Shown: positions 1 to 32,210 of the stretch, one piece after another
How positions within the stretch are numbered: position 1 is the first letter of the stretch
How the letters are laid out: every line of letters starts with the position of its first letter
From: a virus
Length of the DNA: 32,210 nt
Direction: 5' to 3' (one strand)
UHGV virus genome: UHGV-0152653
The notes under the pieces: model-generated
Told to the model about the DNA's origin: nothing
The model's database searches: none
The model's input: the letters and a program-made list of their open reading frames with translations, nothing else
Made by a program: the position numbers and the translations under genes

Positions 1-51
1 TATCACGCGAGGAGATTTTGAGGATGGTTGAGAGGATTGCTGGGTAGTAGA

Positions 52-77
52 TAAATTTCAGGCAACAAAAAACCCAT
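52..77. repeat. attL: attL core (left copy of 26-bp direct repeat)
   Basis: Exact 26-bp match to 32134-32159; flanking bases differ (a51 vs t32133; tta vs caa after the repeat). Confidence 0.8.
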
Positions 78-97
78 TTATGTAAACGGGTTAATGA

Positions 98-129
98 AAA
101 CAATAAGTTAGAGTAAAAACAATAAGTTG
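98..129. promoter_or_regulatory. Putative integrase arm-type binding sites (two direct copies of AAAACAATAAGTT)
   Basis: 13-bp direct repeat at 98-110 and 117-129, between the att core and the 3' end of int, where P2-type attP arm sites are expected. Confidence 0.45.
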
Positions 130-151
130 GGTTGGTGGTCAGTGGTGGTTA

Positions 152-1204
152 TTACGGGGTAATGCCAACCGCTGCCGCCACTTTGTCGCCACTTGGCAGC
201 GTTGCCAGAGGATTGAAACGGAGCGCCGTTTCCAGATGATCTGGTGCCAGATGTGCGTAACGCATAGTCATTTTTATATCGTGGTGTCCGAGAATTTTTT
301 GTAAGGCGAGAATGTTTCCACCCGACATCATGAAGTGCGCCGCAAATGTATGGCGCAGAACGTGTGTGAGTTGACCGCGAGGGAGCACGATAGACGTTTT
401 TTCCATCACGGATAAAAATTGAAAATAGCAGTCTGTAAAGAAATTGAACCCATCAAGCGCCATGATCTCTTCGTAAAGCTCTTTACTGATAGGGATGCTT
501 CTGTTTTTCTTCCCCTTCGTTCTGACAAAGGTAATTCGGTATTTGGTCACCTGTGAGCGGGTAAGATTTACGGCTTCACGCCAGCGTGCGCCTGTGCTTA
601 AGCATATCTTAACTACCAGTGCCAGAATCGGGTCCTGACGTTTACAATCAGCCAGCAATTCAACAATCTGCTCATGGGTAAGCCATGCCATCTCTTTTTC
701 TGCGATGGTGAATTTTCGCATGTTCTCCAGTGGGTTCGGATACGACCATTCGCCCAGGCGGGATAGTTCGCTAAAAACACTACTAAGATAGCTTTGCTCC
801 AGGTTAATAGTGACCGGGCTTGCTCCTTTTTTCCATTTCTCGCTGAAGTAGATCTCACCCGTCAGGCGTTTATCTCGATAGTGGGCAAACATTTTAGATG
901 TGAGATCGGTTGCAAGGGGATTGCCCAGAGCGTCAACCATCAACAGCAATTTGTCATAGACATGCTGCCCAGCGGTTAGAGCTTTACCATGTAGTTTGAA
1001 CCATAGCTCAACTACGTCTTTCAGTGTTCGACGATCCACTGATTCACCCAGCCAGGGCTTTGCTTCGGTTTCTTCCATCGTGTGGCGCTCAAAAGCCAGA
1101 GCTTCGCCTTTGGTGGCGAATTGTTTACGCACACGACGCCCACTACGTCCGGCGGGGTAACATTCGCAAAGCCATTTCCCTGTGGTGAGTTTTCGTACTG
1201 CCAT
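152..1204 (-). CDS. int: Tyrosine integrase (P2/186 family)
   Basis: ORF track 152..1360; C-terminal catalytic region with HxxR and terminal Tyr context (LRHTFAAHFMMSGGNILALQKILGHHDIKMTMRYAHL); start chosen at ATG 1204 (MAVRKLTTGKW...), preceded by GGAGGG; the in-frame upstream extension to 1360 is an alternative. Confidence 0.85.
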   Translation of the reverse strand: MAVRKLTTGKWLCECYPAGRSGRRVRKQFATKGEALAFERHTMEETEAKPWLGESVDRRTLKDVVELWFKLHGKALTAGQHVYDKLLLMVDALGNPLATDLTSKMFAHYRDKRLTGEIYFSEKWKKGASPVTINLEQSYLSSVFSELSRLGEWSYPNPLENMRKFTIAEKEMAWLTHEQIVELLADCKRQDPILALVVKICLSTGARWREAVNLTRSQVTKYRITFVRTKGKKNRSIPISKELYEEIMALDGFNFFTDCYFQFLSVMEKTSIVLPRGQLTHVLRHTFAAHFMMSGGNILALQKILGHHDIKMTMRYAHLAPDHLETALRFNPLATLPSGDKVAAAVGITP

Positions 1205-1392
1205 AAAAAATGCCCTCCAGTAGAGAGCATTTTTACTGTATGTATAACCAGTGTCAATGTATGAAATCCTACGACCATACATCTCACTGAAGCCATAATG
1301 AAGTTGGCTATTCTTTTTGCTATGTGAGCATGTAACTTTTGCGGTTAACCTGCGGCTCATTTTTATTTTAGACGCAGATATAAAAGCAAAAG

Positions 1393-1584
1393 TTATCGTG
1401 AGTTTTTAGTACAGATTTTTTTGGATTTACTAATAGTTCCATCATTGCAAACGAATTTGCCATCTGAGGTACAGTGAGAAACACCTCCCTTTTTCCCTGA
1501 GCAGGGATAATTTCTAGCATAGGTAGTTAGTGGGTTTAATAACAAAGAACATGACAAAACCACAAAAAATACCTTACCAAGCAT
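1393..1584 (-). CDS. Small secreted Cys-rich protein (63 aa) with N-terminal signal peptide; function unknown
   Basis: Strong RBS (GGGAGG) 5 nt upstream of ATG at 1584; hydrophobic N-terminus [23 protein letters not shown]; four Cys in the predicted mature 40-aa peptide; AT-rich; lies between cI and int on the lysogenic strand. Confidence 0.5.
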
Positions 1585-1599
1585 AGTTTCCTCCCGGTA

Positions 1600-2256
1600 C
1601 TATTTAACATACTTGACTGTTAAACTTATAATTTTACCAATTATTTCAATGTCTTCTATCTTGCATTCGAAGGCTCTGTTTCCACCCTCGACGAAGATTC
1701 TTCCACCGGGTAAACGAGTAATGTCACGGATCGTTATTTCGCCATCAATACTTATTACCCATTTACCATCACGTATATCATCAAATTCTTTATCACAAAT
1801 AAATTCAGAATTGTTATCTGTGATGACAAAAGGTTTTTTTAACGTAGAGGGTAGAAATTCCTTATCAAAAATATAAAAACCGTCTTTCTGCAATGCTCCA
1901 TCAGACAATAAATATTTTTCTACTTCTATAGTATTTGTATTTGCTGATGCTTGCTTTGAACCATGCCCTGTTGTTAGCCAATTAAGCGAGGTGCCCGTTT
2001 CAAGGGCGCACTGGATTACCCAATCTGCTGGAAAAATATCACGCATATAGCGCGTTGCCATGGTGCTCTTAGAAACACCTAAATGATCACAGAGAGCCTG
2101 ACGGGTACCGAACCCATATGCTTCAACTAAACGTTCTATGGCTTTCTTACCGCCGCTATTGAAATCCACAAGTCCTCCAAAGAAATCCAAAATTCGTTGA
2201 CAGATTCCAAAAGCGATCTTAAAGTTGAACCAGAAGTGTTCTTTTGGAGCCTTCAC
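1600..2256 (-). CDS. cI: CI-like immunity repressor (HTH)
   Basis: Position and orientation (divergent from apl, upstream of int); helix-turn-helix segment LGVSKSTMATRYMRD...CALETGTSLNWL; GTG start at 2256 with no clear RBS, so the start is uncertain. Confidence 0.65.
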   Translation of the reverse strand: MKAPKEHFWFNFKIAFGICQRILDFFGGLVDFNSGGKKAIERLVEAYGFGTRQALCDHLGVSKSTMATRYMRDIFPADWVIQCALETGTSLNWLTTGHGSKQASANTNTIEVEKYLLSDGALQKDGFYIFDKEFLPSTLKKPFVITDNNSEFICDKEFDDIRDGKWVISIDGEITIRDITRLPGGRIFVEGGNRAFECKIEDIEIIGKIISLTVKYVK

Positions 2257-2314
2257 TACTAATCACGACAAACAACGGCTCGCCACAAGCCATATCTAGA
2301 AGGAATGTTGCCTT

Positions 2315-2518
2315 ATGACACCTAACATTTCAATTACTCTGAATACACCACATGTCACAATCGAACGTTATAGCGAACTGACTGGCCTTTCTATTGATAC
2401 GATTAACGACATGTTGGCTGATGGCCGACTACCTCGTCATCGTCTTCGTAAAGACAAAAAACGTGAAAAGGTAATGATTAACCTGGCTGCTCTGACTGTT
2501 GATGCTTTGTCTGCTTAA
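2315..2518 (+). CDS. Apl/Cox-like excisionase and lytic-switch regulator
   Basis: First rightward gene, divergent from cI; small basic HTH protein ([28 protein letters not shown]), typical of Xis/Cox/Apl. Confidence 0.55.
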
Positions 2519-2582
2519 TAGACGTCTATTTTCGCAATAAGACGCTGAGTTCGATTTTGCGATAAGTTCGGAGTTGAAAACC

Positions 2583-3092
2583 ATGTTTGATTACCAAGTT
2601 TCCAAACATCCACATTTTGATGAAGCCTGTCGTGCATTTGCATTGCGCCACAACTTGGTGCAACTGGCAGAACGTGCAGGTATGAATGTGCAGATTCTGC
2701 GGAACAAGCTGAATCCAGCTCAACCTCATTTATTAACCGCACCAGAAATTTGGTTGCTTACTGATCTGACAGAAGACTCAACACTGGTAGATGGTTTTCT
2801 GGCACAGATTCACTGCCTGCCATGTGTGCCGATTAATGAGGTGGCAAAAGAGAAACTGCCACATTACGTCATGAGTGCAACCGCAGAGATCGGGCGTGTT
2901 GCTGCAGGTGCGGTATCTGGCGATGTAAAAACCAGTGCAGGTCGTCGTGATGCCATCAGCAGCATTAACTCTGTAACACGACTGATGGCGCTGGCTGCTG
3001 TTTCATTGCAGGCCCGTTTACAGGCTAACCCTGCGATGGCGAGTGCGGTTGATACCGTAACTGGCCTCGGTGCTTCATTCGGTTTGCTGTGA
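2583..3092 (+). CDS. cII: CII-like lysogeny establishment regulator (phage 186 CII family)
   Basis: About 170 aa, immediately after apl; sequence [20 protein letters not shown]...[26 protein letters not shown] recalled as 186 CII-like; start set at the MFDY ATG. Confidence 0.6.
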
Positions 3093-3099
3093 GGTGCTT

Positions 3100-3396
3100 A
3101 TGCTGTCGAAAGAACCATCATTTGCATCGCTGCTGGTAAAACAAAGCCCGGCAATGCACTACGGTCACGGCTGGATCACGGGTGAGGATGGAAAACGCTG
3201 GCATCCATGTCATTCACAAGATGAATTGCTGTCTGAATTGACCACGAGGAAACGGAGAAAGTCCAAATGTATGCGGCAGAAAGTGAAATGGTTTATCAGT
3301 TTCGTTACAGAGGGGAGAGTTATTCAGTACCTGAAGATGATTTGCTCTGTTGCTATCCGTCATTGTCGGGCGATGGCAGTTACTTTTTCACGTTAA
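3100..3396 (+). CDS. Hypothetical early protein (start of the 186 fil/dhr-equivalent region); 3' end uncertain
   Basis: ATG at 3100 with GAGGTG RBS; first ~50 aa look protein-like, the C-terminal third looks low-complexity and overlaps the next ORF in another frame. Confidence 0.35.
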   Translation: MLSKEPSFASLLVKQSPAMHYGHGWITGEDGKRWHPCHSQDELLSELTTRKRRKSKCMRQKVKWFISFVTEGRVIQYLKMICSVAIRHCRAMAVTFSR

Positions 3397-3491
3397 AGGA
3401 TGGGACGTTTTTACGGGGAGAGCAGGTTAAAGAGACGATACGAAAAAATGTATCTCCTCTTGAGCGTTACCGTAAGAACAAAGAACGATAG
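3267..3491 (+). CDS. Hypothetical early protein (74 aa)
   Basis: ATG with GGAGA RBS about 9 nt upstream; protein-like composition throughout. Confidence 0.5.
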   Translation: MYAAESEMVYQFRYRGESYSVPEDDLLCCYPSLSGDGSYFFTLKDGTFLRGEQVKETIRKNVSPLERYRKNKER

Positions 3492-3513
3492 CTGCGTTTG
3501 GGGGATATGAAGT

Positions 3514-3855
3514 ATGGCAATTAATGGCGCTGCAGCAACTGTTCCATTAAGCCCCGGTGAACGCCTGAATGGACTTAATCACATTGCGGAGTTAAGGGCG
3601 AAAGTTTTTGGCCTGAATATTGAGTCAGAGCTTGAGCGGTTTATTAAAGATATGCGTGATCCACGGGATATCAATAATGAACAAAATAAACGGGCACTGG
3701 CTGCCATATTCTTTATGGCAAAAATTCCAGCTGAACGTCATAGCATCAGCATTAATGAGCTGACCACTGACGAAAAGCGGGAGCTGATTAAAGCAATGAA
3801 TCATTTTCGTGCAGTGGTGAGCTTATTTCCCAGACGGCTAACCATGCCGAATTAA
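3514..3855 (+). CDS. Hypothetical early protein (113 aa)
   Basis: ORF in the early rightward operon; no recognised motif. Confidence 0.5.
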   Translation: MAINGAAATVPLSPGERLNGLNHIAELRAKVFGLNIESELERFIKDMRDPRDINNEQNKRALAAIFFMAKIPAERHSISINELTTDEKRELIKAMNHFRAVVSLFPRRLTMPN

Positions 3856-3922
3856 CCAACTAATGAAATTAATGGCGTAAACCCGCCGGGCATCCCTTTA
3901 TCTAAATTCAGGAGAATTGATT

Positions 3923-4156
3923 ATGCGTAATATTGATACCCTCACGACTAAAACCGGACCGGATGACGCAGGGCTTAATATTTTACTGACAGAGGCTCGT
4001 CTGGAAGAACGCCGGGCAAGGGCTGAAGCAATGGCAGCTCGCCTTGATCGCCTGGCGTGTCATATCACATCCCGCCAGTTAAACCACGTCGAAGCGGCAG
4101 AACTGCTGCGTGTGACTGCTGAAGCAATCCAGAACGAAGCGCAGGAGATCCACTGA
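3923..4156 (+). CDS. Hypothetical early protein (77 aa)
   Basis: ATG at 3923 with GGAGA RBS at 3911-3915; stop overlaps the start of the next gene. Confidence 0.5.
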   Translation: MRNIDTLTTKTGPDDAGLNILLTEARLEERRARAEAMAARLDRLACHITSRQLNHVEAAELLRVTAEAIQNEAQEIH

Positions 4157-4383
4157 TGGCTGATGCAATGGATCTCGTCCAGCAGCGCGTTGAAGAAGAA
4201 CGCCAACGTCATATCCGTGCTGCCCGTGCCAAAACGCCGGGCGTGTCCCGCGTGCTTTGCGTTGAGTGTGAAGCGCCAATTCCGCCAGCACGCCGTCGTG
4301 CCATTCCGGGTGTGCAGCTTTGCATTACCTGTCAGGAAATCGCAGAGCTGAAAGGCAAACATTACAACGGAGGTGCTGTATGA
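4156..4383 (+). CDS. TraR/DksA-family C4 zinc-finger protein
   Basis: CVECEAPIPPARRRAIPGVQLCITCQ four-Cys motif typical of the TraR/DksA family; common in P2-like early operons. Confidence 0.7.
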   Translation: MADAMDLVQQRVEEERQRHIRAARAKTPGVSRVLCVECEAPIPPARRRAIPGVQLCITCQEIAELKGKHYNGGAV

Positions 4384-5237
4384 GCACCATCCTGAAATGG
4401 GCGGGAAATAAAACCGCCATAATGTCCGAACTGAAAAAGCATCTTCCTGCTGGCCCGCGACTGGTTGAACCTTTCGCGGGTTCCTGTGCAGTGATGATGG
4501 AGACGGATTACCCCAGCTATCTTGTTGCGGATATTAATCCTGATTTAATCAACCTCTATAAAAAGGTTGCTGCTGATTGTGAGGCGTTTATATCTCGTGC
4601 CAGAGCTTTATTTGAGGAAGCAAACAGGGAGGTGGCTTATTACAACATAAGGCAGGAGTTTAATTACTCCACTGAAATTACTGATTTCATGAAAGCGGTA
4701 TATTTTCTGTATCTCAATCGTCATGGTTACCGTGGGTTATGTCGCTATAACAAGAGCGGGTATTTCAACATTCCCTACGGTAATTATAAAAATCCGTATT
4801 TCCCTGAAAAAGAAATTCGCGCATTTGCAGAGAAAGCCCAGCGGGCAACGTTTATCTGCGCCAGCTTTGATGAAACGCTGGCGATGTTGAAGGCGGGGGA
4901 TGTGGTGTATTGCGATCCGCCGTATGACGGTACGTTTTCCGGCTATCACACTGATGGTTTCACTGAAGATGACCAGTATCACCTGGCATCCGTTCTTGAA
5001 CATCGGTCATCAGAAGGACATCCGGTCATTGTTTCTAACAGTGACACATCCCTGATCCGTTCGCTGTATCGCAATTTTACTCACCACTACATCAAGGCAA
5101 AACGCAGCATCGGTGTGGCAGCTGGTGATAGTAAATCTGCAACAGAAATCATTGCTGTTTCCGGGGCGCGCTGCTGGGTGGGATTTGATCCTTCGCGTGG
5201 CGTAGATAGTTCTGCTGTGTACGAGGTGCGTGTATGA
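4380..5237 (+). CDS. dam: DNA N6-adenine methyltransferase (Dam-like)
   Basis: Motif [10 protein letters not shown] and motif IV DPPY ([10 protein letters not shown]); GGAGGTG RBS before ATG 4380; stop overlaps the gpA start (ATGA). Confidence 0.8.
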
Positions 5238-7618
5238 GTCATGACGATATGAGCAACTCTAGCGGCTTTAACGAGGCCGCTGCATCATTTTCATGGAACG
5301 GCCCGAAAAAGGCCATTAACCCTTATCTGGACCCGGCGGAATTTGCGCCGGAGTCTGCACTTTCAAACCTGATCACTCTGTATGCTGCCGATAACGAGCA
5401 GGAACAACTGCGCCGCGAGGCACTGAGTGAGCAGGTCTGGGAGCGTTATTTCTTTAATGAATCCCGTGATCCTGTCCAGCGCGAAATGGAGCAGGATAAG
5501 CTCATTAGCCGGGCAAAGCTGGCGCATGAGCAGCAGCGTTTTAATCCAGACATGGTCATTCTGGCTGACGTCAACGCCCAGCCTTCCCATATCAGCAAGC
5601 CGCTGATGCAACGTATTGAATACTTCAGCAGTCTGGGCAGGCCAAAGGCTTATTCCCGCTATTTGCGTGAGACGATTAAGCCATGTCTGGAAAGACTGGA
5701 GCATGTACGCGACAGTCAGCTATCCACTTCTTTTCGCTTTATGGCAAGCCATGAAGGGCTGGACGGCCTGCTGATCCTGCCTGAAATGAGTCAGGATCAG
5801 GTAAAACGCCTGTCCACCCTGGTAGCAGCGCATATGAGCATGTGTCTTGAGGTCGCTTGTGGTGATTTGTATGCCACCGATGACGTTAAGCCAGAAGAAA
5901 TCCGCAAGACATGGGAAAAGGTGGCGGCGGAAACCCTGCGACTGGATGTCATACCGCCTGCGTTTGAGCAACTCCGCAGGAAAAGAAACCGCCGTAAACC
6001 CGTGCCCTATGAACTTATTCCGGGTTCGCTGGCGCGTATGTTGTGCGCCGACTGGTGGTATCGGAAATTATGGAAGATGCGTAGCGAATGGCGGGAAGAG
6101 CAGTTGCGTGCTGTTTGCCTGGTCAGCAAAAAAGCATCTCCCTATGTCAGCTATGAAGCCGTGATGCATAAACGTGAGCAGCGCCGTAAGTCGCTGGAGT
6201 TTTTCCGTTCTCATGAACTGGTGAACGAAGACGGCGACACGCTGGATATGGAAGACGTGGTAAACGCCAGCAGCAGCAACCCTGCGCATCGCCGCAATGA
6301 GATGATGGCCTGTGTTAAAGGTCTGGAGCTTATCGCGGAAATGCGCGGTGACTGCGCCGTTTTCTACACCATCACCTGTCCGTCACGTTTCCATTCCACG
6401 CTAAATAACGGCAGGCCAAACCCGACCTGGACCAACGCGACAGTAAGACAAAGCAGCGATTATCTGGTCGGCATGTTTGCTGCATTTCGTAAGGCTATGC
6501 ACAAAGCCGGGTTGCGCTGGTATGGCGTGCGGGTGGCTGAGCCGCATCATGACGGCACAGTTCACTGGCACCTGTTGTGTTTCATGCGCAAAAAAGACCG
6601 CCGCGCCATTACTGCATTGTTGCGTAAGTTTGCCATCCGTGAAGACCGCGAGGAGCTGGGCAATAACACGGGGCCACGCTTTAAGTCTGAGCTGATAAAC
6701 CCGCGCAAAGGAACGCCGACAAGCTACATTGCGAAATATATCAGTAAGAATATTGACGGGCGTGGTCTGGCTGGCGAGATCAGTAAGGAAACGGGTAAAT
6801 CCCTGCGTGATAACGCTGAATACGTTAATGCCTGGGCGTCTCTGCATCGTGTTCAGCAATTCCGCTTCTTTGGCATTCCGGGGCGTCAGGCTTACCGTGA
6901 ACTGCGATTGCTGGCTGGTCAGGCGGCAAGGCAACAGGGGGACAAAAAAGCAGGTGCGCCGGTACTGGATAACCCGCGCCTTGATGCAATCCTGGCTGCT
7001 GCTGATGCTGGTTGTTTTGCCACTTACATCATGAAGCAGGGCGGCGTACTGGTTCCCCGCAAATATCACCTCATCAGAACTGCTTATGAAATTAACGAAG
7101 AGCCGACCGCCTATGGCGATCACGGCATTCGTATTTATGGCATCTGGTCACCCATTGCAGAGGGCAAGATCTGCACTCATGCAGTGAAGTGGAAAATGGT
7201 TCGTAAAGCCGTTGACGTTCAGGAGGCGGTAGCCGACCAGGGCGCTTGCGCCCCTTGGACTCGTGGCAATAACTGTCCCCCTGTTGAAAATTTGAACCAA
7301 TCAGGGGGCGATTTACCAGAAGCCAGTGGGCCGGAGTCGCTGCCGGATCTTCATAATCTGAGCGCGAAGGAACGACGGGAGCTGACGGCGCGGCTGAGAT
7401 TGGTAAAACCTAAGCGGCGGAAAGGGTACAAACAGCAGATTAGCAATCATCAGCGCCAGCAGCTTGATGCTGAACTGAGGTCTAGGGGGTTCGATGCGAG
7501 TGATACCGAGGTGGATCTGCTTTTGCGTGGTGGCAGTATCCCGTCCGGGGCCGGGCTGCGTTTGTTCTATCGAAACCAGCGCCTGCAGGAAGATGATAAA
7601 TGGCGGCAGTGGTACTAA
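5234..7618 (+). CDS. A: Replication initiation endonuclease gpA (rolling-circle, HUH)
   Basis: 794 aa; HUH motif in [10 protein letters not shown] and paired-Tyr motif YIAKYISK; position as in P2/186. Confidence 0.85.
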
Positions 7619-7652
7619 TGTGAGAGTATTTTATATTCATATTCAAAAATGC

Positions 7653-7682
7653 CAGCCTAACAAATCAGGCTGACATTTTTTT
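7653..7682. terminator. Bidirectional rho-independent terminator between gpA and the convergent two-gene cargo operon
   Basis: Stem CAGCCT (7653-7658) and AGGCTG (7667-7672) with 8-nt loop, flanked by AAAAA upstream and TTTTTTT downstream. Confidence 0.55.
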
Positions 7683-7689
7683 ACTTACT

Positions 7690-8148
7690 CTATTTAGTTT
7701 TTTCAATCATAGTGCTTTCGGCTTTTGAATATACACTATTAATAGTGGTGATTTTTGTAGTTAATGCTATACAAACTAGACTCAGAAGTAAGACACCAAT
7801 TGATATTGTATTGTTGCTGAGTATTATATGTAGACAAATAGAATAAATTGCAACGATGACTATTGCTACGAAAACAAAGATTGCCATTAAATTATGTGCT
7901 TTGATGTAGTCCTCAGGGGTTAATATGTAGCTTATGTTTATGATTATAAATAAAATTAAAAATGCTCCCCCAATCCATTTGGGTAGGGCTGTTTCTTTTT
8001 TTGATACTGCAGGTGTGGTTCTTGGGATCGATTCTACGAAGGATTTAAGATTTCCCATGTCAGTATTGTTTAATGCTGCACTTTCTGCTTCGAATTTTGA
8101 AACAGTGCCATCAGGAAGGGTTGTAGTCCAGCTTATTTTTCCTGTCAT
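7690..8148 (-). CDS. Small membrane protein (152 aa, three predicted TM helices); candidate effector of a two-gene cargo system
   Basis: N-terminal ~55 aa hydrophilic, then three hydrophobic segments (WIGGAFLILFIIINISYIL, LMAIFVFVAIVIVAIYSICLHIIL, ISIGVLLLSLVCIALTT); ATG overlaps the stop of the upstream gene (ATGA); AT-rich by eye. Confidence 0.55.
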   Translation of the reverse strand: MTGKISWTTTLPDGTVSKFEAESAALNNTDMGNLKSFVESIPRTTPAVSKKETALPKWIGGAFLILFIIINISYILTPEDYIKAHNLMAIFVFVAIVIVAIYSICLHIILSNNTISIGVLLLSLVCIALTTKITTINSVYSKAESTMIEKTK

Positions 8149-8519
8149 ACAACATCCCTTATTCTGAATATTCTATTAAAATCAATATCAACAGCAGAGT
8201 TCGACCACTCACTCTTTTGATTATCTTTAATTAGAATTGCTTTGTTCTCGTCAAAGATTATATTTGTACCACTAAACTCAATATGAGATAGGTCTCCTCT
8301 AAATATTTTTTGCTCAACGCTTTTGAATGCATCTTTTAATGATGCACACTCTTTTCTGAATAATGGTTTGGGGCTGTAAGTCCCTAAGTTTATAACTATT
8401 ACGCCACTACCATCTTTAGCAGGGTGAATGGAGAAAGATAGCGCTAATCCGTGATAGTGGGATTGTATTTTCTTCATTAATTTACGAACGTAATCATCAT
8501 ACCGCTTTCTATATATCAT
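8145..8519 (-). CDS. Hypothetical soluble protein (124 aa); upstream partner of the membrane protein
   Basis: ORF with 4-bp overlap onto the downstream gene; no recognisable motif; AT-rich; weak RBS, so the start is uncertain. Confidence 0.5.
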   Translation of the reverse strand: MIYRKRYDDYVRKLMKKIQSHYHGLALSFSIHPAKDGSGVIVINLGTYSPKPLFRKECASLKDAFKSVEQKIFRGDLSHIEFSGTNIIFDENKAILIKDNQKSEWSNSAVDIDFNRIFRIRDVV

Positions 8520-8683
8520 TTTTTTCTTAATGGTTAGTTGTTTTTCGTATATTACAATACTAATAAATATATTGTCGATTCAAATAAAACGTTGTAGCCA
8601 AGCGGAAGAATTTTAGTTTACGGATGGTTGTTTTTTGATCTCCATAGCCGAAGGCAATCTGAACTATAGTGATCATAAAAGTG

Positions 8684-8727
8684 TTTACATTCATGGAACT
8701 ACGCATATACTGTATATGTGTACAGTG
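8684..8727 (+). promoter_or_regulatory. SOS-regulated promoter with LexA operator
   Basis: -35 TTTACA (8684-8689), 16-nt spacer, -10 TATACT (8706-8711); LexA box TACTGTATATGTGTACAGTG (8708-8727), CTGT-N8-ACAG and 17/20 to consensus, overlapping the -10. Confidence 0.7.
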
Positions 8728-8757
8728 CTTTCTGTGTGTTTGGTGATAGGAGGGAAG

Positions 8758-8946
8758 ATGCAAGACTATTTTTTGGAGTCGTTGAAGCTCCAGCGCATTG
8801 ATTTTTTTGTCAAGCTTGTGGCGGCTAGTGAGTGTGATGATGAAGAGAAGCGACTGGCTATCCAGTGGGTTTCTGAGTTAACGGATGAGCTGATGGCAAA
8901 GATTCGTGCTCATGAATACAACCGCTCAATGGATCTTCCCAGTTAA
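8758..8946 (+). CDS. Hypothetical SOS-controlled protein (62 aa); candidate antirepressor module (positional equivalent of 186 tum)
   Basis: First ATG downstream of the LexA-box promoter with AGGAGGG RBS; acidic small protein; function assigned by position only. Confidence 0.45.
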   Translation: MQDYFLESLKLQRIDFFVKLVAASECDDEEKRLAIQWVSELTDELMAKIRAHEYNRSMDLPS

Positions 8947-9024
8947 CAGCAGGAACGTTGCTGGCGTGAGAACTAGCTTCTTACGTCAGCAAGGTTAAAC
9001 AACGAGTACAACGAGGCGTTAGCC

Positions 9025-9291
9025 ATGGGTAAATCCAACAGCAAATTCCAGACCGTTTATGAGGGGCAGGCGCTTGAACGTGACGAACTTGGCGGATGGG
9101 TTTTGTTTCAGCGTCGTGTAGAGTATGGCGGCAAGTACTGGATGGGAATAACCATGGATGATGTGTTTTTGTTTGGCTCCGATCATCCTGTATCAGGTAG
9201 TGAGGCGATGGTCTTCATCATTGATTATGAGGGCGAGCAGCTCAGACGGTCTTTACCCGTTGGATACACCCCACAAATGCCGCTTTTCTGA
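9025..9291 (+). CDS. Hypothetical SOS-controlled protein (88 aa)
   Basis: Second ORF of the same transcription unit, followed by a terminator at 9359-9384. Confidence 0.45.
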   Translation: MGKSNSKFQTVYEGQALERDELGGWVLFQRRVEYGGKYWMGITMDDVFLFGSDHPVSGSEAMVFIIDYEGEQLRRSLPVGYTPQMPLF

Positions 9292-9358
9292 CAACCGGCT
9301 GGGTGCATGTCTATGCTGCATGAGATCGCATGATCGTTTGAGGATCGTTTTCGCTGAG

Positions 9359-9384
9359 GCCCGCCAGAACTGGCGGGCTTTTGC
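9359..9384 (+). terminator. Rho-independent terminator
   Basis: GCCCGCCAG-aa-CTGGCGGGC perfect 9-bp stem followed by TTTTGC. Confidence 0.55.
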
Positions 9385-9427
9385 TTATGTCATGCAGGTG
9401 CATGAAAATCGCTCCATAAAGCGGGCA

Positions 9428-9446
9428 GGCGTGGCGGGGATACGAG
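9428..9446. other. cos: cos-like element (candidate cohesive-end site)
   Basis: GGCGTGGCGGGGATACGAG resembles the P2/186 19-nt cohesive end as I recall it (GGCGAGGCGGGGAAAGCAC); lies in the region next to the portal-terminase genes where cos is expected; from memory, not verified. Confidence 0.3.
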
Positions 9447-9577
9447 CGCGCGCTGGGAGGTATAAGAATGAAGTACAATTAACTTCACTTTGTTGAGTAA
9501 AATGCTATAAGAATAATGCAAATTATTGAGTCCCATTAGTTCAAAACTTAGGGATATCTTATGTGAAAGGAGGTTAT

Positions 9578-11263
9578 ATGTTAGATAAATTGATTTTTAA
9601 TTCAGGAAGTAATCCAACATCTAAATCTTCATTATCGGTTGACTTGACTCCATTGACAATTTTTGTGGGGCCGAATAATAGTGGTAAATCTAGAGCTTTA
9701 ATCGATATAGAAAATCAACTGACAACCCGAAATGCAGCGCAGGGAGAAGTAATAAAACAGATATTAATCAAACCACTTTCTGAGGATGAAGCAAAAAAGG
9801 AAATTGAATCTTTACAAGTTGAGCCAAACCAGGATGAAAAGCATGCGGGGCATGTTGTTTTATCTAGGCTAAACCTCCGTGGTGAAGGAATATCTAGGAT
9901 TCTAGTGTATTTGGATGGAATGTTAAGAGAATTCCAGCAACCCAATGAATTAAATCGGGAGCATCTATATCAATATTACTCGTTGCTGACTCTAAGGTTG
10001 GATGGTAGAAGTCGACTTTCCTTAACTTCAAGTCAAGGTTCATCCGATTTACAAGGAGAACCTACGAATAACCTTTCATTTCTTTTTAAAAATAATAAAG
10101 CAAGGATGGAGCTAAGAGATATCGTTTTTGATGCTTTCGGGAAGTATCTTGTTATTGATCCAACAAATATAGGTTATCTTAGAATTCGTCTTTCTGAGCG
10201 CGCTCCTGAGACTGAACAAGAAGAAAGAGGTTGGGATGAAAAGTCAGTGCTTTTTCATTCAAAAGCGTCATTGATTACAGAGGCTAGCGATGGTGTTAAT
10301 GCTTTTGTTGGGATGATGATTTCGCTGATAGTTGGCTCACCAAAGGTGACTCTAATTGATGAGCCGGAAGCTTTTTTACATCCATCCTTATGCTCAAAGT
10401 TAGGAAAGGAAATATCTAGGATTAGTGCTCATAGTAATAAAAATGTGTTTATTTCAACGCATAGCGCTAATTTTTTAATGGGTTGTGTTCAAGGTAAAGT
10501 GCCATTGAATATAGTTAGGCTTACTTTTGATGGTAAATCTGGTACGTCTAGATTACTAACAAAGGAACAATTGACGCCGCTCATGAGAAATCCGTTATTA
10601 AGATCTATTGGTGTGCTAAACGCATTGTTTTATAATTACGTTGTCGTTACTGAAGCGGATGCAGATAGGGCATTTTATCAAGAGATTAATGAGCGCTTAT
10701 TGGCTGCTGGAGATCCTCGGGGTATTGAGGGATGCCTGTTTTTGAATGCTCAAAACAAACAAACTGTTTGGGATATAGTAAAACCCCTTCGTGAGCTAGG
10801 TATTCCCTGCGTTGGAGTGGTAGATATCGATATATTGAAGGAGGGAGGAGTTGTATGGAAAAAACCAATGCTTGGAGCTTTTTTTCCAGAAATGAAGCAT
10901 GAAACTTTAGGTTTGGAAAGACAAAAGCTTTTTCAAGCCTTCAAAAATACGAATAAAAATATGAAGACAGATGGGGGCCTCTCCTTGTTATCGGGTTCAG
11001 ATAAAACCGCCTGCTCTGAGTTTTTTAAATCCCTTTCAGATTATGGGGTTTTTGTCGTTCCAACGGGCGAGATCGAGTCTTGGTTGCAAAATCTTGAAAT
11101 AGGTCGAGGAAAGAATACTTGGTTAACAAGTATTTTCGAGAAGATGGGGGATGATCCTAATGATGAATCATATGTGAAGCCATCTGAAGGTGATGTTTGG
11201 GATTTTATTGGGAATATAAAGCACTGGTTGGTTAACCCTGAAAGGAAGGGTATTCCCGAGTGA
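9578..11263 (+). CDS. OLD-family ABC ATPase with C-terminal TOPRIM-like nuclease domain (P2 Old-like, class 1 OLD-type candidate defence protein)
   Basis: Walker A GPNNSGKS near the N-terminus; Walker B VTLIDEPEAF about 220 aa later (long insert typical of SMC/OLD ATPases); H-loop-like STHSANF; C-terminal VVVTEADAD and VGVVDIDIL resemble TOPRIM Glu and DxD motifs; AAAGGAGG RBS before ATG 9578; AT-rich island. Confidence 0.6.
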   Translation: MLDKLIFNSGSNPTSKSSLSVDLTPLTIFVGPNNSGKSRALIDIENQLTTRNAAQGEVIKQILIKPLSEDEAKKEIESLQVEPNQDEKHAGHVVLSRLNLRGEGISRILVYLDGMLREFQQPNELNREHLYQYYSLLTLRLDGRSRLSLTSSQGSSDLQGEPTNNLSFLFKNNKARMELRDIVFDAFGKYLVIDPTNIGYLRIRLSERAPETEQEERGWDEKSVLFHSKASLITEASDGVNAFVGMMISLIVGSPKVTLIDEPEAFLHPSLCSKLGKEISRISAHSNKNVFISTHSANFLMGCVQGKVPLNIVRLTFDGKSGTSRLLTKEQLTPLMRNPLLRSIGVLNALFYNYVVVTEADADRAFYQEINERLLAAGDPRGIEGCLFLNAQNKQTVWDIVKPLRELGIPCVGVVDIDILKEGGVVWKKPMLGAFFPEMKHETLGLERQKLFQAFKNTNKNMKTDGGLSLLSGSDKTACSEFFKSLSDYGVFVVPTGEIESWLQNLEIGRGKNTWLTSIFEKMGDDPNDESYVKPSEGDVWDFIGNIKHWLVNPERKGIPE

Positions 11264-11270
11264 GTTTATT

Positions 11271-11294
11271 GAGCCGCTTTAGCGGCTCTTTTCA
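11271..11294 (+). terminator. Rho-independent terminator after the ATPase gene
   Basis: GAGCCGC-ttta-GCGGCTC stem-loop followed by TTTTCAT. Confidence 0.5.
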
Positions 11295-11299
11295 TATTC

Positions 11300-12331
11300 C
11301 TATGCAAGGTTATATTCATTAAATTGCATTATTGGCTCCTTTATCCATTCATTTACTTCTTGAAGCCTTTTTTGCAATGGAATTAGCTCATTACGGACAA
11401 AGACCCTGCTGGCTTTCTCCACATCCCCAAATCCCCCGACATTATTTGGCATTATCCCCATCATTTGTGGCGGCACACGATGCGCAGCCATCATGTCATC
11501 CCGGCTCACGTTCTTGATATTCAGAAACTCATCCTTCGCCGCGACTTCTGACAACGGGATGATCTGAAGCCCGTCCTTTTTGCCGTTAGGCGAGTACATA
11601 AACAGGTTGCGGAAGTTGCCAGGGCCTTTGGCGCTTTTCATCGCATTGCGGAGGTTGTTCACATCCTCCTGGTTCTGCGCGGCATCGGTCATGTACATGA
11701 TGAAGCCTGCATGACTGCCGTTAATGTAATACTTCCGGCGGAACAGCGTGGCGGACTCGTTGAGCAGGGCCGACGGAATGGCAGAAAGATAACCTGGCAG
11801 GCCGTAGATCTCCTGGTTGATGTCAGGTTCCATCAGATGAAAAATGCTGCCTTTCGTGAACTGATACGGCTGGGTTGTCATACCGTATTGCACAAACCAG
11901 TAGGTATCCAGGTCTAACCCGCGTCGGGTGTATTTTGCCAGCGCAGGCTCAAGGGCTATAACTTCACCGAATCGGTTCGTGCGTTTCTCCAGGTAGGCGT
12001 TACCAAATACCAGATAGTCCTGCACAAAACGCGAAAAAGCCTGTTGGCTGAGCAGCGGATGAGGGATATAGGTACTGGTCAGAATGTTGCACTTTACTGC
12101 AATCGGGGAACTGTGATGCACGGCAGCCCGGAAGGTGCGCGCCAGTCCGTCAAAACTTACGGGTGGCTCATACCAGCGATCCGTCTGTACGCATTCCACA
12201 TAGTCCAGCAGTTCGCGGCGGTCCAGTACAGGAATGGGATCACCAAAGCTGAAAGCTTCGGCTGAAGTTTGATTTTTATGCTGGCTCCGTTTCGTCGCAG
12301 CAGCGCGGTTTTTCTTACTCTTTCCCATCAA
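11300..12331 (-). CDS. Q: Portal protein (P2 gpQ-like)
   Basis: 343 aa, leftward, overlapping the large terminase gene; size and position as P2 Q. Confidence 0.85.
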   Translation of the reverse strand: MMGKSKKNRAAATKRSQHKNQTSAEAFSFGDPIPVLDRRELLDYVECVQTDRWYEPPVSFDGLARTFRAAVHHSSPIAVKCNILTSTYIPHPLLSQQAFSRFVQDYLVFGNAYLEKRTNRFGEVIALEPALAKYTRRGLDLDTYWFVQYGMTTQPYQFTKGSIFHLMEPDINQEIYGLPGYLSAIPSALLNESATLFRRKYYINGSHAGFIMYMTDAAQNQEDVNNLRNAMKSAKGPGNFRNLFMYSPNGKKDGLQIIPLSEVAAKDEFLNIKNVSRDDMMAAHRVPPQMMGIMPNNVGGFGDVEKASRVFVRNELIPLQKRLQEVNEWIKEPIMQFNEYNLA

Positions 12332-14094
12332 AAAATCTCCACAATATTGCTGGTATTGGCGGACTCGCCCTGCAGCGGTTCGTTAAACAGTGCGTGCATT
12401 GTTGCCCAGGCCAGATCGGCGTGGCTGGCTTCTTCGCTGCGGCTAGCTTCATAGGTCGGGCGGTTGCCGCTGGCGGTGGTGGCGCGACGGATTGCCATGA
12501 ATGACTGCGCAATGTCGGTGTGCCCGGCGTCAAACTCCAGACGGCGGTGGCTGATAATGTCGTAGGCCTTGAGTACCAGGGCGTTTTTAACGTTGGGGTT
12601 GTAGACAAACTCCCGGACGGCAGGAAAGAACGCTTTCACGTTCTCATAAACCCCGTGACCGACGCCTGTCGAGTCGATGCCGATATAGGTCACGTTGTAC
12701 TGCTCGGTCAGTTTTTTGATTGCATCAGCCTGGGCGCGGAAGTCCATCCCGCGCCACTGGTGACGCTCAAGAATGCGAAACTTACCGCCTGGCACGGCTG
12801 GCGGTGCCACCACCACGCATCCGGCGCTGTCGCCATTCTGCGTACCTTTTGCCGGGTCATAACCGATCCACACCTCGCGCCAGCCAAACGGGCGCAGGGC
12901 CAGTGCATGAAAGTCGGTCCAGACTTCCCAACTGTCCACCATGCACGCCTGCAGCTCGCTGAGCGGAAACACGGATGCGAGATCGTCCACAAACTCGCAC
13001 ATCAGCAGGTTCTGGTATTCGTCCGGGCTGTACTCCATGCGTAGCTGGTCGAGGTCGAACAGGTTACAGCCGCCGCGCACCGCATCTTCCACGGTGACTA
13101 TCTGGCGGTATTGCCCGTCTGCGCACAGCAGGCCGGGGGCCAGATTGCTGTGGGACAGGTCGATGTCCACCTTATCGGCTTTGTTGCGCCCACGGTTGAA
13201 CAGCGCACCGGACCAGAACGGATAAGCACTGTGTGTCAGACTGGATGGCGTGGAAAAATAGGTTTGTCGCCATTTTTTGTGAATAGCCATACCGGAAGCC
13301 ACTTTGCGCAGCTCCTGGAATTTCGGTATCCAGAAATATTCATCCAGATACAGGTTGCCGTGGTAACTCTGGGCCGTGCGGGCATTGGTGCCGAGGAAGT
13401 AAAGCGTGGCCCCGTTGGGAAGCACCATCGGATCGCCTTTCAGCTCCACTTCCACTTCTTTGGCGAAGTCGATGATGTACTGCTTAAAGACGTGGGCCTG
13501 TGCTTTGCTGGCGGAAAGGAAAATCTGGTTACGTCCGGTCAGCAGGGCGTCAATCAGGGCTTCACGGGCAAAGTAAAAGGTCGCGCCGATCTGGCGTGAC
13601 TTCAGCAGGTTGCGGATGCGGTTGGTTTTTCCGGCTTCCCACCAGTGGCGCTGGTAGTTGAACATGGAGGAATGGAAGATTTCTTCCAGCTTCTCAATCT
13701 GTTCATCGGTGAAAACATTCTTTTCCGGCTGACGGCGCGGGCCTTTGTTGCGGTTGGCGACGTTTGGGTTTAAGTCGGCTTCGTTGCCGCCATTGTTAAA
13801 CTTGCCGATCCGCGCGTGGCGTTCCGACTGGCGCGCCAGCAGGTCAATCTCTTTGAAATCTTTCCCTTCTTTGTGCTCCTTCATAATGAGCTGGCAGTAG
13901 CGTGCGGCGGTGGTGAGCTGCATCTGATCCAGCGGCCCATAGTCACCCCACTTGTCGCGTTTTTTCCAGCTGTGAACGGTTGCAACTTTCTCGCCCAGCA
14001 TTTCAGCAATGCGGGCTACGCGGTATCCCTGAAAGTACAGCAGCATGGCCTGCCGACGGGGATCGAGATCTGCGGGTGTCAGTGTGGTGTTCAT
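12328..14094 (-). CDS. P: Terminase large subunit (P2 gpP-like)
   Basis: 588 aa, leftward, upstream of Q; size and position as P2 P. Confidence 0.85.
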   Translation of the reverse strand: MNTTLTPADLDPRRQAMLLYFQGYRVARIAEMLGEKVATVHSWKKRDKWGDYGPLDQMQLTTAARYCQLIMKEHKEGKDFKEIDLLARQSERHARIGKFNNGGNEADLNPNVANRNKGPRRQPEKNVFTDEQIEKLEEIFHSSMFNYQRHWWEAGKTNRIRNLLKSRQIGATFYFAREALIDALLTGRNQIFLSASKAQAHVFKQYIIDFAKEVEVELKGDPMVLPNGATLYFLGTNARTAQSYHGNLYLDEYFWIPKFQELRKVASGMAIHKKWRQTYFSTPSSLTHSAYPFWSGALFNRGRNKADKVDIDLSHSNLAPGLLCADGQYRQIVTVEDAVRGGCNLFDLDQLRMEYSPDEYQNLLMCEFVDDLASVFPLSELQACMVDSWEVWTDFHALALRPFGWREVWIGYDPAKGTQNGDSAGCVVVAPPAVPGGKFRILERHQWRGMDFRAQADAIKKLTEQYNVTYIGIDSTGVGHGVYENVKAFFPAVREFVYNPNVKNALVLKAYDIISHRRLEFDAGHTDIAQSFMAIRRATTASGNRPTYEASRSEEASHADLAWATMHALFNEPLQGESANTSNIVEIF

Positions 14095-14140
14095 GGCACA
14101 AACCTACAGCCTTGAATGAAGGCTTTCCCCGCCTGCGGTT

Positions 14141-14158
14141 TGTGTGGTTGTCGGTACA
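14141..14158. promoter_or_regulatory. Ogr/B-type late activator site (TGT-N12-ACA) in the divergent P/O late promoter region
   Basis: TGTGTGGTTGTCGGTACA between the P and O starts, about 80 bp upstream of the O ATG. Confidence 0.5.
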
Positions 14159-14236
14159 AATACCGTGCATTGTTTCACTGCCCCCATCACCGCAACCATA
14201 AGGCTCCAGTAAGTTTTTTCTAACGGAGCACGGCTC

Positions 14237-15070
14237 ATGACAGTGAAAACAAAGCGTTTTCGCATCGGGGTGGAAGGTGCCACCACCGACGGACGCGAAA
14301 TCCAGCGTGAATGGCTGGAACAGATGGCAGCCAGCTACAACCCGGCGGTGTATACCGCGCTGATTAACCTTGAGCACATCAAGTCTTATCTGCCGGACAG
14401 CACCTTTAACCGTTACGGCAAGGTGACGGCGCTGTTTGCCGAAGAAATCACGGAAGGTCCGCTGGCAGGCAAGATGGCGCTGTATGCCGACGTTGAGCCA
14501 ACGGAATCCCTGGTGGAGCTGGTGAAAAAAGGCCAGAAATTATTCACCTCTATGGAAGTCAGCCCGAAGTTCGCTGATACGGGCAAAGCCTACCTGGTCG
14601 GCCTGGCTGCCACTGATGACCCTGCCAGTCTGGGTACGGAAATGCTGACATTCAGCGCCAGTGCAGCTCATAACCCGCTGGCAAACCGCAAGCAGAATCC
14701 TGCAAATCTCTTTACCGCTGCAGAGGAAACGGTGATCGAACTGGAAGAAATCCAGGATGACAAACCGTCCCTGTTTGCCCGTGTCACGGCGTTGTTTACC
14801 AAAAAAGAACAGTCCGATGACGCCCGGTTCTCTGATGTGCATAAGGCCGTGGAGCTGGTCGCTACTGAGCAGCAGAACCTGAGCGCACGCACCGAAAAAT
14901 CCCTGTCTGAGCAGGAAGAACGCCTGTCTGAACTGGAGACTGCTCTGCAGGCACAGCAAACCGCCTTTAACGAACTGGTGAATAAGCTGAGTCATGAAGA
15001 CAGCCGCCAGGACTACCGCCAGCGTGCAACAGGCGGTAACGCCCCCGCTGACACTCTGACCAATTGCTGA
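14237..15070 (+). CDS. O: Capsid scaffolding protein (P2 gpO-like)
   Basis: 277 aa; first gene of the rightward head operon, divergent from P. Confidence 0.85.
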   Translation: MTVKTKRFRIGVEGATTDGREIQREWLEQMAASYNPAVYTALINLEHIKSYLPDSTFNRYGKVTALFAEEITEGPLAGKMALYADVEPTESLVELVKKGQKLFTSMEVSPKFADTGKAYLVGLAATDDPASLGTEMLTFSASAAHNPLANRKQNPANLFTAAEETVIELEEIQDDKPSLFARVTALFTKKEQSDDARFSDVHKAVELVATEQQNLSARTEKSLSEQEERLSELETALQAQQTAFNELVNKLSHEDSRQDYRQRATGGNAPADTLTNC

Positions 15071-15086
15071 TGGAGCACAAAACCTG

Positions 15087-16145
15087 ATGAAGAAGAATAC
15101 CCGATTTGCTTTTAACGCTTACCTGCAGCAGCTGGCGCGTCTGAACGGTGTGGCAGTTGAAGAACTGTCCAGCAAGTTCACCGTGGAGCCGTCTGTACAG
15201 CAGACGCTGGAAGACCAGATCCAGCAGTCCGCCGCTTTCCTGACGCTGATTAACGTCACGCCAGTGACTGAGCAGTCCGGTCAGCTGCTGGGGCTGGGAG
15301 TTGGTAGCACCATTGCCGGAACCACTGACACCACCGCGAAAGAGCGTGAACCTGTCGATCCGACGCTGATGGTCGATGTGGAATACAAATGCGAGCAGAC
15401 CAACTTTGACACGGTACTGACCTACGCGAAGCTGGACCTGTGGGCGAAGTTTCAGGATTTCCAGGTGCGTATCCGTGACGCCATCGTGAAACGTCAGGCA
15501 CTGGACCGCATCATGATCGGCTTTAACGGCGTGAAGCGTGCGAAAACCTCCAACCGTAGCGAAAACCCGCTGCTGCAGGATGTGAATAAAGGCTGGTTAC
15601 AGAAAATCCGTGAAGATGCACCGGATCACGTCATGGGTAGCACCACCACGGGCGGTGAAACCACACCGGGTGCGGTGAAAGTCGGGAAAGGTGGCGAATA
15701 TGCCAACCTGGACGCCGTGGTGATGGATGCCGTCAATGAGCTTATCGACGTGGTCTACCAGGACGATGACGATCTGGTGGTGATTTGCGGTCGTGAACTG
15801 CTGTCTGACAAGTATTTCCCGCTGGTCAACAAAGAGCAGGAAAACAGTGAAAAACTGGCAGCCGATATGATTATCAGTCAGAAACGCATGGGCGGTCTGC
15901 AGGCCGTGCGTGCGCCGTTCTTCCCGCCGAATGCGCTGCTGATCACCCGTCTGGATAACTTGTCCATCTACTGGCAGGAAGACACCCGCCGCCGTTCAGT
16001 TATCGACAACCCGAAACGTGATCGGATTGAAAACTTTGAATCTGTTAACGAAGCCTATGTGGTTGAGGACTACCGCTGCGCTGCACTGGTGGAAAACATC
16101 CAGATTGGCGATTTCAGCGCCGCCGCAGCAGAAGCCGGAGCGTAA
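15087..16145 (+). CDS. N: Major capsid protein (P2 gpN-like)
   Basis: 352 aa; follows the scaffold gene; size and position as P2 N. Confidence 0.85.
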   Translation: MKKNTRFAFNAYLQQLARLNGVAVEELSSKFTVEPSVQQTLEDQIQQSAAFLTLINVTPVTEQSGQLLGLGVGSTIAGTTDTTAKEREPVDPTLMVDVEYKCEQTNFDTVLTYAKLDLWAKFQDFQVRIRDAIVKRQALDRIMIGFNGVKRAKTSNRSENPLLQDVNKGWLQKIREDAPDHVMGSTTTGGETTPGAVKVGKGGEYANLDAVVMDAVNELIDVVYQDDDDLVVICGRELLSDKYFPLVNKEQENSEKLAADMIISQKRMGGLQAVRAPFFPPNALLITRLDNLSIYWQEDTRRRSVIDNPKRDRIENFESVNEAYVVEDYRCAALVENIQIGDFSAAAAEAGA

Positions 16146-16148
16146 CCC

Positions 16149-16799
16149 ATGAGCCTGAGTCCCGCACGGCAGCATCGCCTGCGCGTTCAGGCTGAACAGG
16201 CCGCCCGTGAGGGCGGCAGCGTTCGCCACGCGTCGGGCTATGACCTGATGCTGCTGCAACTGGCGGAAGACCGCCGCCGTCTCAAGGGCGTTCAGTCCAC
16301 GGTCAAAAAAGCGGAAATCAAGGTGGAACTGCTGCCGAAATACGCCGCCTGGGCAGAGGGTGTCCTGGCTGGCGGAGGCGCGCAACAGGATGACGTGCTG
16401 ATGTACGTGATGCTGTGGCGCATTGATGCCGGAGATTATGCCGGGGCGCTGGAGATCGGGCGTCACGCCCTGCGTCATGGCTGGGTGATGCCGTTGGGTA
16501 ACCGCAACGTGCAGACCGTGCTGGCAGAGGAAATGGCAGACGCGGCGCAGAGCGCAATGCTTGCCGCCACCGGCTTTGATGCTGATCTGTTGCTGCAGAC
16601 GCTGGAGCTGACAGACGGTCTGGATATGCCGGACCAGTCACGGGCACGTCTGCATAAAGCGATTGGCGCTGTCCTGAGTGAAAGCAATCCGGCTTCCGCC
16701 CTTAATCATCTCAACCATGCGTTACAGCTCGATCCCCGCTGTGGCGTGAAAAAAGACAAACAGCAGCTGGAGCGCAGACTGCGCAATGACAGCCGCTGA
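16149..16799 (+). CDS. M: Terminase small subunit/endonuclease (P2 gpM-like)
   Basis: 216 aa; position after N. Confidence 0.8.
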   Translation: MSLSPARQHRLRVQAEQAAREGGSVRHASGYDLMLLQLAEDRRRLKGVQSTVKKAEIKVELLPKYAAWAEGVLAGGGAQQDDVLMYVMLWRIDAGDYAGALEIGRHALRHGWVMPLGNRNVQTVLAEEMADAAQSAMLAATGFDADLLLQTLELTDGLDMPDQSRARLHKAIGAVLSESNPASALNHLNHALQLDPRCGVKKDKQQLERRLRNDSR

Positions 16800-16894
16800 C
16801 AGAACGTGCCCCCGCGCACGGGCGGCACGGGGTGGCGAAAGGCACTGCCACATCAAAACCCCGTCCACCGCCCTTTATTTCAGGAGAAAGCAGC

Positions 16895-17359
16895 ATGAAG
16901 TTTGTTGCGCCAGAACAGGCACCGGAACAGGCGGAAATCATCAGAAATACGCCGTTCTGGCCTGATGTGGACCTGTCGGAGTTTCGCAGCGTGATGCGCA
17001 CTGATGGCACGGTGACGCAGCCGCGTTTAAAGCAGGTTGCGCTGTCGGCAATTTCGGAGGTCAACGCAGAGCTGTATGAGTTTCGCAGACGCCAGCAGAT
17101 GCTGGGGTATGCGTCGCTGGCAGAGGTTCCGGCGGAACAGCTGGACGGCAAAAGTGAGCGCATTCAGCACTATTTCAACGCGGTTTACTGCTGGGCACGC
17201 GCCATGCTCAACGAACGTTACCAGGACTATGACGCCACGGCGTCCGGTGTGAAGCGGGGCGAGGAACTGGCGGAAGCAAGCGGTGATTTGTGGCGTGACG
17301 CCCGCTGGGCCATCAGCCGGGTGCAGGATGCGCCGCACTGCACAGTGGAGCTTATCTGA
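16895..17359 (+). CDS. L: Head completion/stabilisation protein (P2 gpL-like)
   Basis: Start set at ATG 16895 (MKFVAPEQ...) with AGGAGA RBS; ORF track extends upstream to 16832. Confidence 0.8.
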   Translation: MKFVAPEQAPEQAEIIRNTPFWPDVDLSEFRSVMRTDGTVTQPRLKQVALSAISEVNAELYEFRRRQQMLGYASLAEVPAEQLDGKSERIQHYFNAVYCWARAMLNERYQDYDATASGVKRGEELAEASGDLWRDARWAISRVQDAPHCTVELI

Positions 17360-17562
17360 TGAAAGTGCGTGCGCATCAGTATGACACGGTGGACGCGCTT
17401 TGCTGGCGTCATTACGGGCGCACGCAGGGTGTCACGGAGCAGGTACTGAAGGCAAATCCGGGGCTTGCCGAATACGGCCCCTTTTTACCTCACGGGCTGC
17501 AGGTGGAGTTGCCGGACATTCCGACCACCACCACCGTGCAGACCGTCCAGCTATGGGACTGA
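17359..17562 (+). CDS. X: Tail protein X (P2 gpX-like)
   Basis: 67 aa; same length and position as P2 X. Confidence 0.8.
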   Translation: MKVRAHQYDTVDALCWRHYGRTQGVTEQVLKANPGLAEYGPFLPHGLQVELPDIPTTTTVQTVQLWD

Positions 17563-17565
17563 ATT

Positions 17566-17781
17566 ATGACGCTTGAGCGAATCAGCGCCTTTATCACGTA
17601 TTGCATCGCCGTCGTGCTGGCCTGGCTGGGCGATTTGTCCATCAAGGATGCCTCAACGCTGGGCGGCCTGATGATTGGTGTGCTGATGCTGGCTATCAAC
17701 TGGTACTACAAACACAAAGCCTACCAGCTTCTGCGCGACGGGCAGATCTCGCGGGAGGACTATGAATCCATCAATCGTTAA
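17566..17781 (+). CDS. Y: Holin
   Basis: 71 aa, two hydrophobic helices and a charged C-terminus; immediately upstream of the endolysin. Confidence 0.7.
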   Translation: MTLERISAFITYCIAVVLAWLGDLSIKDASTLGGLMIGVLMLAINWYYKHKAYQLLRDGQISREDYESINR

Positions 17782-18274
17782 ACGCTGCCTTGTCGGGGCC
17801 GTGCTGGCTATTGCTGCCACGCTGCCGGGTTTTCAGCAGCTTCACACCTCCGTGGAAGGGCTGAAACTGATTGCCGATTACGAAGGTTGTCGTCTGCAGC
17901 CGTATCAGTGCAGCGCGGGTGTCTGGACCGACGGCATTGGTAATACGTCGGGCGTCATTCCCGGCAAAACCATTACGGAGCGACAGGCAGCAGAAGGGCT
18001 GATCTCCAACGTGCTGCGTGTGGAGCGGGTGCTGGAAAGGTGTGTGAAGCAACAGCCGCCGCAGAAGGTGTATGACGCTGCGGTGTCGTTTGCCTTCAAC
18101 GTGGGTACGGGCAATGCCTGCAGTTCCACGCTGGTGAAATTGCTCAATCAGCGGCGCTGGGCGGATGCGTGCCGACAGTTGCCGCGCTGGGTGTATGTAA
18201 AAGGTGTGTTTAATCAGGGGCTGGATAACCGCCGTGCGCGGGAGATGGCCTGGTGCTTACAGGGAGCAAACTGA
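17762..18274 (+). CDS. K: Endolysin, probable SAR-type lysozyme
   Basis: N-terminal hydrophobic signal-anchor LVGAVLAIAATLPG followed by a lysozyme-like catalytic region (EGLKLIADYEGCRLQPYQCSAGVWTDGIGNT). Confidence 0.8.
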   Translation: MNPSIVKRCLVGAVLAIAATLPGFQQLHTSVEGLKLIADYEGCRLQPYQCSAGVWTDGIGNTSGVIPGKTITERQAAEGLISNVLRVERVLERCVKQQPPQKVYDAAVSFAFNVGTGNACSSTLVKLLNQRRWADACRQLPRWVYVKGVFNQGLDNRRAREMAWCLQGAN

Positions 18275-18275
18275 A

Positions 18276-18653
18276 ATGAAAAGGAAAGTAATCAGCGGGC
18301 TGTTTCTGATGTTATGGATAGCGCTGTTAATCGCCGCAATGGTGTATCCGCAGGGGATTTTTCCGGTACTGGCTGCATCTGGTGTCTGGGTAGCCTGTCT
18401 GCTGACATGGGCAGTAATTCCGGTATCACTGGCGGCGTTAATTAAGAATGGCCCGCTCTGGCAGGAGTTGAGGGCATCTTTGCTGAAGACAATTACCCGA
18501 AAAGAAAACGTATTTATCAGCTGGATGATGCGATTGCTGATTGTCGTCAGTCTCGCCTGGACGGGGTGGGCTATTACCCTGGTCTTTTATCTACTGACCG
18601 TTATTGCCTTCTGGATCACCCGTAATCAGATGGCGCAACAGGTAGCAGCATGA
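18276..18653 (+). CDS. lysA: LysA-like membrane protein (lysis timing)
   Basis: ATG at 18276 with AGGGAG RBS; multiple TM helices; position as P2 lysA. Confidence 0.65.
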   Translation: MKRKVISGLFLMLWIALLIAAMVYPQGIFPVLAASGVWVACLLTWAVIPVSLAALIKNGPLWQELRASLLKTITRKENVFISWMMRLLIVVSLAWTGWAITLVFYLLTVIAFWITRNQMAQQVAA

Positions 18654-19078
18654 ACCGGTTGCTGCTGGTTGTGCTGGCGTTATTACTGGCGGCGCTGGGC
18701 TGGCAGACGTGGCGGCTGGCTGATGCCAGCCAGACCATCAGCACGCAGGCAGACGAGCTTCGGAGCAAAAGCCAGGCACTGGCAAAGAGCAACAGCCAGC
18801 TTATCAGCCTGTCCATTCTGACAGAAACCAACAACCGGGAGCAGGCGCGACTCTATGCCAACGCAGAACAGACCAGCGCACTACTGAGACAACGACAACA
18901 CCGGATTGAGGAACTGAAACGTGAGAACGAGGATTTACGCCGCTGGGCTGATACTCCTTTGCCTGCTGACATTATCCGGCTGCGGGAACGTCCGGCACTC
19001 ACCGGAGGTGCAGCTTACCGTCAGTGGTTGTCCGCGAGTGACGCCGTGTCGGCTGGAGCAGGCAGCGCCGCGCACTAA
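18650..19078 (+). CDS. lysB: i-spanin (Rz/LysB-like)
   Basis: N-terminal TM helix, then coiled-coil-like region rich in Q/E/R/L. Confidence 0.75.
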   Translation: MNRLLLVVLALLLAALGWQTWRLADASQTISTQADELRSKSQALAKSNSQLISLSILTETNNREQARLYANAEQTSALLRQRQHRIEELKRENEDLRRWADTPLPADIIRLRERPALTGGAAYRQWLSASDAVSAGAGSAAH

Positions 19079-19211
19079 CGGTGATCTGAACGCACTGCTG
19101 GATGAAACGGAGGCCGCCTGGGCGGTCTGTGCAGACAAAGTGGACATGATTATTGCGTGTCAGGAGCGAAACAGTGAACAAACCACAGTCCCTGCGCCAC
19201 GCCCTCAATAA
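18921..19211 (+). CDS. lysC: o-spanin lipoprotein (Rz1/LysC-like), nested in a different frame within and beyond lysB
   Basis: Lipobox LTLSGC after a signal sequence; Pro-rich; starts in the +1 frame inside the i-spanin gene. Confidence 0.7.
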   Translation: MRTRIYAAGLILLCLLTLSGCGNVRHSPEVQLTVSGCPRVTPCRLEQAAPRTNGDLNALLDETEAAWAVCADKVDMIIACQERNSEQTTVPAPRPQ

Positions 19212-19605
19212 AGCAGTGCCTTATGTCCGCAATAACCCGGACAAACTGCATCTGTTTGTGGATAACGGTTCGCTGGTTGCCACGGGGGCCAGCTCCATGT
19301 CATGGGAGTACCGTTATACCCTCAACGTGGTGATTGAGGATTTCAGCGGCGACCAGAATCTGCTGATGGCCCCGGTTTTGCTGTGGCTGCGTGATAACCA
19401 GCCCGATGCCATCAATAACCCGGCGTTACGGGAAAAACTATTCACCTTTGAGGTGGATATTTTGCGCAACGATGTCTGTGATATCAGCCTTAACCTGCAA
19501 CTGACGGAGCGTGTGCTGGTCAGCACTGACGGCAGTGTGTCGAGTGTTGAAGCTGTAGCGGAACCCGATGAACCTGAAGAAATGTGGACGGTGAAACGTG
19601 GCTGA
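19174..19605 (+). CDS. R: Tail completion protein (P2 gpR-like)
   Basis: GTG start at 19174 with AGGAGCG RBS; size and position as P2 R. Confidence 0.75.
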   Translation: MNKPQSLRHALNKAVPYVRNNPDKLHLFVDNGSLVATGASSMSWEYRYTLNVVIEDFSGDQNLLMAPVLLWLRDNQPDAINNPALREKLFTFEVDILRNDVCDISLNLQLTERVLVSTDGSVSSVEAVAEPDEPEEMWTVKRG

Positions 19606-20044
19606 ACTGCAGAAGGTGGACGACTGGCTGAGTGCTTTGCTGGCGAATCTGGAACCAGCCGCAAGAAGCCGCATGATGCGCCAGCTGGCGCAGGAACTGC
19701 GCCGGACACAGCAGCAGAATATCAGAATGCAGCGCAATCCAGATGGCAGCAGTTATGAACCTCGACGGGTAACAGCACGCAGTAAAAAGGGGCGCATCAA
19801 ACGTCAGATGTTTGCAAAGCTGCGCACCGCAAAATACCTGAAAACTGCCGCCAGCGCCGATTCTGCCAGCGTGCAGTTTGAAGGTAAGGTGCAGCGTATT
19901 GCCCGCGTTCACCATTACGGCCTGCGTGATCGCGTCAGTCGCAAAGGACCTGAGGTCCGTTACGCAGAGCGTCGTCTTCTGGGCGTAAATGATGATGTTG
20001 AGGCAATGACCCGCGACATGATTCTGCAATGGCTGGCGGGGTGA
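19598..20044 (+). CDS. S: Tail completion protein (P2 gpS-like)
   Basis: 148 aa; position after R. Confidence 0.8.
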   Translation: MAELQKVDDWLSALLANLEPAARSRMMRQLAQELRRTQQQNIRMQRNPDGSSYEPRRVTARSKKGRIKRQMFAKLRTAKYLKTAASADSASVQFEGKVQRIARVHHYGLRDRVSRKGPEVRYAERRLLGVNDDVEAMTRDMILQWLAG

Positions 20045-20048
20045 TCTT

Positions 20049-20066
20049 TGTATCAGCACTGATACA
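20049..20066. promoter_or_regulatory. Ogr/B-type late activator site (perfect palindrome TGTATCAGCACTGATACA) upstream of the baseplate operon
   Basis: TGT-N12-ACA dyad with extended perfect symmetry, 47 bp upstream of the V ATG. Confidence 0.55.
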
Positions 20067-20112
20067 AGTTGCAGCACTGCCGCCTTTCTTCCCCTGATGG
20101 CAACCTTTCCCT

Positions 20113-20691
20113 ATGAACGCACAATTAACCGAAATCATGCGCCTTATCACCAACCTGATCCGCACTGGGGTAGTCACCGAAGTGGACCGGGAAAACTGGC
20201 TTTGTCGGGTGAAAACGGGCGATCTTGAAACCAACTGGATTAACTGGCTGACGCTGCGCGCGGGTAATGCCCGCACATGGTGGAAACCATCGGAAGGTGA
20301 GCAGGTGGTGCTGCTGAGTCTGGGCGGCAATCTGGAGACCGCCTTTGCGCTGCCCGCTGTGTATTCGAATCAGTTCGCACCACCGTCGATGTCGGCGGAC
20401 GCCTGCGTGACAGAACATCCTGACGGTGGCTGGTTTGAATACGAACCCGCCACCGGGCGCTGGTATGTCAGGGGCATCAAATCAATGGTCATTGAGGCCG
20501 CTGACAACATCACCCTGAAAACCAGTGAGTTTGTACTGGAGGCTGACCGCACGCGCATTAACAGCGAAGTGGTGATCAATGGTGGCGTTACCCAGGGCGG
20601 CGGAGCGATGAGTTCTAACGGGATCGTGGTTGATGCGCATCAGCATACTGGCGTCCTGAAAGGCGGCGACACAACCGGAGGCCCGGTATGA
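20113..20691 (+). CDS. V: Baseplate spike/assembly protein (P2 gpV-like)
   Basis: 192 aa; first gene of the baseplate operon V-W-J-I; no obvious RBS, so the start is slightly uncertain. Confidence 0.8.
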   Translation: MNAQLTEIMRLITNLIRTGVVTEVDRENWLCRVKTGDLETNWINWLTLRAGNARTWWKPSEGEQVVLLSLGGNLETAFALPAVYSNQFAPPSMSADACVTEHPDGGWFEYEPATGRWYVRGIKSMVIEAADNITLKTSEFVLEADRTRINSEVVINGGVTQGGGAMSSNGIVVDAHQHTGVLKGGDTTGGPV

Positions 20692-21047
20692 CGCTTTATA
20701 GCGGGATGAACAATACCAGCGGTAAAGCCATTACTGATATTGACCATCTGCGCCAGTCGGTGCGGGATATTCTGCTGACGCCGCAGGGTAGCCGCATTGC
20801 CCGTCGGGAATATGGTTCCCTGCTGTCGGCACTGATTGATCAGCCACAAAATCCGGCGTTACGCCTGCAGGTTATGTCGGCTGTGTATGTGGCACTGAGT
20901 CGCTGGGAGCCACGGCTGACGCTGGATTCCATCACTATTAACAGCAATTTTGACGGTTCAATGGTGGTGGAGCTGACCGGGCGGCGGAATAACGGTGTGC
21001 CTGTGTCCCTTTCAGTATCAACAGGAGCAGAGAATGGCAGTGATTGA
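20688..21047 (+). CDS. W: Baseplate protein (P2 gpW-like)
   Basis: 119 aa; start overlaps the V stop. Confidence 0.8.
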   Translation: MTLYSGMNNTSGKAITDIDHLRQSVRDILLTPQGSRIARREYGSLLSALIDQPQNPALRLQVMSAVYVALSRWEPRLTLDSITINSNFDGSMVVELTGRRNNGVPVSLSVSTGAENGSD

Positions 21048-21942
21048 CCTTTCGCAGTTGCCTGCACCGCAGATTGTGGATGTGCCGGACTTTGAGACGC
21101 TGCTTGCCGAACGCAAGGCAGAATTTGTGGCGCTTCATCCGAAAGATGAGCAGGAAGCAGTGATCCGCACGCTGGAACTGGAGTCTGAACCCGTCACCAA
21201 ATTGTTGCAGGAGAATGCTTACCGTGAGTTGCTTCTGCGCCAGCGCATTAACGAAGCCGCGCAGGCGGTGATGGTGGCTTACGCGATGGGCGGCGATCTT
21301 GACCAGCTCGCTGCCAACTACAACGTGAAACGCCTGACGGTGACGCCTGCTGATAATGACGCTGTGCCGCCCGTTGCAGCAGTGATGGAAAGCGATGAAG
21401 CGTTACGCCTGCGTGTGCCTGCAGCCTTTGAGGGGCTTTCAGTTGCGGGGCCAACTGCAGCTTATGAATTTCATGCCCGAAGCGCCGACGGTCGGGTGGC
21501 GGATGCCAGTGCAACCAGCCCGGCACCTGCAGAGGTAGTGCTGACTGTCCTTAGCCGCGAAGGCGATGGAACTGCAGAAAAAGACCTGCTGGACGTGGTG
21601 GAAAAAGCTCTGAACAGTGAGAACGTCCGCCCGGTGGCTGACCGTCTGACGGTTCGCAGCGCAGAAATCATCCCGTATCGCGTGGAAGCCACCATTTTTC
21701 TCTATCCGGGACCGGAAGCAGAGCCGGTAATGGCAGCGGCAAAAGCCAGCCTGCAGAGGTACATTGCCAGTCAGACGCGGCTTGGCCGGGATATTCGCCG
21801 TAGCGCCATTTTTGCCGCGCTGCATGTTGAGGGTGTTCAGCGTGTGGAACTGGCTTCCCCGCTGGCGGATGTGGTCCTGAACAAAACGCAGGCGGCATCA
21901 TGTACGCAGTGGAGCGTGACCAACGGGGGAACGGATGAATAG
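21034..21942 (+). CDS. J: Baseplate protein (P2 gpJ-like)
   Basis: Start at ATG 21034 (MAVIDLSQLPAPQIVDV...) with AGGAG RBS; overlaps the W stop. Confidence 0.85.
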   Translation: MAVIDLSQLPAPQIVDVPDFETLLAERKAEFVALHPKDEQEAVIRTLELESEPVTKLLQENAYRELLLRQRINEAAQAVMVAYAMGGDLDQLAANYNVKRLTVTPADNDAVPPVAAVMESDEALRLRVPAAFEGLSVAGPTAAYEFHARSADGRVADASATSPAPAEVVLTVLSREGDGTAEKDLLDVVEKALNSENVRPVADRLTVRSAEIIPYRVEATIFLYPGPEAEPVMAAAKASLQRYIASQTRLGRDIRRSAIFAALHVEGVQRVELASPLADVVLNKTQAASCTQWSVTNGGTDE

Positions 21943-22540
21943 TCTGCTGCCACCGGGTTCAACACCACTGGAGCGCCGACTGGCGCAAACCTGCAGCGGG
22001 ATTTCTGATCTGCAGGTTCCACTGCGTGACTTGTGGGATCCGGCTACCTGTCCGGTCAGTTTCCTGCCTTATCTCGCCTGGGCGTTCTCTGTGGATCGCT
22101 GGGACGAGGACTGGATGGAAAGCGTCAAACGCCAGGTGGTGAAGGATGCTTTTTATATTCATCAACACAAAGGAACCACCAGTGCCGTGCGGCGGGTGGT
22201 GGAACCGTTCGGATTCCTGATCCGCATTATTGAGTGGTGGCAGACCGGAGAAACACCGGGCACGTTTCGTCTGGATATCGGCGTGCAGGACCAGGGCATC
22301 ACTGAAGATACCTATCTGGAACTTGAGCGACTGATAAGCGATGCCAAACCATGTAGCCGTCACATGATCGGCATGTCCATCAACCTGCAGACCAGCGGCC
22401 CGCATTGGGTGGGAGCCGCCAGCTATCTTGGCGAAGAAATCACAATCTATCCGTATATCAACGAAACGATTATTTCCGGTGGCACCGCTCATGAAGGCGG
22501 GGCGGTCCATGTTATTGACACAATGAGAGTGAATCCATGA
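21935..22540 (+). CDS. I: Baseplate/tail fibre attachment protein (P2 gpI-like)
   Basis: 201 aa; position between J and H. Confidence 0.8.
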   Translation: MNSLLPPGSTPLERRLAQTCSGISDLQVPLRDLWDPATCPVSFLPYLAWAFSVDRWDEDWMESVKRQVVKDAFYIHQHKGTTSAVRRVVEPFGFLIRIIEWWQTGETPGTFRLDIGVQDQGITEDTYLELERLISDAKPCSRHMIGMSINLQTSGPHWVGAASYLGEEITIYPYINETIISGGTAHEGGAVHVIDTMRVNP

Positions 22541-23940
22541 GCACAAAATTTTATACCCTGCTGACGGATATTGGCGCGGCGAAACTTGCCAGCGCCGCCG
22601 CGCTCGGTGTGCCGCTAAAAATTACCCATATGGCGGTGGGCGATGGCGGCGGAGTATTGCCAACGCCGGACGCAAAGCAGACGGCACTGGTAAATGAGAA
22701 ACGCCGGGCTGCGCTGAATATGCTTTATATCGACCCGCAGAACAGCAGCCAGATTATTGCTGAACAGGTGATCCCTGAAAACGAGGGCGGTTGGTGGATA
22801 CGTGAAGTGGGCCTGTTTGATGAGTCCGGAGCATTGATTGCCGTGGGAAACTGCCCGGAAAGCTATAAGCCGCAACTGGCTGAAGGCAGCGGGCGTACCC
22901 AGACCGTGCGCATGGTGCTGATTACCAGCAGCACGGACAATATCACCCTGAAAATCGACCCTGCTGTAGTGCTGGCAACCCGTAAGTATGTGGATGACAA
23001 AGCACTGGAGTTGAAGGTGTACGTGGATGACCTGATGGCAAAACATCTTGCCGCACCGGACCCGCATTCACAGTATGCACCCAAAGAAAGTCCGACGTTT
23101 ACCGGAACCCCCAAAGCGCCAACGCCAGCGGCGGGGAATAATACCACGCAGCTTGCGACCACCGCATTTGTTCAGGCGGCACTGACGGCTCTTATTAATG
23201 GTGCGCCAGCCACGCTGGACACACTGAAAGAAATTGCCGCAGCCATTAACAATGACCCGAAATTCAGTACCACCATTAACAATGCGCTGGCACTAAAAGC
23301 CCCGCTGTCGAGTCCGGAACTCACCGGAACGCCAACAGCACCTACTGCGGCACAGTCGGTCAACAATACACAGATTGCCACTACAGCTTTTGTGAAATCA
23401 GCGATTGCAGCAATGGTGGGTTCTGCACCTGCGGCACTGGATACACTGAACGAACTGGCGGCGGCACTGGGGAATGATCCGAACTTTGCCACGACAATGC
23501 TTAATGCGCTGGCAGGTAAACAACCGCTGGACAATACGCTTACCAATTTGAGTGGAAAGGATGTAGCTGGTCTTCTCACATACCTTGGTTTGGGAGAGGC
23601 GGCAAAACGGGATGTGGGAACACGTTCAGGCCAGATACCGGATATGAGTAGCTTTGCATCAGCACTCTCTTCGAGTGGCTACCAGAAATTACCTTCTGGA
23701 CTAATTATTCAGTGGGGGGCGGCTGTTGCTGGAATTGGCAGCACTGGGGGTACAGGAAATGTAGTCTCATTCCCTGTTGCATTCCCCAGATATTGCGCCC
23801 AAATAATTACATCTTACGATAATGGAAGTTCGTCAATCATTGCTGGCGCAGCCGGAAACCAAACTACCACTCAATTTCTTTTACGTTGTGATGCAACCGG
23901 TGGTAGTTATAACTTCCGCTGGTTAGCCGTGGGGTATTAA
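22537..23940 (+). CDS. H: Tail fibre protein (P2 gpH-like)
   Basis: Conserved N-terminus MSTKFYTLLTDIGAAKLA...; internal tandem ~72-aa repeat; divergent C-terminus. Confidence 0.85.
   Translation: MSTKFYTLLTDIGAAKLASAAALGVPLKITHMAVGDGGGVLPTPDAKQTALVNEKRRAALNMLYIDPQNSSQIIAEQVIPENEGGWWIREVGLFDESGALIAVGNCPESYKPQLAEGSGRTQTVRMVLITSSTDNITLKIDPAVVLATRKYVDDKALELKVYVDDLMAKHLAAPDPHSQYAPKESPTFTGTPKAPTPAAGNNTTQLATTAFVQAALTALINGAPATLDTLKEIAAAINNDPKFSTTINNALALKAPLSSPELTGTPTAPTAAQSVNNTQIATTAFVKSAIAAMVGSAPAALDTLNELAAALGNDPNFATTMLNALAGKQPLDNTLTNLSGKDVAGLLTYLGLGEAAKRDVGTRSGQIPDMSSFASALSSSGYQKLPSGLIIQWGAAVAGIGSTGGTGNVVSFPVAFPRYCAQIITSYDNGSSSIIAGAAGNQTTTQFLLRCDATGGSYNFRWLAVGY
23089..23529 (+). repeat. Tandem duplication (two ~72-aa units) within the tail fibre gene
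   Basis: Unit 1 SPTFTGTPKAPTPAAGNNTTQLATTAFVQAAL...DTLKEIAAAINNDPKF... and unit 2 SPELTGTPTAPTAAQSVNNTQIATTAFVKSAI...DTLNELAAALGNDPNF... align along their length. Confidence 0.7.
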
Positions 23941-23942
23941 TT

Positions 23943-24386
23943 ATGGATAACTACTATTTTTCACCTTCGACTTTGGCATTTTATCCTGAAGATCTCATGT
24001 TGTTATATGAAGCAGCAGGAACTTTACCTGATGATATTATTTCTGTGCCACATGAAATATTTGCTACTTATTCAGGAGAGACACCACGAGGGAAAAAGCG
24101 TGGTACTACAGAAGATGGGCAGCCCACCTGGATTAATCTACCGCCTTTAAGTCATGAGGAAGAAGTTGAGGTTGCGGACGCCCAAAGACAGTTTCGTATT
24201 GATGAGGCGAACGACTACATGAACAGTAAGCAATGGCCCGGTAAAGCAGCTATTGGTCGTCTGAACGGTGACGAACTGGCGCAATATAATTTGTGGCTGG
24301 ATTACCTGGACGCACTGGAACAGGTCAATACTTCCAGTGCGCCAGATATTGAATGGCCTACGCCTCCGGTAACTCAGGCCAGCTAA
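23943..24386 (+). CDS. G: Tail fibre assembly chaperone (P2 gpG/Tfa-like)
   Basis: 147 aa directly after H; Tfa-like C-terminus ending ...SAPDIEWPTPP. Confidence 0.8.
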   Translation: MDNYYFSPSTLAFYPEDLMLLYEAAGTLPDDIISVPHEIFATYSGETPRGKKRGTTEDGQPTWINLPPLSHEEEVEVADAQRQFRIDEANDYMNSKQWPGKAAIGRLNGDELAQYNLWLDYLDALEQVNTSSAPDIEWPTPPVTQAS

Positions 24387-24756
24387 TCTCAGGAGCCGTC
24401 GAAGTGTCGACGGCTTTTACTTCTTTTTTGTAGTTCATCCAGGCGGATAGTTTTTCTTTATCTGTACTGCTGATATCACCAAGCATTAATTCCACTCGCC
24501 AGTCAGCTGTGACATTATCGGCATGAGCAAGTAACTGCATTCGCTGATTTTCCGCACGTGCGACATAATCAATCACCGGGGATTTCAGTACCGGTAAACC
24601 ATTTTCATCTGACGTAATTAATTTACACCCTTCCTGCTGTCCGGCAATTAATTCATTGTATAAGTCTGTACTTACTCGAGTCCGGAGAATCAAGACAGCG
24701 TATTGCACTGATTTTTGATGTGGGTGTTTCCACAATTTATAGAAAATTTCCTGCAA
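24358..24756 (-). CDS. Orphan inverted tail fibre assembly gene (tfa-like), convergent with and overlapping the 3' end of G
   Basis: 132-aa minus-strand ORF with Tfa-like N-terminus and a C-terminus (...TAPEISWPELPEA) paralogous to that of G; 29-bp 3' overlap with G. Confidence 0.6.
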   Translation of the reverse strand: MQEIFYKLWKHPHQKSVQYAVLILRTRVSTDLYNELIAGQQEGCKLITSDENGLPVLKSPVIDYVARAENQRMQLLAHADNVTADWRVELMLGDISSTDKEKLSAWMNYKKEVKAVDTSTAPEISWPELPEA

Positions 24757-24828
24757 ATAAGAGCAATGAATCTCCCTGAATCAGCATTATTTTGATTATT
24801 CCTGCAAGCGGACAAATACCGTCATTTT

Positions 24829-24846
24829 GTGTGAATAACGGTACAA
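24829..24846. promoter_or_regulatory. Ogr/B-type late activator site (TGT-N12-ACA) upstream of the sheath operon
   Basis: TGTGTGAATAACGGTACA about 76 bp upstream of the FI ATG; shares the TGTGTG...GGTACA half-sites with the site at 14141. Confidence 0.5.
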
Positions 24847-24921
24847 CTGCGCTTAGCTGTTTGTCGGACACAATCACTTCAACATAGGGCGAAGCCTAAT
24901 CCAATCAGGAGGTTCGCCGCT

Positions 24922-26094
24922 ATGGCTCAGGATTACCACCACGGGGTGCGCGTTGTTGAAGTCAACGAAGGCACCCGATCCATTACCACGGTGAGCACCG
25001 CCATCGTGGGTATGGTCTGCACGGGCGATGATGCCGATGCAAAAATGTTTCCTCTTAATAAACCCGTGCTGATCACTGATGTGCTGACTGCCAGCGGTAA
25101 AGCGGGTGAGTCCGGCACGCTGGCCCGTTCGCTGGATGCCATCGCTGACCAGGCAAAACCCGTGACCGTTGTTGTGCGTGTGCCGCAGGGTGAAACGGAA
25201 GAAGAAACCACGACCAATATCATCGGCGCAGTGACTGCTGAAGGTAAAAAAACAGGCATGAAAGCTCTGTTATCTGCTCAGTCACAGCTCGGCGTTAAAC
25301 CGCGCATTCTGGGTATACCAGGTCACGACACCAAGGCGGTAGCTACTGAGTTGCTGAGTGTGGCGCAAAGCCTGCGTGGGTTTGCTTACCTGTCAGCGTA
25401 TGGCTGCAAGACTGTGCAGGAGGCAATCACTTACCGTGAAAACTTCAGCCAGCGCGAAGGGATGCTGATCTGGCCCGACTTTACTGGCTGGGACACGGTG
25501 CTGAATGCCGAAGCAACGGCATATGCCACCGCCCGTGCGCTTGGTCTGCGTGCCAAAATTGATGAGCAGACCGGGTGGCACAAAAGCCTGTCCAACGTGG
25601 GCGTGAACGGTGTCACCGGAATTTCTGCTGATGTGTTCTGGGATCTGCAGGACCCGGCAACCGATGCGGGACTGCTTAACCAGAACGACGTCACCACGCT
25701 TGTGCGCAAGGATGGTTTCCGCTTCTGGGGTTCCCGCTGTCTGAGCGATGATCCGCTTTTTGCCTTCGAAAACTACACCCGCACAGCGCAGGTACTGATG
25801 GACACAATGGCTGAAGCACATATGTGGGCGGTGGACAAACCGCTGAACCCGTCGCTGGCCCGCGACATTATCGAAGGTATCCGCGCCAAAATGCGCAACC
25901 TGGTCAGTCAGGGCTATCTCATTGGTGGTGATTGCTGGCTGGATGAGTCGGTGAACGACAAAGACACGCTTAAAGCCGGAAAACTCACCATCGACTACGA
26001 CTACACGCCAGTGCCGCCACTTGAAAATCTGATGCTGCGCCAGCGCATCACCGATCAGTACCTGGTGAATTTCGCCAGCCAGGTCAGCGCGTAA
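24922..26094 (+). CDS. FI: Tail sheath protein (P2 gpFI-like)
   Basis: 390 aa; AGGAGG RBS; size and position as P2 FI. Confidence 0.9.
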
Positions 26095-26103
26095 GGGGAC
26101 AAC

Positions 26104-26619
26104 ATGGCTTTACCACGCAAATTAAAACATCTGAACCTGTTTAACGACGGGAACAACTGGCAGGGAATCGTTGAGTCGCTGACGCTGCCGAAATTCACCC
26201 GCAAATATGAGAAGTATCGCGGCGGCGGTATGCCGGGGGCGGTGGATGTGGATCTGGGACTGGATGACAGTGCACTGGATACAGAATTTTCCATTGGTGG
26301 TACTGAACTGCTGCTGTTTAAGCAGATGGGCAAAGCCACGGTGGATGGCATCCAGCTGCGCTTTACCGGCTCTATCCAGCGTGACGATACCGGGGAAGTG
26401 CAGCCCGTGGAGCTTGTGGTGCGTGGACGTCACAAAGAAGTGGATTCCGGTGAGTGGAAGACGGGCGAAAGCAACACCACCAAAGTGACCAGTACCAACA
26501 GCTACGCAAAGCTGACCATCAATGGTGAGGTGCTCTATGAAGTGGACCTTATCAACATGGTGGAAATTGTGGACGGTGTGGACCTGATGGAAGCGCACCG
26601 CAATGCCCTCGGCCTCTGA
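26104..26619 (+). CDS. FII: Tail tube protein (P2 gpFII-like)
   Basis: 171 aa; follows the sheath gene. Confidence 0.9.
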   Translation: MALPRKLKHLNLFNDGNNWQGIVESLTLPKFTRKYEKYRGGGMPGAVDVDLGLDDSALDTEFSIGGTELLLFKQMGKATVDGIQLRFTGSIQRDDTGEVQPVELVVRGRHKEVDSGEWKTGESNTTKVTSTNSYAKLTINGEVLYEVDLINMVEIVDGVDLMEAHRNALGL

Positions 26620-26673
26620 TGTATCTGAACGGCGCGGGATTCCGCGCCAGAACCCAATTCACAGGACAACAAA

Positions 26674-26976
26674 ATGAGCGATAAGCAGACTGAAAAGACC
26701 ATTCAACTGGATACCCCTATCAAGCGCGGTAAAACAGAAATTACCGAAATTGTGCTGCGTAAACCGCAGTCCGGTGCGCTGCGCGGTACACGCCTGCAGG
26801 CCATTATGGATATGGATGTAAACGCGATGATGACCGTGATCCCCCGCATCTCCAGTCCGGCACTGACTGCACAGGAAATTGCAGAGATGGACCCGGCAGA
26901 TCTCACTGCCATGTCGGTTGAGGTTGTCACTTTTTTGTTGAAGAAGTCGGTGCTTGCCGGTTTACCGACAGCCTGA
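26674..26976 (+). CDS. E: Tail assembly chaperone (P2 gpE-like)
   Basis: 100 aa upstream of the tape measure gene; contains slippery heptamer T_TTT_TTG at 26931-26937 near its 3' end. Confidence 0.8.
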   Translation: MSDKQTEKTIQLDTPIKRGKTEITEIVLRKPQSGALRGTRLQAIMDMDVNAMMTVIPRISSPALTAQEIAEMDPADLTAMSVEVVTFLLKKSVLAGLPTA

Positions 26977-27110
26977 CGGTTGATGATCTGGTGGCAGATA
27001 TCGCCACCATTTTTCACTGGCCGCCATCCGTTACTGACGTTATGCCGCTGACCGAAGTGCTGGAATGGCGGTATAAAGCGATTCAGAGAAGCGGGGCCAA
27101 CGATGAGTGA
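26674..27110 (+). CDS. E+E' tail assembly chaperone extended by programmed -1 frameshift
   Basis: The -1 frame after the slippery site at 26931-26937 is open for 58 codons to TGA at 27108-27110, overlapping the T start; matches the known P2 E/E' arrangement. Confidence 0.6.
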
Positions 27111-30100
27111 TAACAACCTGCGTCTGCAGGTCATTCTTAATGCGGTTGACAAGCTCACCCGCCCATTTCGATCTGCGCAGGCCAGTTCAAGAGAACTGGC
27201 TGCTGCTGTCAAAAAATCCCGCGATGCAATAAAGCAGCTTGATCAGGCCGGGAGCAGTCTGGACAGCTTCCGAAAGCTGCAGGCAGAAAATCAGAAATTA
27301 GGCGACAGGCTGAACTATGCCCGCCAGCGTGCAAATTTGCTCAGTCAGGAACTGGGAGCGATGGGGCCGCCTTCGCAACGTCAAGTTGTTGCTCTGGGCC
27401 GTCAACGGCTGGCTGTTCAGCGCCTGGAAGAACGCCAGAAAAAGCTGCAGCAGCAGACGGCGCTTGTGCGTGCTGAACTGTACCGGGCGGGAATTTCTGC
27501 GAAAGACGATGCGGGAGCAACTGCCCGTTTAGCCCGTGAAACATCACGTTATAACCAGGAACTTTCGAAACAGGAGGCGCGGCTGAAGCGACTGGGGGAA
27601 GCTCAGCGCAGGATGAATGCAGCGCGTGCCAGTTATGCCCGTTCGCTGGAGGTGCGTGATCGTATTGCAGGTGCCGGAGCCACCACCACGGCTGCAGGGC
27701 TGGCAATGGGTGCGCCAGTGATGGCGGCAGTAAAAAGCTATACCAGCATGGAAGATGCCATGAAAGGTGTGGCAAAGCAGGTCAATGGTCTGCGTGACGA
27801 TAATGGCAACCGCACTGCACGTTTTTATGAAATGCAGGATGCCATCAAGGCTGCCAGCGAACAGTTGCCGATGGAAAACGGTGCGCTGGACTTCGCTGCA
27901 CTGGTTGAAGGTGGTGCGCGCATGAACGTCGCAAACCCTGACGACAGCTGGGAAGATCAGAAACGTGACCTGCTGGCCTTCGCCAGTACGGCAGCAAAGG
28001 CGGCAACAGCCTTTGAGCTGCCAGCGGATGAACTGTCAGAAAGTCTGGGGAAAATCGCCCAGCTCTACAAAATCCCCACCCGCAATATTGAACAGCTCGG
28101 TGATGCGCTGAACTATCTGGATGATAACGCCATGTCGAAAGGGGCAGACATCATTGATGTGATGCAACGTCTGGGCGGTGTGGCTGACCGTCTGGATTAT
28201 CGTAAAGCGGCGGCGCTGGGTTCCACCTTCCTGACACTGGGCGCTGCGCCAGAGGTTGCAGCCAGTGCAGCAAACGCGATGGTGCGTGAATTGTCCATTG
28301 CCACCATGCAGAGCAAGAGTTTCTTTGAAGGGATGAATCTGCTGAAACTCAATCCTGAAGTGATTGAAAAGCAGATGACGAAGGATGCGATGGGAACCAT
28401 CCAGCGCGTGCTGGAGAAGGTAAACGCGCTGCCGCAGGACAAGCGCCTGTCTGCCATGACTATGTTGTTTGGTAAAGAGTTTGGCGATGACGCAGCGAAA
28501 CTGGCAAACAACCTGCCGGAACTGCAGCGTCAGTTAAAACTGACAGCGGGCAATGATGCGCTCGGCTCCATGCAGAAAGAATCCGACATTAACAAGGATT
28601 CACTTTCTGCGCAGTGGTTGCTGGTCAAAACCGGAGCGCAGAACACCTTCAGCAGCCTGGGCGAAACGCTGCGCCAGCCGCTGATGGATATTCTGTACAC
28701 GGTGAAAAGCGTCACGGGGGCGTTGCGTCGCTGGGTGGAAGCTAACCCGGAACTGACAGGCACACTGATGAAAGCATCGGCTGTTGTGGCTGCGGTTACC
28801 GTCGGCCTCGGCACCTTAGCGGTGGCGCTGGCTGCAGTGCTGGGGCCGCTGGCAGTGATCCGTCTGGGATTCTCTGTGTTGGGTATCAAAACGTTATCTT
28901 CCGTTACGGCAGCAGTAACTCGAACCAGCAGCGCGTTGTCCTGGCTGGCTGGCGCACCACTGGCACTGCTGCGACGCGGGCTTGCTTCATCGGGCAACGC
29001 CGCAGGTTTACTTACTGCGCCGTTGTCGTCTTTGCGCCGCACGGCATCACTGACGGGAAATGTCCTGAAAACTGTAGCAGGTGCGCCGGTTGCACTTTTG
29101 CGGTCTGGATTATCCGGTTTACGTGCTGTTGCTGTGATGTTTATGAATCCTCTGGCGGTACTGCGCGGTGGACTGGCCGCCGCAGGCACGGTGCTGCGAG
29201 TACTGGCATCTGGTCCACTGGCGATGCTGCGCGTTGCCCTGTATGCCATATCTGGTCTGTTAGGTGCTCTGCTCAGTCCGATAGGTCTTGTGGTTACTGC
29301 ACTGGCGGGCGTGGCGCTGGTTGTCTGGAAATACTGGCAACCCATCACCGCATTTCTCGCTGGTGTGGTGGAAGGATTCAAAGCGGCGGCAGGTCCTATC
29401 AGTGCTGCATTCGAACCACTTAAGCCTGTGTTTCAGTGGATTGGCGACAAAGTGCAGGCGCTGTGGGGCTGGTTTACTGATCTGCTGACGCCCGTTAAGT
29501 CGACCTCTGCCGAACTGCAGAGCGCAGCGGCAATGGGGCGACGATTCGGAGAGGCACTGGCGGAAGGGCTGAATATGGTCATGCATCCGCTGGACTCCCT
29601 GAAATCCGGCGTTTCCTGGTTGCTGGAGAAACTCGGCATTGTCAGTAAAGAGGCTGCAAAGGCGAAACTGCCGGAAAGCGTGACGCGTCAGCAACCTGCG
29701 ACGGTGAATGCAGACGGTAAAGTGATGATGCCATCGGGTGGTTTTCCGTCATGGGGATATGGCTTTGCGGGGATGTATGACAGCGGCGGCTATATCCCGC
29801 GCGGGCAGTTTGGCATCGTCGGTGAAAACGGGCCGGAAATTGTTAACGGCCCGGCAAATGTGACCAGCCGGAGAAATACAGCTGCACTGGCTGCCGTTGT
29901 TGCCGGAATGATGGGCGTTGCTGCCGCGCCTGCAGAGCTTCCACCGTTGCACCCTTTGGCACTTCCCGCGAAAGGCGGCGAAGCGATGGTGAGTCGTGCA
30001 GCCACTGTGCCGCCCGTTCAACGGATTGAGGCACCGATGCAGATCATCATTCAGACGCAGCCAGGACAAAGTGCGCAGGATATTGCGCGGGAGGTGGCCC

Positions 30101-30180
30101 GCCAGCTTGATGAACGTGAACGCAGGCTGAAGGCAAAAGCCAGGAGTAACTACAGCGATCAGGGGGGATACGACGCATGA
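27103..30180 (+). CDS. T: Tail tape measure protein (P2 gpT-like)
   Basis: 1025 aa; coiled-coil-rich N-terminal half, hydrophobic Ala/Leu/Gly-rich repetitive segment in the C-terminal half; position between E/E' and U. Confidence 0.9.
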   Translation: MSDNNLRLQVILNAVDKLTRPFRSAQASSRELAAAVKKSRDAIKQLDQAGSSLDSFRKLQAENQKLGDRLNYARQRANLLSQELGAMGPPSQRQVVALGRQRLAVQRLEERQKKLQQQTALVRAELYRAGISAKDDAGATARLARETSRYNQELSKQEARLKRLGEAQRRMNAARASYARSLEVRDRIAGAGATTTAAGLAMGAPVMAAVKSYTSMEDAMKGVAKQVNGLRDDNGNRTARFYEMQDAIKAASEQLPMENGALDFAALVEGGARMNVANPDDSWEDQKRDLLAFASTAAKAATAFELPADELSESLGKIAQLYKIPTRNIEQLGDALNYLDDNAMSKGADIIDVMQRLGGVADRLDYRKAAALGSTFLTLGAAPEVAASAANAMVRELSIATMQSKSFFEGMNLLKLNPEVIEKQMTKDAMGTIQRVLEKVNALPQDKRLSAMTMLFGKEFGDDAAKLANNLPELQRQLKLTAGNDALGSMQKESDINKDSLSAQWLLVKTGAQNTFSSLGETLRQPLMDILYTVKSVTGALRRWVEANPELTGTLMKASAVVAAVTVGLGTLAVALAAVLGPLAVIRLGFSVLGIKTLSSVTAAVTRTSSALSWLAGAPLALLRRGLASSGNAAGLLTAPLSSLRRTASLTGNVLKTVAGAPVALLRSGLSGLRAVAVMFMNPLAVLRGGLAAAGTVLRVLASGPLAMLRVALYAISGLLGALLSPIGLVVTALAGVALVVWKYWQPITAFLAGVVEGFKAAAGPISAAFEPLKPVFQWIGDKVQALWGWFTDLLTPVKSTSAELQSAAAMGRRFGEALAEGLNMVMHPLDSLKSGVSWLLEKLGIVSKEAAKAKLPESVTRQQPATVNADGKVMMPSGGFPSWGYGFAGMYDSGGYIPRGQFGIVGENGPEIVNGPANVTSRRNTAALAAVVAGMMGVAAAPAELPPLHPLALPAKGGEAMVSRAATVPPVQRIEAPMQIIIQTQPGQSAQDIAREVARQLDERERRLKAKARSNYSDQGGYDA

Positions 30181-30662
30181 TGATGGTGCTGGGATTGTAC
30201 GTGTTTATGCTGCGCACCGTGCCGTATCAGGAGCTGCAGTATCAACGCAGCTGGCGACATGCGGCAAACAGCCGGGTAAACCGACGTCCGTCCACGCAGT
30301 TTCTGGGACCGGACAACGACATGCTGACGCTTTCCGGTGTTCTTATGCCGGAGATAACAGGTGGCAGGCTGTCGTTGCTGGCACTGGAGCAGATGGCAGA
30401 ACAGGGGAAAGCATGGCCCCTGATTGAAGGCAGCGGCACGATTTATGGCATGTATGTGATTGAGGGACTGAATCAGACTAAAACGGAGTTTTTCCGCGAC
30501 GGTATGCCGCGCCGGATTGAGTTCACCCTGTCGCTCAAAAGGGTGGATGAATCATTGTCCGATATGTTCGGTGATCTCAGTGCGCAACTGAATAATCTGC
30601 AGGACACGGCAACGTCTGCCTTAAGCGATATCAGTAAAACGGTGGGAGGGCTGCTGTCGTGA
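30177..30662 (+). CDS. U: Tail protein (P2 gpU-like)
   Basis: 161 aa; start overlaps the T stop. Confidence 0.85.
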   Translation: MMMVLGLYVFMLRTVPYQELQYQRSWRHAANSRVNRRPSTQFLGPDNDMLTLSGVLMPEITGGRLSLLALEQMAEQGKAWPLIEGSGTIYGMYVIEGLNQTKTEFFRDGMPRRIEFTLSLKRVDESLSDMFGDLSAQLNNLQDTATSALSDISKTVGGLLS

Positions 30663-31759
30663 ATTTCAGCTCTGAACTGCTTAACAAAGGCAACAAAACT
30701 CCCGCATTCAGCATCAGTATTGAGGGTAGGGATATCACCACTGTGCTGGATAACCGCCTGATGAGTCTGACGCTGACGGACAATCGGGGCTTTGAAGCGG
30801 ACCAGCTTGATCTGGAGCTGGACGACGCCGATGGAAAAATAGCGCTGCCGCGCCGTGGTGCGGTCATTACGCTGGCGCTGGGCTGGAAGGAGCAGCCGCT
30901 TTTCCCGAAAGGGGCATTCACGGTGGACGAGATTGAACACACTGGCGCACCGGACCGCCTGACTATCCGGGCGCGAAGTGCTGATTTTCGGGAAACGCTG
31001 AATACCCGCCGTGAAAAGTCGTGGCACAAGACCACTGTCGGGGAAGTGGTGAAGGAAATAGCTGTGCGGCACAAACTGAAGATGGCACTGGGTAAAGACC
31101 TGTCAGATAAACCCGTGGAACATATAGACCAGACCAATGAGAGTGACGGCAGTTTTCTGATGCGGCTGGCGCGCCAGTACGGTGCTATTGCGTCGGTGAA
31201 AAATGGCAATCTGTTATTCATCCGGCAGGGACAGGGTAAAAGCGCCAGCGGTAAACCACTACCGGTGATCACTATCACACGTAAGGACGGCGACAGTCAC
31301 CGCTTTACCCTGGCAGATCGCGGAGCCTATACGGGCGTAATTGCCAGTTGGTTGCATACCCGCGAACCCGCGAAGAAAGAAAGCACCACGGTGAAGCGTA
31401 AGCGCAGGACTAAGAAGCAGAAGAAAGAGCCGGAAGCGAAGCAGGGCGATTACCTGGTGGGTACGGATGAAAACGTGCTGGTACTTAATCGCACCTATGC
31501 CAACCGGAGCAACGCCGAACGGGCGGCAAAAATGCAGTGGGAACGCCTGCAACGCGGCGTTGCGTCATTCTCGCTACAACTGGCAGAAGGTCGGGCAGAT
31601 CTCTACACGGAAATGCCAGTGAAAGTCAGTGGCTTTAAACAGCCGATAGATGATGCGGAATGGACCATTACGACTCTGACGCATACCGTCAGCCCCGATA
31701 ACGGTTTTACAACCAGTCTGGAGCTTGAAGTGAGGATTGATGATTTCGAAATGGAATGA
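30659..31759 (+). CDS. D: Tail protein D (P2 gpD-like)
   Basis: 366 aa; last tail gene before ogr. Confidence 0.85.
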   Translation: MNFSSELLNKGNKTPAFSISIEGRDITTVLDNRLMSLTLTDNRGFEADQLDLELDDADGKIALPRRGAVITLALGWKEQPLFPKGAFTVDEIEHTGAPDRLTIRARSADFRETLNTRREKSWHKTTVGEVVKEIAVRHKLKMALGKDLSDKPVEHIDQTNESDGSFLMRLARQYGAIASVKNGNLLFIRQGQGKSASGKPLPVITITRKDGDSHRFTLADRGAYTGVIASWLHTREPAKKESTTVKRKRRTKKQKKEPEAKQGDYLVGTDENVLVLNRTYANRSNAERAAKMQWERLQRGVASFSLQLAEGRADLYTEMPVKVSGFKQPIDDAEWTITTLTHTVSPDNGFTTSLELEVRIDDFEME

Positions 31760-31849
31760 TTCTTCGCAATGGAGAACTTTTAAGTTTGCAAAATGGAATA
31801 ATGCGGTATCATTATTGTGAATTTAGCAAAAATGGGGAGAACTCGAAAA

Positions 31850-32068
31850 ATGATGATTTGCCCACTGTGTGGAAGTGCCGCCCATACTCGCAGCAGTTTT
31901 CAGGTATCTTCATTGACCAAAGAGCGTTACAACCAGTGCCAGAACATTAACTGCAGCCATACTTTTGTTACCCATGAAACTTTTGTTCGTTCGATTGCAA
32001 CGCCAAAAGAGTCAAATCCGGTTCAGCCGCATCCAATGAAATCAGGACAGGTGGCGCTCTCTCTTTGA
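31850..32068 (+). CDS. ogr: Ogr/Delta-family zinc-finger late transcription activator
   Basis: 72 aa from ATG 31850 (MMICPLCGSAAHTRSS...QCQNINCSHTF): CxxC...CxxxxC zinc-finger pattern and length as P2 Ogr; last gene before attR. Confidence 0.85.
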   Translation: MMICPLCGSAAHTRSSFQVSSLTKERYNQCQNINCSHTFVTHETFVRSIATPKESNPVQPHPMKSGQVALSL

Positions 32069-32133
32069 CGCTGCCGCCATTTTGTCGCCATCGTTAAAAA
32101 ACAGTGTTTCTAACATCATGATTTTAAACAGCT

Positions 32134-32159
32134 TAAATTTCAGGCAACAAAAAACCCAT
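32134..32159. repeat. attR: attR core (right copy of 26-bp direct repeat)
   Basis: Exact 26-bp match to 52-77. Confidence 0.8.
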
Positions 32160-32191
32160 CAACCTTGAACCGAAATGGCGGGGTTGATGGG
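32134..32191 (-). terminator. Probable host rho-independent terminator (minus-strand sense) overlapping the att core
   Basis: Inverted repeat CCCATCAACC (32155-32164) and GGTTGATGGG (32182-32191); read on the minus strand the hairpin is followed by TTTTTTGTTGCC, which lies in the att core. Confidence 0.4.
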
Positions 32192-32210
32192 CTCCACAAA
32201 ATGGGGACAT

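Follow-up and report, generated by a model that had tools for sequence, protein, structure and literature searches.

A YdcA-family gene between cI and int of a 186-type prophage, a candidate envelope-level accessory factor of the lysogen

Phage 186 is recorded as having a single lysogenic operon, in which transcripts from pL and pE run through cI, int and orf69 to a terminator, and the start of int overlaps the last base of cI. In P2 the genes C and int are separated by a gap of 115 nt that is free of genes. The Vibrio cholerae phage K139, also a member of the Peduoviridae, has the order PL–cI–...–glo–int, and its cI–int slot holds orf2 (BRCT) together with glo. The GenBank record annotates Glo as a 'periplasmic protein; involved in phage exclusion', and PMC3952083 presents it as a soluble periplasmic exclusion protein. 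Ltp of the Streptococcus thermophilus phage TP-J34 and Sie2009 of lactococcal phages are encoded by lysogeny-module genes that are expressed from the prophage; they block DNA injection, and both products are exposed outside the cytoplasmic membrane (PMC3952083).

Two further proteins are relevant to the gene described here. Escherichia coli K-12 YdcA (b1419), a chromosomally encoded protein of 57 residues whose gene lies between cybB and hokB, has been described in the literature as carrying a signal sequence, with its function unassigned. Its sole reported phenotype is the sensitivity of an E. coli W ydcA deletion mutant to 300 mM 3-hydroxypropionate (PMC7642389). According to earlier work cited in the same paper, ydcA is controlled by YdcI and induced at pH 5, and a site for the RpoS holoenzyme has been located between rydC and ydcA (PMC5493296). 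The second protein is Dis2 (Lpg0823), an outer-membrane-cap subunit of the Legionella Dot/Icm type IV secretion machine that has been described as Legionella-specific. Dis2 is exported, is pinned by disulfides in cryo-EM structures and sits against the outer membrane on its periplasmic side; there it contacts the lipoproteins DotC, DotD and DotK, and its loss has only subtle effects.

We analysed a prophage locus in a window of 32,210 nucleotides (the window being the whole stretch of DNA under analysis), in which a 63-codon open reading frame, ORF63, is wedged between cI and int (Table 1). A sequence-only reading of this DNA had picked out the frame, its GGGAGG ribosome-binding site with a 5-nt spacer and its position directly 3′ of the repressor gene on the same strand, and all of these were confirmed. 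The cI stop codon, TAG, occupies positions 1602..1600 on the minus strand and is followed after a gap of 15 nt by ORF63, with no terminator-like site in this gap. RefSeq starts cI at a GTG at position 2169, and the longest open frame reaches 2256. On the opposite strand lie two divergent genes, one Apl/Cox-like and one for CII (CP76). Since the repressor has both CI Pfam domains and is accompanied by these two genes, the switch is of the 186 type and not of the P2 C type, a correction to the sequence-only reading, whose statement that P2 lacks a gene between C and int was correct.

Table 1. Features of the cI–int interval of the prophage, in window coordinates
Feature	Coordinates	Strand	Description	Basis
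ORF63, YdcA-family gene	1393..1584	minus	63 codons plus TAA stop (1395..1393)	ORF listing, family profiles, dN/dS
Shine-Dalgarno sequence GGGAGG	1590..1595	minus	5-nt spacer AAACT (1589..1585) before ATG (1584..1582)	direct reading
186-type CI repressor gene	1600..2169	minus	upstream gene of the operon	Phage_CI_repr 3.3e-31, Phage_CI_C 2.6e-29
Structured spacer between ORF63 and int	1205..1392	minus	188 nt	fold z-score -6.1
Tyrosine integrase gene	152..1204	minus	downstream gene of the operon	Int_N 4.9e-32, Phage_integrase 7.3e-22
Predicted Sec signal peptide	1516..1584	minus	residues 1-23	heuristic n/h/c-region analysis and family alignment
Mature peptide	1396..1515	minus	40 residues, one YdcA/PF27300 domain	conserved motif and four Cys

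The integrase encoded downstream is 54.5% identical to 186 Int. Within the structured spacer, the part from 1205 to 1257 is kept with int in other prophages and was therefore assigned to the int module; it contains a promoter-like site and a hairpin over the sequence GGAGGG, which is likely to be the ribosome-binding site of int. Rfam recognized no family in the ORF63–int spacer, and a scan of positions 1100..2400 gave a sub-threshold match to Phe_leader (E 0.64). As 186 has no gene between cI and int, ORF63 represents an insertion into the operon. From its place between cI and int, its strong ribosome-binding site, the lack of an intervening terminator and the annotation of the homologous 186 operon, we infer that ORF63 is co-transcribed with cI from pL and pE, so that its earlier assignment to the lysogenic transcript stands.

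ORF63 is a genuine gene under strong purifying selection. A common E. coli variant differs at 12 of the 192 nucleotides, 11 of the changes being synonymous and one nonsynonymous, and pairwise dN/dS among four E. coli variants ranged from 0.02 to 0.11. The combination of low dN/dS with hundreds of homologues places the frame far beyond what would be expected by chance. The module consisting of cI and ORF63 was matched in 666 of 5426 complete E. coli genomes, and a complete-genome search with ORF63 alone gave matches in 648 E. coli genomes. The identical protein occurs on at least 1000 contigs in public collections and has a RefSeq entry, WP_000900883.1, as a 'YdcA family protein'. When the module was compared by megablast with deposited phages, no match to it was returned, the matches being confined to int (1..1282) and to positions from 2264 onward; this exact module is therefore present in no characterised phage.

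The peptide also belongs to a named family (YdcA, PRK10040, PF27300, PHROG 6000) that is already represented in RefSeq and had been overlooked in the sequence-only reading. ORF63 scored 115.8 bits against NCBIfam NF007463 (PRK10040.1-2; curated cut-off 93) and 68.5 bits against NF007462, which describes the K-12 subfamily and has a cut-off of 118, while the match to phrog_6000 had an E-value of 1.9e-34. PF27300 'YdcA' is precomputed on close homologues and on the cluster representative of ORF63. A Pfam scan of the peptide, made with a copy that predates PF27300, gave a sub-threshold chance match to GULLO2-like (E 0.075). An exhaustive profile search recovered 450 YdcA-family clusters (representatives at 50% identity, E <= 1e-3) from Alpha-, Beta- and Gammaproteobacteria and from Myxococcota, some of which carry two or three tandem domains. 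ORF63 is thus a prophage-borne member of a family that, like the sequence itself, is already catalogued and is uncharacterised. Its mature region is ~70% identical to that of E. coli YdcA. Both proteins have a predicted Sec leader and one four-cysteine domain of ~35 residues with the same PCSGxKGG[VI]SHC... motif, whereas ORF63 falls into the PRK10040.1-2 subfamily and lies in a prophage repressor operon rather than at the cybB–ydcA–hokB locus.

The leader of ORF63 has a lysine at position 4, an uncharged run of 19 residues with a best 9-residue mean hydropathy of 2.7, and T-Y-A at positions -3 to -1. The alanine at -1 (Ala23) is invariant in one family alignment (A1), in which the leaders themselves diverge; position -1 is A, G or S in 166 family members, and the median leader is 23 residues long. 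Together with the description of K-12 YdcA in the literature, these heuristics and the family alignment predict cleavage by signal peptidase I after Ala23. What follows is, as proposed earlier, a mature four-cysteine peptide of about 40 residues: we counted exactly 40, with four Cys, nine K/R and two D/E (net charge +7). The peptide fits the family motif PCSGxKGG[VI]xxC...F[VI]CxDGxxSxSKxxC, and C28, C38, C46 and C58, together with the motif residues, show little or no variation in alignments of 26 and 150 sequences. On this pattern the mature peptide would reside in the periplasm and contain two disulfides. The AF2 core pLDDT was 86-89. A lipoprotein was also considered and rejected. The only cysteine in the leader, C12, is the fifth of the protein; it lies in the hydrophobic core, is followed by hydrophobic residues and does not fit a lipobox, and since it is not conserved in homologues, ORF63 does not encode a lipoprotein.

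Comparison of the YdcA profile with PDB sequences identified Dis2 (7MUC chain AN) with an E-value of 4.8e-5, and the mature ORF63 peptide alone gave 2.2e-4. In 7MUC, 7MUD and related entries this chain is labelled 'Neurogenic locus notch protein homolog'. The YdcA domain aligns with each of the two lobes (halves) of this chain. Dis2 was also the top Foldseek match (probability 0.94, E 0.17), which is non-significant alone. A search with a Dis2 fragment returned two Dis2-like fragments only, not full-length Lpg0823; a Dis2-like fragment carries PF27300. Each of the two Dis2 lobes is thus a homologue of the YdcA domain. The two proteins differ in architecture and setting: Dis2 is a two-lobe tandem with ten cysteines and five disulfides that forms part of a secretion machine, whereas ORF63 is a single domain with four cysteines that has phage genes (cI, int, apl and cII) as its neighbours and none for type IV secretion.

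The sequence-only reading included a bacteriocin-like peptide among its suggestions, and the small size, cationic and cysteine-rich character and N-terminal leader of the ORF63 product would suit a secreted toxin of the bacteriocin or microcin kind. However, the leader resembles those cut by signal peptidase I after Sec export, not a double-glycine leader, and the Sec route takes a protein no further than the periplasm. ORF63 is flanked by cI and int, and genes for immunity, ABC export or modification are absent from its surroundings. Members of the family are core chromosomal single-gene paralogues in many species, and in Dis2 a homologous domain has a structural role within a secretion machine. 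We therefore dropped this suggestion as highly improbable.

A small disulfide-rich protein of this kind could also inhibit periplasmic proteases, in the manner of the plant Pin-II inhibitors or ecotin. Weak matches to Pin-II proteins aligned three of the four cysteines (E 0.056-1.5), and the Providencia gene lies between prc, which encodes a periplasmic protease, and htpX, which encodes a membrane protease. The E-values are non-significant and come from redundant entries of one family, Pin-II inhibitors have eight cysteines and four disulfides compared with four cysteines in ORF63, and they are absent from the fold-search matches; the Providencia synteny represents a single evolutionary event. 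The Pin-II matches are probably a coincidence of cysteine pattern, and we regard protease inhibition as very unlikely.

The position of ORF63 behind a repressor gene recurs widely. In a synteny scan of 80 YdcA loci, taken from one genome per species, YdcA directly followed a prophage repressor gene at about 18 species-level loci, and the repressors belonged to two unrelated families. A 186-type CI gene was found near YdcA at 11 of the 80 loci (including those of E. coli, Buttiauxella, Yersinia, Pectobacterium and Pasteurellaceae), and in about 10 of these 11 it was directly upstream on the same strand. At seven betaproteobacterial loci, some of them beside P2-like tail genes, the upstream gene encoded an HTH_3+Peptidase_S24 repressor, an arrangement seen in Comamonas, Iodobacter, Aquabacterium and Hydrogenophilales. 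The E. coli P0012, Klebsiella P0028 and Enterobacter P0019 subfamilies share the order cI–YdcA–(KAP NTPase)–int, the gap between YdcA and int being just 2 nt in Enterobacter. Haemophilus phages HP2 and S2 contain an unannotated gene for a 60-residue YdcA homologue, whose ATG overlaps the cI stop codon, in the order cI, YdcA homologue, secreted OB-fold (tRNA_anti-like) protein, int. We found neither the HP2/S2 gene nor the repressor–YdcA synteny over two repressor families in the searchable literature.

These prophages were also compared with the one studied here. Identity over the mature YdcA peptide was 73-100%, whereas in the same set of prophages it was 35-87% for CI and 49-99% for Int. Leader identity was 23-44%, apart from two higher values that represent a near-identical variant and a 5-residue alignment. 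Retention of the mature peptide while cI diverges points to a conserved target, unrelated to the immunity type of the prophage.

We also asked what else occupies the same place in related prophages. Phage vB_EcoM-813R9, whose integrase is 99.7% identical to the one encoded here and which has the same attachment neighbourhood (rcdA), carries PD-Lambda-1 in the cI–int slot (PADLOC 3e-120). Several prophages have a KAP NTPase (PDC-S20, 2.4e-171) just downstream of YdcA, and Klebsiella phage 4LV2017 has an uncharacterised gene of 349 codons in the slot. Taken with the orf2 and glo genes of K139, these cases show that the cI–int junction is a site of cargo exchange. In a survey from 2026, the interval between integrase and primase is listed as a minor defence hotspot of P2-like prophages (PMC13586616). 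PD-Lambda-1 and PDC-S20 share their slot with ORF63 but are large cytoplasmic proteins of the ATPase/nuclease type, in contrast to a predicted periplasmic peptide of 40 residues, and ORF63 matched none of the families in PADLOC-DB 2.0 at E <= 1.

Glo offers a parallel. It has the same operon position as ORF63, and the CI proteins of K139 and of the present prophage have homologous C-terminal domains. Unlike ORF63, Glo is 137 residues long, has two cysteines, which lie close to opposite ends of the mature protein, and does not contain the four-cysteine YdcA motif. Homology between the two was considered and rejected, as hhalign of the YdcA-family profile aligned five columns only, all in the leader. 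Glo would thus be a functional and positional analogue of ORF63 and nothing closer. Ltp and Sie2009 differ from ORF63 in being lipid- or membrane-anchored, larger, unrelated in sequence and active in hosts with a different envelope.

The recurrence of repressor–YdcA pairs, the defence cargo in the slot and the presence of Glo in the K139 slot all strengthen the earlier idea of an accessory factor expressed by the lysogen. Our best explanation, to which we assign a probability of roughly 0.4, is that ORF63 is YdcA-family cargo of the lysogenic operon and encodes a periplasmic accessory protein acting in envelope-level exclusion. The maintenance transcript of cI from pL and the CII-activated establishment transcript from pE would run on into ORF63, where the strong ribosome-binding site would allow efficient translation, so that the peptide would be made whenever repressor is made; this step follows the map of the 186 operon and the gene layout seen here. 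The 23-residue leader would then direct Sec export and be removed after Ala23, as its sequence and family conservation suggest. In the periplasm, the peptide of 40 residues and charge +7 would fold into a small domain held together by two disulfides, as indicated by the four invariant cysteines and by Dis2, whose homologous lobes are pinned by disulfides in cryo-EM. These three steps are very probably correct.

The later steps are more tentative. The folded peptide may bind a ligand that is conserved across Proteobacteria rather than specific to a single phage. One candidate is some component on the inner side of the outer membrane, the location at which Dis2 docks onto DotC, DotD and DotK; the other, suggested by the fusions to secreted nucleases (see below), is a polyanion, for instance DNA. 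The lysogen would in consequence be protected at its envelope, with incoming phage or foreign DNA hindered in crossing the periplasm in the manner of Glo. That exclusion or defence is the function for which ORF63 was selected is somewhat less probable than not. Several observations weigh against it. The subtle effects of Dis2 loss, the single known phenotype of ydcA mutants and the lack of a matching PADLOC model count against exclusion, and the extreme conservation of the mature peptide is, from sequence comparison, unlike that of proteins engaged in an arms race with phage components. Because chromosomal members of the family occur without any phage context, a general envelope function fits them better than a dedicated anti-phage role.

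In a second reading, ORF63 is a host-fitness moron. It would be a repressor-linked additional copy of a gene for a periplasmic housekeeping protein with a role in the envelope or in stress, and would help the lysogen to withstand acid, organic acids or envelope stress, other phages not being directly affected. Core chromosomal paralogues exist in many taxa, E. coli ydcA, with its ~70% identical mature region, among them. The sensitivity of the ydcA mutant to 3-hydroxypropionate, the cited induction at pH 5 under YdcI (PMC7642389) and the RpoS-holoenzyme site in the rydC–ydcA interval (PMC5493296) all fit a role in stress, and the mature peptide evolves very slowly, which would suit a conserved host ligand. 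On the other hand, such a role leaves unexplained both the consistent tie to two unrelated repressor families and the anti-phage cargo otherwise found in the slot; E. coli lysogens already possess ydcA, and the stress phenotype, which lacks a mechanism, was described in a single study. We consider this reading possible but rather unlikely.

Additional evidence on the activity of the domain came from fusion proteins. Among the 150 best YdcA-family representatives surveyed for Pfam domains, eight had a second recognisable domain, and in six of the eight this was a nuclease, from three unrelated families (Endonuclease_NS in four cases, SNase and PLDc_2 in one each). The YdcA domain always stands right after the signal peptide in these fusions, which are rare and mostly metagenomic. 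Fusion to secreted nucleases implies that the domain works outside the cytoplasm, and its core has a mean net charge of +3. The fusions suggest that the domain may serve there in binding a polyanion (e.g. DNA) or in anchoring the protein to the envelope. We did not find the YdcA–nuclease fusions, nor the relationship of Dis2 to YdcA, in the searchable literature.

If DNA itself is the ligand, ORF63 could act as a cationic nucleic-acid-binding module of the periplasm that blocks or sequesters transforming, conjugative or phage DNA, or that modulates periplasmic or extracellular nucleases. Mechanistically this overlaps with the exclusion model, differing in that it names DNA as the ligand. In addition to the nuclease fusions and the positive charge, which reaches +7 in the mature ORF63 peptide, the next operon gene in HP2 encodes the OB-fold 'tRNA_anti-like' protein, which is secreted, and phages of Haemophilus, Moraxella and Acinetobacter, all naturally competent genera, carry copies of the YdcA gene. 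However, Dis2, the sole structurally characterised relative, touches lipoproteins and not DNA, the domain could equally be an envelope anchor in what are scarce and largely metagenomic fusions, and fold searches with the YdcA domain recognized no DNA-binding fold. DNA binding as the function of ORF63 is rated as unlikely. Similarly speculative is a broader scheme in which the YdcA domain would be a minimal periplasmic module of ~35 residues that binds DNA or blocks a DNA conduit, was wired repeatedly to the repressors of temperate Gamma- and Betaproteobacterial phages as the smallest known factor for superinfection or DNA-entry exclusion, and was recruited to secreted nucleases as an accessory domain and, in tandem, to Dis2 in the Legionella type IV system that translocates DNA and protein.

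Were envelope action in lysogens to prove correct, it would provide a function for a widespread orphan family (YdcA and the 450 clusters) and for a module present in about 12% of complete E. coli genomes; a periplasmic protein of 40 residues would join the short list of Gram-negative exclusion factors, and the composition of the 'Legionella-specific' Dis2 would be explained. If ORF63 instead serves stress tolerance or fitness, it would be ordinary prophage cargo that duplicates a host gene. The locus offers a readily testable system, comprising a single tiny gene in a defined operon and sister prophages that lack ORF63 or carry other cargo.

Names attached to the family elsewhere require some care. 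The UniRef cluster name 'Conjugal transfer protein' was rejected as an unreliable propagated name, the plasmid matches being in chromosomal-type or prophage contexts or on Acinetobacter and Rhizobium plasmids; in the single non-prophage plasmid context inspected, that of p3ABAYE, no transfer genes surround YdcA. The 'ydcA' of the gonococcal genetic island and of F-like plasmids has the name alone in common with this family. Plain chromosomal YdcA genes, besides the one between prc and htpX in Providencia, include one next to ubiB in Moraxella bovoculi. A further chromosomal locus lies in an Atlantibacter/Citrobacter island, and additional YdcA genes are found elsewhere in phages and on plasmids.

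The deposited phages match the window on both sides of the repressor gene cI and ORF63, the 63-codon YdcA-family gene that follows it: over positions 1..1282, which carry the integrase gene int, at about 96%, and from 2264 onward at about 89%. Unlike both flanks, the intervening cI–ORF63 block (1283..2263) found no match in these phages. On the basis of these mosaic boundaries, the sequence comparison suggests that cI and ORF63 form a single immunity module whose two genes would travel together. A σ70-like site (TTAACA-17-TATAAT, 11/12 match to the consensus) was also observed at the cI/ORF63 junction (1604..1632, plus strand), oriented so as to read into the 3' end of cI in antisense; σ70-like sites are no more numerous in the region than expected by chance.

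Among the prophages and phages compared, the interval between cI and int is a site of cargo exchange. In some prophages, at E. coli and Klebsiella loci (L168, L178, L181), YdcA is followed downstream by a KAP NTPase (PADLOC PDC-S20). The interval is filled by PD-Lambda-1 (T5orf172/MUG113 plus DUF4041) in phage vB_EcoM-813R9 (L173), whose integrase is 99.7% identical to that of the window, and by a 349-aa gene in Klebsiella phage 4LV2017 (L170). Elsewhere in the window, an OLD-family gene lies in the classical cargo hotspot of P2, flanked by the replication gene and the portal, so that, ORF63 aside, at least one defence gene can be recognised in this prophage.

Features in the window and in Haemophilus phage HP2
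Feature	Location	Strand	Remarks
Hairpin AAAAAUGCUCUCUACUGGAGGGCAUUUUUU	window 1205..1257 block	minus	immediately 5' of int ATG (1204)
Promoter-like site TTGACA-N17-AAAAAT	window 1257..1229	minus	upstream of pre-int hairpin
OLD-family protein gene, 566 aa	window 9563..11263	plus	AAA_15/AAA_21 + OLD-like TOPRIM; PADLOC Old 1.3e-20
YdcA-family ORF, 60 aa, intact	HP2 (NC_003315; L001) 2920..3102		start overlaps cI stop

The whole 188-nt spacer between ORF63 and int gave a fold z of −6.1. Its int-proximal hairpin ends in a U-run and includes GGAGGG, which is likely to be the ribosome-binding site of int. Sequence comparison showed that the hairpin block is kept together with this integrase family, Yersinia included, and the block may control int translation or termination, apart from cI and ORF63.

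Phage S2 carries a 60-aa YdcA-family ORF at the position matching that in HP2, and in both records the ORF is left unannotated. The next gene in HP2, orf1(S), encodes a secreted product with an OB-fold tRNA_anti-like domain (PF12869, 2.8e-13). In Providencia spp. the YdcA-family gene is core chromosomal, flanked by prc, encoding a tail-specific periplasmic protease, and htpX, encoding a membrane protease (L108, L110, L121, L135, L144, L147, L148, L153); this gene order is the synteny of one lineage.

The YdcA domain also occurs in larger proteins. In five family representatives (P0113, P0153, P0189, P0216, P0224) it is N-terminal and joined to a secreted nuclease, with three unrelated nuclease families represented (SNase, Endonuclease_NS and PLD-like), and in P0079, P0080 and P0081 two to three YdcA domains stand in tandem. 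[quoted passage not shown] When compared with the family profile (A1), both lobes of Dis2 (PDB 7MUC chain AN) match the widespread YdcA/PF27300 domain. Dis2 therefore appears to consist of a pan-proteobacterial module of the periplasm that was duplicated in tandem.

Follow-up and report, generated by a model that had tools for sequence, protein, structure and literature searches.

The interval between the replication endonuclease gene gpA and the portal gene of the 186/P2-like E. coli prophage UHGV-0152653 carries two overlapping genes, here called A and B, which form a rare, self-contained and horizontally mobile accessory operon and are not part of the phage core. The combination of an A homologue with a small membrane protein of three transmembrane helices is a conserved unit, found across distant bacteria and phyla and in two unrelated temperate-phage families. 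In the literature the locus appears only as "hypothetical" entries of a supplementary table, and no queried defense database matches either protein family. The general type is a familiar one, a prophage moron in which one product is cytosolic and its partner is a small membrane protein. We tentatively favor the view that the cassette is a phage-exclusion module expressed by the lysogen, in which A would have the sensing or regulating part and B would be the effector in the membrane.

Genomic setting of the cassette

We analyzed the window, that is, the whole 32,210-nt stretch of UHGV-0152653, which corresponds to a 186/P2-like E. coli prophage with recognizable integration, immunity, replication and packaging genes (Table 1). 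The initial annotation had described two minus-strand ORFs joined by a 4-bp ATGA overlap in an AT-rich block, and both the coordinates and the composition were confirmed. The GC content was 0.32–0.35 over positions 7600–8600, compared with 0.53–0.57 in gpA (5200–7600). Replication gene A lies on one side of the pair and portal gene Q on the other, in agreement with the earlier placement of the pair as cargo of the gpA–portal region. This gpA–gpQ interval is a defined hotspot of anti-phage systems (Rousset et al. 2022, PMC9122126).

Table 1. Features of the prophage window and of the A–B cassette.
Feature	Position	Strand	Description
Integrase	152-1360	-	
CI repressor	1600-2256	-	
CII, Fil, DksA-like and Dam-like genes	after CI repressor, before gpA		
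gpA, replication endonuclease	5234-7618	+	Pfam and RefSeq annotation of identical or related loci
Cassette as a unit	7621..8680		~1.06 kb, from gpA stop codon (7618) to p95-like SOS promoter; delimited by homology breaks
Bidirectional intrinsic terminator	7645..7681 (approx.)	gpA (+), pair (-)	perfect GC-rich stem flanked by A-run and T-run
Gene B	7690..8148	-	ORF; 152-aa membrane protein
B TM helix 3	7750..7812	-	~aa 113-133, Kyte-Doolittle
B TM helix 2	7825..7893	-	~aa 86-108, Kyte-Doolittle
B TM helix 1	7915..7977	-	~aa 58-78, Kyte-Doolittle
ATGA, A stop/B start overlap	8145..8148	-	translational coupling; from ORF coordinates
Gene A	8145..8519	-	ORF; 124-aa soluble protein
Promoter-like TCGACA-18-TAATAT	8578..8549	-	putative; 30 nt upstream of A start; 9/12 match
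62-aa gene	8758-8946	+	
88-aa gene	9025-9291	+	
Old-like ATPase-TOPRIM gene	9563-11263	+	PADLOC Old, E = 1.3e-20
Portal	11300-12331	-	Pfam and RefSeq annotation of identical or related loci
Terminase	12328-14094	-	

Other cargo of the P2 gpA–gpQ interval (P2 old/tin, Rst_3HP, DUF4238, DprA-PRTase and TIR+TM) resembles the A–B pair in locus, variable presence, AT-richness and combination with other systems; the pair differs from it in matching no PADLOC model, including Old. The exact A–B arrangement is listed as "hypothetical" proteins in Table S5A of the hotspot survey and is not among its curated or tested systems (PMC9122126). The pair, which the initial annotation suggested may be undescribed, is therefore catalogued but unannotated.

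A recognizable system already occupies the same hotspot, an Old-like ATPase–TOPRIM gene located 1 kb from the pair. The initial annotation had missed this gene, as well as the occurrence of the family beyond P2-like phages and the prior cataloguing. The Old-like gene occurs elsewhere without the A–B pair in the catalogue of Rousset et al. 2022 (PMC9122126), and we therefore consider the pair to be independent of it. The product of the neighboring 62-aa gene was compared with Tum and rejected as a homologue, showing no similarity.

Coding evidence and control signals

Copies of A and B in Klebsiella and other Enterobacteriaceae were full length and shared 69–89% protein identity. Comparisons among the window, Klebsiella-type and Enterobacteriaceae-type copies gave dN/dS values of 0.15 for A and 0.08–0.13 for B, and synonymous sites were almost saturated in the more distant of the compared pairs. 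At the sequence level, these values indicate that A and B are real genes under purifying selection. The two are predicted to form a co-transcribed and translationally coupled operon. B has a Shine-Dalgarno-like AAGGGA 9 nt upstream of its ATG, and no clear Shine-Dalgarno sequence was found upstream of the start of A. RefSeq/PGAP starts A at Met15 (110 aa) instead of giving the 124-aa protein; two observations support the longer form, namely that homologues align over the full length and that Tyr10 is nearly invariant.

Downstream of the pair, the hairpin between gpA and B had a folding energy of −21.2 kcal/mol (z = −5.2 compared to shuffles), and equal folding was obtained in 0 of 200 shuffles. 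It scored as a terminator on the plus strand and gave the same reading on the minus strand, which bears out the bidirectional terminator of the initial annotation. The promoter proposed for the AT-rich region upstream of A fared less evenly. The promoter-like block TCGACA-18-TAATAT and the A-rich leader that follows are kept in relatives of 70–80% identity (L002, L005 and L008), in which the sequence further upstream diverges, but the number of promoter-like sites was not significant (6 found and 6.2 expected).

A perfect LexA box, CTGTATATGTGTACAG, is located at 8710–8725 and overlaps a promoter-like TTTACA-16-TATACT that faces the 62-aa gene. We rejected SOS control of the A–B pair, because the box belongs to this divergent p95-like promoter, ~130 bp from the putative −35 element of the pair, and because no LexA box was found near the starts of A in other lineages.

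Protein A defines an unannotated family

Family scans with A returned a single family above noise, PHROG 18061, which carries no functional annotation and was matched over nearly the full length of the protein (E = 1.5e-13). No match to A was found in Pfam, NCBIfam or PADLOC, and a profile of A found nothing among PDB sequences. Neither A nor B rose above noise against the 5027 models of PADLOC-DB v2, Old among them, consistent with the earlier statement that the two proteins resemble neither P2 Tin/Old nor any family that could be named. An exhaustive phmmer search of 1.84 billion protein representatives recovered 66 representatives of the A family at E ≤ 1e-3, nearly all of ~125 aa, and the best distant homologue had an E value of 6.8e-14. 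Among 47 family members, no Pfam match was found, and the PADLOC scan gave only three matches, all at noise level, each in a single member and none stronger than E = 0.002.

The AlphaFold model of A was confident (pLDDT 90.9), and no significant structural neighbor was found for it. As modeled, A is a small cytoplasmic alpha/beta protein of a previously unannotated family. The family shares the motif F-x-G-T-N ... N-[RK]-I-x-L-I-K-D ... W ... A-x-x-D, in which G84, T85 and K98 are invariant; Y10, G38, W105 and D113 are nearly invariant, and the alignment as a whole was too divergent for pattern scanning. The isoelectric points of its members span 4.7 to 9.9, and nucleic-acid binding as a general property of the family was discarded as unsupported on this account.

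Protein B is a predicted three-helix membrane protein

Kyte-Doolittle windows resolved B into a hydrophilic N-terminus of ~56 aa and three hydrophobic helices, as the initial annotation had described, followed by a short tail. B is predicted to span the inner membrane with three transmembrane helices and to keep its N-terminal domain in the cytoplasm; very little of it is predicted to be exposed to the periplasm (~8 aa in a loop and ~19 aa in the tail). A common B subfamily of ~125–138 aa carries an acidic N-terminal motif that is strongly conserved, MKxGxxEGTxEEIKNFFQDNGL, together with a basic TM2–TM3 loop, QLRFK, and these two features support the N-in topology. The most conserved parts of the system are cytoplasmic, namely A, the N-terminal motif of B and the R/K-rich TM2–TM3 loop. 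When the B protein of the window was aligned with the common subfamily by hhalign, the probability was 4.4% (E = 0.009) and only TM2–TM3 were in register; the equivalence of the two rests on architecture and synteny, as sequence homology is not demonstrable.

Scans of B against Pfam, NCBIfam, PADLOC and PHROG gave matches at noise level only. The Pfam scan at E values up to 1 returned YfhO and DUF6594 as noise and did not return SieB (PF14163), and no PADLOC match was obtained for 20 members of the B family. RdrD was rejected as a candidate, scoring 18 bits against a cut-off of 230, a match of transmembrane composition. Class I holins have three transmembrane helices, with the N-terminus out and the C-terminus in, and are encoded in lysis cassettes. 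This identity was likewise rejected for B, which matches no holin family and has a 56-aa hydrophilic N-domain without a signal sequence, and whose gene lies beside gpA in the early region and not in a lysis cassette.

A and B are paired across distant lineages and probably fused in one

An A homologue was followed by a small three-helix membrane protein in all 13 lineages with readable downstream DNA. These comprised the window, the Klebsiella and Enterobacteriaceae types (L002–L011), and the loci or locus groups L012, L013/14, L015, L016/17, L018, L019–21, L022, L025, L028, L031/32 and L033/34. The gene downstream of the A homologues overlaps or abuts A and encodes 121–155 aa, with a short soluble N-domain, three transmembrane helices and a short tail. 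In distant loci, too, the two genes share the 4-bp overlap or lie close together.

In one lineage, A and B are fused into a single protein of 253 aa. Five distinct fusion sequences were found, differing from each other at 9–28 positions, and one of the five has a different junction residue. Split forms occur at ≥90% identity in the same cluster, and the fused form GCGAAAATGAAA differs from its split relative GCCAAATGAAA by one extra A in an A-run. Since the fused state is common to diverged sequences, the fusions are probably genuine, and homopolymer or assembly errors may account for some of them. The natural fusions place A directly on the N-terminus of B. In an AlphaFold model of such a fusion, the linker and the N-domain of B had pLDDT values of 55–75, and no A–B interface was obtained.

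Distribution and genomic contexts

We screened 5426 complete E. coli genomes and found the 1.1-kb region at ≥99% identity in 17 of them (0.3%), always in the same prophage context. A related gpA was found in ~1274 E. coli genomes, among which these 17 carried the cassette. The otherwise similar prophage of E. coli XH992 provided an empty site, in which ~140 bp separate a related gpA from the SOS-type promoter and 62-aa gene also seen in the window, and the pair is missing. The homology of the window to this prophage stops at 7620 and is back by 8741, and the promoter motif is common to both from ~8682. In phage 186, only 192 bp separate A, the replication gene, from the LexA-controlled p95 promoter, and the cassette is absent. 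These empty sites show that ~1.06 kb, from 7621 to ~8680 and comprising the terminator, B, A and the promoter, was inserted between gpA and the SOS operon and is thus not core.

The module alone (7693–8579, 70% identity) is common to prophages with quite different gpA genes. The portal-proximal cargo combined with it also varies, and includes Old-like genes, DUF4145, a GAPS4-type PDDEXK set, RES and DUF6953.

Outside the P2-like phages, lambdoid prophages of Citrobacter and Leclercia carry the pair as an opposite-strand insert in the replication–nin region, and so does an IMG/VR contig. In the lambdoid prophages it is again divergent from a LexA-box/DinI gene. A scan of genome contigs for the A family identified at least one locus. 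Family members adjoin an integrase at one locus and IS21 or other transposases at others, and the pair also occurs in a Bacteroidota-like chromosomal region. A Steroidobacter MAG has a family member among housekeeping genes (hisS, der and T2SS), and no marker of a mobile element was found within 8 kb of it. No PADLOC match was found for ten neighboring genes at four non-prophage loci. A tblastn search of 50,697 GenBank phage records with A or the lambdoid-type homologue gave no match. The same was true of blastn against the GenBank phages and of tblastn against PLSDB plasmids.

Possible functions of the A–B cassette

Unknown genes of the P2 hotspot have a moderate prior for defense. Three of eight extra loci of this hotspot were validated (PMC9122126), 15–32% of unknown P2 proteins were predicted to be antiviral by machine learning, and six of eight random unknown P4-hotspot loci were protective (PMC13586616). 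A defense role of the A–B pair is plausible from its position and architecture.

The closest known parallels in architecture are the RexAB-type prophage defenses, which combine a cytosolic and a membrane protein and include lambda RexA/RexB, P. putida RexABpp, Sbash gp30/31, CarolAnn gp44/43 and Butters gp30/31 (PMC12894663). Like the A–B pair, they are prophage two-gene operons apart from the lytic operons, with the gene for a soluble protein upstream and that for a small polytopic membrane protein downstream, and cytosolic control of the membrane effector is presumed (PMC12894663). Homology to Rex was rejected, as hhalign gave probabilities of 0.03% for the A family against lambda RexA and 0.6% for B against lambda RexB. 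RexA has 279 aa, in contrast to 124 aa in A; RexB has four transmembrane helices, whereas B has three and a soluble N-domain. In addition, the A–B cassette is not beside the immunity repressor, and the range of isoelectric points in the A family does not indicate a general DNA-binding role. RexAB-type exclusion is further characterized by a requirement for both genes and by a membrane protein that arrests growth.

In the mechanism that we propose, the cassette acts as a moron of the 186/P2-like prophage, consisting of a promoter, gene A, gene B and a terminator. The two proteins would assemble into a complex that associates with the inner membrane at its cytoplasmic face. Made from the prophage, this complex may exclude other phages, a step for which there is less support than for the complex. 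A would sense infection or regulate the response through its conserved patch (Y10, G84-T85-N86, K98, W105 and D113), and B would permeabilize or depolarize the membrane or otherwise arrest the infected cell. A bolder version of the phage-exclusion reading is possible but doubtful: A and B could be the founding pair of a phylogenetically broad two-component family of membrane-acting anti-phage systems, in which A, a sensor with no significant PDB neighbor, docks on the N-domain of B and gates permeabilization. Such a pair would have been captured independently by 186/P2-like and lambdoid prophages and could work in fused form.

A toxin–antitoxin or addiction module is an unlikely alternative. 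B would then be a membrane-damaging toxin and A its coupled upstream antidote, and the pair would serve to stabilize the prophage or mobile element and would not be dedicated to acting against phages. Its gene order, sizes and 4-bp overlap are typical of type II-like pairs, including those with membrane toxins, which likewise consist of two small overlapping genes with the putative neutralizer first and are associated with mobile elements; its patchy distribution is linked to mobile elements, and no defense-gene neighbors were detected outside prophages. However, A has no recognizable DNA-binding or antitoxin domain, neither A nor B matches a type II toxin–antitoxin family in Pfam or NCBIfam, and covalent A–B fusions are ill-suited to an antitoxin that is labile and separately degraded. 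A single-copy insert in an integrated prophage would also gain little from addiction. Toxin–antitoxin activity and abortive infection are not mutually exclusive.

We also give a low probability to the view that the cassette has nothing to do with phage conflict and is a membrane module of another kind, for example an adaptor in stress, envelope or signaling functions or a lysogenic-conversion factor, that is carried in variable regions of mobile elements. The housekeeping neighborhood in the Steroidobacter MAG and the Bacteroidota-like contig would fit such a module, as would the lack of a detected defense association outside prophages, and the P2 hotspot is also known to hold partition systems and cytolethal distending toxin (PMC9122126). 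What argues against it is that the cassette has a patchy distribution and is very rare, being present in 0.3% of E. coli genomes, that it was captured as a moron repeatedly by two unrelated temperate-phage families at accessory sites, and that it is repeatedly sited with validated defense genes in the same hotspot.

Superinfection exclusion, in which the complex would block phage DNA entry at the inner membrane and leave the cell unharmed, as Sie, Imm and Cor do, appears quite improbable. B is a membrane protein borne by the prophage, and its gene is transcribed in opposition to the lytic operons, as would be expected of a lysogen-expressed gene; in addition, a gene with a SieB domain is found two genes away from one family member. 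On the other hand, conservation in both proteins falls on the cytoplasmic parts, and B has minimal predicted exposure to the periplasm; no match to SieB, Imm or other exclusion families was found in Pfam, and family members occur in non-phage chromosomal contexts. Finally, although AT-rich DNA readily gives ORFs and A is without a clear Shine-Dalgarno sequence, the idea that the two are non-coding or decaying remnants is refuted by dN/dS values of 0.08–0.15 with saturated synonymous sites, full-length conservation at 69–89% identity, and 66 distant homologues with a confident fold, which together exclude a chance-ORF reading with near certainty.

Implications

If the A–B cassette excludes phages, it would represent a compact defense family of less than 1 kb that current annotation tools do not detect, and it would offer a structurally tractable 124-aa sensor together with a minimal membrane effector. 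Part of the "dark matter" of the P2/P4 hotspots would then be explained. Such a system would be general rather than niche, ranging from prophages of Enterobacteriaceae to environmental Proteobacteria and Bacteroidota-like genomes. If its role is not defense, the cassette would still be a conserved cytosol–membrane pair that temperate phages have repeatedly acquired.

Gene structure of the pair

The RefSeq/PGAP annotation of gene A gives a protein of 110 aa that starts at Met15 (WP_127699595). A nearly invariant Tyr10 in the family alignment, together with the full-length homologues of 124 aa, indicates that translation instead begins at the ATG at 8519 (window 8477-8519).

The A and B genes of one environmental lineage occurred both as split genes (128 and 125 aa, with an ATGA overlap) and as a fused gene (253 aa), with identities of at least 90%. 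The split and fused forms were compared at two loci carrying A/B homologues (L023, 8370-8390; L013, 4070-4090) and among the homologous proteins P0117, P0142, P0148, P0150, and P0112 versus P0143, P0147, and P0144. They differed by a single A within the junction A-run. Either the locus is truly polymorphic between fused and split states, possibly through slippage, or the assemblies share a recurrent homopolymer error.

Genes and features around the pair

Features of the window and of locus L008
Feature	Location	Description
LexA box, perfect	window 8710-8725	CTGTATATGTGTACAG; overlaps the promoter-like site
Promoter-like TTTACA-16-TATACT	within window 8684-8725	faces the 62-aa and 88-aa genes
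62-aa gene	window 8758-8946	PHROG 698
88-aa gene	window 9025-9291	PHROG 2100
ATPase-TOPRIM protein, 566 aa	window 9563-11263	PADLOC Old, E = 1.3e-20; Pfam AAA_15, AAA_21, OLD-like TOPRIM
RybB sRNA match	window 32146-32210	77 bits, E = 6e-14; cut by window end
Extra Terminase_6N-domain ORF, 235 aa	L008 5070-5777	between terminase and portal genes

The Old-like ATPase-TOPRIM gene, which was absent from the initial annotation, is AT-rich (GC 0.37-0.40) and qualifies as a second, recognisable defence gene of the hotspot between the replication and portal genes. This Old-like gene was also found in hotspot arrangements without the pair (Rousset Table S5A).

The RybB match lies just past the tail and late genes of the prophage, and presumably belongs to host DNA that borders the attachment site or prophage end. 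The Terminase_6N-domain ORF belongs to a Klebsiella 186-like prophage that also carries the pair.

Association with SOS genes

The LexA box, promoter-like site, and 62-aa and 88-aa genes are equivalent by position to the SOS operon of phage 186 driven by its LexA-controlled promoter p95. Because similarity between the 62-aa protein and 186 Tum was not detectable, the SOS-induction factor of the window prophage, if any, would be of another type than Tum.

In lambdoid and 186-like prophages alike, the pair was divergent from a small SOS gene preceded by a LexA box. The three loci compared were L033 (6859-8423), L028 (7100-8396), and L002 (7250-8836), in which the opposing gene was DinI or the 62-aa gene and the distance from the LexA box to the start of A was always ~475-500 bp. 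The recurrence of this layout and spacing in three loci suggests that the pair may move between phage families together with the SOS module, or that the site is a preferred insertion point.

Follow-up and report, generated by a model that had tools for sequence, protein, structure and literature searches.

Organisation of the region between gpA and cos

The window analysed here, a stretch of 32,210 nucleotides (UHGV virus genome UHGV-0152653), is a P2/186-like (Peduoviridae) prophage in which an integrase gene is followed by a 186-type CI repressor gene, an Apl/Cox-sized ORF, CII (Pfam CP76), Dam, the replication endonuclease gpA (5234-7618) and then the region studied. Reading on from gpA, one first meets two overlapping cargo genes on the minus strand (7690-8148 and 8145-8519, the latter starting at 8519 or, according to the PGAP annotation of EC11, where the sequence is identical, at 8477). 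These are followed on the plus strand by a candidate SOS promoter (8684-8711), a predicted LexA operator (8708-8727) and two small genes, a 62-aa ORF1 (8758-8946) and an 88-aa ORF2 (9025-9291), which end at an intrinsic terminator (9356-9387). Past this operon, and past cos, lies a gene for an OLD-like ATPase/TOPRIM protein (9563-11263), followed by a portal gene on the minus strand. At least 15 complete E. coli chromosomes contain the sequence from 7600 to 9600 with 100% identity, and all four small genes carry the label 'hypothetical protein' there; EC11 and MIN10 are two strains with the identical segment. No tRNA genes were found in the window, and an Rfam scan of 8300-9700 returned no match above chance.

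Both plus-strand ORFs, which an earlier note on this DNA had read with ribosome-binding sites at the same coordinates, do carry Shine-Dalgarno sequences: GGAGGG at 8749-8754, 4 nt before the ATG of ORF1, and GAGG at 9013-9016, 8 nt before the ATG of ORF2. We rejected a longer, 103-aa reading of ORF1 from a TTG at 8635; it would cross the promoter and operator, conservation begins at MQDYF, and the ribosome-binding site and a published deletion (see below) both point to the ATG at 8758. Between the two cistrons, the plus strand can form a long hairpin that lacks a U-tract (8954-8996; -32.3 kcal/mol, z = -4.3). It may serve in processing or attenuation, in loose analogy to t95a of phage 186, and could limit expression of ORF2.

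The terminator, which the earlier note had placed at 9359-9384, consists of a GC-rich stem (9356-9366/9371-9381) followed by UUUUGCUU; it folds at -24.4 kcal/mol (z = -3.8) and is kept in Cartapus. The predicted cos site spans 9412-9446. Aligned with the window, the genomes of 186 and PSP3 both run at their right ends up to 9427, where they stop at …CCATAAAGCGGGCA; the operon therefore ends just short of cos. Directly past 9427 the window reads GGCGTGGCGGGG…, which resembles a 186-type cohesive end; the 19-nt segment GGCGTGGCGGGGATACGAG at 9428-9446 is a candidate cohesive end, judged by the cos sequences of 186 and P2. The operon is thus located between gpA, which ends at 7618, and cos, the site occupied in 186 by the p95/tum SOS operon.

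A near-consensus LexA box overlaps the promoter

Of the 20 positions of the candidate operator, TACTGTATATGTGTACAGTG, 17 agree with the E. coli LexA consensus TACTGTATATATATACAGTA, and its CTGT-N8-ACAG core is perfect. It overlaps the -10 element as well as the point where transcription should start. No second box of this kind turns up in the 32-kb window when up to three mismatches are allowed, and not one of 100 dinucleotide-preserving shuffles yielded one. If only CTGT-N8-ACAG is asked for, there is a single further match, at 18809, and its spacer is non-AT. The promoter itself comprises a -35 element TTTACA (8684-8689), a 16-nt spacer and a -10 element TATACT (8706-8711); it agrees with the consensus at 10 of 12 positions and is the highest-ranking sigma-70-like site within 8400-9600. 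Box and promoter had both been proposed on first reading, and both are present where they had been placed.

Comparison with relatives lends this arrangement further weight. The promoter aligns with those of Fels-2, Cartapus, HS and HZ13 as well as with p95 of 186, and a LexA box is equivalently placed 5' of the tum gene in seven relatives (186, PSP3, Fels-2, HS, Cartapus, HZ13 and ev015). PSP3 also shares the combination of promoter and box, and the public record of 186 annotates the p95 promoter together with its own box as a LexA site. One difference concerns the leader, which is 11-16 nt shorter in the window than in the relatives. The missing 16-nt segment bears an extra half-site in the relatives, so that the strength of regulation may differ. 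On this evidence LexA would be expected to bind at 8708-8727.

ORF1 is predicted to be a TumA-type antirepressor

ORF1 matches the protein family phrog_698 over its full length (E 3e-36) and is 87-90% identical to STM2728 of Fels-2, gp44 of Cartapus and ECHS_RS04495 of E. coli HS (89% for HS), each of which is encoded directly after gpA and downstream of a LexA box. Searches of Pfam, NCBIfam and PADLOC gave no match for ORF1, ORF2 or either cargo protein, and proteins of the ORF1 type are called 'hypothetical protein' in E. coli genomes and 'levan regulatory protein' in UniRef.

How does ORF1 relate to Tum of phage 186? Pairwise BLASTP of ORF1 against 186 Tum and PSP3 TumA detected no similarity, which explains why a resemblance to Tum was missed at first reading. 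Three lines of profile and intermediate-sequence evidence nevertheless connect them. First, the N-terminal 44-61 residues of 186 Tum match phrog_1993, phrog_8554 and phrog_698, and ORF1 matches the same three families at the same positions. Second, the two are joined by a chain of BLAST matches, from ORF1 to a protein of phage vB_YenM_324 (E 5e-10) and from there to the N-terminus of 186 Tum (E 6e-14). Third, an hhalign comparison of the Fels-2-type with the 186-type group gives a probability of 96% over residues 1-44, and 86% when the bridging sequence is left out. ORF1 and the N-terminal half of 186 Tum are therefore remotely homologous. The earlier note had seen no obvious likeness to Tum or DinI and had suggested comparing the ORFs with both: its impression stands for pairwise alignment and for DinI, which no profile finds here, and fails for the N-terminus of Tum, to which ORF1 is related at the profile level. 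Its suggestion that the antirepressor might be of a divergent type does not survive, given the close orthology with the Fels-2, Cartapus and HS genes. By sequence, ORF1 is best described as a TumA of the Fels-2/DuoHS type and not as a new type of antirepressor.

This assignment matters in that one of the orthologues has been tested by mutation. DuoHS, a P2-like prophage of E. coli HS, shows no mitomycin C induction in a delta-tum or a lexA(Ind-) mutant (PMC12055606). When we mapped the Phollow primers NHR24 and NHR28 on HS, they joined the ATG at L006:24620 to the TGA at 24806-24808; the delta-tum allele of that study (PMC12055606) thus removes exactly the 62-aa ECHS_RS04495 and leaves the downstream DinI-like gene intact. 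Further background comes from 186 and its relatives. In 186 Tum, an antirepressor and a DinI-like half form one protein, whereas Fels-2 and PSP3 encode the two parts as separate genes (PMC3121763); for PSP3, antirepressor activity is attributed to the upstream gene by itself (PMC3121763, citing a personal communication). As PMC3121763 relates the work of Shearwin et al. (1998), 186 Tum is known biochemically to bind CI and to block operator binding. Fels-2 renders lexA null mutations lethal in LT2, according to the accounts of Bunny et al. (2002) in PMC3121763 and PMC8072944.

The predicted target of TumA is also present. The CI immunity repressor of the window (1600-2169, minus strand; 189 aa; Pfam Phage_CI_repr and Phage_CI_C) matches the structure of 186 CI (2FJR) over its full length (E 1.3e-32) and is 87% identical to the CI of DuoHS. 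An S24 peptidase domain is found in it only below threshold, at 16 bits against a cut-off of 23.3, and we predict that this CI has no autocleavage domain. The module is thus paired with a repressor of the 186 type.

The DinI-like gene has been deleted

Downstream of the tum gene, Fels-2, HS, Cartapus and PSP3 have a gene of the DinI family. The DinI profile (PF06183) matches 186 Tum and Fels-2 TumB; it finds no match in ORF1, in ORF2 or anywhere else in the window, and the structure model of ORF2 shows no match to a DinI-like fold. Cartapus, whose operon runs tumA-dinI-ORF2 homologue, reveals what happened: aligned with it, the window lacks about 240 bp, cleanly removed from the last codons of tumA through the end of dinI. 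The DinI-like gene tumB has thus been lost from the window prophage by clean deletion, and a resemblance to DinI went unnoticed because the gene is gone and not because it has diverged. The deletion also changed the last three residues of TumA, so that the C-terminus reads DLPS in the window, compared with DVIS in the proven HS orthologue.

The layout is rare. Among 5426 complete E. coli genomes, about 1255-1284, or about a quarter, have a gene of the tumA type. Roughly 1083 E. coli genomes have an HS-like tumA together with dinI, and only 20 have tumA and ORF2 without dinI. The same deletion is found in a second lineage, a prophage of E. coli HZ13 with about 90% DNA identity.

Might we then be looking at a decaying remnant, in which the deletion that took dinI also damaged tumA or its regulation and SOS inducibility has been lost? 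The altered last codons of tumA, the shorter leader and the scarcity of the dinI-less layout (20 of about 1255 tumA-bearing E. coli genomes) would all fit. Several observations argue against this scenario, and we regard it as very improbable. Promoter, LexA box and both ORFs with their ribosome-binding sites are undamaged, and the conserved Tum core, residues 1-48, is unaffected by the deletion. In addition, dN/dS between the window and the HZ13 prophage is 0.05 for ORF1 and 0.11 for ORF2. Both genes are under purifying selection, and since the two lineages share the deletion and differ at about 10% of DNA positions, selection has persisted after dinI was lost. Finally, tumA-like genes occur naturally without dinI in other Peduoviridae, and the C-terminal tails of their products are unrelated.

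The last point can be made specific. ENT90, ESSI-2, ESSI2_ev015 and vB_YenM_324 each have a natural tumA-like gene on its own, and loss of dinI is therefore unlikely to abolish antirepression. Taken together with the reported activity of PSP3 TumA alone and with the DuoHS delta-tum phenotype, these relatives indicate that the DinI-like part is probably inessential to antirepression.

ORF2 belongs to a family associated with SOS boxes

ORF2 is a member of the unnamed family phrog_2100 (E 2.4e-19), and public sources hold no informative name for it. An exhaustive HMMER search for relatives recovered 34 representatives at E <= 1e-3, mostly of 56-126 aa; two large proteins (P0006 and P0032) were discarded, having matched through unrelated repeat or low-complexity domains. 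Members of phrog_2100 are about 85 aa long and have in common the motif GGWVFFQR..EYGGGYWLGRT, which ORF2 fits. In an alignment of 29 family members W39 and G41 are invariant and G23, V26, F28, R30, G35 and P55 nearly so. An alignment-based AlphaFold2 model of ORF2, of fairly high confidence (pLDDT 80.7), has four strands and a C-terminal helix; it matched nothing among solved and viral predicted folds, and the family profile found nothing among PDB sequences. ORF2 is not a DinI protein but an unrelated accessory gene.

Homologues of ORF2 occur in several kinds of temperate phage. In Cartapus-type P2-like phages they follow dinI. In P22-like phages such as SE1 they lie 5' of int and of a 116-aa ORF that, judging by size and position, is probably xis. 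Others are found in the SSU5 phage-plasmid group, with SSU5_103 as an example, and in Serratia phage BZS1. Unexpectedly, each of the stand-alone homologues has its own near-consensus LexA box.

We scanned 80 IMG/VR loci (out of 441 IMG/VR relatives), representing 39 distinct proteins and 61 distinct upstream regions, for boxes that match the consensus at 15 or more of 20 positions and contain the CTG and CAG triplets. The gene has its own box in 71 of the 80 loci, ending 13-17 nt before the ATG. There are 23 distinct box sequences, which all contain CTG and CAG, as the scan imposes, and vary in the spacer, and they are overlapped by a conserved TTGACC-N16/17-TATACT promoter. The remaining 390 kb of the 80 loci hold only nine further boxes at the same threshold. 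Eight of the nine loci without an own box are P2-like, with the gene 350-600 nt past the LexA box that follows gpA, and in five of these eight tumA and dinI stand between box and gene. In all, 79 of the 80 loci are linked to an SOS box, either their own or that of a tum operon. This linkage is a regularity found in the present analysis and not a published criterion, and our literature search found no paper describing a LexA-box association of the phrog_2100 family.

The window conforms to the P2-like pattern. The 78-nt spacer between ORF1 and ORF2 contains neither a LexA box nor a promoter-like site of its own; ORF2 lies 317 nt past the box of the tum operon, with no promoter-like site between them, an arrangement also seen in the eight P2-like loci. 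SOS control of ORF2 would therefore come from the tum promoter.

Could ORF2, alone or together with ORF1, be the true antirepressor, replacing the lost DinI/TumB function? That family members almost always come straight after a LexA box (their own in 71 of the 80 loci, that of a tum operon in eight more) is suggestive in this regard, as a cassette of LexA box and small gene is typical of small antirepressors such as SPC32H Ant, 186 Tum and Gifsy GfoA/GftA (PMC3121763). Four observations nonetheless make this improbable. DuoHS, which lacks an ORF2 homologue, relies on its 62-aa tum gene alone for induction. In SE1, which does have a homologue, the c2 repressor is of the S24 type, annotated as LexA family and presumably self-cleaving, and an antirepressor should then be unneeded. 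Neither sequence nor profile comparison relates ORF2 to SPC32H Ant, and its family profile finds no related ORF in N15 from 20000 to 46375, a region in which antC was not separately identified. Finally, Cartapus-type phages keep an ORF2 homologue alongside both tumA and dinI. The more specific idea that ORF2 is SPC32H Ant itself, prompted by similar length and the same LexA architecture, was ruled out by the same sequence and profile comparison. Since ORF2 is unrelated to SPC32H Ant, SE1 c2 is of the S24 type and DuoHS does without ORF2, we treat ORF2 as a co-induced accessory gene.

The fact that its members are nearly always tied to a LexA box, in phage types that are unrelated, does suggest that the ORF2 family has a conserved function during SOS induction, and the family is potentially the only new biology of the operon. 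It is conceivable, if unlikely, that ORF2 is a new effector deployed during SOS: an antirepressor that acts across on co-resident prophages, a modulator of RecA or LexA that replaces DinI, or a takeover or anti-defence factor. If so, phrog_2100 would be a self-contained cassette of LexA-box promoter and gene that moves among P2-like, P22-like, SSU5-like and other temperate phages, and ORF2 would be the sole partner left to TumA since the loss of dinI.

The cargo operon is an insertion upstream of the promoter

The two minus-strand cargo genes make up an AT-rich cassette of about 1 kb (31-37% GC, against 54-57% in gpA). Its insertion site lies between the stop codon of gpA and the native -35 element of the tum promoter, and homology to relatives resumes at about 8676. 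In the relatives this position holds only a gpA-tum spacer of about 150 bp.

On first reading it was thought that the operator lies about 150 bp from the cargo operon and that SOS could also influence cargo expression. The distance needs correcting: the box is in fact 190-230 bp upstream of the cargo start codon. The idea that it places the cargo operon (7690-8519, minus strand) under SOS control as well draws on this proximity and nothing else, and we consider it the least probable of the alternatives weighed here. LexA represses by locally occluding promoters. The window has one LexA box, which overlaps the -10 element of the plus strand, and the sole promoter-like site on the cargo strand (8578..8549) is about 130 bp away from it. 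The cargo, moreover, is an insertion 5' of the native -35 element. SOS control of the cargo operon is thus not supported.

A predicted route from DNA damage to induction

Having considered the parts of the locus separately, we can ask how they would work together. In an undamaged cell, LexA at 8708-8727 would occlude the promoter at 8684-8711. Upon DNA damage, RecA-stimulated self-cleavage of LexA would free the promoter and allow synthesis of a bicistronic transcript of ORF1 and ORF2 that ends at the terminator just before cos; that the two genes are co-transcribed is what their arrangement predicts. TumA, the product of ORF1, would then bind the non-cleavable CI and hold it off its operators, leading to lytic growth. 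The interaction of TumA with CI in this prophage is likewise expected from its relatives. ORF2 would be induced at the same time, as an accessory SOS-linked protein dispensable for induction.

Overall, we consider it likely, with a probability of roughly 0.85 that draws on close orthology, that the region is an SOS (tum) operon in which LexA cleavage leads, by way of TumA, to inactivation of CI. This agrees with the central proposal of the earlier note, a LexA-repressed induction module in the position of 186 tum, which is borne out by the location between gpA and cos, the pairing of box and promoter, and the 186-type CI alongside.

If this reading is right, DNA-damaging antibiotics would mobilise the prophage, together with its OLD-like nuclease and two-gene cassette, via LexA and TumA. 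Because the tumA type is present in about a quarter of complete E. coli genomes and labelled 'hypothetical' there, linking it to DuoHS and 186 Tum would improve annotation. What is new here is the explicit link between this widespread 'hypothetical protein' and Tum, the rare natural variant from which dinI has been deleted, and the SOS-box association of the ORF2 family. The dinI-less variant also offers a ready test of what the DinI-like partner contributes.

Comparison with known systems

The tum operon of the window adds a member to a system that was already known and has lately been validated again. Its closest counterparts are DuoHS ECHS_RS04495 and Fels-2 STM2728, with which it shares the order gpA, LexA-box promoter, 62-aa gene, the high identity of the encoded protein (87-90%) and, in the case of DuoHS, a CI that is 87% identical. 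Unlike them, the window has no DinI-like gene and has ORF2 in its place; it also has a cargo cassette 5' of the promoter, a shorter leader and a single box without the extra half-site.

186 and PSP3 likewise place a LexA-repressed promoter between gene A and cos, direct an antirepressor against a CI of the 186 type and have a terminator ahead of cos. The 146-aa Tum of 186, however, combines the antirepressor domain with a DinI-like one in a single protein, and its gene is followed by orf97, to which ORF2 is unrelated, the two belonging to different PHROGs.

ENT90, ESSI-2, ev015 and YenM_324 resemble the window in having a single small Tum-like gene right after gpA and no dinI, with a LexA box upstream of that gene in three of the four (ESSI-2, ev015 and YenM_324; none was found in ENT90). 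They differ in that their operons have no second gene and in that their proteins are just 29-49% identical to ORF1; these proteins are sequence intermediates between ORF1 and 186 Tum.

Other small LexA-controlled antirepressors are SPC32H Ant, N15 AntC and Gifsy GfoA/GftA; as with ORF1 and the stand-alone homologues of ORF2, a LexA box overlaps the promoter that drives each of them. SPC32H Ant, for example, has 86 aa and a LexA box 17 nt before its ATG, and a sequence relationship between it and ORF1 or ORF2 is undetectable; what it has in common with them is architecture.

LexA boxes in the phrog_2100 family

ORF2 (window 9025-9291), the second gene of the SOS (tum) operon, belongs to the phrog_2100 family, and we surveyed it along with its homologues (comparison loci L007-L009 and L016-L095). 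Members of the family are almost always linked to an SOS box. In 71 of 80 viral loci the gene has a LexA box of its own, which ends 13-17 nt before the ATG and is accompanied by a promoter of the form TTGACC-N16/17-TATACT. A further eight loci are P2-like, the gene lying 350-600 nt downstream of the LexA box that follows the replication gene gpA; in five of these, tumA and a dinI-like gene intervene. We looked for a published description of this linkage in the literature and found none.

In P22-like phages the LexA-box/ORF2-homologue cassette is followed directly, in the same orientation, by a 116-aa ORF, probably xis, and by int. Given this co-oriented position immediately upstream, SOS de-repression might extend transcription into the excision genes as well. 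One such cassette is found in Salmonella phage SE1 (record positions 14107-14968).

The tum operon and its surroundings

Comparing the leader after the LexA box (window 8727-8757) with that of E. coli HS (L006:24578-24619) and of two further comparison loci (L003 and L010), we find that HS, Fels-2, HZ13 and Cartapus have about 16 additional nucleotides 3' of the box, which include a second ACAGTAT half-site. With this segment missing, the window has just one box, and its leader is shorter: box and ATG are 30 nt apart, against 40-46 nt in the relatives. Between ORF1 and ORF2, on the plus strand, lies a very stable 18-bp hairpin (8954-8996; -32 kcal/mol, z = -4.3) without a U-tract, possibly serving in processing or attenuation. 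Cartapus and HZ13 keep part of it, and its counterpart appears different in other tumA-dinI-ORF2 loci. As for ORF1 (8758-8946), its TumA family is named 'Levan regulatory protein (RlsC)' in UniRef and hypothetical at NCBI; the levan name was probably passed on from one annotation to another, overlooking the relationship to Tum.

An AT-rich insertion (7625-8675; 31-37% GC), a cassette of two minus-strand genes (7690-8148 and 8145-8519), separates the gpA stop codon from the tum promoter. One of its two proteins has 124 aa (phrog_18061); the other, of 152 aa, is hydrophobic and probably a membrane protein. Neither has a match in Pfam, NCBIfam or PADLOC. This may be a case of the P2 accessory hotspot carrying a defence or moron cassette.

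A probable cos site lies at 9412-9446: the alignment with the right ends of 186 and PSP3 runs as far as 9427, and the next nucleotides, GGCGTGGCGGGGATACGAG, are a candidate cohesive end of 19 nt. A plus-strand gene lying between cos and the portal gene encodes an OLD-like ATPase/TOPRIM nuclease (9563-11263; PADLOC Old, 1.3e-20; Pfam AAA_15 and OLD-like_TOPRIM; 'ATP-dependent nuclease' in PGAP), its stop codon only 36 nt from that of the portal gene. Whereas old of P2 is located before cos, the OLD-like gene here sits on the left-end side of cos.

Follow-up and report, generated by a model that had tools for sequence, protein, structure and literature searches.

The gene at positions 9578 to 11263 of the UHGV virus genome UHGV-0152653, a stretch of 32,210 nucleotides that we refer to as the window, raises the question of what kind of ATPase-nuclease a P2-like prophage of E. 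coli carries directly beside its cos site, and whether it acts alone. The initial annotation of the sequence had proposed an OLD-family ABC ATPase with a TOPRIM-like C-terminus, read it as a single-gene Class 1 OLD-like or fused PARIS-like defence protein, and placed it at a distinct insertion point on the portal side of cos. We consider it likely that the product is an OLD enzyme of the standalone, Class 1 type, combining an ABC ATPase that bears a family-specific insert with a TOPRIM nuclease that has the full set of acidic metal-binding residues, and that the gene was horizontally acquired as AT-rich cargo of a P2-like prophage within the gpA-gpQ defence hotspot. The elements of the locus are as follows.

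Positions 5234 to 7618, plus strand: replication endonuclease (gpA homologue), the left edge of the published gpA-gpQ hotspot.
Positions 9303 to 9465, unstranded: conserved cos block (packaging region), common to P2-like phages and prophages; left edge of the cargo slot.
Positions 9428 to 9446, unstranded: homologue of the 19-nt P2 cohesive end (GGCGTGGCGGGGATACGAG, against GGCGAGGCGGGGAAAGCAC in P2), from alignment to the P2 cosR/cosL junction and the P2 cosL/cosR annotation.
Positions 9466 to 9577, plus strand: AT-rich leader with a ribosome-binding site, AAAGGAGG (9566-9573), from sequence.
Positions 9578 to 11263, plus strand: coding sequence of 561 aa (WP_001682736.1), assigned to the standalone OLD-family ABC ATPase-TOPRIM nucleases from ORF, profile, alignment and predicted structure.
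Positions 11271 to 11298, plus strand: intrinsic-terminator-like hairpin and T-run separating the cargo gene from the convergent portal gene, from scan and sequence.
Positions 11300 to 12331, minus strand: portal gene (gpQ homologue), the right edge of the cargo slot, convergent with the OLD-family gene.

The open reading frame spans 9563 to 11263 and opens with GTG. The likely start codon is nevertheless the ATG at 9578, since it is preceded by the ribosome-binding site AAAGGAGG and since all homologues open with the same Met-Leu. A promoter scan of the plus strand over 9466-9577 returned no promoter at consensus threshold. By eye, TTGTTG and AATAAT separated by 16 nt (9490-9517) might form a weak promoter candidate. 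Downstream, the hairpin GAGCCGC-TTTA-GCGGCTC (11271-11288), followed by TTTTCATATT, begins 7 nt past the stop codon and resembles the terminator proposed for the gene in the initial annotation. The AT-rich island was likewise recovered: GC content is 0.35-0.40 over 9501-11000, against 0.53-0.59 in the portal and terminase genes and 0.51-0.55 in gpA, and the GC content of the gene is below that of its flanks in every genomic context checked.

The assignment of cos to 9428-9446 withstood direct comparison with P2. Window positions 9396-9455 align with the joined P2 ends (the cosR/cosL junction) at 80% identity over 60 nt (E 4e-11 in a small search), and on this alignment cos at 9428-9446 is homologous to P2 cos, with a predicted cleavage site. 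A search for P2 cos allowing up to three mismatches gave no match because the two 19-nt sequences differ at five positions. Given this homology, the gene lies on the portal side of cos, unlike P2 old. Within 9000-11400, only query positions 304-466 found matches in 58 phage records and in roughly 1260 other E. coli genomes, and homology to other prophages stops near 9465. The coordinates of gpA, cos and gpQ place the OLD-family gene beside cos and inside the gpA-gpQ defence hotspot of P2-like prophages described by Rousset et al. 2022 (PMC9122126). The location is distinct only relative to the reference phage P2: most of the P2-like prophages of E. coli that were sampled (60-record survey) have different cargo in the cos-to-portal interval. 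On the basis of this survey and inspection of L012 we rejected the interval as a new insertion point; it is an ordinary slot of P2-like prophages.

The motifs on which the OLD reading was founded are all present in the protein, with their key residues invariant in an alignment of 31 homologues sharing 52-88% identity (alignment A1).

Positions 9668 to 9691, plus strand: Walker A GPNNSGKS, residues 31-38, with K37 invariant (alignment A1).
Positions 9728 to 10282, plus strand: insert in the ABC ATPase, residues about 51-235 (AF2 secondary structure; position of the OLD 'dimerization region').
Positions 10286 to 10363, plus strand: ABC signature-like SDG (S237-D238-G239, residues 237-239) to Walker B VTLIDE, residues 257-262 (alignment A1).
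Positions 10460 to 10462, plus strand: H-loop histidine H295 in STHS, invariant (alignment A1).
Positions 10625 to 10831, plus strand: TOPRIM core, residues 350-418 (Pfam OLD-like_TOPRIM span; hhalign pairing with P2 Old).
Positions 11069 to 11077, plus strand: G-E498-I-E500, a third group of acidic residues in the TOPRIM region (paired with D541 and E543 of P2 Old).

Both D261 and E262 of the Walker B LIDEPE are invariant, and the OLD-type 'EAFLHP' follows. VVVTEADAD contributes E359, D361 and D363, of which E359 and D363 make up the E-x-x-x-D motif 'TEADAD', and VGVVDIDIL contributes the DxD motif D416-I-D418; in the third acidic cluster E500 is invariant and E498 is found in at least 90% of the sequences. 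Conservation is uneven along the chain: the TOPRIM core is the best conserved region (mean column identity 0.90, 40 of 70 columns invariant), and residues 51-140, within an ATPase insert of ~185 residues that is folded in the AF2 model, are the most variable part (0.49, no invariant columns). Profile searches agree with this layout. Pfam returned AAA_15 (3.9e-13) and AAA_21 (1.7e-12), the AAA matches covering residues 229-299, and OLD-like_TOPRIM (8.3e-5), which the single protein passes narrowly (23.5 bits against a curated cut-off of 23.2) and which all 31 aligned family members match; the top PADLOC model is 'Old' (1.3e-20, residues 254-515), and every NCBIfam model fell far below its cut-off. 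Among the domains that the initial annotation had named for such searches, DUF4435 was the one left unmatched. Searches of PDB sequences with phmmer and with the family profile gave generic ABC transporter matches and, for Thermus scotoductus OLD (TsOLD, 6P74), another Class 1 enzyme, similarity limited to the Walker A region in the profile search (E 9.5e-4); the relation to solved OLD proteins was therefore drawn from predicted structure, comparison of which supports the family assignment. By its sequence, then, the protein has the N-terminal ABC-type ATPase and the C-terminal TOPRIM domain, with Glu and DxD acidic cluster, that define OLD proteins.

The closest characterised point of reference is P2 Old (NP_046798; Class 1, 586 aa), likewise a single polypeptide of ABC ATPase, TOPRIM and helical C-terminal region. 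The alignment to it envisaged in the initial annotation was significant by BLASTP (24% identity, residues 254-544 against Old 292-583, E 3e-12) and between the two family profiles by hhalign (96.2% probability, E 2.1e-9, 262 columns, residues 255-553 against 293-586), and from Walker B onward the two proteins are collinear as far as the C-terminus. Conservation extends to the acidic TOPRIM residues: hhalign pairs E359, D363, D416, D418, E498 and E500 with Old E398, E402, D453, D455, D541 and E543, the first four of which the cryo-EM paper on P2 OLD assigns to the catalytic pocket. A local pairwise alignment had equated E359 with Old E402; this pairing was dropped in favour of E398, on which the profile-profile alignment agrees with the boundary of the predicted strand. 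At the level of the genome, P2 old resembles the gene studied here as standalone AT-rich cargo of a P2-type phage, beside cos and inside the gpA-gpQ hotspot.

The differences are nonetheless substantial. The 24% identity is confined to the C-terminal half, and the TOPRIM motif reads E-A-D-A-D instead of E-G-K-T-E, with D361 replacing K400. By hhalign the ATPase insert does not align with that of P2 Old, which controls tetramerisation and activation and acts as a tetramerisation lock in P2 OLD; because the insert has no detectable similarity, regulatory logic may differ between the two. P2 old lies on the minus strand to the left of cos (31620-33380), whereas the gene here is on the plus strand to its right and has no partner resembling P2 tin. 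A search with the P2 Old family recovered a separate set of proteins (37-100% identity). Since similarity is limited to the C-terminal half, the gene occupies the opposite side of cos and strand, and the protein sets are separate, we rejected orthology with P2 Old.

The family to which the protein belongs is large. Database searches returned 3531 homologues, the best 120 of which share at least 53% identity over the full length, so the ORF is not a chance feature; full-length relatives at or above 53% identity are spread across Proteobacteria, and among the 50%-identity clusters at least 1619 have a representative that scores E 1e-30 or lower. Among sequenced phage isolates we found no close homologue, the search returning only P2 Old (24%) and a mycobacterial prophage ATPase (25.8%). 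The gene is present in 19 of about 1290 E. coli genomes carrying the cos/portal block, and the same slot holds it in Serratia and Pantoea (P2-like prophages) and in Hafnia and Cronobacter (prophage remnants). Across P2-like elements of five enterobacterial genera it lies 106-184 bp inside the left cohesive end and always reads away from cos. The protein itself is named "ATP-dependent nuclease" by PGAP (NCBI), and exactly WP_001682736 is listed without assay, as system 95, in Tables S5A and S5B of Rousset et al. (PMC9122126); the main text of the literature searched contains no mention of it. The gene type, the prophage hotspot and the exact protein are thus already in public annotation and a published supplementary table, and a gene of this type is nothing out of the ordinary in such prophages.

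This distribution bears on the possibility that the gene serves a function other than defence, either as a selfish addiction or toxin module stabilising the prophage or as a nuclease for phage biology, such as competition with P4 satellites or host takeover. AAA_21 is labelled 'putative AbiEii toxin' in Pfam, the gene persists in the decayed remnants of Hafnia and Cronobacter where little other phage sequence is left, and it directly adjoins cos, the one element that P2 and P4 have in common. Retention in remnants would, however, be equally expected of a useful defence gene; no conserved antitoxin-like partner was found, some homologues are located outside prophages, and the characterised standalone relatives P2 Old, Vc OLD and YbjD all give anti-phage phenotypes. 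We regard a non-defence role as improbable.

Similar domain logic also invites comparison with PARIS (AriA and AriB, or fused AriAB; Class 4), which pairs an ABC ATPase with a TOPRIM nuclease and is also found in P2/P4 hotspots. As a fused AriA-AriB chain, the protein would respond to phage anti-restriction proteins, Ocr for example, by releasing a TOPRIM effector that cuts tRNA. The defining AriB domain, DUF4435 (PF14491), gave no match in the protein at E up to 1 and was found in none of the 31 family members at E up to 0.01, on which ground we rejected this alternative of the initial annotation. The AriA and AriAB models match only residues about 176-305, which correspond to the ABC C-lobe; across the TOPRIM and C-terminal parts, the Old model and OLD structures give the higher scores. 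Moreover, the PARIS-like label in Rousset et al. (PMC9122126) is attached to system 164 and not to system 95. A fused PARIS system is accordingly very improbable.

Slightly less probable again is membership in a multi-gene system, in which, as in Gabija or retron-OLD systems, a partner would be encoded across cos. The AT-rich island also contains four uncharacterised small ORFs immediately to the left of cos (7690-9291), and 15 E. coli genomes are 100% identical throughout 9000-11400. Against this, in four genomes, E. coli strain 1105 among them, the same gene (99% identity or more) is accompanied left of cos by a DinI-like gene and two hypotheticals, and both left-of-cos arrangements are listed in Table S5A of Rousset et al. 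(PMC9122126). In eight contexts, Methylolobus and two other non-enterobacterial genomes among them, the neighbouring genes are different and show no relation to one another. All-against-all BLASTP of the neighbours in four contexts, together with those in the window, produced no match with E under 0.01. Near the gene there is neither a helicase nor a reverse transcriptase nor a retron RNA. GajA (Class 2, Gabija) is adjacent to the UvrD-like helicase GajB, and no such helicase is present here or in the homologue contexts examined; flanked by cos and the portal gene and lacking a UvrD/PcrA-like helicase, the gene was rejected as a gajA. The Class 3 effector of Retron-Eco8 has about 740 aa, against 561 here; with no RVT domain in neighbouring ORFs, no retron ncRNA in an Rfam scan of the window (RybB only) and 31 bits for NCBIfam retron_eff_Eco8 against a cut-off of 250, assignment as a retron effector was also rejected. 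The gene has no conserved partner and so conforms to the standalone organisation of Class 1, and together with the Pfam, PADLOC, P2 Old and structural results this supports the single-gene defence cargo first proposed.

E. coli YbjD/OldB (chromosomal Class 1) has the same architecture by annotation and is likewise standalone; it shows no significant similarity to the protein (BLASTP E 0.089; hhalign probability 2%) and was rejected as a near relative. Its Toprim domain has been reported dispensable for phenotypes, a precedent which, with the borderline single-sequence Pfam score, could suggest a vestigial TOPRIM in a protein that works through its ATPase only, the least probable reading given a core that is the best conserved part of the chain, acidic ligands that are all invariant or nearly so and the lack of significant similarity to YbjD.

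Returning to a standalone OLD enzyme that acts in defence, we infer its expression in the lysogen, defence phenotype, trigger and substrate by analogy. On the most likely mechanism, modelled on characterised OLD proteins, the protein would be made in the lysogen and held auto-inhibited as an oligomer. On infection by a competing phage, the ATPase and its insert would sense a phage-made signal, which may be a protein or an aberrant DNA structure, and an ATP-dependent rearrangement would open the TOPRIM site. Two-metal catalysis by TOPRIM would then cut nucleic acid and block the incoming phage, probably through abortive infection. One candidate substrate is tRNA, which P2 OLD and AriB are now reported to cut; the other is DNA, the substrate of Vc OLD, TsOLD and GajA. 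Vibrio cholerae Vc OLD is a DNA nickase and RecBCD-independent.

We hold it doubtful, though conceivable, that the family of ~560 aa constitutes a separate, widespread clade of standalone OLD proteins, that its hypervariable ATPase insert (residues 51-140) reads a trigger other than those of P2 Old and Vc OLD, and that the fixed place by cos is functional instead of simply tolerated. If this were true, the cos-side place could allow early expression from incoming linear DNA or, alternatively, co-transfer with cos through recombination among P2-like phages.

The OLD architecture is very widespread in defence, and of its classes Class 1 has received the least study. Phenotype data for Class 1 come only from P2 Old, Vc OLD and YbjD, and the reported substrates disagree (DNA exonuclease, nickase and tRNase). 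The gene described here opens no new category. It belongs to a large, tightly conserved family with a nuclease half related to P2 Old and a putative sensor insert that shows no detectable similarity to that of P2 Old, and for this reason the family offers a handy natural comparison for the trigger and substrate specificity of standalone OLD proteins.

The window is a P2-like prophage of E. coli, and 15 complete E. coli chromosomes match positions 9000-11400 at 100% identity. The OLD-like open reading frame (ORF) lies in the following setting:

5234-7618, plus strand: gpA-type replication endonuclease gene (flanking)
9563-11263, plus strand: OLD-like ORF, GTG-initiated as called
11300-12331, minus strand: portal gene (flanking)
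12328-14094, minus strand: terminase gene (flanking)

The ATG at 9578 is almost certainly the true start, since AAAGGAGG precedes it (9566-9573) and all homologues share the same Met-Leu start. The 561-aa product is identical to WP_001682736.1, which carries the PGAP names 'ATP-dependent nuclease' and 'ATP-dependent endonuclease'. All motifs quoted in the initial annotation were found at the positions given there, and its description of an AT-rich gene unlike the flanking phage core, with its own terminator, agrees with a GC content of 0.35-0.40 over the gene versus 0.53-0.59 in adjacent structural genes and with a terminator-like hairpin and T-run 7 nt past the stop codon. By Megablast, the portal gene resembles other E. 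coli P2-like prophages only from ~11322-11413 onward (window 11300-11413), so its final 7-37 codons appear to form part of the variable segment or to have diverged alongside it.

Domain searches bear out the initial reading of an OLD-family ABC ATPase with a TOPRIM domain, with Pfam, PADLOC and alignments to phage P2 Old in agreement. Pfam assigns AAA_15 (3.9e-13), AAA_21 (1.7e-12) and, over residues 350-418, OLD-like_TOPRIM (8.3e-5). The last scores 23.5 bits where 23.2 is the cut-off, a borderline value but no fluke, because all 31 aligned homologues match the profile (best 1e-6). The top PADLOC model is 'Old' (1.3e-20, residues 254-515), and matches to the AriA, AriAB, HEC-01A and PtuA models are limited to the ATPase C-lobe. 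A fused PARIS-like protein, the alternative initially put forward, was rejected: its defining DUF4435 domain is absent from the protein and from all 31 homologues in Pfam searches. Residues K37, D261, E262, H295, E359, D361, D363, D416, D418 and E500 are invariant in the family alignment. Conservation peaks in the TOPRIM core (mean column identity 0.90) and is lowest over residues 51-140 of the ATPase insert (0.49), which have no invariant column. A word-index search returned 3531 homologues, the best 120 of them at 53% identity or above, and an exhaustive profile search recovered, at E 1e-30 or better, at least 1619 sequences that each represent a 50%-identity cluster. Only phrog_4747, an 'unknown function' family, matched in PHROGs (1.8e-20), and no close homologue was found among sequenced isolates in the phage collection. 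Within that collection, gene 90 of Mycobacterium phage prophiT36-1 (OQ417966.1, 70509-71666, annotated 'AAA family ATPase') outscores P2 Old as a match (25.8% identity to residues 162-511, E 3e-26), so relatives of the family also ride in actinobacterial prophages.

The comparison with P2 Old proposed in the initial annotation detected similarity from Walker B to the C-terminus. BLASTP aligned residues 254-544 with Old 292-583 at 24% identity (E 3e-12), and profile-profile comparison of 31 family members with 30 P2 Old relatives gave 96.2% probability (E 2.1e-9) over 262 columns. The TOPRIM acidic residues are paired, with E359, D363, D416, D418, E498 and E500 facing Old E398, E402, D453, D455, D541 and E543, respectively; the catalytic pocket of P2 OLD includes E398, E402, D453, D455 and D541 (2026 cryo-EM, bioRxiv 10.64898/2026.07.10.737580). 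The ATPase insert did not align with that of Old. Because similarity is low, confined to the C-terminal half and leaves the insert unaligned, these alignments indicate that the protein is not an orthologue of P2 Old. No sequence-level relationship to E. coli YbjD was detected.

OLD classes rest on gene context (PMC10568477). Here, cos and the portal gene flank the gene on either side, and no helicase, reverse transcriptase or retron RNA occurs in the window. Eight homologue contexts were inspected. Three non-enterobacterial genomes, Methylolobus among them, have neighbouring genes that share no relationship with one another or with the neighbours in the window; the Serratia and Pantoea homologues occupy the same slot of a complete P2-like prophage; those of Hafnia and Cronobacter lie within an apparently decayed prophage; and E. 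coli strain 1105 pairs the identical gene with other left-of-cos genes, as also recorded in Rousset Table S5A. The lack of these partners and the varied contexts make it a standalone, Class 1-type OLD, one of the two options initially put forward. The GC content of the gene is ~6-13 points under its flanks in every context checked (0.52/0.65, 0.36/0.43, 0.46/0.54 and 0.50/0.56 in genome records L004, L005, L007 and L008), and 0.38 versus ~0.55 in the window, a pattern consistent with repeated horizontal transfer.

The homologues of Hafnia alvei (records L005/L006, 4895-7300; 64% identity) and Cronobacter dublinensis (L009, 3843-5686; 88%) adjoin a ybjL-like Asp-Al_Ex gene, and both still have a cos-like site upstream; L006 also retains a 101-aa portal fragment and an Ogr/Delta gene. 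These loci look like decayed P2-like prophages that kept the OLD-like gene. An RybB sRNA gene truncated by the window end (32146-32210, minus strand; Rfam RF00110, 77 bits) implies that the prophage borders the rybB/ybjL region, the part of the chromosome in which these remnants also sit.

The P2 cohesive end maps to 9428-9446, where the joined P2 ends align at 80% identity over 60 nt across the site, confirming the earlier cos call. In P2, the old gene (31620-33380, minus strand) is to the left of cos (cosR 33575-33593), with the portal stop codon 168 bp to the right of cos; the cos-to-portal distance in the window is 1854 bp, occupied by the OLD-like gene. The proposed distinct insertion point holds insofar as the gene sits on the portal side of cos, unlike P2 old, but this geometry is not unusual among sampled E. 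coli records. We surveyed 60 records, taken at even steps down a ranking of 1295 E. coli records matching 9303-11900. Of these, 25 separate the cos block from the portal gene by 0.45-1.6 kb of unrelated sequence that includes an annotated gene (for example, PIN protein, P-loop NTPase, DUF4145, TIR protein, SieB or TIGR02391), and only 4 show the short P2-like spacing. For another 26 the best match is the portal piece alone, with the cos block >~1.8 kb off or elsewhere in the record; L012, the one inspected, has three genes between cos and portal. The entire gpA-gpQ interval is a published P2 defence hotspot (PMC9122126; also PMC13586616). Homologues in E. coli, Hafnia, Cronobacter, Serratia and Pantoea all have a cos-like site 106-184 bp ahead of their start codon, and the OLD-like gene lineage therefore travels in the cos-portal slot.

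Cargo left and right of cos assorts independently (window 9303-9465 versus records L013, NZ_CP023388, and L012, NZ_CP075632): strain 1105 carries the identical OLD-like gene beside another left-of-cos group (DinI-like plus hypotheticals), and this DinI-like group recurs in strain 2018-166 opposite a right-of-cos cargo of three other genes. Within the hotspot, the conserved cos block looks like the joint at which recombination brings two sub-slots together. A second AT-rich island (7690-9291, GC 0.36-0.39) occupies the classical tin/old position left of cos:

within 7690-9291, minus strand: two overlapping ORFs, 152 aa (C-terminal half hydrophobic) and 124 aa (phrog_18061, unknown function)
within 7690-9291, plus strand: two small ORFs, 62 aa and 88 aa (phrog_2100, unknown function)

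None of the four matched Pfam or PADLOC, and the island could be uncharacterised hotspot cargo. After the tail fibre gene, GC content dips to 0.45-0.46; there, at 23943-24756, lie two convergent ORFs resembling tail-fibre-assembly genes (plus strand, 147 aa; minus strand, 132 aa) with 24% identity and similar C-terminal ends (BLASTP E 4e-8). They may be left over from a tail-fibre cassette of the alternative or invertible kind.

WP_001682736 is listed seven times in Table S5A of Rousset et al., and Table S5B gives the sequence as system 95 ('AAA_15/AAA_21/SMC_N', 34 occurrences, empty comment field), outside the set of systems assayed there (PMC9122126); no main-text mention was found in the literature searched. 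The finding is real and its initial interpretation correct. The hotspot, the PGAP naming as an OLD-type nuclease and the table entry were already known; what is new is an uncharacterised member of the OLD family.

Vc OLD nicks DNA and depends for this on its Walker A, Walker B and DxD motifs; DNA is also cut by TsOLD and by Class 2 enzymes (PMC10568477); and P2 OLD is reported to be an auto-inhibited tetramer that becomes a tRNase once destabilised (bioRxiv 10.64898/2026.07.10.737580). The OLD-like gene has the family architecture, intact catalytic residues, a standalone context and a hotspot location; by analogy with these enzymes, it would have a defence role, with a phage-derived trigger and a nucleic-acid substrate. 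The ABC ATPase and insert would most likely hold the enzyme as an inactive oligomer, acting as sensor and switch; a phage-derived cue would elicit ATP-dependent opening of the TOPRIM site, and the ensuing two-metal cleavage of nucleic acid would stop the infecting phage. We expect the trigger to differ from that of P2 Old, given that no part of the family evolves faster than the insert and that the P2 Old insert is unrelated to it.

Follow-up and report, generated by a model that had tools for sequence, protein, structure and literature searches.

A probable deletion scar of an invertible tail-fibre switch in a P2-like prophage of Escherichia coli

We analysed a stretch of viral DNA of 32,210 nucleotides (UHGV virus genome UHGV-0152653; hereafter the window) and conclude, with a probability of about 0.93, that the region between its tail-fibre gene H and its tail sheath gene FI is the scar of an invertible host-range switch of the Gin/Cin/Pin family in a P2-like (Peduoviridae) prophage. 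The ancestor would have carried, in order, the constant part of H, crossover site L, tip 1, tfa1, the inverted tfa2' and tip 2', crossover site R, the invertase gene, the promoter P_F and FI. The invertase would have flipped the segment from site L to site R, so that the late V operon expressed one tip together with its own chaperone gene, tip 1 and tfa1 or tip 2 and tfa2. A single 984-bp deletion, joined at a TTA microhomology (24672-24674) and attributed to illegitimate recombination, has destroyed this switch. With the segment unable to invert, the prophage would make the tip 1 fibre and tfa1 and no other, which would fix the host range. This is the ordinary decay of a well-known system and not a new system, and parts of it had already been flagged by automatic annotation.

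Results

The window and its gene neighbourhood

The window is a nearly complete P2-like prophage, which in a comparison of loci has 99.9-100% identity to a prophage carried by E. coli EC11, and it spans from the interior of the integrase gene to just beyond ogr. The EC11 copy is flanked by ybjL and rcdA. The first base of the window falls within the integrase gene of the prophage, and the last falls in the gap that separates ogr from the host gene ybjL. Coordinates of the features of the region are collected in Table 1. The product of H matches the Pfam family Phage_tail_fib in its N-terminal domain (E = 5e-65) and Gp53-like_C (E = 4.7e-16). Its constant part extends to about 23572, and the variable tip to which it is currently fused (the Gp53-like_C domain) lies 3' of a crossover site. 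The plus-strand tfa gene that follows (Caudo_TAP, E = 3.1e-25 over profile positions 4-130; PHROG 188, E = 1.2e-54) is the predicted expressed chaperone of the pair.

Elsewhere in the window, a 561-aa OLD-family ATP-dependent nuclease is encoded on the plus strand at 9563/9578-11263 (PADLOC Old, E = 1.3e-20); this protein also has weak matches to AriA/GajA-type ATPases. Its gene sits between the replication gene A (5234-7618) and the portal gene (11300-12331, minus strand), which is the position of the old/tin anti-phage hotspot of P2. Several small ORFs are present nearby at 7690-9496 and are labelled hypothetical in EC11.

Table 1. Features of the region from H to FI, in window coordinates.
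Feature	Position	Strand	Description
Tail-fibre gene H	22537..23940	+	467 aa; Phage_tail_fib N-terminal domain and Gp53-like_C tip
Left crossover site, gix/cix/pix-type, 26 bp	23573..23598		Within H; TTCTCACATACC-TT-GGTTTGGGAGAG
Tail-fibre assembly chaperone gene tfa (tfa1, P2 G analogue)	23943..24386	+	147 aa, full length
tfa' remnant	24358..24674	-	Codons 28-131 and stop of the inverted alternative chaperone gene; 27 N-terminal codons deleted
Putative intrinsic terminator of the V-W-J-I-H-tfa late operon	24391..24428	+	Within the tfa' coding sequence
Serine DNA-invertase 3' remnant, Gin/Pin-type	24672..24779	+	Residues 154-188 and stop, 35 codons; C-terminal HTH only
Deletion junction	24672..24674	.	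TTA present in both parents, 3-bp microhomology; from BLAST end-points and three-way alignment
Spurious 5' extension of the reported ORF	24675..24756	-	Residues 1-27 or 28; antisense to the invertase remnant; non-Tfa
Invertase-FI intergenic region with putative late promoter P_F	24780..24921	+	Ogr-type TGT-N12-ACA at 24828-24845
Tail sheath gene FI	24922..26094	+	Pfam Phage_sheath_1, E = 1.7e-32; Phage_sheath_1C, E = 6.3e-24

The minus-strand ORF is a truncated tfa' with an unrelated N-terminus

An ORF of 132 aa with a TTG start (24358-24756, minus strand) converges on tfa and overlaps it by 29 bp (24358-24386). The initial annotation had described it as Tfa-like, in keeping with which we found matches to Pfam Caudo_TAP (PF02413; E = 3.4e-22, 79.4 bits against a cut-off of 22.1) and to PHROG 188 'tail fiber assembly protein' (E = 4.5e-28); the resemblance is genuine and far exceeds chance. 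The two proteins had also been called paralogous at their C-termini, and BLASTP aligns them over 99 aa with an E-value of 4e-8, their tails ...APDIEWP and ...APEISWP included.

The further claim that the ORF is an orphan inverted tfa gene holds for residues 29-132, which are derived from a Tfa protein, but not for residues 1-28, and the gene is truncated at its 5' end. The Caudo_TAP match covers only positions 35-131 of a profile 131 positions long. Residues 29-132 align to residues 28-131 of the 131-aa tfa' products of Escherichia phage Cartapus and of the prophages of E. coli N17 and N39, with 3-4 substitutions, whereas in the same protein alignment residues 1-28 are unrelated to the full-length tfa' N-termini of these relatives, since this part of the frame runs antisense to an invertase remnant. 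Consistent with this, BLAST homology of the tfa' remnant to the relatives at the DNA level stops at 24674, and the 5' extension of the ORF has the coordinates of the invertase remnant. The complete two-domain structure of PF02413 is absent, since unrelated sequence stands in place of the first 27 residues of the 131-aa homologues. The cognate tip is absent too: in Cartapus, N17 and N39 a Gp53-like tip comes before tfa', and this tip falls within the 984-bp deletion. Judged by its sequence, this is no intact orphan tfa, and the ORF appears to be a chance chimera of 28 antisense-invertase codons and 104 tfa2' codons. PGAP starts the minus-strand gene at a GTG at 24708, which gives the 116-aa protein in RefSeq.

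An invertase remnant precedes FI

The plus-strand frame at 24672-24779 reads LLESGESRQRIALIFDVGVSTIYRKFPANKSNESP followed by a stop codon. It matches HTH_7 (E = 2.9e-9, profile positions 17-45), and 34 of its 35 residues (97%) are identical to residues 154-188 of the Cartapus invertase. PGAP labels the stretch as a partial HTH pseudogene, 'incomplete, missing N-terminus'. There is no intact invertase gene in the window, while the relatives carry a 188-aa protein with the Pfam domains Resolvase+HTH_7. The 5' 460 bp of the gene are missing, and with them the catalytic domain and the expected 5' enhancer region, and the promoter is missing too; in Gin and Hin, the Fis-dependent recombinational enhancer lies in the 5' part of the invertase gene.

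The initial annotation had reported neither an inverted tip nor an invertase gene here. No intact copy of either is present, but the 35-codon remnant had been overlooked. Similarly, the 165 bp between the ORF start and FI (24757-24921) had been described as non-coding DNA with an Ogr-type site; the spacing and the site stand, but the interval is not all non-coding, its first 23 bp being the end of the invertase remnant.

A single 984-bp deletion separates the window from intact modules

The closest phage to the window is Cartapus (OV696611; Peduoviridae, Elveevirus), which between I and FI has H, tfa, a convergent 131-aa tfa', an inverted 134-aa 'YfdL-like' tip and a 188-aa 'Gin homolog' invertase. 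Its tfa and tfa' overlap by 29 bp, as in the window. The prophages of N17 and N39 share this arrangement (H-tfa / tfa'-H' tip / crossover site / serine invertase / FI), and in Pfam terms the inverted tip of the relatives is Gp53-like_C. The complete H-tfa / tfa'-H' / invertase module that the initial annotation had suggested looking for in related prophages thus exists in all three. For P2-like prophages of E. coli, experiments by others have demonstrated such inversion (PMC4272514).

We used positions 22537-25100 as a BLAST query against the relatives' loci, including those of Cartapus, N17, N39 and SCU-485. Homology to Cartapus, N17 and N39 in H extends only up to 23646, at 95-97% identity. 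Homology across tfa/tfa' runs to 24674 (94.5% identity over 24197-24674), and homology picks up again at 24671 or 24672, from where it covers the 3' end of the invertase gene, the intergenic region and FI (96-98% identity over 24672-25100). Relative to each of these three genomes, 984 bp are absent from the window, and a three-way alignment of the junction reads ...GTCTGTAC-TTA-CTCGAGTCCGG... The lost segment comprises the first 27 codons of tfa', all of the alternative tip, the right-hand crossover site, the region of the invertase promoter and invertase codons 1-153. The junction lies within tfa' and the HTH-coding region of the invertase gene; because it is away from any crossover site, it points to illegitimate recombination and not to an invertase-mediated event.

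On either side of the junction the window shares synteny and high identity with intact modules, as common descent would predict. The proposal of a decayed invertible segment, one of two explanations offered in the initial annotation, is supported by these comparisons, in which the complete module is present in the closest relatives and both ends of a single deletion are mapped to the base. Two inverted sites, a full serine recombinase and two tips each with its own tfa, which characterise the Din family, are not found in the window; it holds one tip, one full tfa and the tfa' stump. Among 5,426 complete E. coli genomes we found no undeleted direct ancestor (a P2-like backbone with the same tip 1/tfa1 cassette and an invertase), and the best non-deleted matches in this set cover 61-65% of positions 23400-24960.

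One crossover site remains

We compared every 26-mer of the 32-kb window with the Din-type consensus. The only one within 2 mismatches is at 23573-23598 in H, and the runner-up has 7. The initial annotation had proposed a search for crossover repeats both within H and downstream of the inverted tfa, and had missed the site in H; the consensus scan found no inverted partner for that site anywhere in the window. Each intact relative has exactly two inverted 26-bp Din-type sites: the left site, in H, is TTCTCGCATACC-TT-GGTTTGGGAGAA, and the right site, TTCTCCCAAACC-AA-CGTTTATGAAAA, is found where the inverted tip has its 5' end, shortly before the invertase gene. The site in the window is the relatives' left site with two substitutions. 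The right-hand site of Cartapus, TTCTCCCAAACCAACGTTTATGAAAA, has no match in the window, either exactly or with up to 3 mismatches; this search was too strict to detect the left site, and its outcome fits deletion of the right site. The pattern AAACCNNNGTTT was uninformative, having a core of 3 nt instead of 2 nt, so the site count rests on the consensus scan.

Because the site in H has no partner, inversion in cis would be impossible, and by the 26-mer scan there is no intact invertible segment with its crossover sites in the window. We therefore regard it as highly improbable that the region still holds a segment able to invert, or that the invertase of another prophage inverts it in trans. 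One good crossover site has been kept, and Pin-family genes are widespread–sequence resembling the deleted segment is present in 2,339 of the 5,426 E. coli genomes, and much of it is labelled pinE–but two inverted sites in cis are needed, and there is no alternative tip left to bring into expression.

The crossover site is also a cassette boundary. The homology of H to the P2-like relatives ends shortly past it, and homology to the SCU-485 cassette begins exactly at it (23574), with tip 1 and tfa1 of the window (23574-24382) having 96% identity to the cassette at positions 3993-4801 of the SCU-485 locus. Cassettes may have been exchanged between the unrelated phage backbones of SCU-485 and the window at or near this site.

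Expression and function of the tfa' stump

In Mu, P1 and e14, tfa' has no promoter of its own and is read from the late promoter only after inversion. That route is closed in the window, because only one crossover site is left and the invertase is gone. Between 23900 and 25000 we found 2 sigma-70-like matches, compared with 2.1 expected from shuffled sequences; one is a 9-of-12 match on the minus strand at 24815-24786. A weak antisense transcript is conceivable. By inspection of the sequence, neither the TTG start at 24756 nor the GTG start at 24708 has a well-spaced Shine-Dalgarno sequence.

These data bear on the second explanation in the initial annotation, that the ORF is an alternative chaperone retained for other fibres. 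By way of its conserved C-terminal domain it might, for example, serve fibre variants made by co-resident prophages. Nothing is missing from the conserved C-terminal half, the frame is open and matches Caudo_TAP (E = 3.4e-22), and the weak promoter-like match lies upstream of it on the minus strand. However, native codons 1-27 have been replaced by antisense-invertase sequence, the cognate tip has been deleted, inversion behind the late promoter can no longer occur, the number of promoter-like matches is at chance and a well-spaced Shine-Dalgarno sequence is lacking at both start codons. In a passage of PMC9608196 that cites North et al. (2019), the variable N-terminal domain of Tfa is described as binding the fibre and the conserved C-terminal domain as oligomerising, and on that description the truncation cuts into the fibre-binding domain. 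We consider a functional chaperone very unlikely, and this part of the earlier interpretation is not upheld.

The retained part of tfa' is free of frameshifts and stop codons, and it differs from the relatives by 5 synonymous and 4-5 non-synonymous changes, too few to judge selection. The open frame says little about function, since 16 identical carriers (see below) mean a recent deletion. Most likely the 132-aa ORF, with neither a dedicated promoter nor a cognate fibre, would be non-functional.

A terminator and a late promoter in the interval

The candidate V-operon terminator begins 5 nt past the tfa stop codon and consists of a 12-bp GC-rich stem followed by UUUUACUUCUUUUUU (the U-run); its hairpin has a dG of -18 kcal/mol (z = -4.3 against shuffles). 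Cartapus carries an identical terminator sequence, and the V-operon terminator annotated in P2 occupies the corresponding place. The convergent tfa and tfa' share both 29 bp of coding sequence and the terminator. Because the terminator lies inside tfa' coding DNA, that part of the stump would have a role in cis regardless of coding.

At the other end of the interval, the 142 nt at 24780-24921 have 1-6 differences from the intact relatives. The centre of the Ogr-type site is about 85 nt before the FI ATG, compared with about 83 nt for the annotated pF activator site of P2. By itself, the motif TGT-N12-ACA is about as common in the window as chance predicts (9 found, 8.3 expected); four of the nine copies are at P2 late-promoter positions (14083-14100, 14141-14158, 20049-20066 and 24828-24845). 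These positions fall in the divergent P/O region and ahead of V and FI, and the other five matches are inside genes. Motif position and conservation are the sole grounds on which we assign P_F, and both the V-operon terminator and the Ogr-dependent P_F probably still work.

The deleted allele is found in 16 E. coli genomes

Sixteen of the 5,426 complete E. coli genomes carry an identical allele, with 100% coverage and identity over 24300-24960. The carriers come from humans, poultry, pets, pigs and sheep in different countries, and the region is annotated alike in all of them. Since all 16 are 100% identical across the junction, the deletion appears to be recent. The undeleted 984-bp segment is present at a coverage of at least 80% in 39 genomes of the same set.

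This distribution also speaks to whether the junction could be a mis-join made during assembly of a population mixed for segment orientation. Invertible segments are known to cause assembly ambiguity, but here the junction is away from the crossover sites, within tfa' and the HTH region of the invertase gene, and the 661-bp and 1561-bp sequences are identical across 16 independently assembled genomes from varied hosts and countries. An artefact is for that reason excluded for practical purposes, and we rate it as extremely improbable.

Discussion

The best comparison for this region is with the invertible segments of the Din family (Mu G, P1 C and e14 P, and P2-like examples in Cartapus, E2348/69, N17 and N39). 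The close P2-like relatives have the same order of modules (a fibre gene with an internal crossover site, tfa, a convergent tfa', an inverted tip, a second site and a serine invertase), and the window has 94-98% identity to them on both sides of the deletion. The difference is that the switch in the window would be dead: it has one site where they have two, it lacks the catalytic domain and a second tip, and its tfa' is truncated at the 5' end. Two other loci have lost their switches in other ways. SCU-485 has a KplE1/CPS-53-like (Mu/KplE1-like) remnant with a gp53-like tip, tfa and a partial tfa' pseudogene beside yfdG/yfdH, but its lesion is not the one in the window, having a shorter tfa' stump and no invertase remnant on another phage backbone. 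The plasmid-prophage p13P477T-2 has the full module layout with an invertase gene that is frameshifted rather than deleted. In both, as in the window, the switch was inactivated independently and the expressed tip/tfa pair was kept intact.

The initial annotation had placed the ORF in the cargo position of P2 Z/fun, and this is correct: fun(Z) of P2 occupies the same slot, downstream of G and the V-operon terminator and upstream of the Ogr-activated pF and FI. The slot holds a lysogenic-conversion gene there and an inversion module here. No sequence kinship with the P2 fun(Z) locus was apparent.

There is a small chance that the scar is not wholly inert. The orphan site in H might still be a substrate for the Pin-type invertases of other prophages, or the chimeric ORF might be expressed as a Tfa protein without most of its N-terminal domain and modulate fibre assembly. 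In the first case, recombination of the orphan site with other chromosomal crossover sites could lead to capture of a fibre tip or to a large chromosomal inversion. Related to both readings, loss of the switch might itself have been selected, if it tied the phage to a type of host in constant supply.

If the region is the scar of a switch, as we favour, our understanding of invertible fibre systems is unchanged by it. The junction would be a clean example of switch decay through a short-microhomology deletion and not through invertase-mediated excision, and the region presents a V-operon terminator embedded in tfa' coding sequence. The finding bears mainly on annotation, where the 132-aa ORF (116 aa in RefSeq) should be left out of any count of functional chaperones, and on host-range prediction, where this prophage lineage should be treated as having one fixed fibre without a switch.
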